A stretch of DNA of 63,822 nucleotides, counting the filler, from Perkinsus olseni (lineage: Eukaryota), in NCBI GenBank assembly GCA_013115125.1. It is 6 parts of 6 records of this genome, joined end to end, with 100 filler letters (N's around TTAATTAATTAA, not from the genome) between each part and the next. Parts side by side here need not be neighbours in the genome. Positions count along the whole stretch, not along the records: positions 32,092 to 42,632 come from JABANN010000869.1; 5 more parts are not named here. The stretch is one strand, 5' to 3'. Below are positions 1 to 63,822 of this stretch, in pieces. Position numbers and translations under genes: made by a program. How positions within the stretch are numbered: the stretch's first letter is position 1; every line of letters begins with the position of its first letter. The notes below the pieces were generated by a model that was given only the letters and a program-made list of their open reading frames with translations, was not told the DNA's origin and ran no database searches.

Positions 1-83
1 TGTTGGTATCCATCCCGAGTTGTGTTATTAGTTTTATTACGCAACACAAGAAGCACTTAAGTAACTCAACAAAGGTTCTGCGA

Positions 84-200
84 TCGATCCCCGGGTAGGG
101 TATTGGCTCAGAGTTAATCATAGTACAAACTCGTGTCGACGAAGAACTTTTCGACCGAGTTCTCGTCGAGCTGAATCAGCTCAGCTGATTCTCATCCTCA
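84..200 (+). pseudogene. Degenerate duplicate of the tRNA-Arg 3' end and SLX1 3' end
   Basis: 84-104 TCGATCCCCGGGTAGGGTATT is identical to 5442-5462. GTTCTCGTCGAGCT (159-172) also matches the SLX1 last exon near 5516-5529. Confidence 0.6.
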
Positions 201-812
201 CCGGGACTCATGTGCCAATCCCGCTTTAAAGGACAGCCGTGCGCATGCGTGCAAGAGTGTTCACGTCACCAACGGGGTGTTCGTGCCCCCTTGGTGCCGG
301 CGTAGACTTCTTAGCCCCGTCAGACCCTCTTTCTTGGTAGGTAGGACGAATCACGAGCCAGTTAGGCTGGCCAGCGGACTTTTCGAGTCCTGGGGATGAT
401 GCCCGTAGTGTCGCATCGTGCCGGGAGATGTGGATGGGGGAATACGCACGGCCCATTGGATGCGTGAGCGGGCCCTGTTAAATGGAAAGGAAGCTTATCA
501 GTCTCAATCGACTCCTCGAGAGGAGCCCTTCGGCGAAGAACATGATAATCCCTTCATATAGATCTGTGCAAAAGTGCCCCCAGCGAATGAGCACTTGAGT
601 GGAAGTCCGACCAAGTTGGTTCCGTTGTTGGACTGTGAACTCACCTACCCTGCAGCTCGACTGGTGGCTCGTGCGTTCGTTCGCTCGGCTTGCCTAGCAG
701 TGGTGTTTCGGCTAATATCTCAAGTGGCGGGGCTTCAGGAGACAGCATGAGCGGGCTCAATGCTTCCTATGAAGGTAGCGCTTTTTTCAGAAGGAGCGTT
801 GTTCTCTCTTCC

Positions 813-1673
813 ATGCCCATATCCCCCGACCTCTTCCGTCTCCGTCAGAAGGGGCGTTACGGGATTGATTACACTTCGGAGCATGAGAGAGCGCCTTCGC
901 CTTACTCGATACCAATCAAAGTTCGGAGCCCTCGGAGCATCCTGAGGGGAACTTTCCGTATTATCATGGCTCTCATGGTTGCCAGCGTGAACCTCTTCGC
1001 CTTCCTCAATCTTGCGATCTTAGTTTGGGAAGATTGTATCATCGAGTGGTGTGTATCGAGATGGAAGGTTGAACTCCGGGGTCTCGATCTGGGACCCGCC
1101 CCATCATGGTTGGATGATCCACCATGGGATTTTGATCACCTGCCTCCCGGAGCGGACGAGTACGCTAACTTCTCGCTCGACCTGTCCATCGAGAACAATC
1201 CGAAGTGGCTACACGTGGAGATTCTCGACGTGAGAGTGAATTCCGATTTCGGACTTCTGGTCTATCTGTTCACTGAGGACGTCAGTTTCAGTGGTGCCGC
1301 TGATGTATCTATTTTCAAAAAGGTACGTTTCAATACCTTCAACGAGGCGATATACTTATGTCTTCGCCATGTGCCTTGGGGCGATGAACCTCTCATTTTC
1401 ACGGTTTGTTTTGAGGCCAAGTTTTCAATTCTCGGCCATACAAGTCGCGCTTCGACTTTGCAGACGTGGCTCCCGCTTCATGCTTTGAAGGGCGGTGTCC
1501 CGACTCGCGAGGCAAAATCTAAGATCACTAAGTTCGGACGCGAAATAGCTAAAAAGTGTGCGGACTTCTATTACGATTTCCCCGATGGAAAGTCGTTGAT
1601 AGCCGGGATGGAGCTCGGCGAGGTCGCTATGCTAGATCGAGCATCTCTCTGGAGCAGCGTAACGGGGCCCTAG
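813..1673 (+). CDS. Lineage-specific single-pass membrane protein, paralog A (possible LEA_2/TMEM106-like beta domain)
   Basis: Intronless ORF. The ATG at 813 (MPISP) aligns with the paralog start at 3797 (MPIPP). A hydrophobic segment IIMALMVASVNLFAFLNLAILVW is followed by a beta-rich region. Confidence 0.7.
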   Translation: MPISPDLFRLRQKGRYGIDYTSEHERAPSPYSIPIKVRSPRSILRGTFRIIMALMVASVNLFAFLNLAILVWEDCIIEWCVSRWKVELRGLDLGPAPSWLDDPPWDFDHLPPGADEYANFSLDLSIENNPKWLHVEILDVRVNSDFGLLVYLFTEDVSFSGAADVSIFKKVRFNTFNEAIYLCLRHVPWGDEPLIFTVCFEAKFSILGHTSRASTLQTWLPLHALKGGVPTREAKSKITKFGREIAKKCADFYYDFPDGKSLIAGMELGEVAMLDRASLWSSVTGP

Positions 1674-3796
1674 AACTTATTATTCGTATCACGAAGGTGA
1701 GCCTCCCATGAGTGGCCATCAGCGTGGTAGAGTCGCTTCGAAACTTCCTTTCAACTGCCCGTTAATAGTGCTCACATTTTGAAGGTCCCTCAGTTTTTAA
1801 CAAAGCTTGTCATGATTGCATAAGTCTCGAAGTCCGCTTTGTTATGCTACCCGGGCCTAGCTCGGCTCCCCATTTTCTCACAGTTCCTCTGCCCTGTGCT
1901 GGTAGTGTCAGTGTCGCTAAGAGCGGGAATGGGGGAAGCCGTCAGCCAGACTCACTTGTTGGTTCGTCAAGATTTGTTTGCGTGGCCTGATTCCAAGCCG
2001 GACTTGGTCGAAATTGATCCAAGTTAGTGACGAGCGTGGCTTCCTGAGATGTCGAGGTCGTTACACCCGCGCGGCTTCTGCACGAGTAGTAGCCTTTTGT
2101 CGGTGGCCATTTCTGCATGTGCGCAAATGGGAATTTTCGTGAATCGCGAATCGTGATCCACAAGATCGGATCTCACGCCGGTCCGTTTGAGGACCAGGTC
2201 AGTAGCAATTGACACAGTTGTTCTGTTCATTTCGGATGCAGTTCGCAGATTGAACCATCTGAGTCGGAAAACCCCACGTCATGCAGCAAAAATCGGCTGC
2301 CAAGCTACTCCTGTCATAAACACGGGACTGCAGTTAGTCTCGAAGTGATGCGATCCCTTCGAGTTGGGCAATAAGTCCCAGAGATGCTTCGAGCATCCGC
2401 ACGGTTCCGACAGAACATCATTCAGGCTCCAGGATGCCTTGCTTGCGATCACTCCTCTAAACCCGTCCTGATCGACTGTCGATCATCGACACAGTTCGCC
2501 TAACGCTATCAGCTCTGCCGTAGGGCAGCAACTGAACTGTTCAGTCTGACCAGCAACGTTGTAGCGACATTGTCGCCCTAGTCCTCGAGGCAGAAGCTTC
2601 CTAGAGGCCCGGGCTCTGGGGTTCAGGGACGACCTTCCTTCAGGCTCCAGAAGGGCGTTCATGATTGCCCGTCCCTTCGGAGTGTGGCGGTTTACTTCCA
2701 GTGAGACGTTCCTGAAGGAAGCCATCAAGCTAGCACCCCGGGATTAATCAGTTATCAACCAAGTCTATCTACTTGGTTGATATATCGTTCCTACTGAGCG
2801 GTTTGCGGTGGCTCAGTTGGGCTGTAATCTTGCTGCCGATTGCCAACCGCTCGTGACTTGGAGGAGATTGAGGAGAGTGCTCTGACCTGGTAGGCCCTGG
2901 GATCACCAGTCGCGATCTCATGCCTCCAGCTCGGGCACTGTGGTTCGCTTGCCCACCAACTCGCAGTGGCTGTCACAGTTCTGGCGCCTGAGCTGCCGCC
3001 CCTGTCTGGGGCAAGCCGTTTGACACGGCTCACGGCTGCTTTGAGATGCCTCACGAGTGACACCCCGCTGCACAGTGCTCACTGCACTGTTCGGGCTTCG
3101 GATCCACCTCCTCCCAGTCCCCCGCGGCCACGGTTTCAACACCGCAATGGATATGGATTATATCCTCATTTCTCTCACGAAACGAGAGAATTCTTGTCGA
3201 TCGAAAACGATTTGAGCGAGGTGAACAGTGGATTAGACGCTCGTGGACATTTATGGTACACCAGATATATCGCAGATCAGAGTTTAAGGGTCCGTCAAGC
3301 AACTCGGGATTGCGAATCGACCACAGCGAGGGGAGCGAAGGTGCCTCCTGTTAGACTATTCAAATCGCGGCATGAGCTGTTCCTACAATACTGTATGAAG
3401 TCGCGGACAGAGCACTGGGACTTTAACGGATGACACGCGTCGTGTGTCGAGGAAAGGACAAGGAGACTGCTCCATGGGACAGCCATGCGCTTGCGTGCAA
3501 GGGAGTTGACGTCACAAAAGCAGTGTCCCTGCGCTCTTGGTGTCTGGTGCCACGTAGACTCCTTGGCCCTCTTCCCAGATGGGGAGGGCAAACAGCCAAT
3601 CGGGTATGCTGGGCAGCGCACTTTTAATTTTCGTTTCGTTATGGATCCGCACCGCAGCGAAACGTTAGCAACATCAGCAGTGTGCGCAGAGCCTCTCGTG
3701 TGGGGACTCGACCTTTAGGAAGCAGCATGAGCAGCCTTATCCCATACTCAGTGTGAATGTAGCGCTAGTCTGTAGGGGACACATTGCTTCTCTCCT

Positions 3797-4660
3797 ATGC
3801 CAATTCCCCCAGAGTTCCACTGCGGTCGTCAGGTGGGGCGGTATGGGGTTGATTACGTTTCGGAGGATGAGAGAACACCTGTACCTCCCTCGATGCCAAT
3901 CAATTTTCGGGGCCCTCAAGGTATTCTGAGGAGAACTTCCTGTGTGATTATGGTACTGACGGTTGCGACCGTGGGCCTCCTCGGCATCCTCAATCTTGGG
4001 ACCTTGGTTTGGGAAGATTATATTATCGAGTGGTGTGTATCGAGATGGAAGGTTGAACTCCGGGGTCTCGATCTACGACCCGCCCCATCATGGTTGGATG
4101 ATCCACCGTCGGATTTTGGTCACCTGCCTCCCGGAGCGGACGAGTATACTAACTTCTCGCTCGACCTGTCCATCAAGAACAATCCGAAGTGGCTACACGT
4201 GGAGTTTCTCGACCTTCAAGTGGGCTTTCATGGGGGAACCTTAGTAGTTTTATTTCCCAGTAATGTTACATTCAGTCGAACCTCTGATGTATCCATCACG
4301 AAGAGGGTCCGCTTTGATACTTTCAACGAGTTGCTATACCTATGCCTCAACCATGTGTCGTGGGGTGAGGGTCCTCGCGTCATCATGATCATTTATTTTG
4401 AAGCGGAACTTTCTTTCCTCGGTCGTACTAGTCGCGCTGTGCCGATGACGACGCGGGTTCCGTTCCACGGTCTGGAAGGCGTCAATCTTGGAAGTCGATT
4501 GAGTGCCACTGGACGCAGAATGGCGCGGGGGTGTGCAAGGTTGTACGACGCTTGTCGCCAAGCGAAGCGCTCGCTAGCCGTAAGCGAGTACGGCAAGGTC
4601 GTGATAAGCGACAAGACGAGCTTTTGGAGAACGAGAGCTCAACTGACTCAGTTGAACTGA
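3797..4660 (+). CDS. Lineage-specific single-pass membrane protein, paralog B
   Basis: 287-aa ORF collinear with 813-1673, sharing the IIEWCVSRWKVELRGLDL...NNPKWLHVE block. Confidence 0.7.
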   Translation: MPIPPEFHCGRQVGRYGVDYVSEDERTPVPPSMPINFRGPQGILRRTSCVIMVLTVATVGLLGILNLGTLVWEDYIIEWCVSRWKVELRGLDLRPAPSWLDDPPSDFGHLPPGADEYTNFSLDLSIKNNPKWLHVEFLDLQVGFHGGTLVVLFPSNVTFSRTSDVSITKRVRFDTFNELLYLCLNHVSWGEGPRVIMIIYFEAELSFLGRTSRAVPMTTRVPFHGLEGVNLGSRLSATGRRMARGCARLYDACRQAKRSLAVSEYGKVVISDKTSFWRTRAQLTQLN

Positions 4661-5387
4661 GTGAGTAGTACTCACCGCCAGCTCAGCCGAATCTCGAACA
4701 TAGTGCGGTGGCCGACGAGTTGCTCTATTTTTCACTTTTACTCATCATTATCCCCGTGGCGCTCGTGCCTGCTCATCTGCGATCACCGTGAGCTTCGCCG
4801 TGGTACGGTTTCTGCGTGTCTCCGCTTTAGTTTACCGTCCACGGCGGTGGCATGCCTCGAATGCATCTTCCCTACCATAATGTGCCACCAGGTTATCTCA
4901 TTCGACGTCATCTCGTCTCAGCCTCCTTTGTTTCCTCCTCACAGTTGTTGTGTTCAGTAGTGAGTTAGTATTGCTGATGCAGCGACGCGATCAATTTCGT
5001 TGTGAACCACAAACTCCGCAAAACAATCTGCTATACACTTCTGGCGCCGCGGCGGCAGACGGAGTCCGACTCCGACTCGCTGTGGAGCTCACCTCGATAC
5101 TACGGTAGTATCACTACCCCAAGTTCTGTAGGATGCGACCGCATCAAAATTGTCTCAGATTGGAGCGTTCAGCGTTCTCAGTTATGATGCGAAAACTGCA
5201 GGAAAAGGTTTAGTGAGAGAATGAGTCTACTACTGCACAGGTCACAGTGTGGAGCACTCGTACACTGCGCAACGCATTCATGGGTACAGAGACTTCCATA
5301 GCCGAGCAGCTCGAGGAGGGGACTCGATACTCAAGCGATCTCGGGGGAGTATATCATACCGGGGGGCCAGAATAAAGACAACTCACA

Positions 5388-5460
5388 GCCCTGCTGGCCC
5401 AATGGATAAGGCGCCACCCTCCTAAGGTGGAGATTCCGGGTTCGATCCCCGGGTAGGGTA
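5388..5460 (+). tRNA. tRNA-Arg (anticodon CCT)
   Basis: Cloverleaf: acceptor GCCCTGC/GTAGGGT, anticodon arm CCACC-CTCCTAA-GGTGG, T-arm with GGTTCGATCC. Confidence 0.95.
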
Positions 5461-5482
5461 TTTCAAACATTACAGCAACCTG

Positions 5483-7074
5483 TCACGACACATCGACCGG
5501 CGAATCTCCGATCTCGTTCTCGTCGAGCTCATTTTCATCTTCATCACTGCTGCCTAACATCTCGGGCTGCTTCTGGTAAACTCCGACCGTGCGGAGCAGA
5601 TCCCCCCACTTCGAGACATCATCACAGACAGGGCACTCTGAAGAAACCGAAAAGGGCTCAGGTTACACAGAGCTGAGGTGAGAATTCACTAGGCACTCCG
5701 CATGCCCTCGAATGAGTGCGAAACTCCGGGTCTGCGATCTTACTGATGAAGTCCGGGATTAGACGGTCTTCGGCATCGAGCGGCGGAGACCCAGTGGAAT
5801 CGCAGCACCCCACAGAAGCGATGCAGGTGATGTGTGACGAGTTTCGACAGGAGAGGCACACCGCTCGCTTCGTTATCCCCGGCGTGAAGGCTTGCATGCA
5901 AATACAGCACGCATGATTACGACTGTCTGCCTCGTCGACAAGTGCCTAAAAGCGGAAGTCCTCGAGAACTACTATCCTCAGATCGCCTGGGGCTAGCGTA
6001 GTCGGCATCGGGTGGATTGGCCTGATTGACGTTGGCAGACTCGTCATGGCGGAACCTCACCTGGGCACTGCCTGCAACATGAGTTCGATGCAGAACTTCA
6101 ATTGGTAGATGCTCTATACGAAAGCAGCTGCCCGAGGCCGCCTCGCCTATGGGACGACCGATCACAGGTGCATCGTATCACGGCTACCACCTCTGGCAGT
6201 TCTGAACTCTGCAACTTTGGCTTCTACGGCGCTAGCTATGCCAGGCTCGAGGACGTTTAGCACGAGCGGCATCCGGGACCATGGAGGAAGATGGAGCATA
6301 CCGATGACCAGCGCTAGATCATCATGGACGTTATTGGTTCGCTGGCGGCCCCGCTTCGTCAGGCCTTTCCCTGAGAGAAGGGGTCGAGTCCCTCGAGAGT
6401 TTGCAGGATCCTTCCGTGATGCACCCGACCGTTAGACACCGGCGCATCACAGGCGCGGTGGATGTGCGGCTCACCTATGCTGGCTAGACCTTCTCGGGTC
6501 AGACGCGACAACCTGGGGTGCTGCCACGTCCACTCAAACTGCAACGCCTGAACGATGCACAAACATGGAATGGCTTTCAACCGGAGCCCAAAGGAGATCT
6601 CGGATCAAGGCCCTGGCATCACTAGCGGTACTCCTGTCGTAGTAAGACAGTCGCAATGGGCAATCGTCGAGAGTGGGAGGGGCTGAGCCGCAATTGTCAC
6701 TCAGAGTCGCTATCGTCTAGTGGTTAGGACGTCACGTTGTGGCCGTGACAACCCCGGTTCAAATCCGGGTAGCGACTTTCATAATCCCACTTGAACTTGA
6801 CTGCTGAATCCGTAACAAACCAGGAGCATCTTCCACGGCCTGTGACGCTTCGTCCTATGGGCTCCTCCAGCATTCAGCTCGCCGTTGTGTTGTCGGATCC
6901 TGATCGAAACAAAGACAGTCGGTCCTGAAGCAGAGTGGCTGATGATCGCCAAGAATCCCACCTTCGGCGAGGGTTCACTGTGAAGCCGATATATCCAACA
7001 TTTGGGGACGCTTCACTTTGTAACAAGTAACAACCATAGAACCCAGAACCGCTAGTGCCCGGGGAGTGTGACAT
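5483..7074 (-). CDS. SLX1: Structure-specific endonuclease SLX1 (GIY-YIG plus C-terminal Cys/His finger), multi-exon
   Basis: Exons read FYGCYLLQS..VGYIGFTVNPRRR / IRQHNGELNAGGAHRTKRHRPWKM / ALQFEWTWQHP / CLSC..HITC..LIP / ECPVCDDVSKWGDLLR. ATG at 7074, TGA at 5483-5485. Internal exon borders are only partly resolved. Confidence 0.9.
6706..6777 (+). tRNA. tRNA-His (anticodon GTG), nested antisense in SLX1 intron 6548-6790
   Basis: Acceptor GTCGCTA/TAGCGAC, anticodon arm TCACG-TTGTGGC-CGTGA, T-arm CCCGG-TTCAAAT-CCGGG. Confidence 0.95.
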
Positions 7075-7938
7075 AGCCACAGAAACTGACTTCGAAACTG
7101 CAGCGTAGTAGTAATAGCAGGATTGGTGATATGAAGAAGACTGTGTATCGGTTCTAAGCCCTGCATTTGCCACTCGAGGTTATAGTGGTGCTCGATGGCG
7201 CAGAACAATCTAGTCAACCAGCAGCATACCACTTCCTGCTGACAACCACGTCAGAAACCCATTCTACGTTGGTTATTTCTGAAAGCTTGAAAGTCAGTAG
7301 AACAAATAACACTCTTTCATTCATTCTGTGAAACGCAGTGTAACCTAGAAAGGTTCGCCATACACATCAGAATACCGCACGAGACTTCACCTCACATACT
7401 CCAACGCAAGAGCTACATTGACTCAAAAAACTGACATGTGGCAACAAAATGAGTTGCGCAATGGTCACGTGAGCAACCTCAGTCACCCAGCATTGGAATA
7501 CAAACTAGACCCTGCTCTTCCATTCGACCACAGTGCTCAAATTTGTGCTCCACACCTCTGTCTCGAGCTGCTTGTAATCAAGCATAGTGGATTTGGAAAC
7601 CTGGCCAGGTACGTTAACTTCGCCCATTTACGCAGTCAATGAGGAGGTCGCATGTGAGCGGTTCTGACTATGGGCTTGCGAGGCCGCCGGCTCCCGTTAT
7701 ATTTCGAGAACAGATGCTGCGCAGAAGAAAGGAACTCACCTCTCAGCGGAGAGTGAACCTCCTCATCACCAACATTCGACCGGAATTTCCTGCGTAAATT
7801 AACAGAAAACTCGACACTCCTCTATCGACGTGAGAATCATATCCGCTTTGTGCCTGCCCTCCACTGGGCTTCCGATCACCTCCGTGCACACGAGGCTTTC
7901 CTCTCTTGCTTGCTTTCCGCGTTAGTCACGGGTCAACC

Positions 7939-9771
7939 TCAGATACCACTGAACTTCCGCTCTCCAGTACCCTGCCTATTACTACCAAAATGAGCCACAT
8001 TATTCACCTTGGCCAGCCGAGTACCGAACTGGATCGCCCGCTTCCTGAACCCCGCCATGTCGACCAGCGCCCCGCCGGCCAGTAGTCTGACCGCACCTCG
8101 CAGCAACGGCTTCGTCTCGACCTCACTATCACACAACTTGTGCCGACCCACCCATTCGATGAGCTCCTCGTCGAGGTAGGGATGGCGGGGCTCTCTGCCG
8201 TGGTCGCTCATGACCCGATCGTCCCTGCCTAGGTTCCGCCGCCAAAGCCGGTCCAAGTCCTTCAACATCTCTCGTCGTCTGCCTTCGAGGCCGTCCCGGA
8301 GCTCGCTGGTGCGGTATCGAGCGTAGCCTCCTACAACCTCATCAGCACCATGGCCGACGAGAATGACACGGGCTTCCGATCGGACCCTCGTTGCTCCATC
8401 ACACATCCCAGTTAACACGCGGGGAAGAGGAGCCCCAGCGGTGTGATCAGTCGGTGTGCGGTCCTTCACACCGGCCTTGTGAGTTCGACAATAGGGAAGG
8501 TCGTCCTCTGCGGCCACTCGGCGGCAACAGAACTTGCACATATGCCGAACGCAGGTGTCCTTGGCCACCCTCGTGCAGCCGTCATGCGAGCACTTCTCTC
8601 TGCCATGCCCAGACTCACCGCGAACCTTCATTCCTCTGCATTCTGCCAAGGCCTCGCTCTCCTCAGCTAGCACGGATTGCCTGAACTCAGCCGTCCCGCA
8701 CTCCTCCGGCGCCACGACAATTCCCTCTCCCCGCGCTGCCGTCCACAGCGCCGCGGAGATGTTTATGTCCATGTGAGTGACCTCAGGGCTGCTCAACCCC
8801 ATAACTCGGTCGTACATCCCCTTATCAGCGGCGTCGATCGGGCAGAGGATCAGGCGGACTCTATCCGAGCCATAAACTTCAGCCAACCGCTTGTAGCTGA
8901 CCAAGGCCGTCCTGAGGTCGGGAGAATCTTTGCCGTCCACGCTAGCGGTGAGGAGGTCGACCTGACGATCAGACTCCTCGAGGGCGAGCACGGCCAGCGC
9001 GGTGGAATCGACACCACCAGAAAACAAGACACCAATAGGGCCGGGATGGTCCAACATTTGTACCCGTCTGGCGACCGCGCGCCGCAAAATTGTCAAGAAT
9101 TCCTCAGGCGTGCCTGTGTCAGCAGTACCAGTGTTCCAAAACGCTTCTTTTCGGTAGCAGACGCCGCTCGGGTACCGCACCTCGCGGATCTTACGACTGC
9201 CGAGCTCCAGACAGTAGACGCTGCCCTCGGCCGGCACCTCCGCAACTCTGGATTCCGAGCTTATTCCACCGACTGAAGCTACCGTTAACCCGCCATCAGC
9301 GTCATCGGACAACAGCAGAGACCTTCGACCGAATCTGTCTCGACCGAACCAAATTTCCCCTTTTCTCCGGTCGTAAAACACAAACGCGAATGGGCCCTTC
9401 AAGCCGTCCAGAACAGCCACTACGTCATCAGCCCTCCGCAGCCGGTGGAAAACCTCGAGCGTGTCGCTGCGACCCGACCCGGAGAACTCGTCGTTGAAGA
9501 GCTCACCGTTCCAGAGGAGAATGTAGTCATTGGCGAAGCAGCGAGGCTGCTGCACGGCACCTTGGGACCCTCGCATGTGTAACACCGCCGACTGGAAGTC
9601 CAAGGTTAGATCATCGTGTTGCACTCGACGAGTTCCGAAGTGATCAGGACCGCGACACCGGAGCAGTTCCTCGACGTCAGGGAGTTTGGCAGATGCGAAA
9701 TGGTCTTCAAATTTGAATGATGCAGGGATCGAACTTGCGCAGGTGTTAACGTGAAAGCATATGCCACACAT
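7939..9771 (-). CDS. ASNSD1: Asparagine synthetase domain-containing protein (Ntn amidotransferase plus Asn_synthase domain)
   Basis: Starts MCGI (Ntn Cys2). Motifs RGPD, SAVLHMRG, WNGE, RDRFGRRSL, LFSGGVDS, GHGADEVVGGY, RNLGRDDRV, KRAIQFG. Intronless. Confidence 0.9.
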   Translation of the reverse strand: MCGICFHVNTCASSIPASFKFEDHFASAKLPDVEELLRCRGPDHFGTRRVQHDDLTLDFQSAVLHMRGSQGAVQQPRCFANDYILLWNGELFNDEFSGSGRSDTLEVFHRLRRADDVVAVLDGLKGPFAFVFYDRRKGEIWFGRDRFGRRSLLLSDDADGGLTVASVGGISSESRVAEVPAEGSVYCLELGSRKIREVRYPSGVCYRKEAFWNTGTADTGTPEEFLTILRRAVARRVQMLDHPGPIGVLFSGGVDSTALAVLALEESDRQVDLLTASVDGKDSPDLRTALVSYKRLAEVYGSDRVRLILCPIDAADKGMYDRVMGLSSPEVTHMDINISAALWTAARGEGIVVAPEECGTAEFRQSVLAEESEALAECRGMKVRGESGHGREKCSHDGCTRVAKDTCVRHMCKFCCRRVAAEDDLPYCRTHKAGVKDRTPTDHTAGAPLPRVLTGMCDGATRVRSEARVILVGHGADEVVGGYARYRTSELRDGLEGRRREMLKDLDRLWRRNLGRDDRVMSDHGREPRHPYLDEELIEWVGRHKLCDSEVETKPLLRGAVRLLAGGALVDMAGFRKRAIQFGTRLAKVNNVAHFGSNRQGTGERKFSGI

Positions 9772-10615
9772 GATGAGTAACGAGAGAAACAGTAAAGACT
9801 GTGATGACCGAGCATCCAACAGACCTCTCCCCTTCACAACAACTCGACAACTACTCTACGTCACGGTGGATTCCACATTTACTAACCTGAAGCGATGCAG
9901 GATTGACTCCGCCGTGCGCAGGCGTGGTTTACTACGAGAAGATGCTATTACCAAGCGACGGACGCCGTGGAGCCCGCGTCGCCACTCCTTATCGGGAACG
10001 CTGCGCAGTTGAGAAATACGAGAATATTACTACACTGTCGCAGTGTCACTGCGCAACAAATCCTTAGAAAATCGGGTTTTTCTATCATTTTCTCCTTCCA
10101 GAGCACAATTTCGCAACGAGCTCCGAGTATGTGGGCTTAAATGACATACTGGATATACCCTCCAGGGTCGCCCTCCATTTTTAGGGCTAAAGTCTCCGTG
10201 GATCGCGAGAAATCGAAGATTTACTTGATTAGCACGCAACAAATACTTAAAAAATCACGGTCCAGCGCGGGCAGTGAAATCACTCATTTCAGCCACAAAG
10301 TATAATTTAAACTCTGAATCAGCCTGAACAATTTGCGGCAATCGAGAGAGCGCCTAATAACTAGTCTGGTCCAGAAATATCGGACCTTAGCTCGAAGCCG
10401 TGAAACTTCAACGATCCCTGAAGTGGAAAATTTCCCGAAAGGGCGGATTTACAGTGTAAAACGGCGCGGACAGCCCAAACTCGTCATTTTCTTTCACGTA
10501 CTCCTCGACAATTCCGAACTTAGGCCACCCTCGACCCTATCAGCCAATTTGCTGATGTCTCAACAACAACAACAACTCGCTAATGTGATGATATCATCCT
10601 CGACCCCCATATAGG

Positions 10616-10715
10616 NNNNNNNNNNNNNNNNNNNNNNNNNNNNNNNNNNNNNNNNNNNNTTAATTAATTAANNNNNNNNNNNNNNNNNNNNNNNNNNNNN
10701 NNNNNNNNNNNNNNN
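10616..10715. other. Artificial contig linker (N44-TTAATTAATTAA-N44)
   Basis: Identical 100-nt spacer carrying stop codons in all six frames, repeated five times in the window. Confidence 0.98.
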
Positions 10716-11149
10716 AACCAGAGTCCCAGTAATGACAGAGAAATCAAAAAAATACTGTATGTTCTATTATTTTGTAAGGGGGTTTATAATATCGATAATT
10801 AGAATTTGACAAGATGACTTCGCCTGCCCTCATGGCTCCTCGGTGTGCATCGTGGACACTTGAATTATCCAAGCCTAGCTCCCCATAAGTGAAAATCCAA
10901 CGGAGTCGTCCAGGTCGACTGGTTTATGCTCGTATGCCGACGGGTACTCTTCATCGATTATCGCTCGCCTACTCGTTCTACTCCAAGTATCTTCAAAGAT
11001 GATCTGAGGCCCAAATCAGAAGTGTAAGTTTGTCAAGACCTCCACCGTTCACCGGAAGGCATCGGTTCAGTGGAGATCTATTCATTATAAAGATGGACTC
11101 GGAGTTCATTCCGATTCCGCTTTCCGTGGAGGTCAGAACTTCACGATGT

Positions 11150-11760
11150 GCGTAATTGGACGTTTTCAGCAAGACATCGGTCCGCCTACCATCAGTTTCT
11201 TCGTTTTGGCTTTTCAACGTCGTTGGCGGCCGTCAAGGTTATTCAGACCGACCTATCGAACACGTAGGAGTCGGACTTCTGAAGTCTACAAAGTGGCTGA
11301 ACGAATGCGTGTGGCTAGATTCGACCATGCAGGTCCCTCGCTTCGGTCACAGTCTTGCTCTCATGGACAACAGGTATCTGTGATTTCGCAGGCACTGCAA
11401 CAACGGTGACTGGCGTCCGAGGCGGAAATCTTCCATACTCATAGTAACAAGTAGAGCCATGGTCATAAAGACGTCGTCTTTAAGACGAGATACTTACGTC
11501 TGCCGCGTCCACTAAATGCCAGTTGCGTACCCGTGAAGGATGATCGTCTGTTCATAGTCGGTGATGTGTTAAGGCGTTCGAAGTAATAACTCGTCGGACT
11601 GATCGTTATCGGGATTCGTGGGTTCCCCGAGACCAGGCGACTCGGAAGAAACGCAGACGTGGTTCTGGACGTATTGGCGGCACGGATGTCGTCGGTGTCA
11701 CACCAACTGCTTCTACCGCGACAAGAACTTGGCAAGCCTCGGGTCCTTTGGGAATACTCG
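11150..11760 (+). pseudogene. Degenerate gene fragment with Kelch-like motifs; its 3' part has an inverted diverged copy at about 12735-12840
   Basis: VVGGRQG and PRFGHSLALMDNRYL followed by an in-frame stop. RNADVVLDVLAARMSSV..LLLPR matches KNADVVLNVLAAWMSSV..LLLPR on the minus strand. Confidence 0.35.
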
Positions 11761-11844
11761 AAGAGATCGACCTTGATATCTTCCACCCTACTTACTATAA
11801 GTTTGCAGTCCCTGCAAGTGTAGCCGAGCAGTGCCCGGGACTCG

Positions 11845-12370
11845 GTCAAACGAGATTCTCGGTTCTCGCTCGTTCTCGGACCCAAACCGAAACGAGACGA
11901 GAGCTCTCCTTCACGTCCGAGAACGAGACGAGAAATGGCGGGTTATCTCGTTCTCGCATGCAGTGGTATATATTTCGTGTGAATTACTCCACGGAATCTC
12001 GATGTGTCGAGAGTCTAAAAAATCGTCCACATGAGCCATCTTCGGTTATGATTGATAACTGAAGAGGTTTCGTTGCGGTATGGAGCCGTTAGTTGTGGTC
12101 TCGGAGGGGCATGCGAGTTCTAGCAGAGCGAATGTCTCACAATCATTTTGATGGGGTCATGCACCTGCACACTGTCAATGGGTCACTGGGACTCTCTAAC
12201 TGCGCTAATTGATTTCACGAAGGTCTGAATCACAGAATCTACGTCCGTTTGCTCGCCGGAGAAACTGAGACCGAAAACCGAGAACGAGAACGAGAATCAT
12301 GATCGGGGCCGCGAGAAAGGACCGAGCGAGAAAGATAAACTTCCGACAAGAGCCGAACGAGACGAGAATC
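11845..12370. repeat. Two clusters of short ACGAGA/TCTCG motifs (possible transposon subterminal repeats)
   Basis: Dense repeats of (A)ACGAGA and TTCTCG at about 11850-11956 and 12260-12370. Confidence 0.35.
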
Positions 12371-14268
12371 CATCTTGAGCTGTTTGCGCAGGTCTGCCGA
12401 GCACGTTTGCCTTCCCTAATGGGCTCCCAGCGATAGGCTTGGTCGGGCTGATATGCAGCCCGTTCTTCAAGATACCCTCGAGTTGTGCTCTAAATGCACC
12501 GTTTCGTAGCATATGATCAAATATATTCCGGCACAAGCTCATCAGGATGTGAAGCCATGGCATAAGGGCGGCCTTTTTCCTATTAGCGGATGGAATTCTT
12601 GACCGCTTACATGGACCGGAGGTCGCTTCAGACTAGAGCATTTCGCAGTATATGGCGAGAGCCAATCTTCTGCATTATCCCAGCGATCAGGCGCCTCATC
12701 AAGTCGCAAGTGCTCGGTTTCACTGGCAGAAAGGACCCGAGTCTTGCCAAGTTCTGGTCGCGGTAGAAGCAGTTCGTGTGGCACTGATGACATCCACGCC
12801 GCCAATACGTTAAGAACCACGTCTGCGTTTTTTCCGCCCACCCACCAATACCTTGGGAAGGTTGCGCCATGCATACGGCACGAAACCACGCGGAGCATAC
12901 TTTTCCACCCAAGCCTTAGTCCCGGTAGAAAGGCCTATGACGCAGGTGGGTCATATCCCCCACGACCCGGAGTCCTCAGGCGAGAATCTCAGAACCTCTT
13001 CAATTCTTTTCCCTCGGGAACTAACCGGCGCGCAAGCCGAAGTCGCATGACCACACAAGTACAGGCGTGCTTGTATGACAGCACAGAAAACAAAACACTG
13101 CCGATGGGAAGTCGCCTTCATAGAGTTTCTCTCAAAAAGGAAGTGGTTCGATCTGTAGAGTTGTTCAATCCCTTCTCAGCGTCAACTCTGGGCCCCAGAG
13201 TTTCAACTTCCCCCAGAGTCTGGGGGAGGTTAAAACTTTCAGGAGGAAAGTACGCGTCAGAAGATGCGAATGGCGAGCTGAAATTTTGAGAATGTTAACT
13301 TTAACTGATCACCTACTGAATTCGATCACCATTTGATTTTTTTACAGAATTTTGGCCACGCCGTGCGGCGTGCGGCGACGAGACTGACGAACTGGGGTGG
13401 TTACTTACACACGGATACTATCGAGACCATAACAAGAGCCTCTACAGTAGCAATGGCGAGTAAGAGTGAGCTACCATGGCTCTCTTATAATCTCTTGGCC
13501 GCACGAGTTGCTCTTGTGCGCTCATGGGCACTGCGTGGGAATTTCGCTCACGCAGATCCTCCTGCGTCGTATGTCTCCTTCTACGCGAGGAGGCTCACGG
13601 TTTATGAAGCTCAAGACTACATCGCTGTTGACGTACAATTTCGAGGACAGGCTCCTGAGCTCTGCTCAGTAGCATCTGTAAGGCTTTCCAGTTGTGGACT
13701 GTGTCTGGAGTAACGGAAAGCGCTCCTCATTCAATAGTCGAATTATTAGGCTTAGACAATATGCGAAGATTTGCGGAGCTTAGAAAGTGAGAAGCTCACT
13801 GTGAGATGCAAGTGGCGGGCGATACGGTAAGATAGTGGGCAGTGTTGGCCAGGTTTATAGCATTCACTAGGGTATTATACTCAAATTTCAGGCCTCCACG
13901 GACGATTCCACGGACGTATCCTACTGCGGCAGCAAGAGCTGTAGCCTGCCGGTACTAAGATTGGACGAAGATAAGACAGAAGCACGGAGAAGCGGAAACC
14001 AGAAGTGCATCTATGCCCCCATGAGAGACGAGAATCTGTCATTGCCGTGGTAGTCAGCCTATCAAAAAGAGTTTGTATTGGGTAGTCAATGAGATCAGCT
14101 CATTGAGGCGTCGCAGGGTGGCATTCTTCAACATGCGGCAGTTGCTGTTATCTTTCATTCTGGCTGAGCCCTTGCGTAATCTCTCAAGTTCTATGGGTCG
14201 CCCATAATGGGTGGTCAGGCATACGCTTTCGGCCAGTTCCGGCCCCGCCCGTCTTTATTGATAGCGGG

Positions 14269-17116
14269 ATGGGAAGATTTCTCTCAATCGGTGCTCGAGT
14301 GGTTGACTCGGACTATCTTCACGAGTGCCGCGTTCTTAGTACTCAGCCCACTGCACCGTCACACATGTTTTCAACGCCGGCGGCAACAGGCTCACAGGAC
14401 CAGCCTGACAGTGATAATAAATTCACTTCAGATTTTGGGTTAGTCCGCCGTCACTTTCAGCCCGACTTCGATCGTATACATGTGATCAGGCCCTCTCCAA
14501 TAACTCCTGGGGACGGCTTCCGGGTGGCAACAGTTGAGCATCAGTGTATCCCGTCCACTGGGGCTAGGCATTCTTGTGTTGATGATACGACAGTGTTCGG
14601 TATTGGGGATGACGATGGTGGTGACAGCCTGAGGGCATCCTCGTCTATACTGACCACTAGCTTCCCGGGAGGGAATACTGCCTCCGCCCTGGTGAGGATC
14701 TGCTGGCCATGGGGACCATGCTCACCTCAACGTAGCGTGGATTATGCTTCCTCTCTTCCCCAAGGAGACGATGGTTCTCCCTCGTCGCCTGGGAGACCTC
14801 TTTATCTTTGGGCTTTTCATCGGAGCAGATTTCTGTTCTTAGATAGCAGCTGAGGAGCTGAGTACTCTGCATAGCCTTGTAGTCAAGAAAGCGGCGGATG
14901 TGAGTGCTCGAGAGAGGACATTGATGCATCGTCAAAGTGCGATGGGGGCGGAGATAGTGAAGGCACAGCAAATGATACAAGATCTTGCGGCAAGGCTGCT
15001 GGTTGATGCTCAGTCGTCATTGAATTCAACAGCAGGAAAGCTGACGAAAAGGGTGAGCACCTGGCAGGCCCGTCTGGGGGATGTAGTCGTGGCAGTTGGA
15101 AACGCTGATGAGTCGAGTCACTTGTATGCTACAAGAGACTCGCCAAACTGCCGCTGAGAGGAGGGAGAGAGAGAAGGCGAATTCCGCGATGCAGGAGGAG
15201 CTGAAGTCGCTGAGGTCGCGAATTGCATCTTATAAATCGGCAGCCGCCTCTGCAAAGGAAGAGTACGCCAGATTAAAGAAGAGGATGAGCGATATGTCTG
15301 CTGCTACTAGCGCCGATGTAAGTTTCACCGAGGCAGGCTTCAGCTTTCCTGCTCGATGTGGTTCTGACGATCTATCTGGTTTCGTTTTTTCTCGTGGCTT
15401 GATCGTGAGATTGCTGAACCAGTATCCAACTTTGTTGACCGGCGTCCGTCCCCGTCAGGCATCAAGGAACCAGTCCACAGAGGGACCTCAAGCCCCGCCC
15501 CAACCGCCGAGTGTTGAAGTCCAGGCCCTTCGAGCGAGAGTATCCACTCTGAAAACTGCTGCTGGGGCCGCTAGGGATGAATGCATCCGCCTGAAGAAGA
15601 GACTAGAAGATGCACGAGAGGTAAGAAGGCCACGGCAACGTGTCTGTGCAGTAAAATTGACTCGGCTACCGCTGAGCATTCTCAGGATGTTGATAAAGCA
15701 ACTTCGATTCAAGCGAAGCTGCGGAAGAGAGTTGCTGATCTGGAGGCGGAGAATAAGTCGGTCCGAGAGGAGATTATAGAAGTTGAACATCGAGCGGCTG
15801 AGCACAGCCTGGCAGAGGTCGATAGGCTCTCTTGAGACCTCGCCGAGCTCTCCGATTAGGTGGAGCGACTGACTCGTCACCTGGACAACCTCGAGACCGA
15901 AAACCAGAGGCTGCGGTCGTCGGTGGAAGAACTTCATCGCCACCAGGAGGAGGTGAGTTCAAAATTTCGTCTTTCGGGATAATGGTCCTTTCAGGTCTCA
16001 CAGCCCAGTCCTCATTTGGTATCGACTGCGACATCACCACGGGCTAATTGGGGTCGCGGCAAGGAGCATCAGTCGCCTTCTCCGCCACGCCTGCCCCGCA
16101 GCATATCGCTCTTCGAAGCATCCTTTGCAGAAGATACACGCAGTATGGGTGAGCCTGGCTTTGAGAGCTCACAGTGTCGTGCCGCAGGTTCCGGCGGGCC
16201 ATCTGCCCATACGCTATTGACAGCATCATTGCCGTACTTCAGTGATGACGCTGCAGCAGCCATCGGTGCCCTGATCGTCCTCACCTCGTCTGAGATGGAC
16301 TCCTCCCTCCTATCCAGGGTTGCATCTGTCCTCAACCGGGCCATCACTCTCCGCTTGAGCTACCATCGTGGCGATCGGCGCACTTCCGACGAGAGCACTG
16401 CCACGCCAGCTCGGTCTATCATGGAACGCGCTAAGAGACGCATGCTGCATCAAAGGCTCGGAATGCAACATACTAGGCCGTCTCAGTCGGTTATGCCGCG
16501 GTCATCGCTTTCACGGTATCAGCCAATCGACGTGCTTCAATACGCCACAGGGGCACCCGATGCGCGGAGGGTGGCCTTAGCCGCACTTGGTCACCTACAT
16601 ATGCCTGCGGATCCCGCCAGCTTCAGAGTGAGGCTCTTCACGGACGCGGGCCTACAGGACTTCCTGGCTACTGTTATGGCTGACCAACGTGACGATCCGG
16701 CTTGCCTTGCTGCGGCGGTTGCCTTGGGATGTCGACCTGTGGCGCGCGGTGCAGAGGAAGCACTGGCGTCCTTGCAGGTTGATTCGAAAACCTGGGAGTA
16801 TCTTCTATTACTGGCAGTGCAATTTGAAATCTCATCGCTGCAAACTATACTGACTGTCGATGAAGAAAGAGCGAAGGCACTGTCCACTGAGGCGTTAAGG
16901 TTACTTATTGAAGATTCTTTGGCCAACACCGCCACTGGAGATTTCTCTCGAAGGGTCCTAGGGAGTGTGGCGGAGATCGACTGTGCTCTCTTGCAGCCCT
17001 CGAGAGACTCCATAATCGACACACTGTCGCTCGCAGCTATGGGAGGGCCGGCGAAGCAAGGATCGACCTTCCTTAAGAGACTTCTGCGTCTGGTGGATCG
17101 ATCGTATCATTATTGA
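14269..17116 (+). CDS. Multi-exon hypothetical coiled-coil protein (boundaries approximate)
   Basis: Successive + strand ORFs with heptad-like segments (AMQEELKSLRSRIASYK, VQALRARVSTLK) separated by short GT-AG gaps, ending in a helical C-terminal exon. Confidence 0.5.
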
Positions 17117-17467
17117 CCTACACTGTATCATGTTATGCACCATTGCCTGCTGATTGACCGAGGTTGCGCACACAGTGTACGGTACATTAGTTGAGGGACC
17201 CTATTGGCAGGCAACTGTTCATCTCTGTGAGCGATGAGGAGGCTCTCTCAAGCATTCCAGGCATTCAAGCGCGAAGGAACACGAGAGGTGATCCGTTGGT
17301 GCCTGTCTTGAGATCAAAGGAATCACTGTCAGCAGCCATCCGGGCCAGACGCTGTCGACGGGACCCCAGGTATGAACGAATTCGCTTGGCTTACAGCCGC
17401 TCATAATTCATCAATGCAGGCGAGCAAGGACAGAAGAACATATCGCTGGATGACAGCACAGCCGCTG

Positions 17468-20070
17468 ATGTCAAAATCCAGAGAGGTGGCCGAAGATTCT
17501 CACAAGTTCAAGTGGCGAACAGAAGGGCTGTAAGAATCCTTCCGGAAACACTAGGCCGATCTCTGTTTGCATCAGATTGTACCGGCATCGCGTTCGTTGA
17601 ACGTGGCCGCTATGATGTTCGGCTCTGGCTCAGGCAGTGGAAGCAGCAAAGGCCTCAGAAGTCGGAACATTCGAGGCTCGGTTGGAGCCCAGTTAGCGTA
17701 CGTTAACGCAAAGTTGGTACTACAGCTGGAGAGGGTCTTCTCTCAGCGACCGAGCTGCAGCAGCACGAGTAGTGGGGGCAGCGTATCAGGACCGCCCTGT
17801 TTCCGGAGGCCTAGCAGAGCGATTTTTCAGCGTAATTGGACCTATTCACAGCCCCTCGACGAAGCATCGTCGACATTTTTCTGAACTCAGCCGGCACAGT
17901 CGGGCGCTTTCAACATGAAGTTGCTGCGGATAACAGGATTTGTGCTGGTAAGGACCTTTGCTGCTCCCCTTAGTGTGACGGCCAGCAAGGAGGATCCCCA
18001 TCCTACTATTGTGTTGGCTATGCTCATTCCCGTGTCCGCATCTCTCTATCCGGCTGAGGTCGCCGCCAATATCCTCTGGCATGCGGTCCTCTGTCTCCAG
18101 GTGTTGTGCATGATGGCCGGTAGTGGACTCATCATAGCGACAAACCTCCATTATACCACTACAGCGGAGAGGCAACGGGACATCTTCCTGCGCAACGGCA
18201 TTGCTCCTCGTGTGACGGCCCAAATACAGGTGCTAGCGCAATACTGTAGCTGTGCCATTCGGCGCTCCGCGCAGAATGCTACGCTTGAAAAAGCGCTTCG
18301 GAAAAGCTGGATTCATCTGACTAAATCTCGGAGGCTGTGGATCCGCACAGTTGGGTGCTTTGGTTAGAGTTGGCTCGGGGCTGCAATGCAAGTACGCGAT
18401 ACCATACATTGGGCCGTGATGAAGCAGATATACACGGATGAGTTTGATTACGGTAACGGGTTCGATGACACTATTATTTTTCGTGTAAGATTATCACTAT
18501 GGACGGGGCTTGAACCCGCGGCCACAGGATCACTAGTCTCGTGCTCAACCTCTTTGAAATACCGAGGCTCATGAAATGAGGGACTGTTGTGCATTCACAA
18601 GTCATACTGCATCTCCTGTAGTTTTGTGGAGTCCGCAGTAGCCGATCGTTGTCACTTTGTAGGGTCTCGACGTTTCAGGCACCATTCGACAACTAGTAGA
18701 GCCGGCTTTCGGGCAGATTGAGGGCCTCATTTCCGTCGAGCTCGCCTTCTCCACCTCGCCACATATAGTCTCAGTAATTACGTCGTGCAGTGCGCTGATC
18801 CACAAAACGGGAGCACTGTATCCACTGCTGAACATCATCCGATGCAGGTTAACGCCGTCGATGGTCCCAGCGGGGCCGTTGAGAGCATACTACTGCAAAG
18901 TGACGCACCTTCGTGCTTTTCGATTGGCTCTCTCGGGTGTCTACAGCGGAGCGAGGCATCTGACTCTCATTCTACTGCGTGGTATGAGATCGGTAAGCTT
19001 TCGAGACGCGGTGCGATATCGTGGTCGGAGGAAGTTAGGTAGGCTCTTCCCTCGACGAGTCTGATACTCCACTTGACTCGAATGAAGCTCCTACTCTTTG
19101 GGCGGGCCCCACCATCCGACCGGACGCCAGCAATCAATATCTCATCCCGATCTACACGGTGGGCCCTTGCCACACTTGTTTGCTTGTTCTCATGAGCTCG
19201 CAGATGATTTGGAAGAGTGTGTTCCCCGCTGTCGTGGGCGAGCCGTTTCTGGTTGGCCGAGCTACGATCGATGTTCGGGCGTTGTCGAGTCTTCTCGTTG
19301 ATGAAGCTCTGGCCGACGAGGGCCAAAGCCGCGTTTTCCTCACAACGAGGCAAGGCACGGTTGTTTCGGCCAGGCAGCCTCTAGCTTCTTATGTCGACGT
19401 CAGCGGCTCCGACGGAACCACGAAGCTCAAGTCCGTGTGGGAAGTAAGATACTGAGGCGGCTTAATCAGTTGCCTACTCGCAAAGAGTTCAACCCGGTGC
19501 AAACTCGTACTCCGGATATGATGGGAGCGCAAACAACGCCGCCGCTCGCAACTTCAGGTCTCCCCTTATCTGGAACAGCTCACTATCTACGACTACTCCG
19601 ATGTATATCGAAATGAGACGGATGGTCCTCCAACGGCGCAGCTTGTTTCGCTACCCGGTGGCGCATGCGTGATTTACCCATTCCCAACTTCATCGAGTAC
19701 AGGAGTGGCTTTCGCGTTGGTGGCCTTCTCAGAGGTTGAGCCCTTCGTGGATCCGACCATGGCTGGCCTCTTGGTCTCGTGTGTGGTGGGTCATTTTGGG
19801 TGGTGTGTTCTCAGAGTGGAGATACCCCCCGCCGCATATCCTTCATTCAATCAGGTGTCGTCCCTTGTACCCTACGGACTGGCTATGGCCCTGACAGTAG
19901 TACTCATCCTCCGGCAGAAGGCGATTGACCGGCGTGCCGATCAGCGGTGAGCGGTCTTCTCCAGACCACACGTCACTTGTCGTTGGCTGCATCCTAGGCG
20001 TCGGGAGGTGATCGAAGCGCACATGGCTCTGGCGGCTGTCAAGTCACGAGGCTTGCCTGGACAACTGTGA
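17468..20070 (+). CDS. Multi-exon membrane protein with a possible Cache-like extracellular region (start uncertain)
   Basis: Hydrophobic segments at about 18000-18140 and 19860-19910. GRATIDVRALSSLL..RVFLTTRQGTVVS resembles the dCache pattern. The last spliced exon ends TGA at 20068-20070. Confidence 0.45.
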
Positions 20071-20210
20071 TAGCGCATGACAGTTGATTGTCAGCATTGA
20101 CAGGAGAGAGTGGTGTTACTATAGCACTGTTTAACAGGCGGAGAGAGAACCAATCAAGTTGTATCTTTCAATGTTCGTTCGAGTTCCTCACTCAACAAAT
20201 GCGAATAATT

Positions 20211-20282
20211 AGTCGCTACCCGGATTTGAACCGGGGTTGTCACGGCCACAACGTGACGTCCTAACCGCTAGACGATAGCGAC
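20211..20282 (-). tRNA. tRNA-His (anticodon GTG)
   Basis: Reverse complement of 6706-6777 with one D-loop substitution. Confidence 0.95.
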
Positions 20283-20988
20283 ACAAAAGTTTCAACGGAG
20301 GACAAGGTCGTTGCCGCCAACCGTCGTATTGCCCCGGTGCTTCCCTCCAGAAGTTCTCTTCCGGTTCTCCTGTCCTCTCACACAATCATATCTCATTGGA
20401 GGTTTCGCTGTATTTCTTGATGGATCCGTGGGCACTCTCGTTGCTCTCCAATATTGACCATTGCGTGGGTTGACGAACGTTCCGACCGAGGTCCGATCTT
20501 GGTAAGAAGGGGTACGAGCCGTCCAAGAAACGAGAACTTAGTTGACCGGTCAATTTATTGGGCGAGTTTAAAGCGAGGCGCGCGCGATCGCGATTGGGAG
20601 GGAACATATGGGGACGAGACCTGAGTGCCTCCACGTGGCGTCCCTGGACAACGGAGGGAACCCGGGTTTCCTCCGTTGACTAAAGCTCAGGGTAATTGAC
20701 TAGCTCGGCCGAGCTGGCGTAGCAGGATCAAGTGGAAGATTACGGTCTTTCGGTAGTAGCGGGCGACGGTCGCGATAGAGCAGGGAAAGAATAATAATTT
20801 CTAGGTGAGCCACTGCAGATTCGCAGTATAGTTAGTGGACTACTAGTAGGAGCAGTTAGTCGATACTTTTAGTTCTGGTCGACTGATAGTAGACTCTTGC
20901 CGATGTGCTGTACGGACTCCGTACTACGGAGTTGAATTAGGCAGTGTGATAGAACTGCGGCATACGCTCGTGAAGTAGGCTAATCCGT

Positions 20989-21103
20989 GGACTTGCCTTC
21001 GAAGAGTGTGAGACCTCCGGGACTTGCCTCAAGTAGAAGTGTGAGACCGATTGAGTAGCCACCCTTCCGGGAAGCGTGAGACCTTTGGGACTTGCCTTAC
21101 TGG
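20989..21103 (+). repeat. Degenerate tandem repeat (GGACTTGCC...GTGAGACC units)
   Basis: GGACTTGCC occurs three times and GTGAGACC three times within about 115 bp. Confidence 0.6.
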
Positions 21104-21304
21104 ATCGGTGCTATTCCGGGTTGTACCTCCTCGCGAACGCTTTGTCGTCAGGGTACTACCCTGAGGGGAGCAGGTGAGGAGCATGAAAGGAGTTCATTCG
21201 GAGAACTTGAGGCTTCTCTCGTCGTCTCTGTGAATGCGCGCTAGCTGTCGCTCGCGGATGCCTTGAATATTTTTGAAGTCTTGGGGTGCAGCTTAGAGAT
21301 TAAG

Positions 21305-21404
21305 NNNNNNNNNNNNNNNNNNNNNNNNNNNNNNNNNNNNNNNNNNNNTTAATTAATTAANNNNNNNNNNNNNNNNNNNNNNNNNNNNNNNNNNNNNNNN
21401 NNNN
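21305..21404. other. Artificial contig linker
   Basis: N44-TTAATTAATTAA-N44. Confidence 0.98.
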
Positions 21405-22092
21405 CAGGCGAGCGCTTGCTTCGTCTCTGTATTTGCACCACTCTACACTGCGCGGGCTTCGTGTAGTTCGTCAAACAAGCGCCTCCCTATAAGGAACCTA
21501 GTCCTCGATCCGCTATACAATAGCCTCTCCAGTTATTGTCGTGTATGGAGTTTCATTGAAGGACTACAGGTTCAAGTCGAACCGTTCAATACTATCTGAA
21601 GTGCTTTAAACCGCACCCTTCTGGAAATCAACAACAATCCGACAGACTCACAGCAAACAGCGCATCAATTGAGGCGCGCGCGATCTGAGTTTGATACGCG
21701 CACGCCGTTTATGTAACCGGCGGTACTTGCTACACGCTGCCACGTCTTCTACGGTCAACTATTAACTCCGACGCACCGTTGTTTGCGCGATATGAGGGAA
21801 GGTGCTGTCCTGCATCATACTCTTGTCGTTGGTGCATCTCTGGGATTACCTTGAAGCGCCGCTGCCCTAGCTTGGTTGTGTGCACATCGAAGTGTTTCCG
21901 CCATTTACGGCTAGCCTCTGCACCGCTGCCCTCTGGAATGGTTCTCTAGGGGACCTGTGCTGCTGCAGGCCGGCCTTTGCATCTCGATCAGCAGCCAAGC
22001 CTCTGGTCAGTTCCAGGCGAAGCATCGTGTCTGTGGTTTTCTAAAGCGAAACGGCTGTGTAAAGTTCAATTTGTTATTGACCCCACTCAACG

Positions 22093-22705
22093 ATGGCCTG
22101 TTCCGGTGTTGTTGCCGACGGGGATTGCATTGTCAGTTACAACAATCTCAAGTTGAAGCATGACAAGAGGTAACAACAACAGCAATGATTGTCTCTTGTT
22201 GCCTTCGATCAACTTTCAGGTACATCATCTACGCGTTCACTCCCGACAACAAACGGATCGTGATCGAGTCCGAAGGCACCAAGGACAAGACGTATGATGA
22301 TTTCAAGCAGGTATCACTCCTTCTCCTAATATTGAACTACAGTTTCATCGACAGGCCCTCCTCGCCAGCCACGAGCCTCGTTACGCTGTTGTAGACTTCG
22401 AATTCGAACACGATGAGTCTGGAGCTGTGAGTTGGATTTACAACCCGGTGGTTGTTCCATTTCTCTCTTGCTTCAGAAACAAGAGAAGGTCTTGTTCATT
22501 TTTTGGTCGCCCGACACCGCCCCTGTCAAGAGGAAGATGCTGTAAGCATCCTGGCAAACATTCACCGACTTGAACTATCGCCGTCAGATTCGCCTCTTCC
22601 AAAGACGCAATTCGTAAACCCCTGGACGGTGTCTACCAGGAGATTCAGTGTAACGACGAGGGCGATTTGCTCTTCGAGGAGATCAAGAAGAAAGTCCAAA
22701 AGTGA
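22093..22705 (+). CDS. ADF: Cofilin / actin-depolymerizing factor, 5 exons
   Basis: Spliced: MACSGV..LKLKHDKR/YIIYAF..TYDDFKQ/ALLASHEPRYAVVDFEF/KVLFIFWSPDTAPVKRKML/FASSKDAIRKPLDGV..EIKKKVQK*. Confidence 0.92.
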
Positions 22706-22990
22706 GGAGACTAGCATTTGACGATATGATTATTATGTTATTAATTCTATGCGGAATGTGAATGTTTCGCCTCTTCGTTTGAGTATTGTGTTTCGGGTGG
22801 AGAAGTCCGGAGAGTACGGAAGTCCCGACGACACACAATCGTTACATCACCAAATCGTGAAGAATTGGGCTGCTGGGGTGAAGGGAAATTTCACGTGGAT
22901 ATGTACGTTACGATATTCTCGTAGAAGTGTCGACATTAACTTACTACTTATAGTAACACAAATCCAAACGTGATTGTGTAGAAACAACAT

Positions 22991-25900
22991 CTACAACTCA
23001 TCAGACACATATCGTTCGTGACGAGCTTGGTCGACATTCAAGGTCCCGACCGCCTTCTCCCACCAGTGATTATCCTCTTCAGTTGCTAAAACGTAGGCCA
23101 CAGCCGTCCAACCGGTGAAGGGGGCGGCACCGGCAGGCTCCCCTCTATCGGGCGTGTAGTTCTCATAAATACTCTTCTTCTTCTTGAACCCATCCTCGAC
23201 AGTCTTCATGAATCCCTTCCGAATCGAATCGGCCATTTCGGTGATGGTTGAATCGTCCATGACGCTGCCGTAGTGCCACAGCGCGCCGATCGCGAGGAGG
23301 TTGATGTTACCCCATATTTTGCCGCGCCAATAGTCCTCCCCCATTCGATACAGCGGGTCTGATTTAGACAGGGAGGCCAGCCCGTAAGGCGTCATGAGCT
23401 CCTTGTTGACGACATCGATCGTGGCGAGGATGATTTGGCGATCCTCGATGGGATGGAGGAGGCCCAGGAGCAGAGGGAAGATGGTAACGTAGCCGACGTG
23501 AGGGGAGTGGACCGGCGCTGCACTGACGGTGTACTTCCGACCGAAGGCTTTGTCCTTCTTCATTCTCTCTTCCAAAGGGAGGTACCTGACGAGCGGACCG
23601 TACGCTGAAAAAGAGTTTGAGGAGGCTACCTAATGCACCCCTCGCATTCGCAGTGGTCACGACTGCCACCACACCAGCCAGATGGACTGCAGCACGGAGC
23701 ATCACTGTAGGGGTCGCACTCAATGCCGTCCATAGGAGAGCACTGCCCCCCGGCCGAGCCCCGGCTCATCCATGGCGGACGGGACAGCACCGAACTGAGG
23801 AGGAGCCTCTCCAGCTGCCTAGCCGATCGGCCACCACTCACCCCTCCTTCCCTTTTCTTTTCTCGACTATTTGCCTGCCGATAAGATCAGAGAACATCCC
23901 CTTCCCGTTGACCATCTTCGTCCTCAACAGCGACTGTAGACGCTCCTGCTCACCCTGCCAGAATCGTGTAGGCCTGCGAGTGATGAACTTCAACCACAGC
24001 CGAGATGCCGCATCGCCCTACCGCACACCGACGGCGGTACTGTTAATCTTCACCATAGTGTCCGCGAACAGCACCATCCAGGAGGTGAGGTCAACATGAC
24101 ACTCCAATCCTTCATCTAAAGCAGAACTTCCTTAGCGGTCCCGAAGAGGTCGCGATGGACTCACCCACGAGGACCCCTCGAGGGTAGTCATCCAAACCGC
24201 TGGCAAGATTATGCGCTGCCGTACGGCCGGTCCAGCGAGGGCATCTTGTGGAGGATGTCGAGAATGGAGATGCTTGTGTCTTATCGAGGAAGTCGTACCT
24301 GATCTTGTCATCACCCAAGCCAATTCACAGAGGAGACCTCACCAGCCGTCTAGATGAGGCGCCACGAGCGTCCGGAGGATCGATCCGACCGACTCCAGTG
24401 TCTCGAAGTTTTCCCTCGACTCAGCGATTATGCTCCTTATGGTGAGCAGCAGGGCGGGCGGGTTGGCAATGGTTCGATCCTGGGGTAGAAATTGTCGGGG
24501 GACCCTCGACTGCTGTCGCGGCCCGAGTGCCGCCTCCCGCGGTATCCAACCGCTTTGAGGATCTTGCATACCCAGCCACGATAAAAGTATCTAATCCGTG
24601 TTCAGCAGGGTTCAACCTAAGATACTCTCTCACCTGCAGAGCTCTGGTCGGGTCCCATTCTTCCATCAATAAAAGATGAAATCCCTCATCCCAAAGGAAC
24701 CCCCTCGGGAAAAACGATCGGCTAGGCACCATCGAAATCAGACTGCGATTCACCGGAGGGCCATCCTGACACCGAACATCCACCTTCTCCCACGACCGGG
24801 GGACTCCGCGAGACGACGGTCGGGTACGCTAAGGCCACGATTGTGTAAAATTGGCGTGACAGTCGACACCCTTTGTGCTGAAAGACGTGGCGATTATACC
24901 ATGTACAGCACGATGTATAGGGAAAGCTTCCATGGATTGGATACGTCGGGCATTAATTATGGGACATATGCCGGTTTGAGATTCGAACCCGCATCCTGTC
25001 GAGTAGGAAGCCCCTCTCTTACCTTCACGACCAATTCTCCTCGAGTGTCGGACACTCCACCAACTACACTTGCCACTGCATGATACATCTCCCTCTTCAA
25101 ATTGGGCCACAGTCTTCGCACAGCTGCGTCATATCCATCATCATCATCCGCATCACTCGACCCAATAATCTTATCAGATTCCAGTCGGACCCTCAGCGTC
25201 GCATTTTCAGCAACTTCGACCACCCAAAGGCTCAAACAGGATTGGTCCTTGCAGTCCTCGCCTCCATCCACTAGGTCAAATCCAGGCAAAATCTTGCCAT
25301 TCTTGCGTATCTTGCGTTTCCTCAACTGTATCAGCTCGGCCACGTTGAACTTCTCCGCGGAGGGCCACTTAAGTTGGTGTTGTGCTGCTTTCTCTAGACC
25401 GGAGATCTGATAATCTCCGAGGTTTCCGTCGACGTCGTCAACATAAAAATAGAATTTCTCCGTCCTGTTCGCGTAGCGATTAACGACTTGCGCATTCACT
25501 TCGATCGCTCCGCTGCGGACCCGCCAACTCGCCGAGATCGACGAGCGGAGTTTGGCATCCTCGGCAACGAACTTGCCGCTGCTGTGGCAGTGCTCAGCGT
25601 ATCGGAACGTCACTCGGGACTTTTCTGAGAAAAAACGGCCCTCAGCTGAGCGACGGCCTCCACGCAAAATACTAAGAACAGCGCACGCATGTCCACGCGA
25701 CAAATTCAGGCCCCACAGAAAGTCACGTCGGTGGTAGTCTAACTGAGCCATGCTGTCAGCGTTGGGCTTTGAGCTCAAACACTGATGACAAGCTTTGTCT
25801 TCGCACGCAATTTTCAATCGCCACGGGACGCCGCGCTCGATGGCACCGCCCTTCTGCCATGCACTACCCGGAACCTCGCATTCATAGCGAAGGTCTTTCC

Positions 25901-26629
25901 CATTAGCATCGCTCCAAAGCAGGCCCACTACAGGCGCCCTTCGAGGGTCATCTCCTTCCCATTGGCTGTGGCCAGGCGTTAAGGCAAAGAGTAGCTGTGG
26001 AATGTAGGTACCCCAGGCTCGTCCGGACAGGTACTCATCCGTGAACAGGGAACTGAATAGAGGTCTTGATCATGTTGTTCGAGCTGAATAGAGGCGTTCG
26101 AAATTCCGCAAGTAAGATTGGTCCACATAGATCTGACGGTGATGTCGCGAGTATGTCGTTCAACATCGCCCAGTGTGTGTCTATTCGTGGACCGCCTCGA
26201 AGCTGGAGACACTCTCAGACTCACTCGGACAATCGACCGCAAATACTCCTGAGTGCCCAAGGTTTTCCGCGATTGAACCCTCGTTATTCTGCCTGATGTT
26301 TTCCCGACTTTCTCACCAATCATCCACGTCGCTGTCCCGCCTGTAATTCATAACCAACGACGCAGCTTCGGACCAACGCGACCGATTCAAATTCATTACC
26401 ACTATCACAGACAGCCCATACATCATGAAAACCGCTACCCCTGACTCTCCCCTTGCTACTACTTAACATTAACGCCAACAAGCGGGGCGCTATGTAGACT
26501 CTCGAACTCCGGGACGCTGACCAGCTTCACTCGAGAGAGTATGATAATAATACCCATGCCGATGCAAAGGAGTATCCTCACCCATAGTGGGACTCGAACG
26601 CCGCCCCGCCGATGGCCCTCCCTCGTCAT
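22991..26629 (-). CDS. MOGS: Mannosyl-oligosaccharide glucosidase (ER glucosidase I, GH63), multi-exon, with an inserted Cys-rich chitin-binding-like module
   Basis: N-terminal type II TM segment. Motifs [71 protein letters not shown]-terminal SDEL. Confidence 0.92.
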
Positions 26630-26880
26630 CACAAAAACTACCTCTAACAGCACACAGCGAAAACTGGAGGAACTCGACACGTCCTTGCCCAACACACGCC
26701 CGCGGCGGCAGCGTCTCGTCGACGATGCAGTTACATGCAATAGGGGTATTTAAAAATAAGATAAAAACGAGGCAAAATAAACATGCGGTAAATACAACAG
26801 AAATCAGCTTTTTCCACTCGTAGTGAACAAAGCCAATCAACATCAATTATAAATGAGTATCAGAACGCTCAAGACTGAGC

Positions 26881-27573
26881 TCAAGCCCTACCCGATTTTC
26901 TCCTCATCTTCTCCTTCTTACGCTCGGCCCTTTGATGGTGTCGCCGGCGTGCCTCAACCCTTCCTCGCAAACTTCTACTGAACTTCATCTCCAAAATGCC
27001 CTTCAGGTCACCGAATTCGTCCTCGTCGGTGGTCGCCTCCGAACCAGCACTTTCCTCGGCCTTGACGGTTGACGCAACTGAGCCCTTACCCAACACCGTC
27101 TGCACCAAGTAAGGCTCTTCCCAAGCATCAATGCCCATCTCGTTGGCAGCCACATCGACGTATGACCGCCTTGCTGATCTTGGTCTCTCTTGCGTTTCCT
27201 CCACCATACACCACACATCGTCCTCATCAATAACTTCCCAACTCTCCAACAACTTCGCCAGCTTCCTGCGGCTGGTGGGCACAGTCTTCTCACCGGCAAC
27301 CCTCCCACACGCAAATCTCGGCGCCCTCAGACGAGCGAAATCTTCCTTCTCAACCTCGCCCGTCCCCGCAACACCGAGACAACCACGATCATCAGCCACG
27401 AACAGTCGTACCGGCACGCGACCCTTGTGGCTGCTCCTCTTAGGTCTGCTGTCAACGTCAACGTCACAATCCCATTCAGCGAAGGACGGACGACCATCGA
27501 AAGCAAGACAGAATTGACGGTACCCCAGTCCTTGCTTGGGAGGGTGAGTCGACTTGCGCTGAGCAGCGGGCAT
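26881..27573 (-). CDS. Hypothetical protein (acidic centre, basic C-terminus)
   Basis: Uninterrupted 230-aa ORF from ATG 27573, packed between two genes. Confidence 0.55.
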   Translation of the reverse strand: MPAAQRKSTHPPKQGLGYRQFCLAFDGRPSFAEWDCDVDVDSRPKRSSHKGRVPVRLFVADDRGCLGVAGTGEVEKEDFARLRAPRFACGRVAGEKTVPTSRRKLAKLLESWEVIDEDDVWCMVEETQERPRSARRSYVDVAANEMGIDAWEEPYLVQTVLGKGSVASTVKAEESAGSEATTDEDEFGDLKGILEMKFSRSLRGRVEARRRHHQRAERKKEKMRRKSGRA

Positions 27574-27763
27574 AATGTAAATTAGCAATCTAATAACTGC
27601 GTGAAGATGATAGTCCAAACTTGTCGCCCAACATGAACAGTTTCCTGCATAAAAAATGAATGTAAAAATGCAGTAGAATTAACAGCAGCCCGGCCAGCTC
27701 CGGGAGATCCAACTTTCACGTCTCGATCATTTCTCCGCTCTAGTGTTGCAGTCCGCGGGTTCT

Positions 27764-29150
27764 TCAACCGAACAGCTTCTGCAGAACCCCTGTCGCGTTG
27801 AGTACAATCCACGCTATACCAACGGCAATGCTGGCACCGCAGCTCGCGAAATACCTGAGAGCGCATCTTGAGGGCGGTCAAGAGCGAAGACGGACTGCTT
27901 GAGGATCTTACACTATCTTAACAACCCGCAAACTCCCTCCGTCGTCCACGCTTCGCGACGCGACCCGATAAGTGACTGCAACCAGCAATAAGCACGACCA
28001 AGACCGATTCAGCAACTCACCCTCGCCATAAACAGCTGCTACGATACCCATCATCATCGTTGACGCTACAAAAAACGTGCCAATATACCCGTAGGCTTCC
28101 CCGGCAGTATCGTAGTAACTACAGAATAGCTACTCCGGGGTTCAGCGGAGAATGGCCCGAACTCACGTCGCAGGGACGATCGCTAACATCCCTCCCGGGC
28201 CAGCAATCCCACCAAGTATGCCGGCGCAAAATGATACCAATGCTTGCACCTGAACGACAAGAGCATGAAGAGAGAAGACCTACGCAGAGCTCACCAGCCG
28301 GGCCCTGGTTCGACCGGCAGGTCCACGGAAGCAGAACTTCATTCGACTATCTGGTTCGGGCTCTCGTACGTCCCCGGCAAGGCTGCGAGGGGCGACAGGA
28401 TCTACCACTGGACTGGCGGGCTGAGTGCTGGCTGCTGACGCTCCTGAAAGCATTACGGGTAGTCGTTACATATCGCATTCAACCTACTCACCGACAACCT
28501 GTGTTTTATCGTCCAAGCCATCATCGAGACCCTCTTCCGCGTCTCCGACCTCGAAGTCGTGCACTAGCTCGTCATCTAGCAGCTCGAATGCGACGTTCTC
28601 GTGCATCTCTGTGCCGGCCGATCGCCATCTCCGCTGAGTTGTGCGGAGCTCGACTATCTCCGCGATCTTCTCAAGCTCAGATTTCGCCTTCAAAAGGAAG
28701 TACCTAGGAGAGAGAAAAGCTCATCGACAACTGCTGCAGACAAGCCATGCACCTACAGCCCGAACGCTAACATGAACGCACCGCTGACGTACGACGCGAT
28801 GTACCTGAATGGACGGATTTGCTGAACCAGAAAGCAGGCAGAAGTGTTCCTACGCGAAATGGTGTGTGCGAGATTCTGTCGTCTCGGCCTCAATCGTCCA
28901 GAGTAGCACAGCGACGATCGCCAGGCCCACCGAGTGGCCGACTCCCCACCGGATGCCGTACCAGAACGCCTTCCACCGCTGGCATACTGAGACGGTCTGA
29001 AGCCAACGAATGGAAGCCACGGCCGAGCAGGAGGAGACGGGAGAAGCTCGCTCGAAGGCCCACCATGATGGCCGAGATGTGGTCGGGCCCCATGAGGACA
29101 TGCAAGACGCCGGCCGCCACTGCTGCAGAAATCACATCTGTGATGGGCAT
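27764..29150 (-). CDS. NiCoT/UreH-like (nickel/cobalt transporter family) membrane protein, multi-exon
   Basis: Motifs GVLHVLMGPDHISAI, GIRWGVGHS, GGIAGPGGMLAIVPA, plus several TM helices. Last exon SIAVGIAWIVLNATG..FG* with stop at 27764-27766. Confidence 0.75.
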
Positions 29151-31249
29151 GGGAGGGCGGGCATAATCCGTGTAAATGCGCTTTCAAAACGAAGATATGC
29201 CGACAGTAACGCTCAATTGTAAAAAGCGCGCGCCCGAAAATCTTATGGGATGCTCTGTCAGACGTATTTCCGGCCATCAAGAGAGGTTGTTGAACTCATG
29301 CAGCTTGCACTTTATGGTTCATCTCATCTGAGATGGGCCATCTGGCGTTGTGTGATACCGTTGAGGCGGTGGAATAAGAATGGTTATGGGTGACGCTTTC
29401 CTGTAAAATCAGTGATTATCAACAATCACGATTTTTTAGAAGCGGCTGGGTTTGAAAGACCTCAGTGTACGTGAAGCCGAGCGCGGGTGACCGGCTAGTG
29501 GCCCCTTTAGAGTTCCTCGAGACCCTTCTAGTCGATGGCGCGTTGGGAGTCAAAATTTGTGACGCGGTGACATGAGCAGCACGCCGGCCTGTCCCGTTCA
29601 CAACGTTTGCCCGGCTCATTCAGGGTGAGTGCGCCGACCAACGTGTTCATGTAGCATTGATAAGGACATTGCACAGTAGCTGTGTGCGGGCGCACAAGAC
29701 TTGCTCGTGCACGCGTACGCACCTAGTCTTCGCGCTAAGAGATGGTACCACTTCCATCCTGCGCTGAGGAATACTCAAGAACAAGTCCGTGAGTCTGATC
29801 GTCCACGCCGCTTCAAGATTACTTGTTAATGCGAAGCACCTGCTGGCCGAGCTAGTCCGGGCCAGACTCGCTCGTAATGTTTTTCGACAGTTTTATCAAC
29901 CCTTGTCATTATGAATTGCGCGTTGCGGATCATGATTGCCATCATCTTGATAGTAATCACCAACGGTAAGGAGCACAAGCATCGCGATCCGCGCTCTTCC
30001 TCCAAGTGCCGGTGGTGCAAGGTTTGCCAAGGGGGAGCCTTCCTACCCGGGCTAGTCGTCCCTTGTACTGTTACGCTCATAGCCTGCAGTGCCGGTGCTA
30101 AAGGCCATTGCAAGAGATGCTGCAGACGAGAACCAGAGCATCACTAACCCGAGGGTGGTCTTGTCGTAGTTCATAACCTGCTAGACTCTCCGTCAGCCAT
30201 CGTCGGTTCCAAGATTGATACGTTCGAGCAGTAATGGCACAATTAGCCTCTTTTTTCTACTCGATGGTTGTCGCTGGCTTGCACGCCAATGAACATTCCC
30301 CCCTTCTTCCGCCGTCGATCTTCGTCTCAACTGCTGCTGGGACGCCATGAACGGTCCCTCGTCAGTATTGGCTCCTCACGAGCCACTGGTGGCAGCCTCA
30401 TTTCTCATTGACGGAGAAAGAAGACAACGTCAGCGCCAGCCGGAAGAGGACTGTAAGCCCTCCGAGGGCTCCTCGCGACCACCCCAGTACCCTGTGGGAG
30501 TAAGGGTCAAGTGCTCGGCATCCAGCCTCGGCCATCACTGCCAAGAATAGACGGCCTTGGGTAGATTTTTCTGGGAGATCTGGCCGCCCGTTCAACAGAT
30601 TCTTGTATACGATTGCTTCATCAGCTTGAACGGTCGTGCTGAACGGCCTCGGTCGTTGGGTAATCGGTCTATGAGACCGTGAACAGGCTCTTTTCTCATA
30701 CTTAGACGTGCACGTCCTTCTGGGTAGGCTCCGGGTACATGTTTCGAACTTGTCTATCAGCCGGATAGAGTCAGCAGTCACACTTGCACTGTCACTTCTC
30801 TGTGGCCCGGACTTCTGGGGGGTGGTTGTTTTTTTTCACGGCGCTTGGCAAGGCCTATGGCCACCACGAGGACGATGTGCTGTAAAGGCTAGCTGCTCAC
30901 TCATTGTCTTCTGCTCCAAGTGACTCAACAGATTACTTTCGTGCTTTTTCGCTGATTGCGTTATCGCCGAGTGGTGGTTCGGGTCACAAGTTATTCGGGT
31001 CATTCCCTGCCCACTTATTGCCATTATATCTGGCAAGGACTCCGCGTCGTGTTGATGTTCGGGTTAAATGGTGCTCGTGATCTCCTCCACAGCGGAGGCT
31101 CCACTGATCGGAAGTGACGAGTATGCTCACGCGACAAGAACGCGGTGTCCTCAGTAATCGGCATCATTGACAACCAAAGTCGGGGCGTAGGAAGGGTTCT
31201 TCTCCGAAACTCCTTCGCTCGGTGATATCCTCAAGGCCACGAGTTCCAC

Positions 31250-31480
31250 TATACTCATGATATTGCCCCAACAGTACTCTCAAGTACCCCTGCAGCATCG
31301 GCACATCTTCAAGTTGAACCAAGCGCTCCAAGAAAGCCACTCTGTCGGCATCACCGCACTCTCTATACGCGAGTATCGCCATGCTGACCAGGACAGCTGC
31401 CTTCCCCGAGCGGAGGGGGTATCTTTGGTCCTTACTCGACCTCTAACAGTTCCACAGCCTGCCGAGCAATCAACCGTGGT
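31250..31480 (-). pseudogene. Fragment resembling IFT144/WDR19
   Basis: IARQAVELLEVE/MAILAYRECGDADRVAFLERLVQLEDVPMLQGYLRVLLGQY parallels the IFT144 segment [39 protein letters not shown] (recalled, not searched). The flanks do not clearly continue. Confidence 0.45.
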
Positions 31481-31991
31481 TGTTGGCCTCCGTGAACGGC
31501 TACCAGCTTCAGAGGTCGGGCCTCCGGCCTCAACGTCGCAGATAGTCCTTCTTGCTGCGAGGTTGGCATTCTGAGGCCCTCTAACTCAGCGGCAGATGAA
31601 CATAGTAGTGGTGGGGCTCCACCAAAACCAAGCACTCCGAGGAGTTCAGCCAGTGAATTTTGAGATTCGTGCGTACGCGCGCGAACAGCCGCGTCTCATC
31701 TCAATCTCCAGAAGATGTGCTGGGCTGAGCTTGTCCTGACATCACTAGTAGCGGAACACTCGCCAGCTTCAGGCCATTACGGTAGGACGGTACGACGGCC
31801 TTGCCACGTCGTAGTTCTATGATGGAACTTCCTTGCCAGAATTCTCTACTCGCCTCAGCCAATCCCACTTGCGGTTGGTGCTGCGCACCGCACTATCTCT
31901 AGGAAGGGCTCCTTATTCAAGCCCAACCTACTTTTCATGAATATGCTGACGACCGCTCCGCTGCACGCAGGAACATAGCGGATTGGGCTAT

Positions 31992-32091
31992 NNNNNNNNN
32001 NNNNNNNNNNNNNNNNNNNNNNNNNNNNNNNNNNNTTAATTAATTAANNNNNNNNNNNNNNNNNNNNNNNNNNNNNNNNNNNNNNNNNNNN
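31992..32091. other. Artificial contig linker
   Basis: N44-TTAATTAATTAA-N44. Confidence 0.98.
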
Positions 32092-32102
32092 GCTCTATGC
32101 CC

Positions 32103-32238
32103 ATGTCAAACGAAATGTTTCGACATTCACAACGACTGCAAACCACGACCCACGTCGTGTCTCCCCATCTTGCGCGCTTGCGATCCTTTGACTAAAAGCG
32201 CACGCCCGTGCGTCACATTCCACATGACATTTGATGTC
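32103..32238. other. Cluster of short hairpins 3' of the RepHel gene (candidate termination signals)
   Basis: CACGAC-CCAC-GTCGTG (32144-32159), CGCACG-CC-CGTGCG (32199-32212), GACAT-TTG-ATGTC (32226-32238) and an imperfect ATGTC..GACAT (32103-32126). Confidence 0.4.
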
Positions 32239-32408
32239 GCACGAATCGAGTATTCTTATTTTTTGCTCCATCGCTCATCGGGAGTAACAATTTTCTTCTT
32301 TTCATTCTTCCATTTCTTCATTCATTACCGTCACGGTCATACTCTCCACTCTCTTGTTCCTTGCTTTATTGCAATTTCTAAATATTTTCACAAATTTCTT
32401 ACACAATA

Positions 32409-32488
32409 CAATGAAGTTTTTCTTTTTATCTCTGTTACTCGCCAACTCAATGAAGTTTTCTTTTTATCTCTGTTACTCGCCAACTCAA
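32409..32488 (+). repeat. Tandem duplication of about 39 bp
   Basis: CAATGAAGTTTT(T)CTTTTTATCTCTGTTACTCGCCAACT occurs twice. Confidence 0.85.
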
Positions 32489-32537
32489 GTCACTTTCCTC
32501 ATCATGACAACATTATTATCATTAACAGTCATGTCTT

Positions 32538-35500
32538 TCATTCTCTCTTTCCTGTAATCACTATTCTTGCATCTTCAATGCCTTCAACCGTTCTTATAAC
32601 AGCCCTTATTGCTTCATCGGTAGAAGTTGTATATAATCTCTGGTTTCCAACACCGTATGCTGCATGTTGGCAACTTCTTTCTATTTGTAGGCGTCTGTTT
32701 CTGCTCATGTTTGGTGGTAAGCGTATATATGCTACCAATGACCACGGGCGTCTATGTATAGGTTTGGTAAAAGCGCTTCCATGACCGGAATTATGCTGCT
32801 GCAATCTGTAGTATATGTTATCACTTTCCCCTATATATGTCACTTCTCCGTGCCTACTTTGTATCAAGTAAATGAAATTGCCGCTTTCCCTAGGCGGCTC
32901 CCGGTCATTCACCCTGATTGGGTAATCCATGCAAGATGTATGCATTGTCACTGCTCTTCCACCATTTCTTTCTCCGCAAAGTTTATCCATTAGCTTTTTT
33001 TCGTAAACGCTCCATTCGTCTGTTTGTCTGCATAGGCTTTGGATCGCACTGACTGCATCTGTCTTATCCCCAATTATATACAGGTCTCGTAGACGGCGCA
33101 CGCGTGATATTATCACATACCATTGTTGGCGTTGCCACAATTTCAAGTGCGATCTCTCTTGGGAGATTGCAGTGCCCAATAATAATGCTGTTTCTCCCAT
33201 CAATCGGTGGGCTGTGGTTGCAAAGTTGTGGCGCAATTCAAATTGCCATCTCCGACTATGACTCCCACGACCAGTTGATATCGTATGACTTTCTCTTCCG
33301 CACAGCGTAACTAGAGGGTAATTCGTGATAGTATTGGGATTGACGTGTCTTATATTTGGTGGTGCAATCCTCACTTTCAATTTCTTCTCTTCTTCATTTA
33401 TATCAACGACAATGCATAGTTGTCCTTGGCACCATCTGCCGTTCCTATCTACTGTCGTCATTCGCATGACGCAGTTTCTCGCTACCCGTAGTGCCCTACT
33501 TTCCGGTAGTGCTCTGTCAAGTGCTCGCTTTTCTGCTTCTGATGCTATTACCCATGAAGTTCCATTATTGTTAGTCGTTTCATCTCGGGCTTCAAAGGTG
33601 TAGCATTCATTACCATTTCGTGCTAGGCGATTCAGATAGCGCTCTATTTGCTCATCTGCCGCTTTACGGCGCCCAAAAACTCTGATACAAGCGTCTGGTA
33701 CATCGTTCCAGTCGTCGGAAAATTGACAGTTTTCTTCTATAATGCTACACACCTCTTCAATATCACTCTCACTCATTCTAGGCTCGCTCATTAGCCGGAG
33801 AACTCGTTGTAAGTTTGCATCACCATCGCTTCGCACCAATTCTCTCATACGAAACACTTGGAAGTTCATTATGAGTGTGGGATCTATTGTAAGTCTGTGT
33901 CCTGTAATTGGTGGAAGTTGTCTGAAATCACCAGAAGCAACTAGTAATATATTTCCATATGGCTCACTCCGGTGCTTCACATGCCGCAAGATGATATCAA
34001 GTATATGGTATTGCTCCGCACTTATCGTGAATAATTCATCAATAATCAAAGCGTCGCATCTCTGTAAGTCCACTATCAGCGACGGTTTTCGACATAGTCG
34101 TTGCAATGCTTTGTAAGCTGCTTGTTCCGCCGTCATCGCGTATTTTCCTTCCTCCACAACCAATTGGAATAAAACGTGTAGATGCCTCCCTCCGACGCTT
34201 ATTGCGCGTTCGGAACTCAGTGCACTTGTCAGTGGGTTTAACCCACGAGCTAACAACTCCAAACATATCTTCTTCAATACGAAGCTCTTTCCGCATCCAG
34301 GAAGTCCTTCGAGTAGTATATGAGGAGTGAAGTGTTGCGCATTTTGTGCTTCCAATAAGCTTATTATTCTCTTTACTTCTCTTAAGATCCTGTTCTGCTC
34401 GTCAATTGATGCAACGCTTTGGCTTGCGGTGCCCAAAATTTCGTTCGCCCATCTAAGGGGACTTCCCACAGTCGCGTTCGCGAAATTTTCCGCTGTCGGG
34501 CACTGTACGTCTCCTGCGGCAGTATCTTGCAACATGCATTTCGCTATACGCAGCCGTCGTTCTCTATTTCTCTCTTCCCAATCTTCAACAGCCAATGTAC
34601 GTAAAATATGTTCTTCTGTAACAGGCACTTCTTCATAGGGAATTCTTCCTTCTATTAATAATCCTCGCAAAATGCGATACGCACCTTTCAAGTTGAGATC
34701 GAACACTCTCGTCCCTCCACTGGGGTTAAATTTCAAGTCGTTCACAGTATAAAATCTGACTATATCCTCGACCGCTGCTTCTCTGTTTTCCGCCCCACCA
34801 TCAATCAAATTTCCTGTTATAAACGCTTCAGTCATATTTCCATTCTCAAACAAGTCTAATTCAGTAACATATCGTCCTTGCGTAAATAAAATGTGACACA
34901 ACAGCGCCATCACACTATTACTCCTTGGCATGCTCATAACCACTATAGCTTTTTTCCTCCGCTTTTCATCATAATCTACATACCGTCTTTTGAATTCTTC
35001 TGAACACTCATCGTCTTGTATTACCCGTAGTATTGTACTATATATTTCATATGCCAACGGTTCAGCAGAGTTTATCGCTTCCATCATCACGTCATCTAGT
35101 GCATCAGCTCTGATTCGCCATTGTTTACCTATTGCATCAATCCAAGGGCACTCTTCCAGATCTTCTTCAACAAGCATTTGGCCATCTCTAACATTCTTCC
35201 AAACCAAACATTCAAAAAATTTCCTCGGCGAATCGATAAATCGCAGTTCTGGAGCACGTAGTTGAAAGAGAGTAAAATTATCCATACCGCACTCAGATGA
35301 CATTCTATCTCTGTATAATATACGCTGATTGTAGGTGAAACGCCTTTCCAATGGTAAATTCAATACATTTTCTCTGTTATCAAACGCATCATATTCTTCC
35401 AAGCGTTGCTCCTTGCAATGCCGAACGACGCCTATTCTCTGCGCTAACGGTTTTGTGGTACACTCCACAAAGTTTTCATCCGTCAGTATATAACCAATTT

Positions 35501-38500
35501 TAAGTAGCCACCAGATGCATTCCGGCAATGATATGAGCTTTATCTCTTCTCTCCTTTTCCGACTATCCAACATACTCTCCCGCATTCTCTTGCAACCAAG
35601 CTTTATGTTTCTTATTCGATCCACCGTTGCATGTAATCCATTTTCTTTCCCTCCTGCGCTTATACCAACTGTTGCCCGTTCTTCTTTGCCACAGAGATAT
35701 TTGCACAAATATTTACAATTGAAAAAGGTATCTGTTATTTGTATATTGCTCGACGAACGGCATACAAAAAATAATAACCCATTTGTCGGCGATATCTTTT
35801 CGTCCGGGTCTGCCGGATATCCATGCCGACCAGCTCGCAACTCTTCCCCAACTTCTATCTCGCCAGTTCGCTCATTCAAATGTGCTAAGCCTAAACGCTG
35901 CAATATAATTAAGGCCGTTTCATCATGTGGTGCCACACTTTCTTCAAAATAATGTTCATACTCAACTTTATATCTCGGCACTCGACACTCGTATACCGTC
36001 TCCACCACTCCATTGTCTTTTCTTATTCTTCTGCGTTTCGTGCATCGATACCCTCCTTTTTTACAATCGTGCGCCTGTATGGTTCGAAAGTCATTCATAT
36101 ACGATTCGCAATCCTCTAAATCATCGGCTAGGCCTGATTGTATAAGCTTCTTGTATTCTCTTGGGCATACATGCCATCCACAGCCAAGATCATGAGCTCT
36201 GGACGTCGCACAAATTATTTTTTGTCGTATCTGCAACAAGCGAGCACACCTCGAAACTTCACACTCAACGACATTCATCAACAACACACCATTTTACTTA
36301 CTTCTTCCACTTTCACGCCACTCTTCATTGTCAACAGCAAGTGTAGATGGGGCAAATTCGCAGTACTGTCTTGAAATTCAAAGCGCGCAAAAGTCGACTG
36401 CACGTCTCCGAATATCTTCTCTTTCGACATCTTTAAATACCTCACCAAGTACTCTGCTGTTCTAGCCCACCCCAATGTAAGATCAACCACAGTTCCTTCT
36501 TGTACAGCGGCAGCTTCGTCTGGAGGTAAATGTTCGACAACTTCTTCAATCGCTTCACGTAAGGGAGCTATGCCGAAGTGTTTCTTCTGGTTACAGGTCA
36601 ACGTGATGAATATTTTGACATTTTCAGGGTTGGATAACATACTACTAGCCAGCCTTTTTACTTGCTTTCGGCTATCAATTTCTTCAAAAGGCAATACAGG
36701 TTCCTCAGCCTCTACACCGGACTTTCCTTCACTTAGCGCATAGTATCCTCGTTTCATGATTAACCGGCTATCAGCATGGCGAAGCTTTTTGTTGAACATC
36801 AAAGCGAAAGCGTAATTGATGAAACTCGCAGATCGTCCCGCCTGCAGAGCGCCGCTTAGAATTCTCGTTCGTAATTGATCTTCTTCATTTGCTAGCGTTC
36901 TGTAAATCTGCGGCCCATTTACACACCAGATGTTAGTCGGTAATGCTCCGTGCACTGCGCCGTCTTTTGCTCCCTTGAAGAATAAACCAGGGAATAGATG
37001 AGCTTCTGCGACCGCCGCGGCGGTATTGTAGGGTATTCCACCTGAGAAAACGAAACACCCACCATTTTCAACACTTTCAGTTTGTACTTTCACCTGTGCC
37101 AATAAAAGCTTGCAGAAACCTTTGATGAGCAGTTGTGAGCGTCAGAGGTCTGCCTCTTCTCTCTAGACATTTATGTAACCCGTTTACCAAAACATGCCCC
37201 TTTATTCCCTGCCATCCGCTGACTGTAATTTCTTTCTCATTTCCCGACCCCCTCCAGACGCCTTCTGCACTTCTCGCATTATCATGCATGTCGTTTCCAC
37301 TTGCCGCATCATATGAATCATCAGTTCCGCTGCTTCTCCTGTTACTTCTGACATCATCTCTCCCTCTGATTTTTACGTTCAAACACCCTCTCTCTAAATG
37401 TTCTTTATAATGTTTGCGACATACCCCCATGTTACACGTTCTTCGCATGCACGAAAAATACATAGCGAAATTGCAATTCTCAAAGCAGCATTTGCGCCCA
37501 GAACCGTGGGGCTCTCGAACCAGATATGTCCCACAAATTTCGCATTCAAAAACCGCCTGACCACCGATGTGAGCAAGCATTTCTTTTTTAACATCACATT
37601 CCGCACTTCCTCTCACATATATCAACATATTCCAGCCTCCTAACAATTTATTTCGTTCCTGGATCCATTTTTCTTTCTCTGCTACTTTATACTTCCTATT
37701 CAATCCCCAAGTTGCTTCACCAGCTCTTATGAAACATTTATCTGCTGCCATAACGATCCGCAACTCCCAGTTCCGCCCATAGTTGTCTTCAATCTCTTCC
37801 TCCAGTCTACAAAGACGTCGCCGCCTTCTTCGATCCCGAGTCCATAGAATTGTTATCTCATCATTTCTTCCAATATTTTCCCTCACTTCATTCCATGCCT
37901 CTTCGCCCCGATCGCGCATCAATTGTGCATGAATCTTTTCCACCCAACCCAGGAATTTACAGCACATCTCAACGGGGCTCTGTATATCACTCGCTGCCTC
38001 CACCTCTAACTGTTCTTCAACAAAGGCATCAATATTCTGAATGCGGTTCAAGTACAGCATGGCCGCAGCGTTAACTTTTCTTCTCAAACTTCCCAGCTCT
38101 GAATCAAGCTTACACAGTACAACAGATCTCCAGTTATTCTGACTTTCGCACTTTTCGCTCAGTAAACGCCACACCTGACATAACACTTGTGGTTTCCAAA
38201 TACGAAATTTTCCGCTTATATTACCTTAGTTTCGTTCAATAATACCACGGCTAAACTCCAACCACACTCATATGATTTCCACTTATCAAACAGTGGTAAC
38301 AGAGGATATTCGTTCCACCTATTTAAGCTTCGTGTTCTCACTATTTCACCAACTATTCGACATTCTATCATCCGATCATTCTCAACTTCGTCATCATCCT
38401 CACGGGTAAACCACGCAGTACATACTTGTACCTTTTTATATGCTTTTCCATTCACAGTTATTACCAGTTGGTCTGCAGGCACCCACGAACTACTTGCAGT

Positions 38501-39836
38501 AACTTTTTTAATGACATCTTTAGAGTATTCTCTTCTTCTATTTAGCTCAGATACCACACACTCTGGGATTTCCCCTTCAATATACCGCTGATTCGTGAAT
38601 GCTTTTATATCAGGTCTCTCATTCATTATCACATTCTCTTGTTTCGATAGATATTCAGATACAACATCCCAATCGCATTCGCCGTTGAGTCCGAAAGTAG
38701 AAACCCCATTATAGTCCGCACACGCCTTCATCAATTTATACGTGTACCCTGAATAGGTCGCTCGTCCACATTTAGCAATATTTGTCCGCAACCGCAACGG
38801 GCCCAAAACCTCTTCATCAATCGGCGGGAACAAACCCGTTACAGGGTTCTCGCACGAATAGACCATGTCCCCTTCAACCCCTTTGCCATGTCTCGAACAC
38901 ATCAAGAAGCACAATCCATCATCTTCATCAATGCGACAACTAGGAGCTACAATCCACTGCAAGAACTCTTTAGGAATCAACCAATCACCTCGTCGTCTAC
39001 TGAACAGTTTTACGAAATTAGCCTTGAAGCCATTAAACTCCGCATCATGTTCTTGTATCAAAGAAGAGTATGGAACTCCAACCGCTTTTTCGATAAATTC
39101 CCAACACCCATATGGGCATAAAATCGTTCGCACTGGCTCTTTATTCAAGCATCTTTTCAATTTCCCTAATTCATAGCTTTCCAAATCTTGCATGAAATCG
39201 TCATACCTCTTAGATACGTTGACAACCCTCGAACATCCGGATCGTCTTGGCTCCAGAAAGCTCCACCAATGGCGTACGTCATCAGGCAACACATCCCATA
39301 GTCCATGACGTATTTTGCTGTTCTTCGTCAACTCAGTGTATATAACGGATGGCCACGCATACCGCCAACCGCCGCCATCTCTCAAATACTTCACACATTC
39401 TTTACAAACATTGACACTTTCACGCGTTCTCAGATCATTACGAGATACCGCACCATATTTCCGGCTTTTCATACCTTCCGTTATCGCTTCTCCCACTCCA
39501 AGACCATCTCCCACACTCCAACGCTTACAATTATCACATTGTTCTGCGGTTGTAACCGCATCTTCTTCTTCACCCACTCTCGCTTCCGCCCGCTCTTCTA
39601 TTTGCGGTAAAACTTCAACCTGTTACACATGAATACCACAAGAAAGTTTGTTCCGTTCAACAAACAAAATGCCCACAACCAAAATTTGTTACAATCCCAC
39701 TCACTTCTTCCTCTTCCGCTCCCAACATGTTTGATGTTGCCCTAGCAGTACACCTACTGCACGATAACGAGTTACTGAATACACCACATTCGATGCATCT
39801 CTGCTGTTCTATTCTCCTCCTTCTACGCGGTGGCAT
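32538..39836 (-). CDS. RepHel-GIY-YIG transposase, 5 exons (39836-39705, 39619-38225, 38174-37094, 37041-36302, 36230-32538), 2346 aa
   Basis: Introns 39620-39704 (GTGAGT..CAG), 38175-38224 (GTAATA..CAG), 37042-37093 (GTGAAA..CAG) and 36231-36301 (GTAAGT..CAG) restore one frame of 7041 nt. Rep motifs IFITLTCN, RFEFQ..LPHLHLLL, KYLCKY. Helicase motifs GLPGCGKS, IIDE, GDFRQLPP, QFELRHNFATTAH, YVIISRV. GIY-YIG motifs FIYLIQ..TYIGES..RLQQHNSG..RPW..IE. Confidence 0.88.
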
Positions 39837-40355
39837 GCTAAAGTCAAAATGTCTAACTCATCACAAACATCATCCCATTACCGTACAGGGAAGCGTTCGG
39901 TGCGAAGCGCCGACTCAATGAAGAGCTTCCCGCCTTCAACAACAAAATTCAATCACTCTATGTTCCCTTACTCTCTCAATGTTCCTCGTTTAATTCTACC
40001 CATGTCAACAACGCAATCCATCTTGAATTACATCTCCACAAATTCTGCTCCACAATGGTCCGACAAATGCCATATATCATTCACACAAGACCATGCACGA
40101 CCAGGCGCGAAAAACAGGGCCACAAATCACCCTTCCTTAAGCACGATTTGTCATCGGCTTTATCAAAAACTCTGGCTACAACAGTAATGCTCATATAAGG
40201 TTACTACTGTGGAGCATCTTTTGAGCAGCTACTTCCTCCGACCGTCGAATTATTATTTTTACTCACTTTTGCATTCTTCTTTTTTCCTTTTCTACAATTC
40301 CCTGTGTTACTACTTCTGCGATTCTCAACACCTTGCTTTCTTCTACCTGCACAAC

Positions 40356-41950
40356 TTATGACATATGCTTCATACAATCAACAATTTCACCTCCGTTATC
40401 TTCTCCGACACATCCATTTACTCCTATCTCTTCCTCCAAAGCTTCGTTCTCGCCTCCGCTTTCTTCGTCTGAACCTCCTTCAGTAGTATCTCTTTCCCCA
40501 TCATTCTCCGTGTTTTGAATAGGTAATTGAACTCCTACATCGGGAACGAACGAAAGTAAGAACAAAGTAGTATTATGAATCCGCCTACTTTTCCCAGCTC
40601 TCCAGGAGAGTTTCTTTTTCTTAAATCGCTTCATTTTCAACTCCTCTATCTCTTCGCTCAATTCTTCCATCCTCTCTGGCGCAATGCTTACCACATGTAT
40701 CTTTTGTATTTCTTTATACATGTTGATGTCTCCATCTCCGGCACTCTCTTCTGTTATAACCCCTCCTTTCGCCCATCCGTGGACTACCCAGCCTAAATTA
40801 CATTCAAAGCAGATTCAGTTAAACAATACTTTGTAATGGTCACAAAGTAGTACCTCCTCTCTTGTTCACGAACTTCCCTACTTTACGCGCTGCCTCGCGA
40901 AGCGCGAAAACATCAGGAGGATCCGCCTCCCTCCATATAGATTTACGTGTCAGCAGCTTAGTCACAGCTAGACCTTTCACCAAGGCACATTTCTCCCGTT
41001 CACACACACCAGGAAATGCCTTGCAATGAACCGTACTACATGCCACATATCTGAGCGAAAAGAACCCTAAGCTCAACTTGTTCGCTTCTGCTACTTCATT
41101 ACCCAGCTTTCCTTCCACGATACAAACAAACGCAACCTTTCCCTTGCGAACTCGGCCCACACGAGCTGTTACACAGCTGCCCACCGCAGGACAGTTCAAA
41201 AGTGGCCAGTGTTAAACCCAAACGCACGCCACGAAGAGTGAAAGCGTAGAATGACCCACTTTGAGGTATCTGATAATTGCAATCCAGACATGAAATCCTG
41301 TTAAAGACTTTACTTTCACTATCCCCACAGAAGGAGGATCTGGAACTTCCGCAGCCACCAACTGGACAGACGTAGTAATTATCGGAGTTGCTGAGTTCGC
41401 AAGGAACTCATCATGTCGGAATACCGGTTCCACAATTGCAATCCCGCTACCGATTTGAACCTATTCACAGTTCACTATTTGGGACCTCTAAAACACAGCA
41501 GCACAAGAAAAAAAATGCAATACTAATGCAAATATTGATCGCATTATTTCACTACAATTATTAACAACAACACTCACCTCGCATGCATGGGGTAACACTT
41601 TCTTGGACTCTCCCTTCTGCAATAAAATCATACAACACTTTCCACTACCGTACTCCCTAATCGACATCTTCTCCACACGTACAATATACGAGTCACCTGC
41701 CCTATTAGCAATGCCCTATCGTAAACTACTTCTCCTTTGCCTTTCTTCGAATTATTTAACCCATGTGGACGAGATACTAATAAAGATTTGTTCTTCTTTA
41801 TCGAAAGGAGTCTGCAACAGACACAACTGCCTGATGAAATAGGTCCCTCCGAACTACATCCCCATGATGTAACATCGTTCAGTCGGCGCGCTGCAACCTC
41901 CAACTGGGCCACTAAAGTCACTATCCACCACGTCGTCTAAATCGATTTGG
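40356..41950 (-). CDS. Second, spliced gene of the element, unknown function (ends approximate)
   Basis: Co-oriented ORFs 41628-41921, 41212-41433, 40840-41199 and 40356-40721. Intron 40793-40853 (GTAC..TAG) joins FVNKRG|GWVVHGWAKGGVI in frame. Confidence 0.55.
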
Positions 41951-42632
41951 AAGAACTTTTCTTGCAAAAGAGCAACCGACTTTTCAGTGCCTAGCCCCGT
42001 TAACATTTAGCAAAACTTAAACCTACAAAACAACCCAACCTTACAACTACTCAGTCCCTATTCCAATTCCAAGATCTACCGACCGCTGCGATCAAGTCAA
42101 CAACTATCTCGCTCGTCTATAAAAATGTCGCCCGCCACATTTCTAGCATTTTGCATTATTTTACCGCTTCAACAAGGCTAAAGCAGCAGTTTGTAAGAAT
42201 TGGATCCTATAATGCAACTATGCAATGAAAATCGTCGAGCCGAGAGCCTCGCCCGAGGCGGGAACCATCTTTCGACTGCCGTGATTCAATTTCCCCTGCG
42301 GTTTGACAAGCCCGGCTCCCCGTTTTTACCGGAAGTCCTACACCGCCGGCTACCTTCAGGTATACGGGCATTCCGATCTTATAAGTGTTTCCGTCATCGC
42401 ATCATCGCGCAGAGTGGCGCAATTTCCTGCCACGCATGCTGTGCATACTTCGGCATGCAATTTTGCTCCTCCAGCGGACTTATTTAATTTGTCCTATTTT
42501 GCCCTTTGTAGACTCAGGATAAAAAAGGTCAGAGGTCATGTATGGACCCTCCCCACAACCTCTTGATTGCTCGTCCGTCGCTTCGCTGCAGCTCTGCCCC
42601 CTTGGCCGCTTGCGTATATGAGTGCAACGACC

Positions 42633-42732
42633 NNNNNNNNNNNNNNNNNNNNNNNNNNNNNNNNNNNNNNNNNNNNTTAATTAATTAANNNNNNNNNNNN
42701 NNNNNNNNNNNNNNNNNNNNNNNNNNNNNNNN
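42633..42732. other. Artificial contig linker
   Basis: N44-TTAATTAATTAA-N44. Confidence 0.98.
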
Positions 42733-42865
42733 GCTGAACCGTTTAGTGAGGGGAAGGAACGTAGTATGACAACAGAAGCTATGGTGGACGGGTGATGGAA
42801 TATTGCGGACTCCGAAATGAGCCGAGGGCGGAAAGAGGATAAAGCACGGGCGGGTTTAGTCAAAG

Positions 42866-43027
42866 GGGGCGGGTCAAGAAACGCCGATGGGCGAAAGAAG
42901 AAAATTTGGGAGGCCGGATGAAGAAACGGCAATGGGCGAAAAAAGAAAATTTGGAGGGCGGGTCAAGAAATGCCCATGGGCGGCATAAGAAAATTTCTGG
43001 GCGGAGCGAGAAATTTGGCGGGCGCGC
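42866..43027 (+). repeat. Degenerate tandem repeat of about 45 bp, 3-4 copies
   Basis: Unit GGGCGGGTCAAGAAA..ATGGGCG..AGAAAATTT recurs near the contig start. Confidence 0.75.
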
Positions 43028-43739
43028 AGCAGCAAGCGCCCGCATCCCCGGCGGAAAACTATTTCGTGGCGCGCGACAGTAATATTTGGTACGTGGCCGT
43101 CGAATGGATGGGAACCTCTCGTGAGGCAAAAGAGTAAGCATATGGCGATTCCAAGGACAGCACGGGCCAATACTGGCATGATCTTTCTCATGCCTCCCTG
43201 CTGCTGCTGCTGCTGCACGACACTGAACTTTTGTGCTATGTGCTACGTTTCGAGGCTCCTACGCGCTCGGATCCCCGCACAAAATGCGCAGGAGTATTCA
43301 GAGCTTGTTTGCCACTTACTTCCGAGTCGATCTCGGAAGGCCGGACTCATCTCTCCCATAGTATCTCGGGGTGCGGTTCCGGTGATCAACTCTCGGGACA
43401 TCGCTCGGTTTTCCTGTTGGAACGCCCTGGGTAGCACGTGAACAGCTCCGTACTCGAACAACTAGCTTCAACTCCGCGATACAGGCTTGCCGCCCTACGT
43501 ACATCTCAAGAGACTCCCAGTGGTCTCAGCTTTTCAGAATGCACTTCTATAGGGAATTGCGGCATCACCATCGACTGCCACTTGTATGACTACGTAGCGA
43601 GATCGCTCCGATGAACAGCCATAGTAAGGGACAGGGCCCACCTCAGACAAGATTGCAGGGCAATAAACCACCACTGAACACAGCCTTCGTTTCGCTGTCG
43701 AATATTCTCTGAGTATTGTCAGCTTTCCCGATCACCTCG

Positions 43740-45993
43740 ATGAGCTCCACGACGTCGTTGAGGGTACCAGGACCGGGTCCACGCACCCGCCTGCTCACCC
43801 CCATAGCTGAGGACCAGAAGCCCAAGAGTCCGACGTTTTATGGTACTGTTTGAAGGTGTATCTTCGGTACTGTGCTTCCTATTGCTCTGTTCGTTTAGAG
43901 CATCATGACGTCGTGAGCGGTCCCGGCTCGGCTGACCTGGCAAGAGCCCATTTGATGATGCTCTTCTCGCAAGCCCTCTTTGCGGGGAATTATGTATGTT
44001 TCAAGGCCTTCAGTCGACACTCGGAAGATGTAATGAAAAGGGCTGTGAGGGAGGGGAGAGGCCCTTGTTGTTTTTAGATTTTTGGCAAGACGTCAGCTAC
44101 TATATTCTCTTTGATGAGAGGTATTGTTAGTTTGGTCCTCCTGCCGATTATCTTTTATACCAGGTAGTATCGGATAGGTAGGTCGTGTCGCTCATCCAAG
44201 GCCTCATTGCATCAGCTTTGCGCACTCCCAGTTTTTTCATATGCCACGCTGCTTCCTTCAGTCCCGATCGTCACTACGAAGGAGTACTGCGGATGAAAAA
44301 AGCGAATATAAAGCCCGTGTTGATCCAGGGGCTGGCTGGGTACGATGACTGACTGCGGAACTTGAGCCCTTCACAACACCCTATTGCGTCTCATGAGACT
44401 CTCGTCGTCTTTTTCAGGGCGGCTCGGCAGAACATCGTGCCGTATGGGTTGATGTTCACAGGAGCGGCATCGGCAGGAGTCGTACAGCCTTTCGTGCCCG
44501 TGTGCACTTGCATGTTGGCAGTAGCGTTCGGCCTGGAGAAAGGAAATAAAATAAAGTAAAAAGTGGGCGGTATCAAGGGGTTGACCTGGCATGATACAGA
44601 ACAGGTCGGCTTAGTAGCCATCTCCACTCCAAGGTGTCATACGAGTTACCTCCATGACTTCACCCCCATCGACCAGGTACCTGTCCATGTTGATCGGCTG
44701 CGTAGGCGTCTTCATCGCAGCTAAAGGCTACGACTTCGGCGGAGTTGATTTGGGCTTCCTGATCCTCCTCGGGGTGAGTGTTGACAATTGGGACAAAGGG
44801 AAGCGTGAGAATTGGCTATTGCGGCTGGAGGAGGAGGCCTCGATTCTCGTCAATTGTTGACTGTCTCCTCGAGACGGAGCCGACCTGCTAGCCCTCCGGT
44901 TTGCAGGCTCTTGCTGACGGAAATAGTAGTTGTTGAAAACAGCATTCTGAGCCGCCTAGTGTATGTAGTTGATCCTGTGGACGTTATAACGGGCTGTTCT
45001 TTTGCAGTTTGTATTCTGAAAGTCGTAGGTACCCGTGACGAAGTCCATTCAAGTAACGGGGCAGAAGATCGCTCTCAGCACAATGAGGCCCATGGCGGTA
45101 ATAATGAGCATTACGAACGCCGCTCGCCCAGTAGTCATCCAAGAATCTGCACTCGCTCGCACTCCTCCCGTGTGCTGTTTAATTCCTCACTTCCGTGATT
45201 CTCTGAAGGTTCAATTCTACCAAATCATATGCCTCTGTGCATTCACGACCCCCTTCACTCTCAGCGTACTTGGATGGGATATGCCGCGAGCGTGGTGAGG
45301 ACTTAGAACGCAGATTGCCTGGGTTGTGCCTCGCTCTCCCCACTCGACCATCTGTCTGTGGTTATAGGTATCTTATCTCGAGCTTGGGGTTCCCTGGATG
45401 GGGTGCTGTTTTGTATTCTGTCTTTTTCATCATTCTTATCTCCTGGAGAATCCAATTAGCAGCTGTGAAGCAGCTCGGGCCAATCGCAGTCGGGCTGTAT
45501 CAGGTAACCCTCAAATCAGCAAACCAAATTGCTGTCAGTTCGGTGAACCTCAGGTCACACAGCCAGTGTTCTGCTTCATTTTTGCATACTTCCTCCTCGG
45601 GGAGCCCATTTTCCCTCATCAAGTCGTTGGAGGCGTTCTTGTCTGCATAGGACTCGGCATGTAAGGTCGACCCTTTCTGAATATAACTCAGTCATCTTCA
45701 AATCCTCAAGATTCGTCTATGGCCAATACCTGACGGCTTTGAAGAAGGAGCGAGAGGCCGAGCAAGCCCGGGCTAGTGAGAACGAACGCGTACCTGATGA
45801 ATCACCTCAGCCGAGAGAAGGAGATGATGCTATGGAGGCTGGAAGGGTAGTGCAACAGAGAAGCGTTCGCGAGAGTCTCCATTGCTTATCTGAGCTCCTT
45901 CGTACTCCTCAGGCGAGTGAGAATGTCCGTCCCCGTCGAAAACACAGTCGTAGTGTCGGCCTTCACTTCGCCAGCAGCGTGAGTGATATGTGA
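43740..45993 (+). CDS. EamA/drug-metabolite transporter (WAT1-like), multi-exon, copy 1
   Basis: Exons HLMMLFSQALFAGNY, GLMFTGAASAGVVQPFVPVCTCMLAVAFGLEK, WGAVLYSV..AVKQLGPIAVGLYQ, QPVFCFIFAYFLLGEPI..VVGGVLVCIGL. Confidence 0.8.
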
Positions 45994-46360
45994 AGACGGC
46001 TCAGTGGTGGTGGTGGTGGTGGTGATCTCTTGTAGTCAACATGCGCTATAGTTGGTAGAACATATTGTTTGTCAACTCCCATCCTCTTCAACAACTTTTC
46101 ACGTCCTTCGCGGTATAGTCATTCCGATATATGTGGCACTTTACGGGCTGCCAGCGGATGCTGCTGCCTTCATCATCTACAGTTGTCTAAAACATCCCTT
46201 TAATTGTACGTTTGTTGCACGGAGTGGATGAAAAATGGGGGGGGTCCTGAGCTAGCGTGAGAGAGGCCGCAGATGGCAGGGAAGACGCTGAGCTGCCATT
46301 GGGCTGGCAATTTGTGCTGCAATGAGCTGGGTCAGTAGTTTTTCATCTTAATCTTGTGAT

Positions 46361-47897
46361 ATGACTTCTCAAATCATTGATGCCAGCGACGATGCCGAAA
46401 GGCAGAGAATTTCCGACGTCACTGGAAAGTAGGGACAGAAGCAGAGGATGGTATCGGGGATGAGCAGGGATTTTTGATCTCCTCAGGCATCCCGAAAATG
46501 TACATATTCTCCCACCAACTCTCTTTTTGAAGTCGCAAATGACGATTTTGCGAGACTGTAAGACTGTAAAATCGGCCGAGTTCCGCCGAGCGGCGGACCA
46601 CATCACGAGGCTGCTTATCGAGGAAGCTGTCGACCTAGGATGGATCAGGTGAGGAGGGCTCATTGCTGAGCATTAGAGGTTGTGCTGTATATTGAGATGG
46701 ATCGTCGTGAACTGTGCATTCGGAGGTTTGCCGTAGGTGCCAGGAAGAGATACCCGTCACTACTCCTACTGATGAAACCGTGGATGGCGTGCGCTTACCA
46801 GAGGATGGTTTGATGGCAGTCAGCATGTGAGCTCCCGCGGCGATGTGCATCTTGGGCAAGGATACTGGGGTCCTTGGTTGACCCTGACTTCGCAATTGAG
46901 AAGGCGGGTGTGGGTTGAGGTTTGGCGCCCTCTTGTGGCAGCACCTCGTCCCGGTAGAATCCAGATGAGCATTGTAGCCCTACTGGGAGCCTGCAGGCTA
47001 AGGCTCTCAGCACAACTCTTTTTAATGCTTTCTACGAGTAGTGACGATCAAATCGCCGAAAATTGCATTAAGCTAGGAATACTCGACTTCAACGAATTCT
47101 TGGTGATCCGGGTCTTGGTGAAAATGGGACCCAAGCTGTGATGTGTATCGAGGATGCTGTTTGCACCCGATGGTGTTCTCTGTCAGAGTGCGTTCTTAGT
47201 TATTGAAGATGTCTTATTGTCAGTGTGCGTGCTGGCGAGAGCATGGAAGGCCCAGTTTTGAAAATATTCCCGGAAGCTAGAATTGGGAAGATACTCATCC
47301 AGCGCGATGAGGAGACGGCAACACCTCACCTTTATTATATCAAATTACCGTCGTGCAAGTGAGTGGTGGGGACTGGGTAGGGGGGCCACCAGTATCGAAA
47401 TGGATCGATCTCTGTGGAACTGATAACTCGTCGTGATTGGGTTATTGAGTATCTCTTCATCATCCTAGGTCCTTCCCTCACGTTCTCCTGTTGGACCCGA
47501 TGCTGGCTACGGGAGGAAGCTGCATGATGGTGAGAATTTTCATATCTGCAAAGATAGCGTACCCTGGACTCGACCATTGCCAGGCTATCAAGTCTCTTCT
47601 GGACAGCACCGACTGCGACATCAATGAAGAGGATATCATTTTCCTTAATCTCATCTCCTGCCCTGAAGGGATAGAAAACCTCACGGCAGCTTACCCTAAG
47701 GTTAGGGGGGGGACATACGAAGGCGTTGTAGTTGATTATCGCTGTAGGTTCGTATTGTGAGCGGCTGCCTCGACCGCTGCCTCAATGAACGGTCCTATAT
47801 TCTTCCCGGCCTCGGTGATTTTGGCGACAGGTGAGATGATAAGCCCTAGTAGCCTGAGCACGCTTGTCCGGTGCATAGGTACTTTGGGACTCAGTAG
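46361..47897 (+). CDS. UPRT: Uracil phosphoribosyltransferase, copy 1, multi-exon
   Basis: Motifs [67 protein letters not shown]. Confidence 0.92.
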
Positions 47898-49227
47898 GCC
47901 TATGTAGCTTGAATGAAGGCTGACAAGTACTCGTTTCTCTTCCTCCGCTGCTTTATTGGGGGATGATCCAGCTTATCCTCCATTGTAATGCCAGACTAGC
48001 GCTTAAGCTGTATATTACCACATTATTGCGCGGTATCCCTCAGAAGAGTAATTGATCTCGGGTTCAGTCTGTTAGTAATGAAGGAGGGAATAGTTGGCTA
48101 GGTCGATGGCCGGCCTGTGTGCAGATGAAGATTCGTCCAGCAATAGCTCCCTTGGCACATGCCACCCCCGCGGCTGCTTGTCAGAGGCAGTCTATTCATT
48201 TCTGGAGCCCGACGTGTCCTACATAGTAGCAATCCTGCGTAGGGGTATCGGTGTGAGCGAGATTACTACGCCGTGGCCATGCGCACAACGTAGGAACTTA
48301 TGCGCGGCGGACTCTAAATCATAGCCGTAGTGCTTCAATGAAATTCAAAGCAAGGGCTATTATGGCGCTGGCGAAGGTAACAAGCGTACGAAGTAACGGG
48401 TTTGATGATGGCGGACGCGAGCTCGACCCAGCTCTCGACTGCCTGGATTTGGAGGGTGGATACTAGACGTTGCTGACTCGACCCAGGCTGGGTATAGAGT
48501 CAGGCAGCTCTGGTGTCCTATTGAACCGTTGTGTCAGCCAATTGCTGGTTGGCGGCCATCGCGTGCTCCTGGCTGTTTGCTGGCCGCAGAGTCACACAGG
48601 GTTCACGCATCCAACCTCTGCATCATGGGAATCTCGTGGTGTCCTTTTTGACGCTAGGGCACAAGTACTTCCCTTCGAGCCTTCCGCGACAGGTCTCTCT
48701 CGCAACATCGACCACTGCCGTTTAATATCAGAGTGCTAGGCCGCAGCATCACGAGATGCTCTCATCCGTAGCGGGGCCTAGTGACTGTTGAGCAGAAGCC
48801 TGGATTATCGTTGCTCGTCCCCACTGCGCACTCACTCAATGAGACAAAAAATCCAGCATTCGTGCGGCTATGGGGTGTTCCTCAGGCAGATATACGTACA
48901 GGGTGTTCCAATTCGATATGCACATCACTGAAACCAGTATATCTCAGCACCTACTGCGTATTTGACTCTTAATTTTCAGTATAACATGGATCGATATCGT
49001 ACCGTGATGTCGACTTCATACCTACCTACCTCGAGAATGAGTGCACGCGCATAGAGAAAGAGCTGTTTATGATAAATGGACACCTTACCACAACTTGGGT
49101 GGCATGGTGAACCCCTCCCCGTCTTACCAAGGCCCCGAGGGGGTTTATTTGTCGGGATTGAAGCAGTCCAGCTTATCGCACAGTCGCATCCTGGCAGCTC
49201 CCTTGAGCAACATTTTTTTGTCGTGAC

Positions 49228-50465
<1,238 letters not shown>

Positions 50466-51341
50466 TAAAAGGAAGGCTATCGCTGGTATTCGCTCTCTGG
50501 CTGCATGGGAGCCGCTACTTTCAGTGGCCCGTCTCACCGAGCTTTTGACTGTGTCTCAGCGGACCGAAAATCTGTTACTCATGAACTACTTATCGGCCTA
50601 CTGGGGGCAGTTTCTTCCTTCCAAGGTTCAGTGTTTCCCTGCAGTAGTATGGTTGTGCCATATGCTAATCGCCAATCATTCTTGTCGCTGCTTCGCTTTT
50701 CTCTCGGGGGTAAGTCGTCTATTTTCAGCGTTAGGTGTCCTAAAACCGGAGTTGAACCATTGGGAGTGATACTACCTCTCAAGAGGGTTGGTCGATGTGC
50801 ACCAGATCGACATGGTGGAGTATTAGTGGTCCTCACCAAATTTGATGTTGCTTTTACCGTGCAATGTGTAGTTCGGGAGCTGGGGCTCTTTGAAGCTCCC
50901 TGTCTTTATTTCGAGCCCTCGGAAGGCACACTCTTTCGAGCTCGGAGAAAAGCACCGTACCAAGCAGAGACTAGGGTATTTATCTATCACACATCTATAG
51001 CAATATTCAGGTCCCCAGTTCATACGACCGCCCTCCATTCCCACTGGTCACCTTGAGTATTGAACAACTCCTTAGCTAGACACTCTGGGTTGCGAGAGAC
51101 ACGCTTCGGGTAGTAACGCACGAGTTGCTCCCATGTAGTAGTACCAGGCTGGTACTCCGACTCCCGATTGTGAAGCGCCTAGTGACAATAACGACTTGTT
51201 ATTGCGACTACGCGCCGCTGGTGCATTCATCTGACGGCCCTGTCAAAGGGCAACTTCACAGTACATTGGCGATAAACGAAAATAAAATCCGAATAGCTAA
51301 GGCTGGAACTCACATCCGCTACAGCTTTCCCGATCACCTCG

Positions 51342-52422
51342 ATGAGCTCCACGACGTCGTTGAGGGTACCAGGACCGGGTCCACGCACCCGCCTGCTCAC
51401 CCCGATAGCTGAGGTCCAGAAGCCCAAGAGTCCGACGTTTTATGGTACCTCTCGATGGCGGCCGTTGATTCCGCCAAAGAAAACCGATCCCTCCTCGTCT
51501 CTGTCAGGACACTCTGAGGCCAGGGCTTCCCCTAGCTCCGCTGGCTTAGTAAGAGCCCATTTGATGATGATTCTTGCGCAGGCCTTTTTTGCGGGGAATT
51601 ACGTATGTTTCAAGGCCTTCAGTCGACACTCGGAAGATGTAATGAAAAGGGCTGTGAGGGAGGGGAGATCCTTGTTGTTGTTCTTAGATTTTTGGCAAGA
51701 CGTCGGCTACTATATTCTCTTTGATGAGAGGTATTGTTAGTTTGGTCCTCCTGCCGATTATCTTCTATGCCAGGTAGTATCGGATAGGTACACGACCTTG
51801 TGCACCTACGGCCTCATTTATTCTCGTTTTTGTCAGTGAGAGCCTGGGTCTCAGCGTGAGGGCCCCCGGAGTGGTGCCCTTCGTCAGATCCTTTCCTTGC
51901 CTCAGTCCTGATGGTGAATACGCAGGAGTATTACGTTTGGGAGGGGCTAATGTGAAGCCCGTACTGATCCAAGGGCTTGCTGGGTGAGGCTGGCTCCACA
52001 TTTATGCTGCCATTGTCGAGGATCGTCGTGAATGGTGTCGCAATTTCCTCAGAGCGACCCGACTGAATATCGTGCCGTATGGGTTGATGTTCACAGGAGC
52101 GGCATCGGCAGGAGTCGTACAGCCTTTCGTGCCCGTGTGCACTTGCATGTTGGCAGTAGCGTTCGGCCTGGAGAAAGGAAATAAAATAAAGTAAAAAGGG
52201 GGCGGTATCAAAGGGTTGACCTGGCATGATGCAGAACAGGTCGCCACGGCGGTTGTCTCATCCATCAGCAGGCGAACGAACAACACAGGCTGCAGTCTCG
52301 ATCGGTCACTGATAGACGATCAGGTACCTGTCTATGTTAATCGGCTGCATGGGCGTCTTTATCGCTGCCAAAGGCTACGATTTCGGCGGAGTTGATTTAG
52401 GCATCCTAATCCTCCTCGGGGT
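51342..52422 (+). pseudogene. EamA/DMT transporter copy 2, 3' part missing
   Basis: Near-identical to the exons of 43740-44775. Homology stops after ILILLG and unrelated sequence follows to the contig end. The remainder could lie beyond a long intron or insertion. Confidence 0.6.
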
Positions 52423-53227
52423 GAGTTATAACCAGTAACACCATGCTCGGGTCGCGATGGGTGTTTCGAAACTTCGTGCACATCTTTAAGGCCATCCGAT
52501 TCCTTAAAACGGAATTTTGAGACGAAATTCTGAGTCAATACGACCGATGTCACGAGTAAGATATCCGCTGGGAATGACGCTCAGGGCGTCACCCTTTCTC
52601 GCGGCGACTGCAGGTGCCAAGAGCTGACTGTCCTATGATTCTCGGCAGATGCGGAGGGGGAGAGCCCGATTCTCATACCCGAGCTCGCTCATAAGTTATG
52701 AGCTTGAAATTCCACATCTCTCGTACCTCAAGGGTTTTAGAACATTATTCGTCTGCACCTGAACATCTGTCGCTTACACATTGCAAGCATGCGAGCACCA
52801 GTGGTGCTTGCACCACCGTCGTGTTTAACACGCCGTGTTGTCCAAAAACTGGGCCAGTATTGAGCCGTGCTTAGAGTGTGTTTGCCGGTGGGATAAATGA
52901 GTTGCCTATCGAACACCAATGCTGCATGGCAAGGCATGTGCATTGATGGCCAACAGCCGAGTACGATATCCCGCTGCGCTTTCAGCGTGAGAGTTCGCCT
53001 CAGTGGCCGAGGCTTAAAAAACCGTTGCGGTTCTTCGAACAAGCTCCTCGGCGACTCAGGCGAAAGCATCGGCTATGTGAGCGTTCAAATCTTCCCAATG
53101 TCTTTGTTGCGGCTGTGTTATTCTGCAATCCTGTGTTCGAAGCCGCAAGTCTAGCTTCCATAGCCATTCGAGCACGAACAAATTCCTCGGTGTCCGCCCT
53201 AAAATTTCGGGCGCGCCTGTGACAGCG

Positions 53228-53327
53228 NNNNNNNNNNNNNNNNNNNNNNNNNNNNNNNNNNNNNNNNNNNNTTAATTAATTAANNNNNNNNNNNNNNNNN
53301 NNNNNNNNNNNNNNNNNNNNNNNNNNN
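53228..53327. other. Artificial contig linker
   Basis: N44-TTAATTAATTAA-N44. Confidence 0.98.
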
Positions 53328-54481
53328 ACAGGCCATGGGGACAGATCGGCCACAATAACGTATTACAGTAGGCAATCATTGAAAAGGCGGTTCACTACAC
53401 TCCACTTTGAATTGAGGACCTCTGACAGAGGTGCCCCCTCGACGACTTGAAGCCGCCGATATTCTGCCCGCGTTGAGCTAGAAGAATAGACACATACACG
53501 TGTGCATAGCGAGTCGTGCAACTTGAACGCACACGTTAAGGGCACACCGTGCCACACTCCTCCCGGCGTGCTACATGAAGAAACAGTTCAGCTATGACCT
53601 CTGGGCCAAGGTAGCAAAGACCTCCTGTAGGATAGGTCCTCGGAGGACCATCCTCCAGAAGGACAGCGCAGGTGAGAACTGCCATACCATCTCGCTCGGA
53701 GGACGACCAAAAGAAAGAGAATGAAAATGAGGAGCAGAAGGAGTAGAACGATGAGGAACAGTCGAGCCTCGATTTCCACAAGGAGTTGAGAATGTGGACA
53801 AGGATGACGACGACTACGAGGAGGACAAGGAGCTGGCCAATAAAGTACTGGGTAGGGATACGGGTTTGCCTACGAAGTCGGCTGGACACCCAACCCAAGG
53901 CGGTTCAGAAGCATATGGATTGCAATAAACGGTACCGGTCCGAAAGGTCTGGCCTTTAGCTGGCTTGTTTGACCACAGCTAAGAGTGTCAAGGGAAAGAA
54001 TATCAGTCTGACTCCGCCAACGACTTCCAAAAAACGTGGTCAAGAAAATGAAGCACAAGGAGCGAGGCCAAATGGTCGATGATCTCAAAAAGTCATTAAT
54101 GCAAGACAGACAGTCGGGAGTGGATGATGAATAAATGGTAGGCGAATGGTGAATGCCGCATCAACATTATCATCGTCATCATCATGTTTCAGGTTAAAGT
54201 CCAACGCCGCCGCTGACTTACTTAGCCTCGATTCCGACGTTCTAGTTCCTTATCGATGAGCTCTGTGTTGCGTAACGCAACTTGCGTTGCTCAGTTAGGC
54301 CGAACGCCCTGTCAGCTACTGTATATCTATGAACATCATCACCATTACCAGTGACCATCGCGCAGGCATCTCTGCTTATCCACAATGCAGCATCAAGTGA
54401 ATGAACGCAGATCATCGAGGTCACTAGAAAACTCATGTTACGAGCACAGAGACGGTCACTGAATGATAAATATACTACGCA

Positions 54482-56506
54482 CTAGAGTTTGCTGAAACGA
54501 GGCTTGCCGGGCTTCTTCGACATCGTATGGGCGATGGTCCTGATAACATGCTATGTCCGAAGGTGGATGCAGGAGACTAGAGACGACTCACTTCATCATG
54601 TCTCTGGACCCGAGGACCATGGCCTGATTCCAGACAGCGTTGTGCTTCAGCTGCATCGCCGTTTGGGCCTCTCGTCCGTACTCCAGGACATGCTTGATAC
54701 CGACCACGGCCACCGGTGAGTTACCTGGGCGCTGGAATAAAATGGCGAATAGGAAAAGTATCTTTTCGTACTGGCTATGTCTTCACACAGCTTGAGGCCG
54801 GCTGACAAGGCGTCCTGTTCAATCTGAAGGAACGAGGAAGAGATTTGAAGCCACCAGACACTCTGAACAACCCAATATTGTAAATTACAATATTGGGTTG
54901 TTCAGAGTGTTCAATTACAATTTGTAATGTTTATATCGCTGACCCTCTCTTGCTCCGGTGAGTAGCTTTGCCGAAGCTAAGCGAAATCGTTGATGATGCA
55001 AAGGCAACGGGCCAAAGAGTAGTTCCAGATGGTGAACCCTGTGTCATAGCAACCAGATATTGTAATGTTTATATCGCTGATCCCATCTTGCTCCGATAAG
55101 GAGCTACGCTTAAGCTGAGTGGCGGATGATAAGAAGACAGCAGATGGAAGGTGGGATTCCAGACGGCAAAACCCGGGTGTTGTGTTATGATAACACAACA
55201 CCCGGGTTTTGCCGTCTGGATAACACTGTTATCATCCAGCCAGTCTCTTCGCAACATCTCGCAAAAACTACGCCATTCCCGATCGAATAAAATCAAGCTT
55301 CGGTGTTTTCCAACAATTTTGGTAGCTCTCTAGCGAGAGTCACGGAAACTGAAGTTGTTTTAAACAGAATTTCATTTTCTGTCCCTCTTGAATCAACCGA
55401 AAAAGATATTCTTTAACCGGAAAACGGTGTAGTTCTTTCATCGCTATGGCCATCGAGGTCACCTTGGAGACGAAGCCGAGGTCCTTGGCCTCCTCAGCGC
55501 CGAAGTCCCGTCCAGTGTAGCACAACTCCCTCACTACGGAATCGCTCCCACAAATGAGTGGGAAGAACCTACGCACAGCGGAAGCTGATTTTGCGGAGAC
55601 GGTCGCCAATTCTACTGTAAAGTGCCAACGTCGGCTGCCATGCCCACGAGGACTTCGCGAATGCTGAAGCGGACATCCGGCGAGGCGATCCTGATGTCTA
55701 CTTGACTGAGGAGATCAATGCCCGCCCCTGAAACAACGATAGCGGACCGCTGCTGTGACTCTATGACCTACCGTAAGCAATGCCATGGGCTACAGCAACC
55801 ACAGGCACACGGCACTTCCGGACAGAAGCCAAGCAACTGAGGCTCAGCATTGACGAGCTAGTTCCGTGAAATGCTGATGCTCACTCACTCCTGCAGGAAA
55901 AGCACTAGCTGACCGGCTCTCAGCGCCATCCGGGGAAAGTCCGGTGACTCGGGATCATTGGGGTCAGGGGCCGCACCGAACATCGAGGCAAGATCGGGGT
56001 CGGTCAAGTCGAGACCTAAGCGCCTAGTGCAGTCCCTTTGCCGCCTCTCCCACGTACCTGCTGTGAAGCCCTTGGGCCCATTACCACTGAGTAAAATGCA
56101 CCGCACTCGACTGTCCTCGTTAACCTGCAACCAAGCTAGTATAATGCTTATATCGGTGCTCCTATCTTGCTTCGCTGAGCTGAGTGGCGGATGATGCGAA
56201 GAGAATTGGCCGTAGAAGACTGGATTCCAGATGGCGAATCAAGGGTGTTGTGTGCTCAATCAGGCAGTCTCTTTACACTAGGAAATCATCTGAACACTCG
56301 CTAGCTACCTGCGTGAAGCAGTGTTTGATGTCCTTCCACATTTGCATGCTAAATGCATTGATACGCTTGGGTCTGTTAAGTGCCACGTGCAGGACCTACG
56401 CGAAGTCAGAGACGACGGTGAAGCAGAAGTACTCTAGTGGACTCACATGAGCGTCGGCACTGCCTTTCAATTCGACGTGTAGTGTCTGATAGGTGTAGTC
56501 TGGCAT
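54482..56506 (-). CDS. ECH1: Delta(3,5)-Delta(2,4)-dienoyl-CoA isomerase (crotonase family), peroxisomal, multi-exon
   Basis: Motifs VLHVALNRPKRINAF, VRCILLSG..FTA/GLDL, GAGIDL, REVLVGMAADVGTLQ, RELCYTGRDF, SPVAVVGIK. The last exon ends KPRFSKL* (PTS1). Confidence 0.88.
54915..55260. repeat. Intronic repeat, two partial copies here and one at about 56138-56275, all in ECH1 introns
   Basis: TGTAATGTTTATATCGCTGA..TCTTGCTCCG occurs at about 54923 and 55061. GCTGAGTGGCGGATGAT..GGATTCCAGA..GGGTGTTGTGT is shared by about 55114-55185 and 56179-56252. Confidence 0.7.
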
Positions 56507-57566
56507 ACGGGCTTAGCGGCTAAATCACTGAACGACCATCACACATACTTACTTCGCCACGGAGTGATGATGGCATTGCACGGAGGTTTTAGTCCAAGGT
56601 AATTTCCCGATAGGACTCCGGTAACCGGAGTCCGGTTTGTGACTGTCGGTTGCAGCTGTTGCACACCATTACCATTAGCATTGACGACGTTACTGAGCAT
56701 TAACGACCTCAAAGCCTTTGTGTCACAGGGCCAAGCGGAATGGCATTCTACAACGCTTTTCGACATAAGCGAGTAAATCCTCTCCGGTGCTGCTCCGACT
56801 CGGGTAAGATACTCTCAAGTCCTCATTAAGCAGGCTAGAAACACCCGAGAACGATGCTGGCCATTCAGGAATCGGAGTAGACCTGGGTCCCTACGATGTG
56901 CTCCTCGGGCTCCCCAGAAAGCCTCTGGTTTTGTTACATACTTGCGCGGCGATGAGGCGTAATTTCCTAATTTTCCCACTTTGTGCGTGCGAACACAGCA
57001 GGAGCACGCAGACGCAGGACCGTGTCAACTAACTTCGCTTCAACTATGTACGACTGTGCTCTACGCTTCTAAGTTCCCAGAAAACTCAACGCTGGCTGAA
57101 CGTTGAAGTACTGAGCAATGTATGACAAATCCGCATCGCTCCGCCTAGTAGTGATCTGCACAAATTATATTTTCCGTCGTACCATCGAAATAGAACACCG
57201 TCGGGTGGTGCGAAGGTGTTCAACTAACCAATGTCTTTGCCCCTCGCGGGGGTCTGTTTGTCTCTTTGGCTGGTTAAGGTCGATGAACTTTCCATTTGTG
57301 AATCGCATAATCTACCATTTCACACATGTATGGTTCCGTTCTCACTCAAAGAAACCAACCATTTCTGAGACTCAGAATCGATTCTGGAACCACATTTTTC
57401 GTGTGAAAATCAATTCTAGGATCGACTCTGAGTCTCAGAGTTACTTCACCGGGCAGGGGGGCCATCTCCCCGCTGTGCGTCACGACGGCTTATCTCTATC
57501 AGGCAGTACTCGATATCCCTTGGATCCTTGCTCACTTTCCCGAGTGCATCCCACTTGACTTGGCAT

Positions 57567-59124
57567 ATGCCTCACTCTGGGTTCTTCGTCGTTCTAACGT
57601 CGGTTGTTGCGGCCGATAAGTTCCGTGAACTACAATTCCTCTATGCTCATACCGGAGGGGATGTCCATTATCTCTTCATCCCGGATTCTCGCCGTAGATC
57701 GGGCGCGGCCCTCCCTCAACTCAGAGAAAGAGACTTGATTCGCTCGAAACACATTGCGGACGGCGTTGAGTTCCTCCAGATGAACTCCTACATAGTAAAA
57801 GCAGAGGGCAATGAAGGCCCTACTAAAGAGGCTACTATCCTCAGACTGAACAATCATGGGCAGACTCGAGAGTTCTCCGCCCGGGTCGTGCAAGGCAAAG
57901 ATAGTGGTTGCTTCCGTGACGTCCACAGCGCTACACCGAGCGTGGTGGGCTTCCCAGAAAGGCCGGGCTTCGGTATGCTCATGTTCAACATGGAGAAGGC
58001 TAGCCCTGAGATCGAGAGCGAACTTGTGAGAGTATGTAGGGATGGTCTCAGTCCGATCCTGCCGCAGGAGGGCGATCGGGACCTGGCCGTGGGTGACTAC
58101 GGTGGAGCGTACGACGGGAAGCTCGCTATCAACATGACTTTAATCCGAGACGGCCCTCCTAGAGTCGCTCTACGTGAGTGCCAGCCAGGCTCTCTGGGTA
58201 CACTCCGGAAGGTGGTCTACCAGAAGCTTTGCAACTTCCTCGTTGCTGTGCCGGTTTTCAAGAAAGATGGGATAACCTATTTCTACCGCATTTTGCTCAC
58301 TCCTGGACTCCCCGTAATTTCCGCTGGCAATATTTGTAAACGGTCGTCTAGGTCCTATGACCTGGTCGAGCCCCTTCCGAGAACAGGAGGGCCCCGCGCT
58401 AGAGCAAGCTGCTCGTTCCACATTGGCAAGTCGACTGAGAAAATCCACAGCTCCCGTATGATGGACTGGGACAACGCGTTGAAGCTTGGTTTCTCGGTAC
58501 GGCCACGAGGACTTCCGCGAAGAGCCAGATTGCCTTCGGGCCCGTTCAAGGCGTGGACGGCTTTTCCAAAGCCTGTATGTCACATGATGATGGTGTTTGT
58601 GGCTGTTGTTATTCACGCGATCGAGTTGTGTTTTAGTAGCTGCACAGTTGGTTAAGAGAGAATGTTTCGTTGAGGATTCCCGATGCCTCTTGCCGGGCGA
58701 GGTTGACGCGGGAGGAAGACCCTCTTGGGAATGCCTTACCTGCCCTATACTCCTCTGAGGTTCTCTCAGGCCTCCCTCACATCCGAAGTCAGAAATCTCG
58801 GAATGCGGGTCATTAGTCGAGGGGGTAGTTCGGAATTCAGGAGGAGTTCGCAGTGGGGTCGCTATGCCATATGGTAGTGGCAGCAGCAGTGGGGCCGCTA
58901 TGCCATATGGTAGTGGCAGCAGCAGTGGGGCCGCTATGCCATATGGTAGTGGCAGCAGCAGTGGGGTCGCTATGCCATATGGTAGTGGCAGCAGCAGTGG
59001 GGTCGCTATGCCATATGGTAGTGGCAGCAGCAGCAGCAGTGGGGTCGCTATGCCATATGGTAGTGGCAGCAGCAGTGGGGCCGCTTCTTCCGGCCCGGAA
59101 GTTCCGGGGTATTCCGAAATATAA
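57567..59124 (+). CDS. Lineage-specific secreted protein, paralog A, probably with a spliced C-terminal repeat exon
   Basis: Signal-like MPHSGFFVVLTSVVAA followed by DKFRELQFLYA, with a long exon to about 58575. The downstream open frame encodes (SSSGV/AAMPYGSG)n and ends at 59124. The splicing link is inferred. Confidence 0.6.
58851..59085 (+). repeat. 36-bp minisatellite, 6 full copies plus a partial copy
   Basis: Unit CAGTGGGG(T/C)CGCTATGCCATATGGTAGTGGCAGCAG; one copy has an extra CAGCAG. Confidence 0.95.
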
Positions 59125-60079
59125 AAGTTTGGTACCGCTCGAAGTAAGCATACTTCCACCTCGGCGCGTCCCCTCATCCCCACCTAACTCTCCAACTTTC
59201 ACATAAGGTGGTCACTTGTTCCTGGCCGCCATAGCAGATCTTGTCACCCGGTGTCCATCGCGAGGCCCTCATCGGACGGGTTCGTCTCCTGGGCCCTCCG
59301 ACGAGTATTGTCGTGTATGACGAGCTACTTCTATGTTCCACAGGAAAGGGGGGCTTGGTGATCGGTAAGAGCTTGCTCGTGATGGCATAAGTAAATTCGC
59401 AGATTGCAAAGCCCTCATAATATGCCGAGGAAGCTCATGCAGTTGACTCACTCACTCACAGCCGACCTCATGCGTGAGCCATGCTTTGACCTCAGAGCGT
59501 AGAGGGATAACGTCTGGATCTGATCCAGACGTTATCCCTCTATGCTGGATTCCAGTGGATCATCTGCGTTCTGTTTTCGCCTTGCACCGCTCCGCCACAA
59601 GGGGAGACAAGACGTGAAGCGCACGAAAGTAGACTTTTCCAGCGTCTCCGGTATTTACCGCAGACTCTGTCACCCAGTGTGAAGCCAGCATAGAGGCTGC
59701 CGAACTTCCGCCGTATTTCTGGCGAACGTGATGGACCCCGAGGCTTCGGGTCGCAGCTCGGTGTCTCCATGAGTGCCCCCGGATCAACTCGGATCTTGCC
59801 GAATTTCGTTCCAGGCTATACCTGTGCTGGTTTCGGCATGGAGCAGAGGATCACTAGGGCAGCAGGGTGATCAGACTTCACTGTTGTTCCCTTAGCGTAC
59901 GGATGTGCTGTCCCTCTAGTGCTACTTACATGACGTATCATTCGTTGCTGTATTACTTCATTACGCCCTGTTACGTTCGTCTCCGATCGTGCTTCGTTCT
60001 ACGGTTACTGCGTCATTATTGGGTCTTTGGTTCACTCAGTAAAACCTGCAGGTGCCCCACTCCAAGTTTTTTGCGGGCT

Positions 60080-61100
60080 ATGAAGGTCCTTTCTCGGCCT
60101 TCATTAGTTCTGCTGTTCACAGTCGGGCTGGCTGTCCTGAGTGACAAGTTCCGGGAGCTTCAGCTCCTCTATGCTGCCACCGAGGAGGGGGTTCGGTACA
60201 TTTTCATACCGGACCCACGCAAGTGGTCTGGCTCTGTCGTCGGCCACTTGAGAAGCAAGAATTTGGTCCGCTCGGAACACACTGTTAACAACGTGAGTTC
60301 TTACCAAATGAACTCGTTTATAGAGAGGAAAAATGAGAATGAACAGCCAGCTACTAAGGCTACTATTCTGCGAGTCGATCAGGACGGCCACACTGAGGAG
60401 TCTCAGGCGAGGTGATGCAGGCTGACGATGACTGTTTTTGTGACGTTCACAGCTTGACTCCGAAAGTAGCGAGCTCTTCGACGAGTGGACGCGGCAGTTA
60501 CGTCATTATCAGTACGGCAGAAGCCAGACCAGAGGTGAAGGGCGAGCTGCGGAGGGCCTGTCGGGACGGTCTGAGTCCCATCCGGCCGCAGGAGGGTTAT
60601 GAGGATCTGGCCTTGGGCGACTACAGCGGAGTGTATGACGGAAAGTTTACTATCAAGTTGACACTCTTCCGGGAAGACCCTCCTGACTTTGTCCTACGAG
60701 AGTGCGAAGCGAGGTCTCTGGGTACCCTCAAGAAAGTGGTCTATCGTAAGGTCTGCAACTTCCTCATCGCTATGCTGGTCTTCGAGAAGGACGGCGTTAC
60801 CTATTTCTTCCGCATCGTCCTTGCTCCTGGTCTCACCGCTATCTTCAGTAAGGACTGCTGCAAGAGATCCTCGAGTAGATCATATGACCTGGTCGCAGCT
60901 CGTGAGCGTCCACATGGTTATGCCCAAGCCAGCTGCTCCTTCCATTTGGATCGCTCCGCTGGAAAGTTCAGCAGCAAGAACATTTGGACTGGGACAGCGT
61001 CTTCAAGGTCGGTTTCACGCTCCGCCCACGGGCATGCCCGAGAAGACTTAAACTCGACGCTGCTACGTTAGAGTCGTAGGAGCTTCCTTCCCTGCGTCTG
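60080..61100 (+). pseudogene. Lineage-specific secreted protein, paralog B, with two 1-nt frameshifts
   Basis: MKVLSRPSLVLLFTVGLAVLSDKFRELQLLYA is collinear with paralog A. Single-base deletions at about 60401 and 60985 both fall in short T runs. Confidence 0.6.
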
Positions 61101-61359
61101 TATTTGGCACTCTTCATCCACATGCTACCCGAGGCTGTTCATGCTTCATGCTGTTGTCGTTCTGCACTGCGATTGTGTTGTCATGGAGGGTTCGTGATCG
61201 CTTTGGACCTCCTGAAGTAGAGCTAGTGATGTCTCAATTCGCCTGTGGTTAGGTGAAGCGAAGCACAGACGAGTGCGGTCATCGTTATTTATAAAAGCTC
61301 CGGTTCTTCTATGGTAGGACGTGGTAGGTCAGAACGTGAAATATTTGCTTTTCCATGTA

Positions 61360-61840
61360 GCTGCTAGAGAAGCAGCGGTCGCGAGGGCGGTAGTGAAGTT
61401 TTCGCAGTTGTAGCGTGAGAGAAGAGAGGGGCTTCAAGCCCCTCTCTTCAAGCAAGCAAGCCCCGGGCTTGCTTGCTCAGCCTATGATAATGTATTAAAG
61501 GATAAGTAGGCCTAATATATCCAGCCAATACAGTATCCACAGTTTGATTTGTAATTTTCAGCGTAAAAACTTTCTTTTCTTGTAACTATTTGGTTTTCAG
61601 TGTGCGTGTGAGTTTATAGTCCAACGCCTACGGTTCCGGCTTAGTGAGACGCTTGCCAATGCGCTCACTTGTTGTTTTATAGTGACTCTATCAGACTACA
61701 TCTCTCATAATCATTATAAATCACGTTTAATTTAAAGTAAAAATATAGAACAACTACCAGTAGCTAGTGAACCACCGGTCGTGAGGGTGATAGTGAATTT
61801 ATCGCGGTAGTAGCATGCGAGAAGGGGGAAGCCTGTTCAG
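61360..61840 (+). repeat. Diverged direct repeat pair (about 61360-61435 and 61760-61835)
   Basis: GGTCGCGAGGGCGGTAGTGAAGTTTTCGCAG.. versus GGTCGTGAGGGTGATAGTGAATTTATCGCGG.. Confidence 0.65.
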
Positions 61841-63730
61841 TTGATCATGAAGTTCCGAGGCAAATTGACAGCAGCCGGCCAATCAGCTTTGTCACAGGTC
61901 ATTGGCCACCTCGCCAAGACCCGCGGCGGTAGTAGCAATGATAGAAGATTCACCGTAGTTAACCTTAAGATATCGCCCATTGAGTGAGCTCATTTACTCC
62001 CCCATTCCCAAGGACTCTGGCCAGGTTCACTCTGGGCTGCTCGGCAATGGACGATGGATCGCCCGAGACGTGGGCGCACTTGGCCGTTGAGTGTATCTTT
62101 GATACTGTAGAGTGTCAGAGCCTGCGAGAAGGCAACTACATCGATCTGGTCATGTTGTTCATCCATGTATTGCTTTGCTGTGTACGATGCACTTGGTAGG
62201 TTGCAAGCTTGGAGAATCTGTTAGCTGCCTCGAAGGGACTCAGTTCGAGCACTTCCACTGAGATTCGCCTTCGGAACAAGTCAGGGTGAGACGTGGTTGT
62301 GGAAGTCTCACATGCACAGCTATTCTGTAGGCTGGCCGTCCTAGCTTTTACATACACCATCCCGCAGGCCTATGACCCGAGCGTTGGTGGCCAGGCATTC
62401 GTGAAGGCTTTCTACGATGTTCCTGTTACTTTGGTAAGAGAGAATGGTCCGGGTCAGCTCGTCCCATCACGCGCTGCCTTGTCGTCTCTGGAGGGCGAGG
62501 TGAGTTGCACTGTCTGACAGGCAGTGGAGGCTAGAGCATGATGCGAGGCGGAGTTGTACCGCGATCCTCGAACACGCCGAATTGAAGCGCTCATGGAGTT
62601 GGAGGGCATCGACTTTTCAGCCCGACAAATTAATGGCTGAGAAAACTTTGCCTTGCAGTGGAGAAATAACGTCCCCGCGATTCTCTCGTGGGCGATCACA
62701 GACCTTCTGGGTTGTTCCAGTCAAGACCTGCCATAGTGTGATGTCGCCTCTCTTGAAGCGAGTGGGGTTGATCTCATTTTGTCACAGTAACTGATGCCGC
62801 GGTGATGCTGATGCTCGAGGGTTGTGAAACCTTGATGATCCCTTGTGAAGGCCGCATGGGGGGGGGGGCTTAGTCGAGCACTTTGGAGGCACTGATGAGT
62901 CTGAGTTGATGTATTTTCTTTAGAGTCAGCGGAACCCCATTGCAGTGCCTCAGCTACAGGAAGCTGATCTGCAGGTAACAGGCGATCATCGGCAGTGATG
63001 CTTGTCAAGTCTCCTTTGCAGTTCAACTTTGAGGACCTGGAGGGGTGCAGGCGGGGCATAGACACGTTGAAGCGGGCGATGGGCAATAAACTTGACAAGT
63101 GCCTCCCGTCAGTGTGATGCTGGTGCCAGCCCCCTTGGCAGGTGTAAGTTGAAGGTCAGCCCATCGGCGGTCGTTGAGGGCGGAGAGACGGTGAAAGTGT
63201 CGGTATCAGCTTCAGTGAGCATCACAGCATCACTACCCTCACCAGGCACAGGCTGTTCTTTCAGTCGCCGATGACCACCATGTCCATCACATACTCCGGT
63301 CTGGCAGTCCTTTCCCGGTAAGAAGAGGCTCTCAGCGGATGAATCCACGGACACTGTCTGGTCATCGACCAGACGTGTTCATACCAAATCTTTGCGAACG
63401 GGCATAAGTATAAGTGAGAAGGCAGTGTCCTAGAGACCCATCATCAATTGAGTGAAATCAACCCGCACGCCAATAGGTCGGCTGCTGTCGAAATTTCCTT
63501 CACCTTATCGGCATCGACGATCCAAGACCATCACTTGTCTGCTTACCTCTTTCAGAGAGCAAGAGTCCCAGGATGGCCAAGGCGGCGCTCCGGCGATACG
63601 ATCACTGTAGGATGCCGAGCAGCTGTCGCATCTAGGCCTCCTGTAGGTCGGTGACGGTGCATACCAGAAGACTGCTGAACATGATCAACGTGTCCGGAGT
63701 GAAGTTGGACACCCCGCCCGTCGTCATGGT

Positions 63731-63822
63731 GGGGGGGGGGGGGGGGGGGGGGGGTGTTACCTCGTTTTGCGCAGGCGATACGCAAAGCAGGCGATTTCTA
63801 CGGTTTCGTCTTTCCCCCTGAA
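63731..63822 (+). mobile_element. Possible polypurine tract plus start of a 3' LTR
   Basis: A G24 run is immediately followed by TGTTAC at the contig end. Confidence 0.35.

Follow-up and report, generated by a model that had tools for sequence, protein, structure and literature searches.

A spliced Helitron-like gene of Perkinsus olseni joining Rep, helicase and an SLX1/YhbQ-type GIY-YIG nuclease, and its companion gene

Two spliced genes on a single contig

The window analysed here is a stretch of 63,822 nt of DNA from Perkinsus olseni (GCA_013115125.1). Runs of N with TTAATTAATTAA linkers recur every ~10.6 kb through the window, which is therefore a chain of separate contigs. The element lies on one of them, a contig of 10,541 bp (32092..42632; JABANN010000869.1) with an N44-TTAATTAATTAA-N44 linker at each end. 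Its larger gene runs along the minus strand from 39836 to 32538 in five exons separated by four canonical GT..AG introns of 85, 50, 52 and 71 nt, giving a CDS of 7041 nt for 2346 aa plus the stop codon. Four stop-free frames on the same strand (38216-39622, 37077-38225, 36278-37141 and 32538-36293) alternate in frame, each overlap being a few bases. Exon 1 (39705..39836) begins with the ATG at 39836 and contributes the basic residues PPRRRRR along with the first Cys pair; exon 2 (38225..39619) encodes a conserved, Cys-rich N-terminal region (aa ~60-430) without a Pfam family; in exon 3 (37094..38174), a variable region is accompanied by a conserved Cys/His cluster (aa ~735-790), and the Rep region starts here. 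Exon 4 (36302..37041) then supplies the Rep core, including motif 1 and the HUH motif, and exon 5 (32538..36230, including the stop codon) carries the two-tyrosine motif of the Rep, a Pif1-type helicase and a GIY-YIG domain. This model reproduces both the length and all the motif positions of the 2346-aa spliced frame that an earlier note had read from the sequence.

Contigs from public runs support the first half of the model. Intron 1 (39620-39704) is skipped exactly in a contig of run X7 covering 39703-39854, contigs of X7 and X8 likewise leave out intron 2 (38175-38224) at its exact borders, and a spliced loose end is also present in X9. None of these runs has an RNA label on record; we took them as RNA because the intron-skipping joints are exact. 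Thus, the transposase gene is transcribed and spliced. Introns 3 and 4 were placed by homology: similarity to the relatives runs unbroken from exon 3 into exon 4 and on into exon 5; no splice joint for either was present among the contigs of the public runs, and intron 3 is retained in one X8 contig (36867-37530). Stretches of the gene without X7 or X8 cover are evidence in neither direction. In the DNA run X1, the region assembles as one unspliced contig of 10,044 nt (32459-42500).

In the translated gene model, Rep motif 1 (FITLTCN, 36610-36590, minus strand), the HUH motif (LPHLHLLL, 36355-36332, minus) and the two-tyrosine motif (KYLCKYLCGK, 35714-35685, minus) supply the HxH and the two catalytic tyrosines that characterise the HUH Rep of Helitron-like elements. 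Pfam assigns this region to Helitron_like_N (E 6.2e-07; 30.2 bits vs. a cut-off of 28.9) by a weak, partial match to profile positions 96-191 of 191, and the nearest named Atlas clusters to the Rep region of one relative are all PF14214. H1549, H1551 and Y1720 are invariant across 19 relatives, and Y1724 is nearly so. C-terminal to the Rep in the same protein, again as in Helitron-like elements, is a Pif1-family SF1B helicase (~34346-32994, minus) with the Walker A sequence GLPGCGKS at 34307-34284. It matches PIF1 in Pfam (E 2.8e-16) and in the PDB (E 2.3e-11), and the best Foldseek fold match of its AF2 model (pLDDT 86) is Pif1 (E 4e-27), with Helraiser at rank 24.

The GIY-YIG domain (32640..32876, minus; Pfam E 1.7e-09) is complete in its residues. 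The segments IYLIQS, TYIGES, YRLQQHNSG, RRPWS and LQIERS (32873-32673, minus) contain the GIY and YIG tyrosines, the Arg, the His-Asn pair, the Pro-Trp pair and the Glu. Its best solved matches are SLX1 chains, both for the single sequence (E 6e-04) and for a family profile (E 1e-12 to 1.3e-13), followed by UPF0213 proteins, and its Glu aligns with the FE Glu of the SLX1 chains 7cq2 and 7wme. With SLX1 and bacterial YhbQ (UPF0213) it has in common the pattern Y..YIG..T....R..QHN....RPW....FE..W, so the assignment to the SLX1/YhbQ type made in the earlier note holds. In contrast to SLX1, the domain is fused to a transposase and is followed by a tail of no more than about 45 residues that lacks a Cys cluster, leaving no RING/PHD-like zinc domain of the SLX1 type. 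The note had also pointed to a host SLX1 at 5483-7074. That is indeed a real gene with a GIY-YIG domain and a Cys-rich tail, but it sits on contig 1 of the concatenated window and is therefore no neighbour of the element, with which it has only motifs in common. The element's domain is not an SLX1 orthologue, the host having its own SLX1.

Helitron_like_N, PIF1 and GIY-YIG are thus all recognised by Pfam at better than chance level, and they stand with a complete motif set in one gene model, in agreement with the intact Rep-helicase-GIY-YIG fusion that had been proposed. An Exo_endo_phos/APE domain was absent by Pfam from the window protein and from 19 full-length relatives, likewise as expected from the note.

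A second gene, ORF2, lies upstream of the transposase gene on the same strand (40356..41667, minus). It has six exons (41667-41578, 41460-41314, 41269-41103, 41050-40854, 40792-40589 and 40534-40356) and encodes 327 aa with a Cys4 cluster; all five introns are seen as exact GT..AG joints in X7/X8 contigs. Homologues of ORF2 (tblastn E 9.5e-11; profile E 4.6e-24) are found beside two distant transposase relatives, L003 and L004, on the same strand and 2-3 kb away, downstream of the transposase gene rather than upstream as in the window. The protein has no Pfam family, a profile search of the PDB gave no match, and its AF2 model (pLDDT 47) is unusable; that it is OB-fold/RPA-like would be a guess. 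From this recurrence beside the transposase, ORF2 appears to be an accessory protein that travels with GIY-YIG-bearing transposases.

Flanks and copy number

Just past the transposase stop codon, the 3' untranslated region contains 2.1 copies of a 38-nt tandem repeat (32409..32488). Beyond it, at the 3' side of the gene, 32092..32223 is high-copy sequence (X1 word depth ~2760-2860, vs. 73 in the element body) with short GC-rich hairpins, and other copies diverge inward at 32223. The 5' side is also high-copy (42232..42632; depth ~3000 over 42246-42545), with other copies diverging inward at 42232 and, from ~42560 outward, a far commoner repeat of summed depth ~35,000. Both flanks therefore have a similar depth, about 40 times that of the body, and the contig ends within high-copy sequence at both sides. 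The flanks could represent non-autonomous partners. We also considered a simple insertion into one repeat; it is unsupported, since, as we read them, neither the loose end at 32223 nor that at 42232 continues into the opposite flank.

Helitron-like elements end in 5'-TC/CTRR-3' with a hairpin, or in short terminal inverted repeats, and insert at AT or TT targets without a target-site duplication. Repeat searches of the contig found neither terminal inverted repeats nor similarity between the two flanks; no termini or target site of the element were found in the contig, and an Rfam search of it gave no match. The contig is lower in GC content than the others in the window (0.37-0.45 vs. mostly 0.47-0.62), and its GC skew is strongly negative. 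The low GC content and the high-copy flanks are what one would expect around a transposon.

In X1, the element body is a single contig of flat depth 73, a value that is not scaled to a single-copy baseline, and no other contig in that run has at least 85% identity to it; the element may thus be single-copy in this genome. Within the window there is no further copy. The stretch is present in DNA runs from four studies under one organism label, whereas X20, a run with the same label, contains almost none of its words, which is weak evidence.

The nuclease in distant relatives

The transposase belongs to a large family. Among 1.84 billion cluster representatives, 4496 matched at E<=0.001 and 272 at E<=1e-30; a word-indexed protein search was nearly blind to the family (1 and 3 matches), and a phage collection yielded distant helicases only. 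A C-terminal GIY-YIG domain was found in 129 of 154 retrieved relatives, 128 by a profile built from the family and one by Pfam. Twenty-four of the remainder extend no further than the helicase, and one (P0043) has a different tail, so that the domain is present in 129/130 relatives with enough C-terminus, a proportion to be read with the fact that the query contained the GIY-YIG domain and so favoured relatives carrying it. The transposase is thus part of a lineage rather than a one-off, as the note had supposed. In the 129 domains, the catalytic positions are largely kept (Tyr 118, Tyr 106, Gly 114, Arg 104, His 108, Asn 124, Pro 123 and Glu 101). Among the 19 full-length relatives, Pfam detected PIF1 in 19, GIY-YIG in 16, Helitron_like_N in 11 and an OTU protease domain in three.

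Most relatives are only 25-32% identical and are spread over many metagenome and run assemblies. Where the Atlas nearest clusters give a taxon, it is Eukaryota, most commonly Bacillariophyta, with the phylum known for only four members. A locus search with the protein P0152 returned ten loci; L001-L003 proved to be the same one, and L004-L006 together a second. Judged by sequence, a large and deeply diverged clade retains the GIY-YIG domain as a fixed C-terminal module with conserved catalytic residues, which points to a fusion that is ancient and selected rather than a recent capture.

We therefore favour the reading that the locus is an intact, expressed, two-gene Helitron-like element of an ancient GIY-YIG clade, working by the mechanism proposed below, and give this explanation as a whole a probability of about 0.72.

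Where the clade belongs

Canonical Helitrons (HLE1; Helraiser, PDB 7lcc) resemble the element in having a two-tyrosine HUH Rep followed by a Pif1-type helicase. By profile, the helicase reaches that of Helraiser at E 5.6e-24; at E<=0.001 the family profile gave no match to the Rep domain of Helraiser. The element adds a long, conserved Cys-rich N-terminus, the GIY-YIG tail and the companion ORF2. Helentrons are like the element in carrying an HUH Rep, a Pif1-like helicase and an extra C-terminal nuclease in one polypeptide, but their nuclease is of the Exo_endo_phos/APE type.

The clade may be a branch inside HLE2 (Helentron/Helitron2) that carries GIY-YIG in place of APE, like the family HelenSM92, and would then need only a new subgroup label. 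We put this placement close to an even bet. The position of the nuclease, C-terminal to the helicase as is the APE domain of Helentrons, speaks for it, as does the OTU domain, long associated with Helentrons, in 3/19 relatives. In its accessible text, HELIANO 2024 (PMC11417382) describes a GIY-YIG domain 'captured and transposed' in HelenSM92 of Sphagnum magellanicum and places this family in HLE2, with short terminal inverted repeats and TT targets. The likeness to HelenSM92 is a GIY-YIG domain besides RepHel, compared by description only: the accessible account is one sentence on a captured domain in one moss HLE2 family (PMC11417382). The same text weakens the OTU argument by recording OTU in HLE1 too, and names DUF6570, N-terminal to Rep, as the marker of the HLE2 clade (PMC11417382). 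DUF6570 was found in 0/19 full-length relatives at E<=0.01, a threshold below which a divergent form may fall, and in neither exon 2 nor exon 3 of the window gene at E<=1 (Pfam).

Alternatively, the Rep-helicase-GIY-YIG elements with ORF2 may form a further major lineage of eukaryotic rolling-circle transposons, one that ranks with HLE1, HLE2 and the Paramecium clade, occurs widely in protists such as diatoms and has escaped Helitron surveys; we hold this tentatively, at rather less than even odds. In either case, the 'possibly undescribed' of the earlier note was too strong, given the GIY-YIG reported for HelenSM92 in the accessible text of HELIANO (PMC11417382). The element belongs to a large, almost undescribed group of Rep-helicase-GIY-YIG elements.

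It is unlikely that the locus is instead a domesticated, transposon-derived host gene that has lost its mobility. An intact frame, splicing and transcription would all fit such a gene, as would the flat-depth X1 contig without a diverged paralogue at >=85% identity and the lack of a second copy in the window. On the other hand, the contig differs from the others in composition, there are high-copy repeats to either side of the body, and the linked ORF2 is conserved with distant relatives. The low identity among relatives in many assemblies is what one sees with many old element lineages, not with orthologues, and the near-absence of the element's words from X20 adds a little in the same direction.

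Less probable still, the two genes would belong to a larger replicon, virus-like or episomal, and not to a transposon. The contig is cut at both ends, and in the metagenome relative L001/L003 the transposase-like gene lies within a region of about 17.7 kb with six further ORFs without a Pfam family. Yet besides the transposase, L003, L004 and the window share only the ORF2-like gene, the other five L003 ORFs tested being common to neither L004 nor the window; Pfam searches turned up no family of capsid, polymerase or integrase proteins, and the DNA runs that contain the stretch come from four studies of one organism label. Finally, a recent capture of host SLX1 or an artefact joining two genes is close to refuted: gene capture is a known Helitron habit and the accessible HELIANO text words the Sphagnum case as one (PMC11417382), but here a single stop-free frame of 1251 aa spans helicase and GIY-YIG (with an X8 contig bridging 32459-33588, in support of the co-translation that the note had claimed), the domain recurs in 129/130 relatives at an overall identity of about 25-30%, and the host SLX1 has only motifs in common with it and, unlike the element, possesses a Cys-rich C-terminal part.

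A possible second cut in rolling-circle transposition

By homology to Helraiser-type transposases, the Rep of this Helitron-like element would nick one strand at the element ends and stay covalently bound through its tyrosine, the helicase would unwind 5'->3', and the displaced strand would be circularised and then integrated. To our knowledge, HUH nucleases cut single-stranded DNA only. The GIY-YIG domain would most likely make the cut in duplex or branched DNA that is beyond the reach of the Rep, namely a nick in the target or the complementary strand that opens the target and primes second-strand synthesis; this is the role proposed for the APE nuclease of Helentrons. Less likely, it may trim a flap or junction left by strand displacement. 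Penelope-like retroelements offer a parallel: their reverse transcriptase is fused to a C-terminal GIY-YIG nuclease that presumably cuts the target. The likeness, a GIY-YIG nickase at the C-terminus of a mobile-element enzyme, is one of architecture; those are retroelements.

How Helitrons open a duplex target and synthesise the second strand is unsettled, because the HUH nuclease cuts only single-stranded DNA. A clade that keeps an SLX1-like nuclease on its transposase, catalytically intact by its residues, offers a testable handle on this missing step and a counterpart to the APE domain of Helentrons, which is itself unexplained, and the conserved ORF2 adds a further component. In the searchable literature, a GIY-YIG-bearing Helitron group appears in one sentence of the accessible HELIANO text (PMC11417382), so this large clade is probably missed or mislabelled when protist genomes are annotated for transposons. 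If it is a new major lineage, then rolling-circle transposons would have recruited both APE and GIY-YIG, the nickase types of LINEs and of Penelope-like retroelements, which would suggest that such elements generally need to nick duplex DNA, an activity absent from HUH enzymes.

The transposase gene and its transcripts

The Helitron-like transposase gene (39836-32538, minus strand) lies wholly inside the contig at 32092-42632, which has a GC content of 0.37-0.45 (vs. mostly 0.47-0.62 in the other five contigs) and a strong G excess on the coding (minus) strand. Because linkers of the form N44-TTAATTAATTAA-N44 recur regularly (10616-10715, 21305-21404, 31992-32091, 42633-42732 and 53228-53327), the window consists of separate contigs strung end to end, each about 10.5 kb, with lengths that fall slightly along the chain, and gene neighbourhood across a linker is therefore an artificial one. 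The adjacency of the element to host SLX1, with which the earlier note had compared it, is not borne out, as host SLX1 is on contig 1, separated by linkers.

Four stop-free minus-strand frames abut in the gene and are connected by GT..AG introns of 85, 50, 52 and 71 nt, giving a CDS of 7041 nt (ATG at 39836; stop codon 32540-32538) and a protein of 2346 aa in which every motif named in the earlier note was found where that note had placed it. The helicase and the GIY-YIG domain share a single unbroken 1251-aa frame, so their co-translation requires no splicing assumption.

The element stretch is present in public runs filed under one organism label. We compared four runs with it, all as assembled contigs (X1, X7, X8 and X9). 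The DNA run, X1, holds a single unspliced 10,044-nt contig over 32459-42500. Intron 1 (39620-39704, minus strand) is skipped exactly in an X7 contig and intron 2 (38175-38224, minus strand) exactly in X7 and X8 contigs, while in X9, filed under a second organism label, the loose end of a contig enters exon 3 across intron 2. Since these joints have minus-strand GT..AG ends, spliced RNA exists in three studies. No splice joint for introns 3 and 4 was found among the contigs of the four runs. One X8 contig (36867-37530) passes unspliced through intron 3 and another skips intron 2; either intron 3 was retained in the RNA behind the unspliced contig or the library contained DNA. Introns 3 and 4 are supported by homology: full-length relatives such as P0002 and P0006 each align to the protein in a single alignment, from about aa 580-690 to about aa 2286, unbroken at junctions 869/870 and 1116/1117. 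A further X8 contig (32459-33588) is continuous from the end of the helicase through the GIY-YIG domain and stop codon into the 3′ untranslated region. The observation in the earlier note is correct, and the element is genuine as well as intact and expressed. Directly after its stop codon is a 38-nt tandem repeat (32409-32488).

Runs X9-X19, under the second organism label, contain short contigs covering parts of the gene. The seven X9 contigs compared, among which is a spliced junction, are all at least 99% identical to it, so the transcript also occurs under the second label, which may be a different name for one species or reflect a mixture of samples.

Domains of the fusion protein

In Pfam searches, the element protein matched PIF1 (E = 2.8e-16), GIY-YIG (E = 1.7e-09) and, over profile positions 96-191 only, Helitron_like_N (E = 6.2e-07; 30.2 bits vs. 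a cut-off of 28.9). The AlphaFold model spanning the helicase plus the GIY-YIG domain is confident (pLDDT 86, pTM 0.82), and by fold it matches Pif1 helicases best (E = 4e-27); the Helraiser transposase ranks 24th. The HUH motif and both tyrosines of the Rep domain are invariant or nearly so across the family. At E ≤ 0.001 the family profile matched only the helicase of Helraiser and did not reach its Rep; the Rep is thus Helitron-like yet remote from the sole solved enzyme of the HLE1 clade. The N-terminal ~830 aa contain two family-conserved Cys/His-rich regions on the minus strand, at aa ~60-430 (38225-39619; family consensus CxNCxR...LCxxCxxYL) and aa ~735-790 (~37550-37750; GGQ...C..H...C....C.....WRCP...C....C..H). 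Neither has a Pfam family, and both are presumably zinc-binding DNA-recognition modules.

The nuclease is of SLX1 type, as the earlier note had held; the flap/junction role which that note gave it is putative. SLX1 chains were its best solved matches, both by single sequence (E = 6e-04) and by GIY-YIG family profiles (E = 1e-12 and 1.3e-13), followed by UPF0213/YhbQ proteins, and the Glu in its LQIERS stretch lines up with the glutamate of the SLX1 FE pair. It is, however, not an SLX1 orthologue, because it is without the RING-like tail that SLX1 possesses. The host SLX1-like gene (~5658-7179, minus strand) has its GIY-YIG coding pieces spread over three frames with introns between them, carries a Cys-rich (RING-like) part as well, and has motifs alone in common with the element's domain.

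A companion gene and the element ends

RNA-derived contigs revealed five further GT..AG introns upstream of the transposase on the same strand, joining six exons into ORF2 (41667-40356, minus strand), a 327-aa protein with a Cys4 cluster and an acidic tail. Neither Pfam nor PDB gave a match for ORF2, whose structure model was unusable. Homologues adjoin distant transposase relatives in two loci. In the metagenome locus L003, one (11089-12231) follows a transposase gene of 29% identity, 2.8 kb downstream (tblastn E = 9.5e-11; profile of ten homologues against ORF2, E = 4.6e-24), and of the five further L003 ORFs tested not one is shared; in L004, one lies at 10532-11239, about 2.1 kb downstream of a transposase 36% identical to that of L003. 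ORF2 is therefore a conserved partner of the transposase, although its position differs, being upstream in the element and downstream in both loci. In L001, which is one locus with L003, a tandem repeat with ~93-nt spacing (1587-1778) lies just upstream of an intronless 2704-aa relative.

X1 depth is a flat 73 over the element body, within one contig, but ~2760-2860 over the last ~130 nt at the 3′ side (within 32092-32223) and ~3000 at the 5′ side (42246-42545). The contig ends (32092-32223 and 42232-42632) thus stand at about 40 times body depth, rising to about 480 times from ~42560, where a far more abundant repeat starts, going outward. Going inward, the other copies part from this sequence at 32223 and 42232, and short GC-rich hairpins lie near both high-copy boundaries. 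The similar flank depths, and an empty-site test across the flanks that failed, fit the idea of some 40 shorter elements sharing the element's ends; the high-copy contig ends could be common to such non-autonomous partners or could be unrelated repeats. The element's real ends are outside the contig, and no terminal inverted repeat or 5′-TC/CTRR-3′ end can be asserted.

Relatives and standing of the lineage

An exhaustive HMMER search of 1.84 billion cluster representatives with 1200 aa of exon 5 returned 4496 proteins at E ≤ 0.001 (753 at E ≤ 1e-10; 272 at E ≤ 1e-30). The best 150 of the 4496 are mostly 2200-2800 aa long and 25-32% identical, with alignments reaching query position ~1140-1160, i.e. 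through the GIY-YIG domain. The last 141 aa of the element protein alone match 104 of 151 retrieved relatives, and a profile of the family GIY-YIG block matches 128 of 154. The HMMER query included the domain and so favoured carriers, but of the 216-535 bits scored only a few tens come from the domain. Among the 26 misses, 13 are without the helicase C-end and 11 end at most 58 residues past the helicase; these 24 are truncated predictions. In a further miss, P0147, Pfam does detect the domain (E = 1.9e-05), and P0043 is the only relative of the 154 with a long tail of a different kind. Across 129 sequences the catalytic positions are conserved, namely the GIY Tyr (in 118), YIG Tyr (in 106), Gly (in 114), Arg (in 104), His (in 108), Asn (in 124), Pro (in 123) and Glu (in 101), and a few members are degenerate there (e.g. 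P0112, P0118, P0126). In 19 full-length relatives, Pfam found PIF1 in all, GIY-YIG in 16, Helitron_like_N in 11 and, within the same protein, an OTU cysteine-protease domain in three; Exo_endo_phos (APE) and DUF6570 occurred in none. The earlier note is right that the fusion marks a lineage and that this lineage, by the APE criterion, is not a Helentron.

Helentrons are defined by their APE domain (Thomas et al., 2014, PMC4067079), which Heringer and Kuhn (2022, PMC8788227) also describe, calling the role of captured nucleases undetermined. In calling the lineage possibly undescribed, the earlier note overreached: HELIANO (PMC11417382) reports a GIY-YIG domain 'captured and transposed' in HelenSM92, a Sphagnum magellanicum family of the HLE2 clade. 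This is the sole relevant statement in the full-text literature available to us, a body outside which subscription papers and Repbase reports fall. The main text of that paper names 19 of 20 'stably included' domains, GIY-YIG not being one of them, and HLE1 and HLE2 are the only clades it recognises. A Paramecium clade is added in a 2026 paper (PMC13085455), with no mention of GIY-YIG in its accessible portion. We put at roughly one in three the probability that Rep-helicase-GIY-YIG elements form a separate major lineage.
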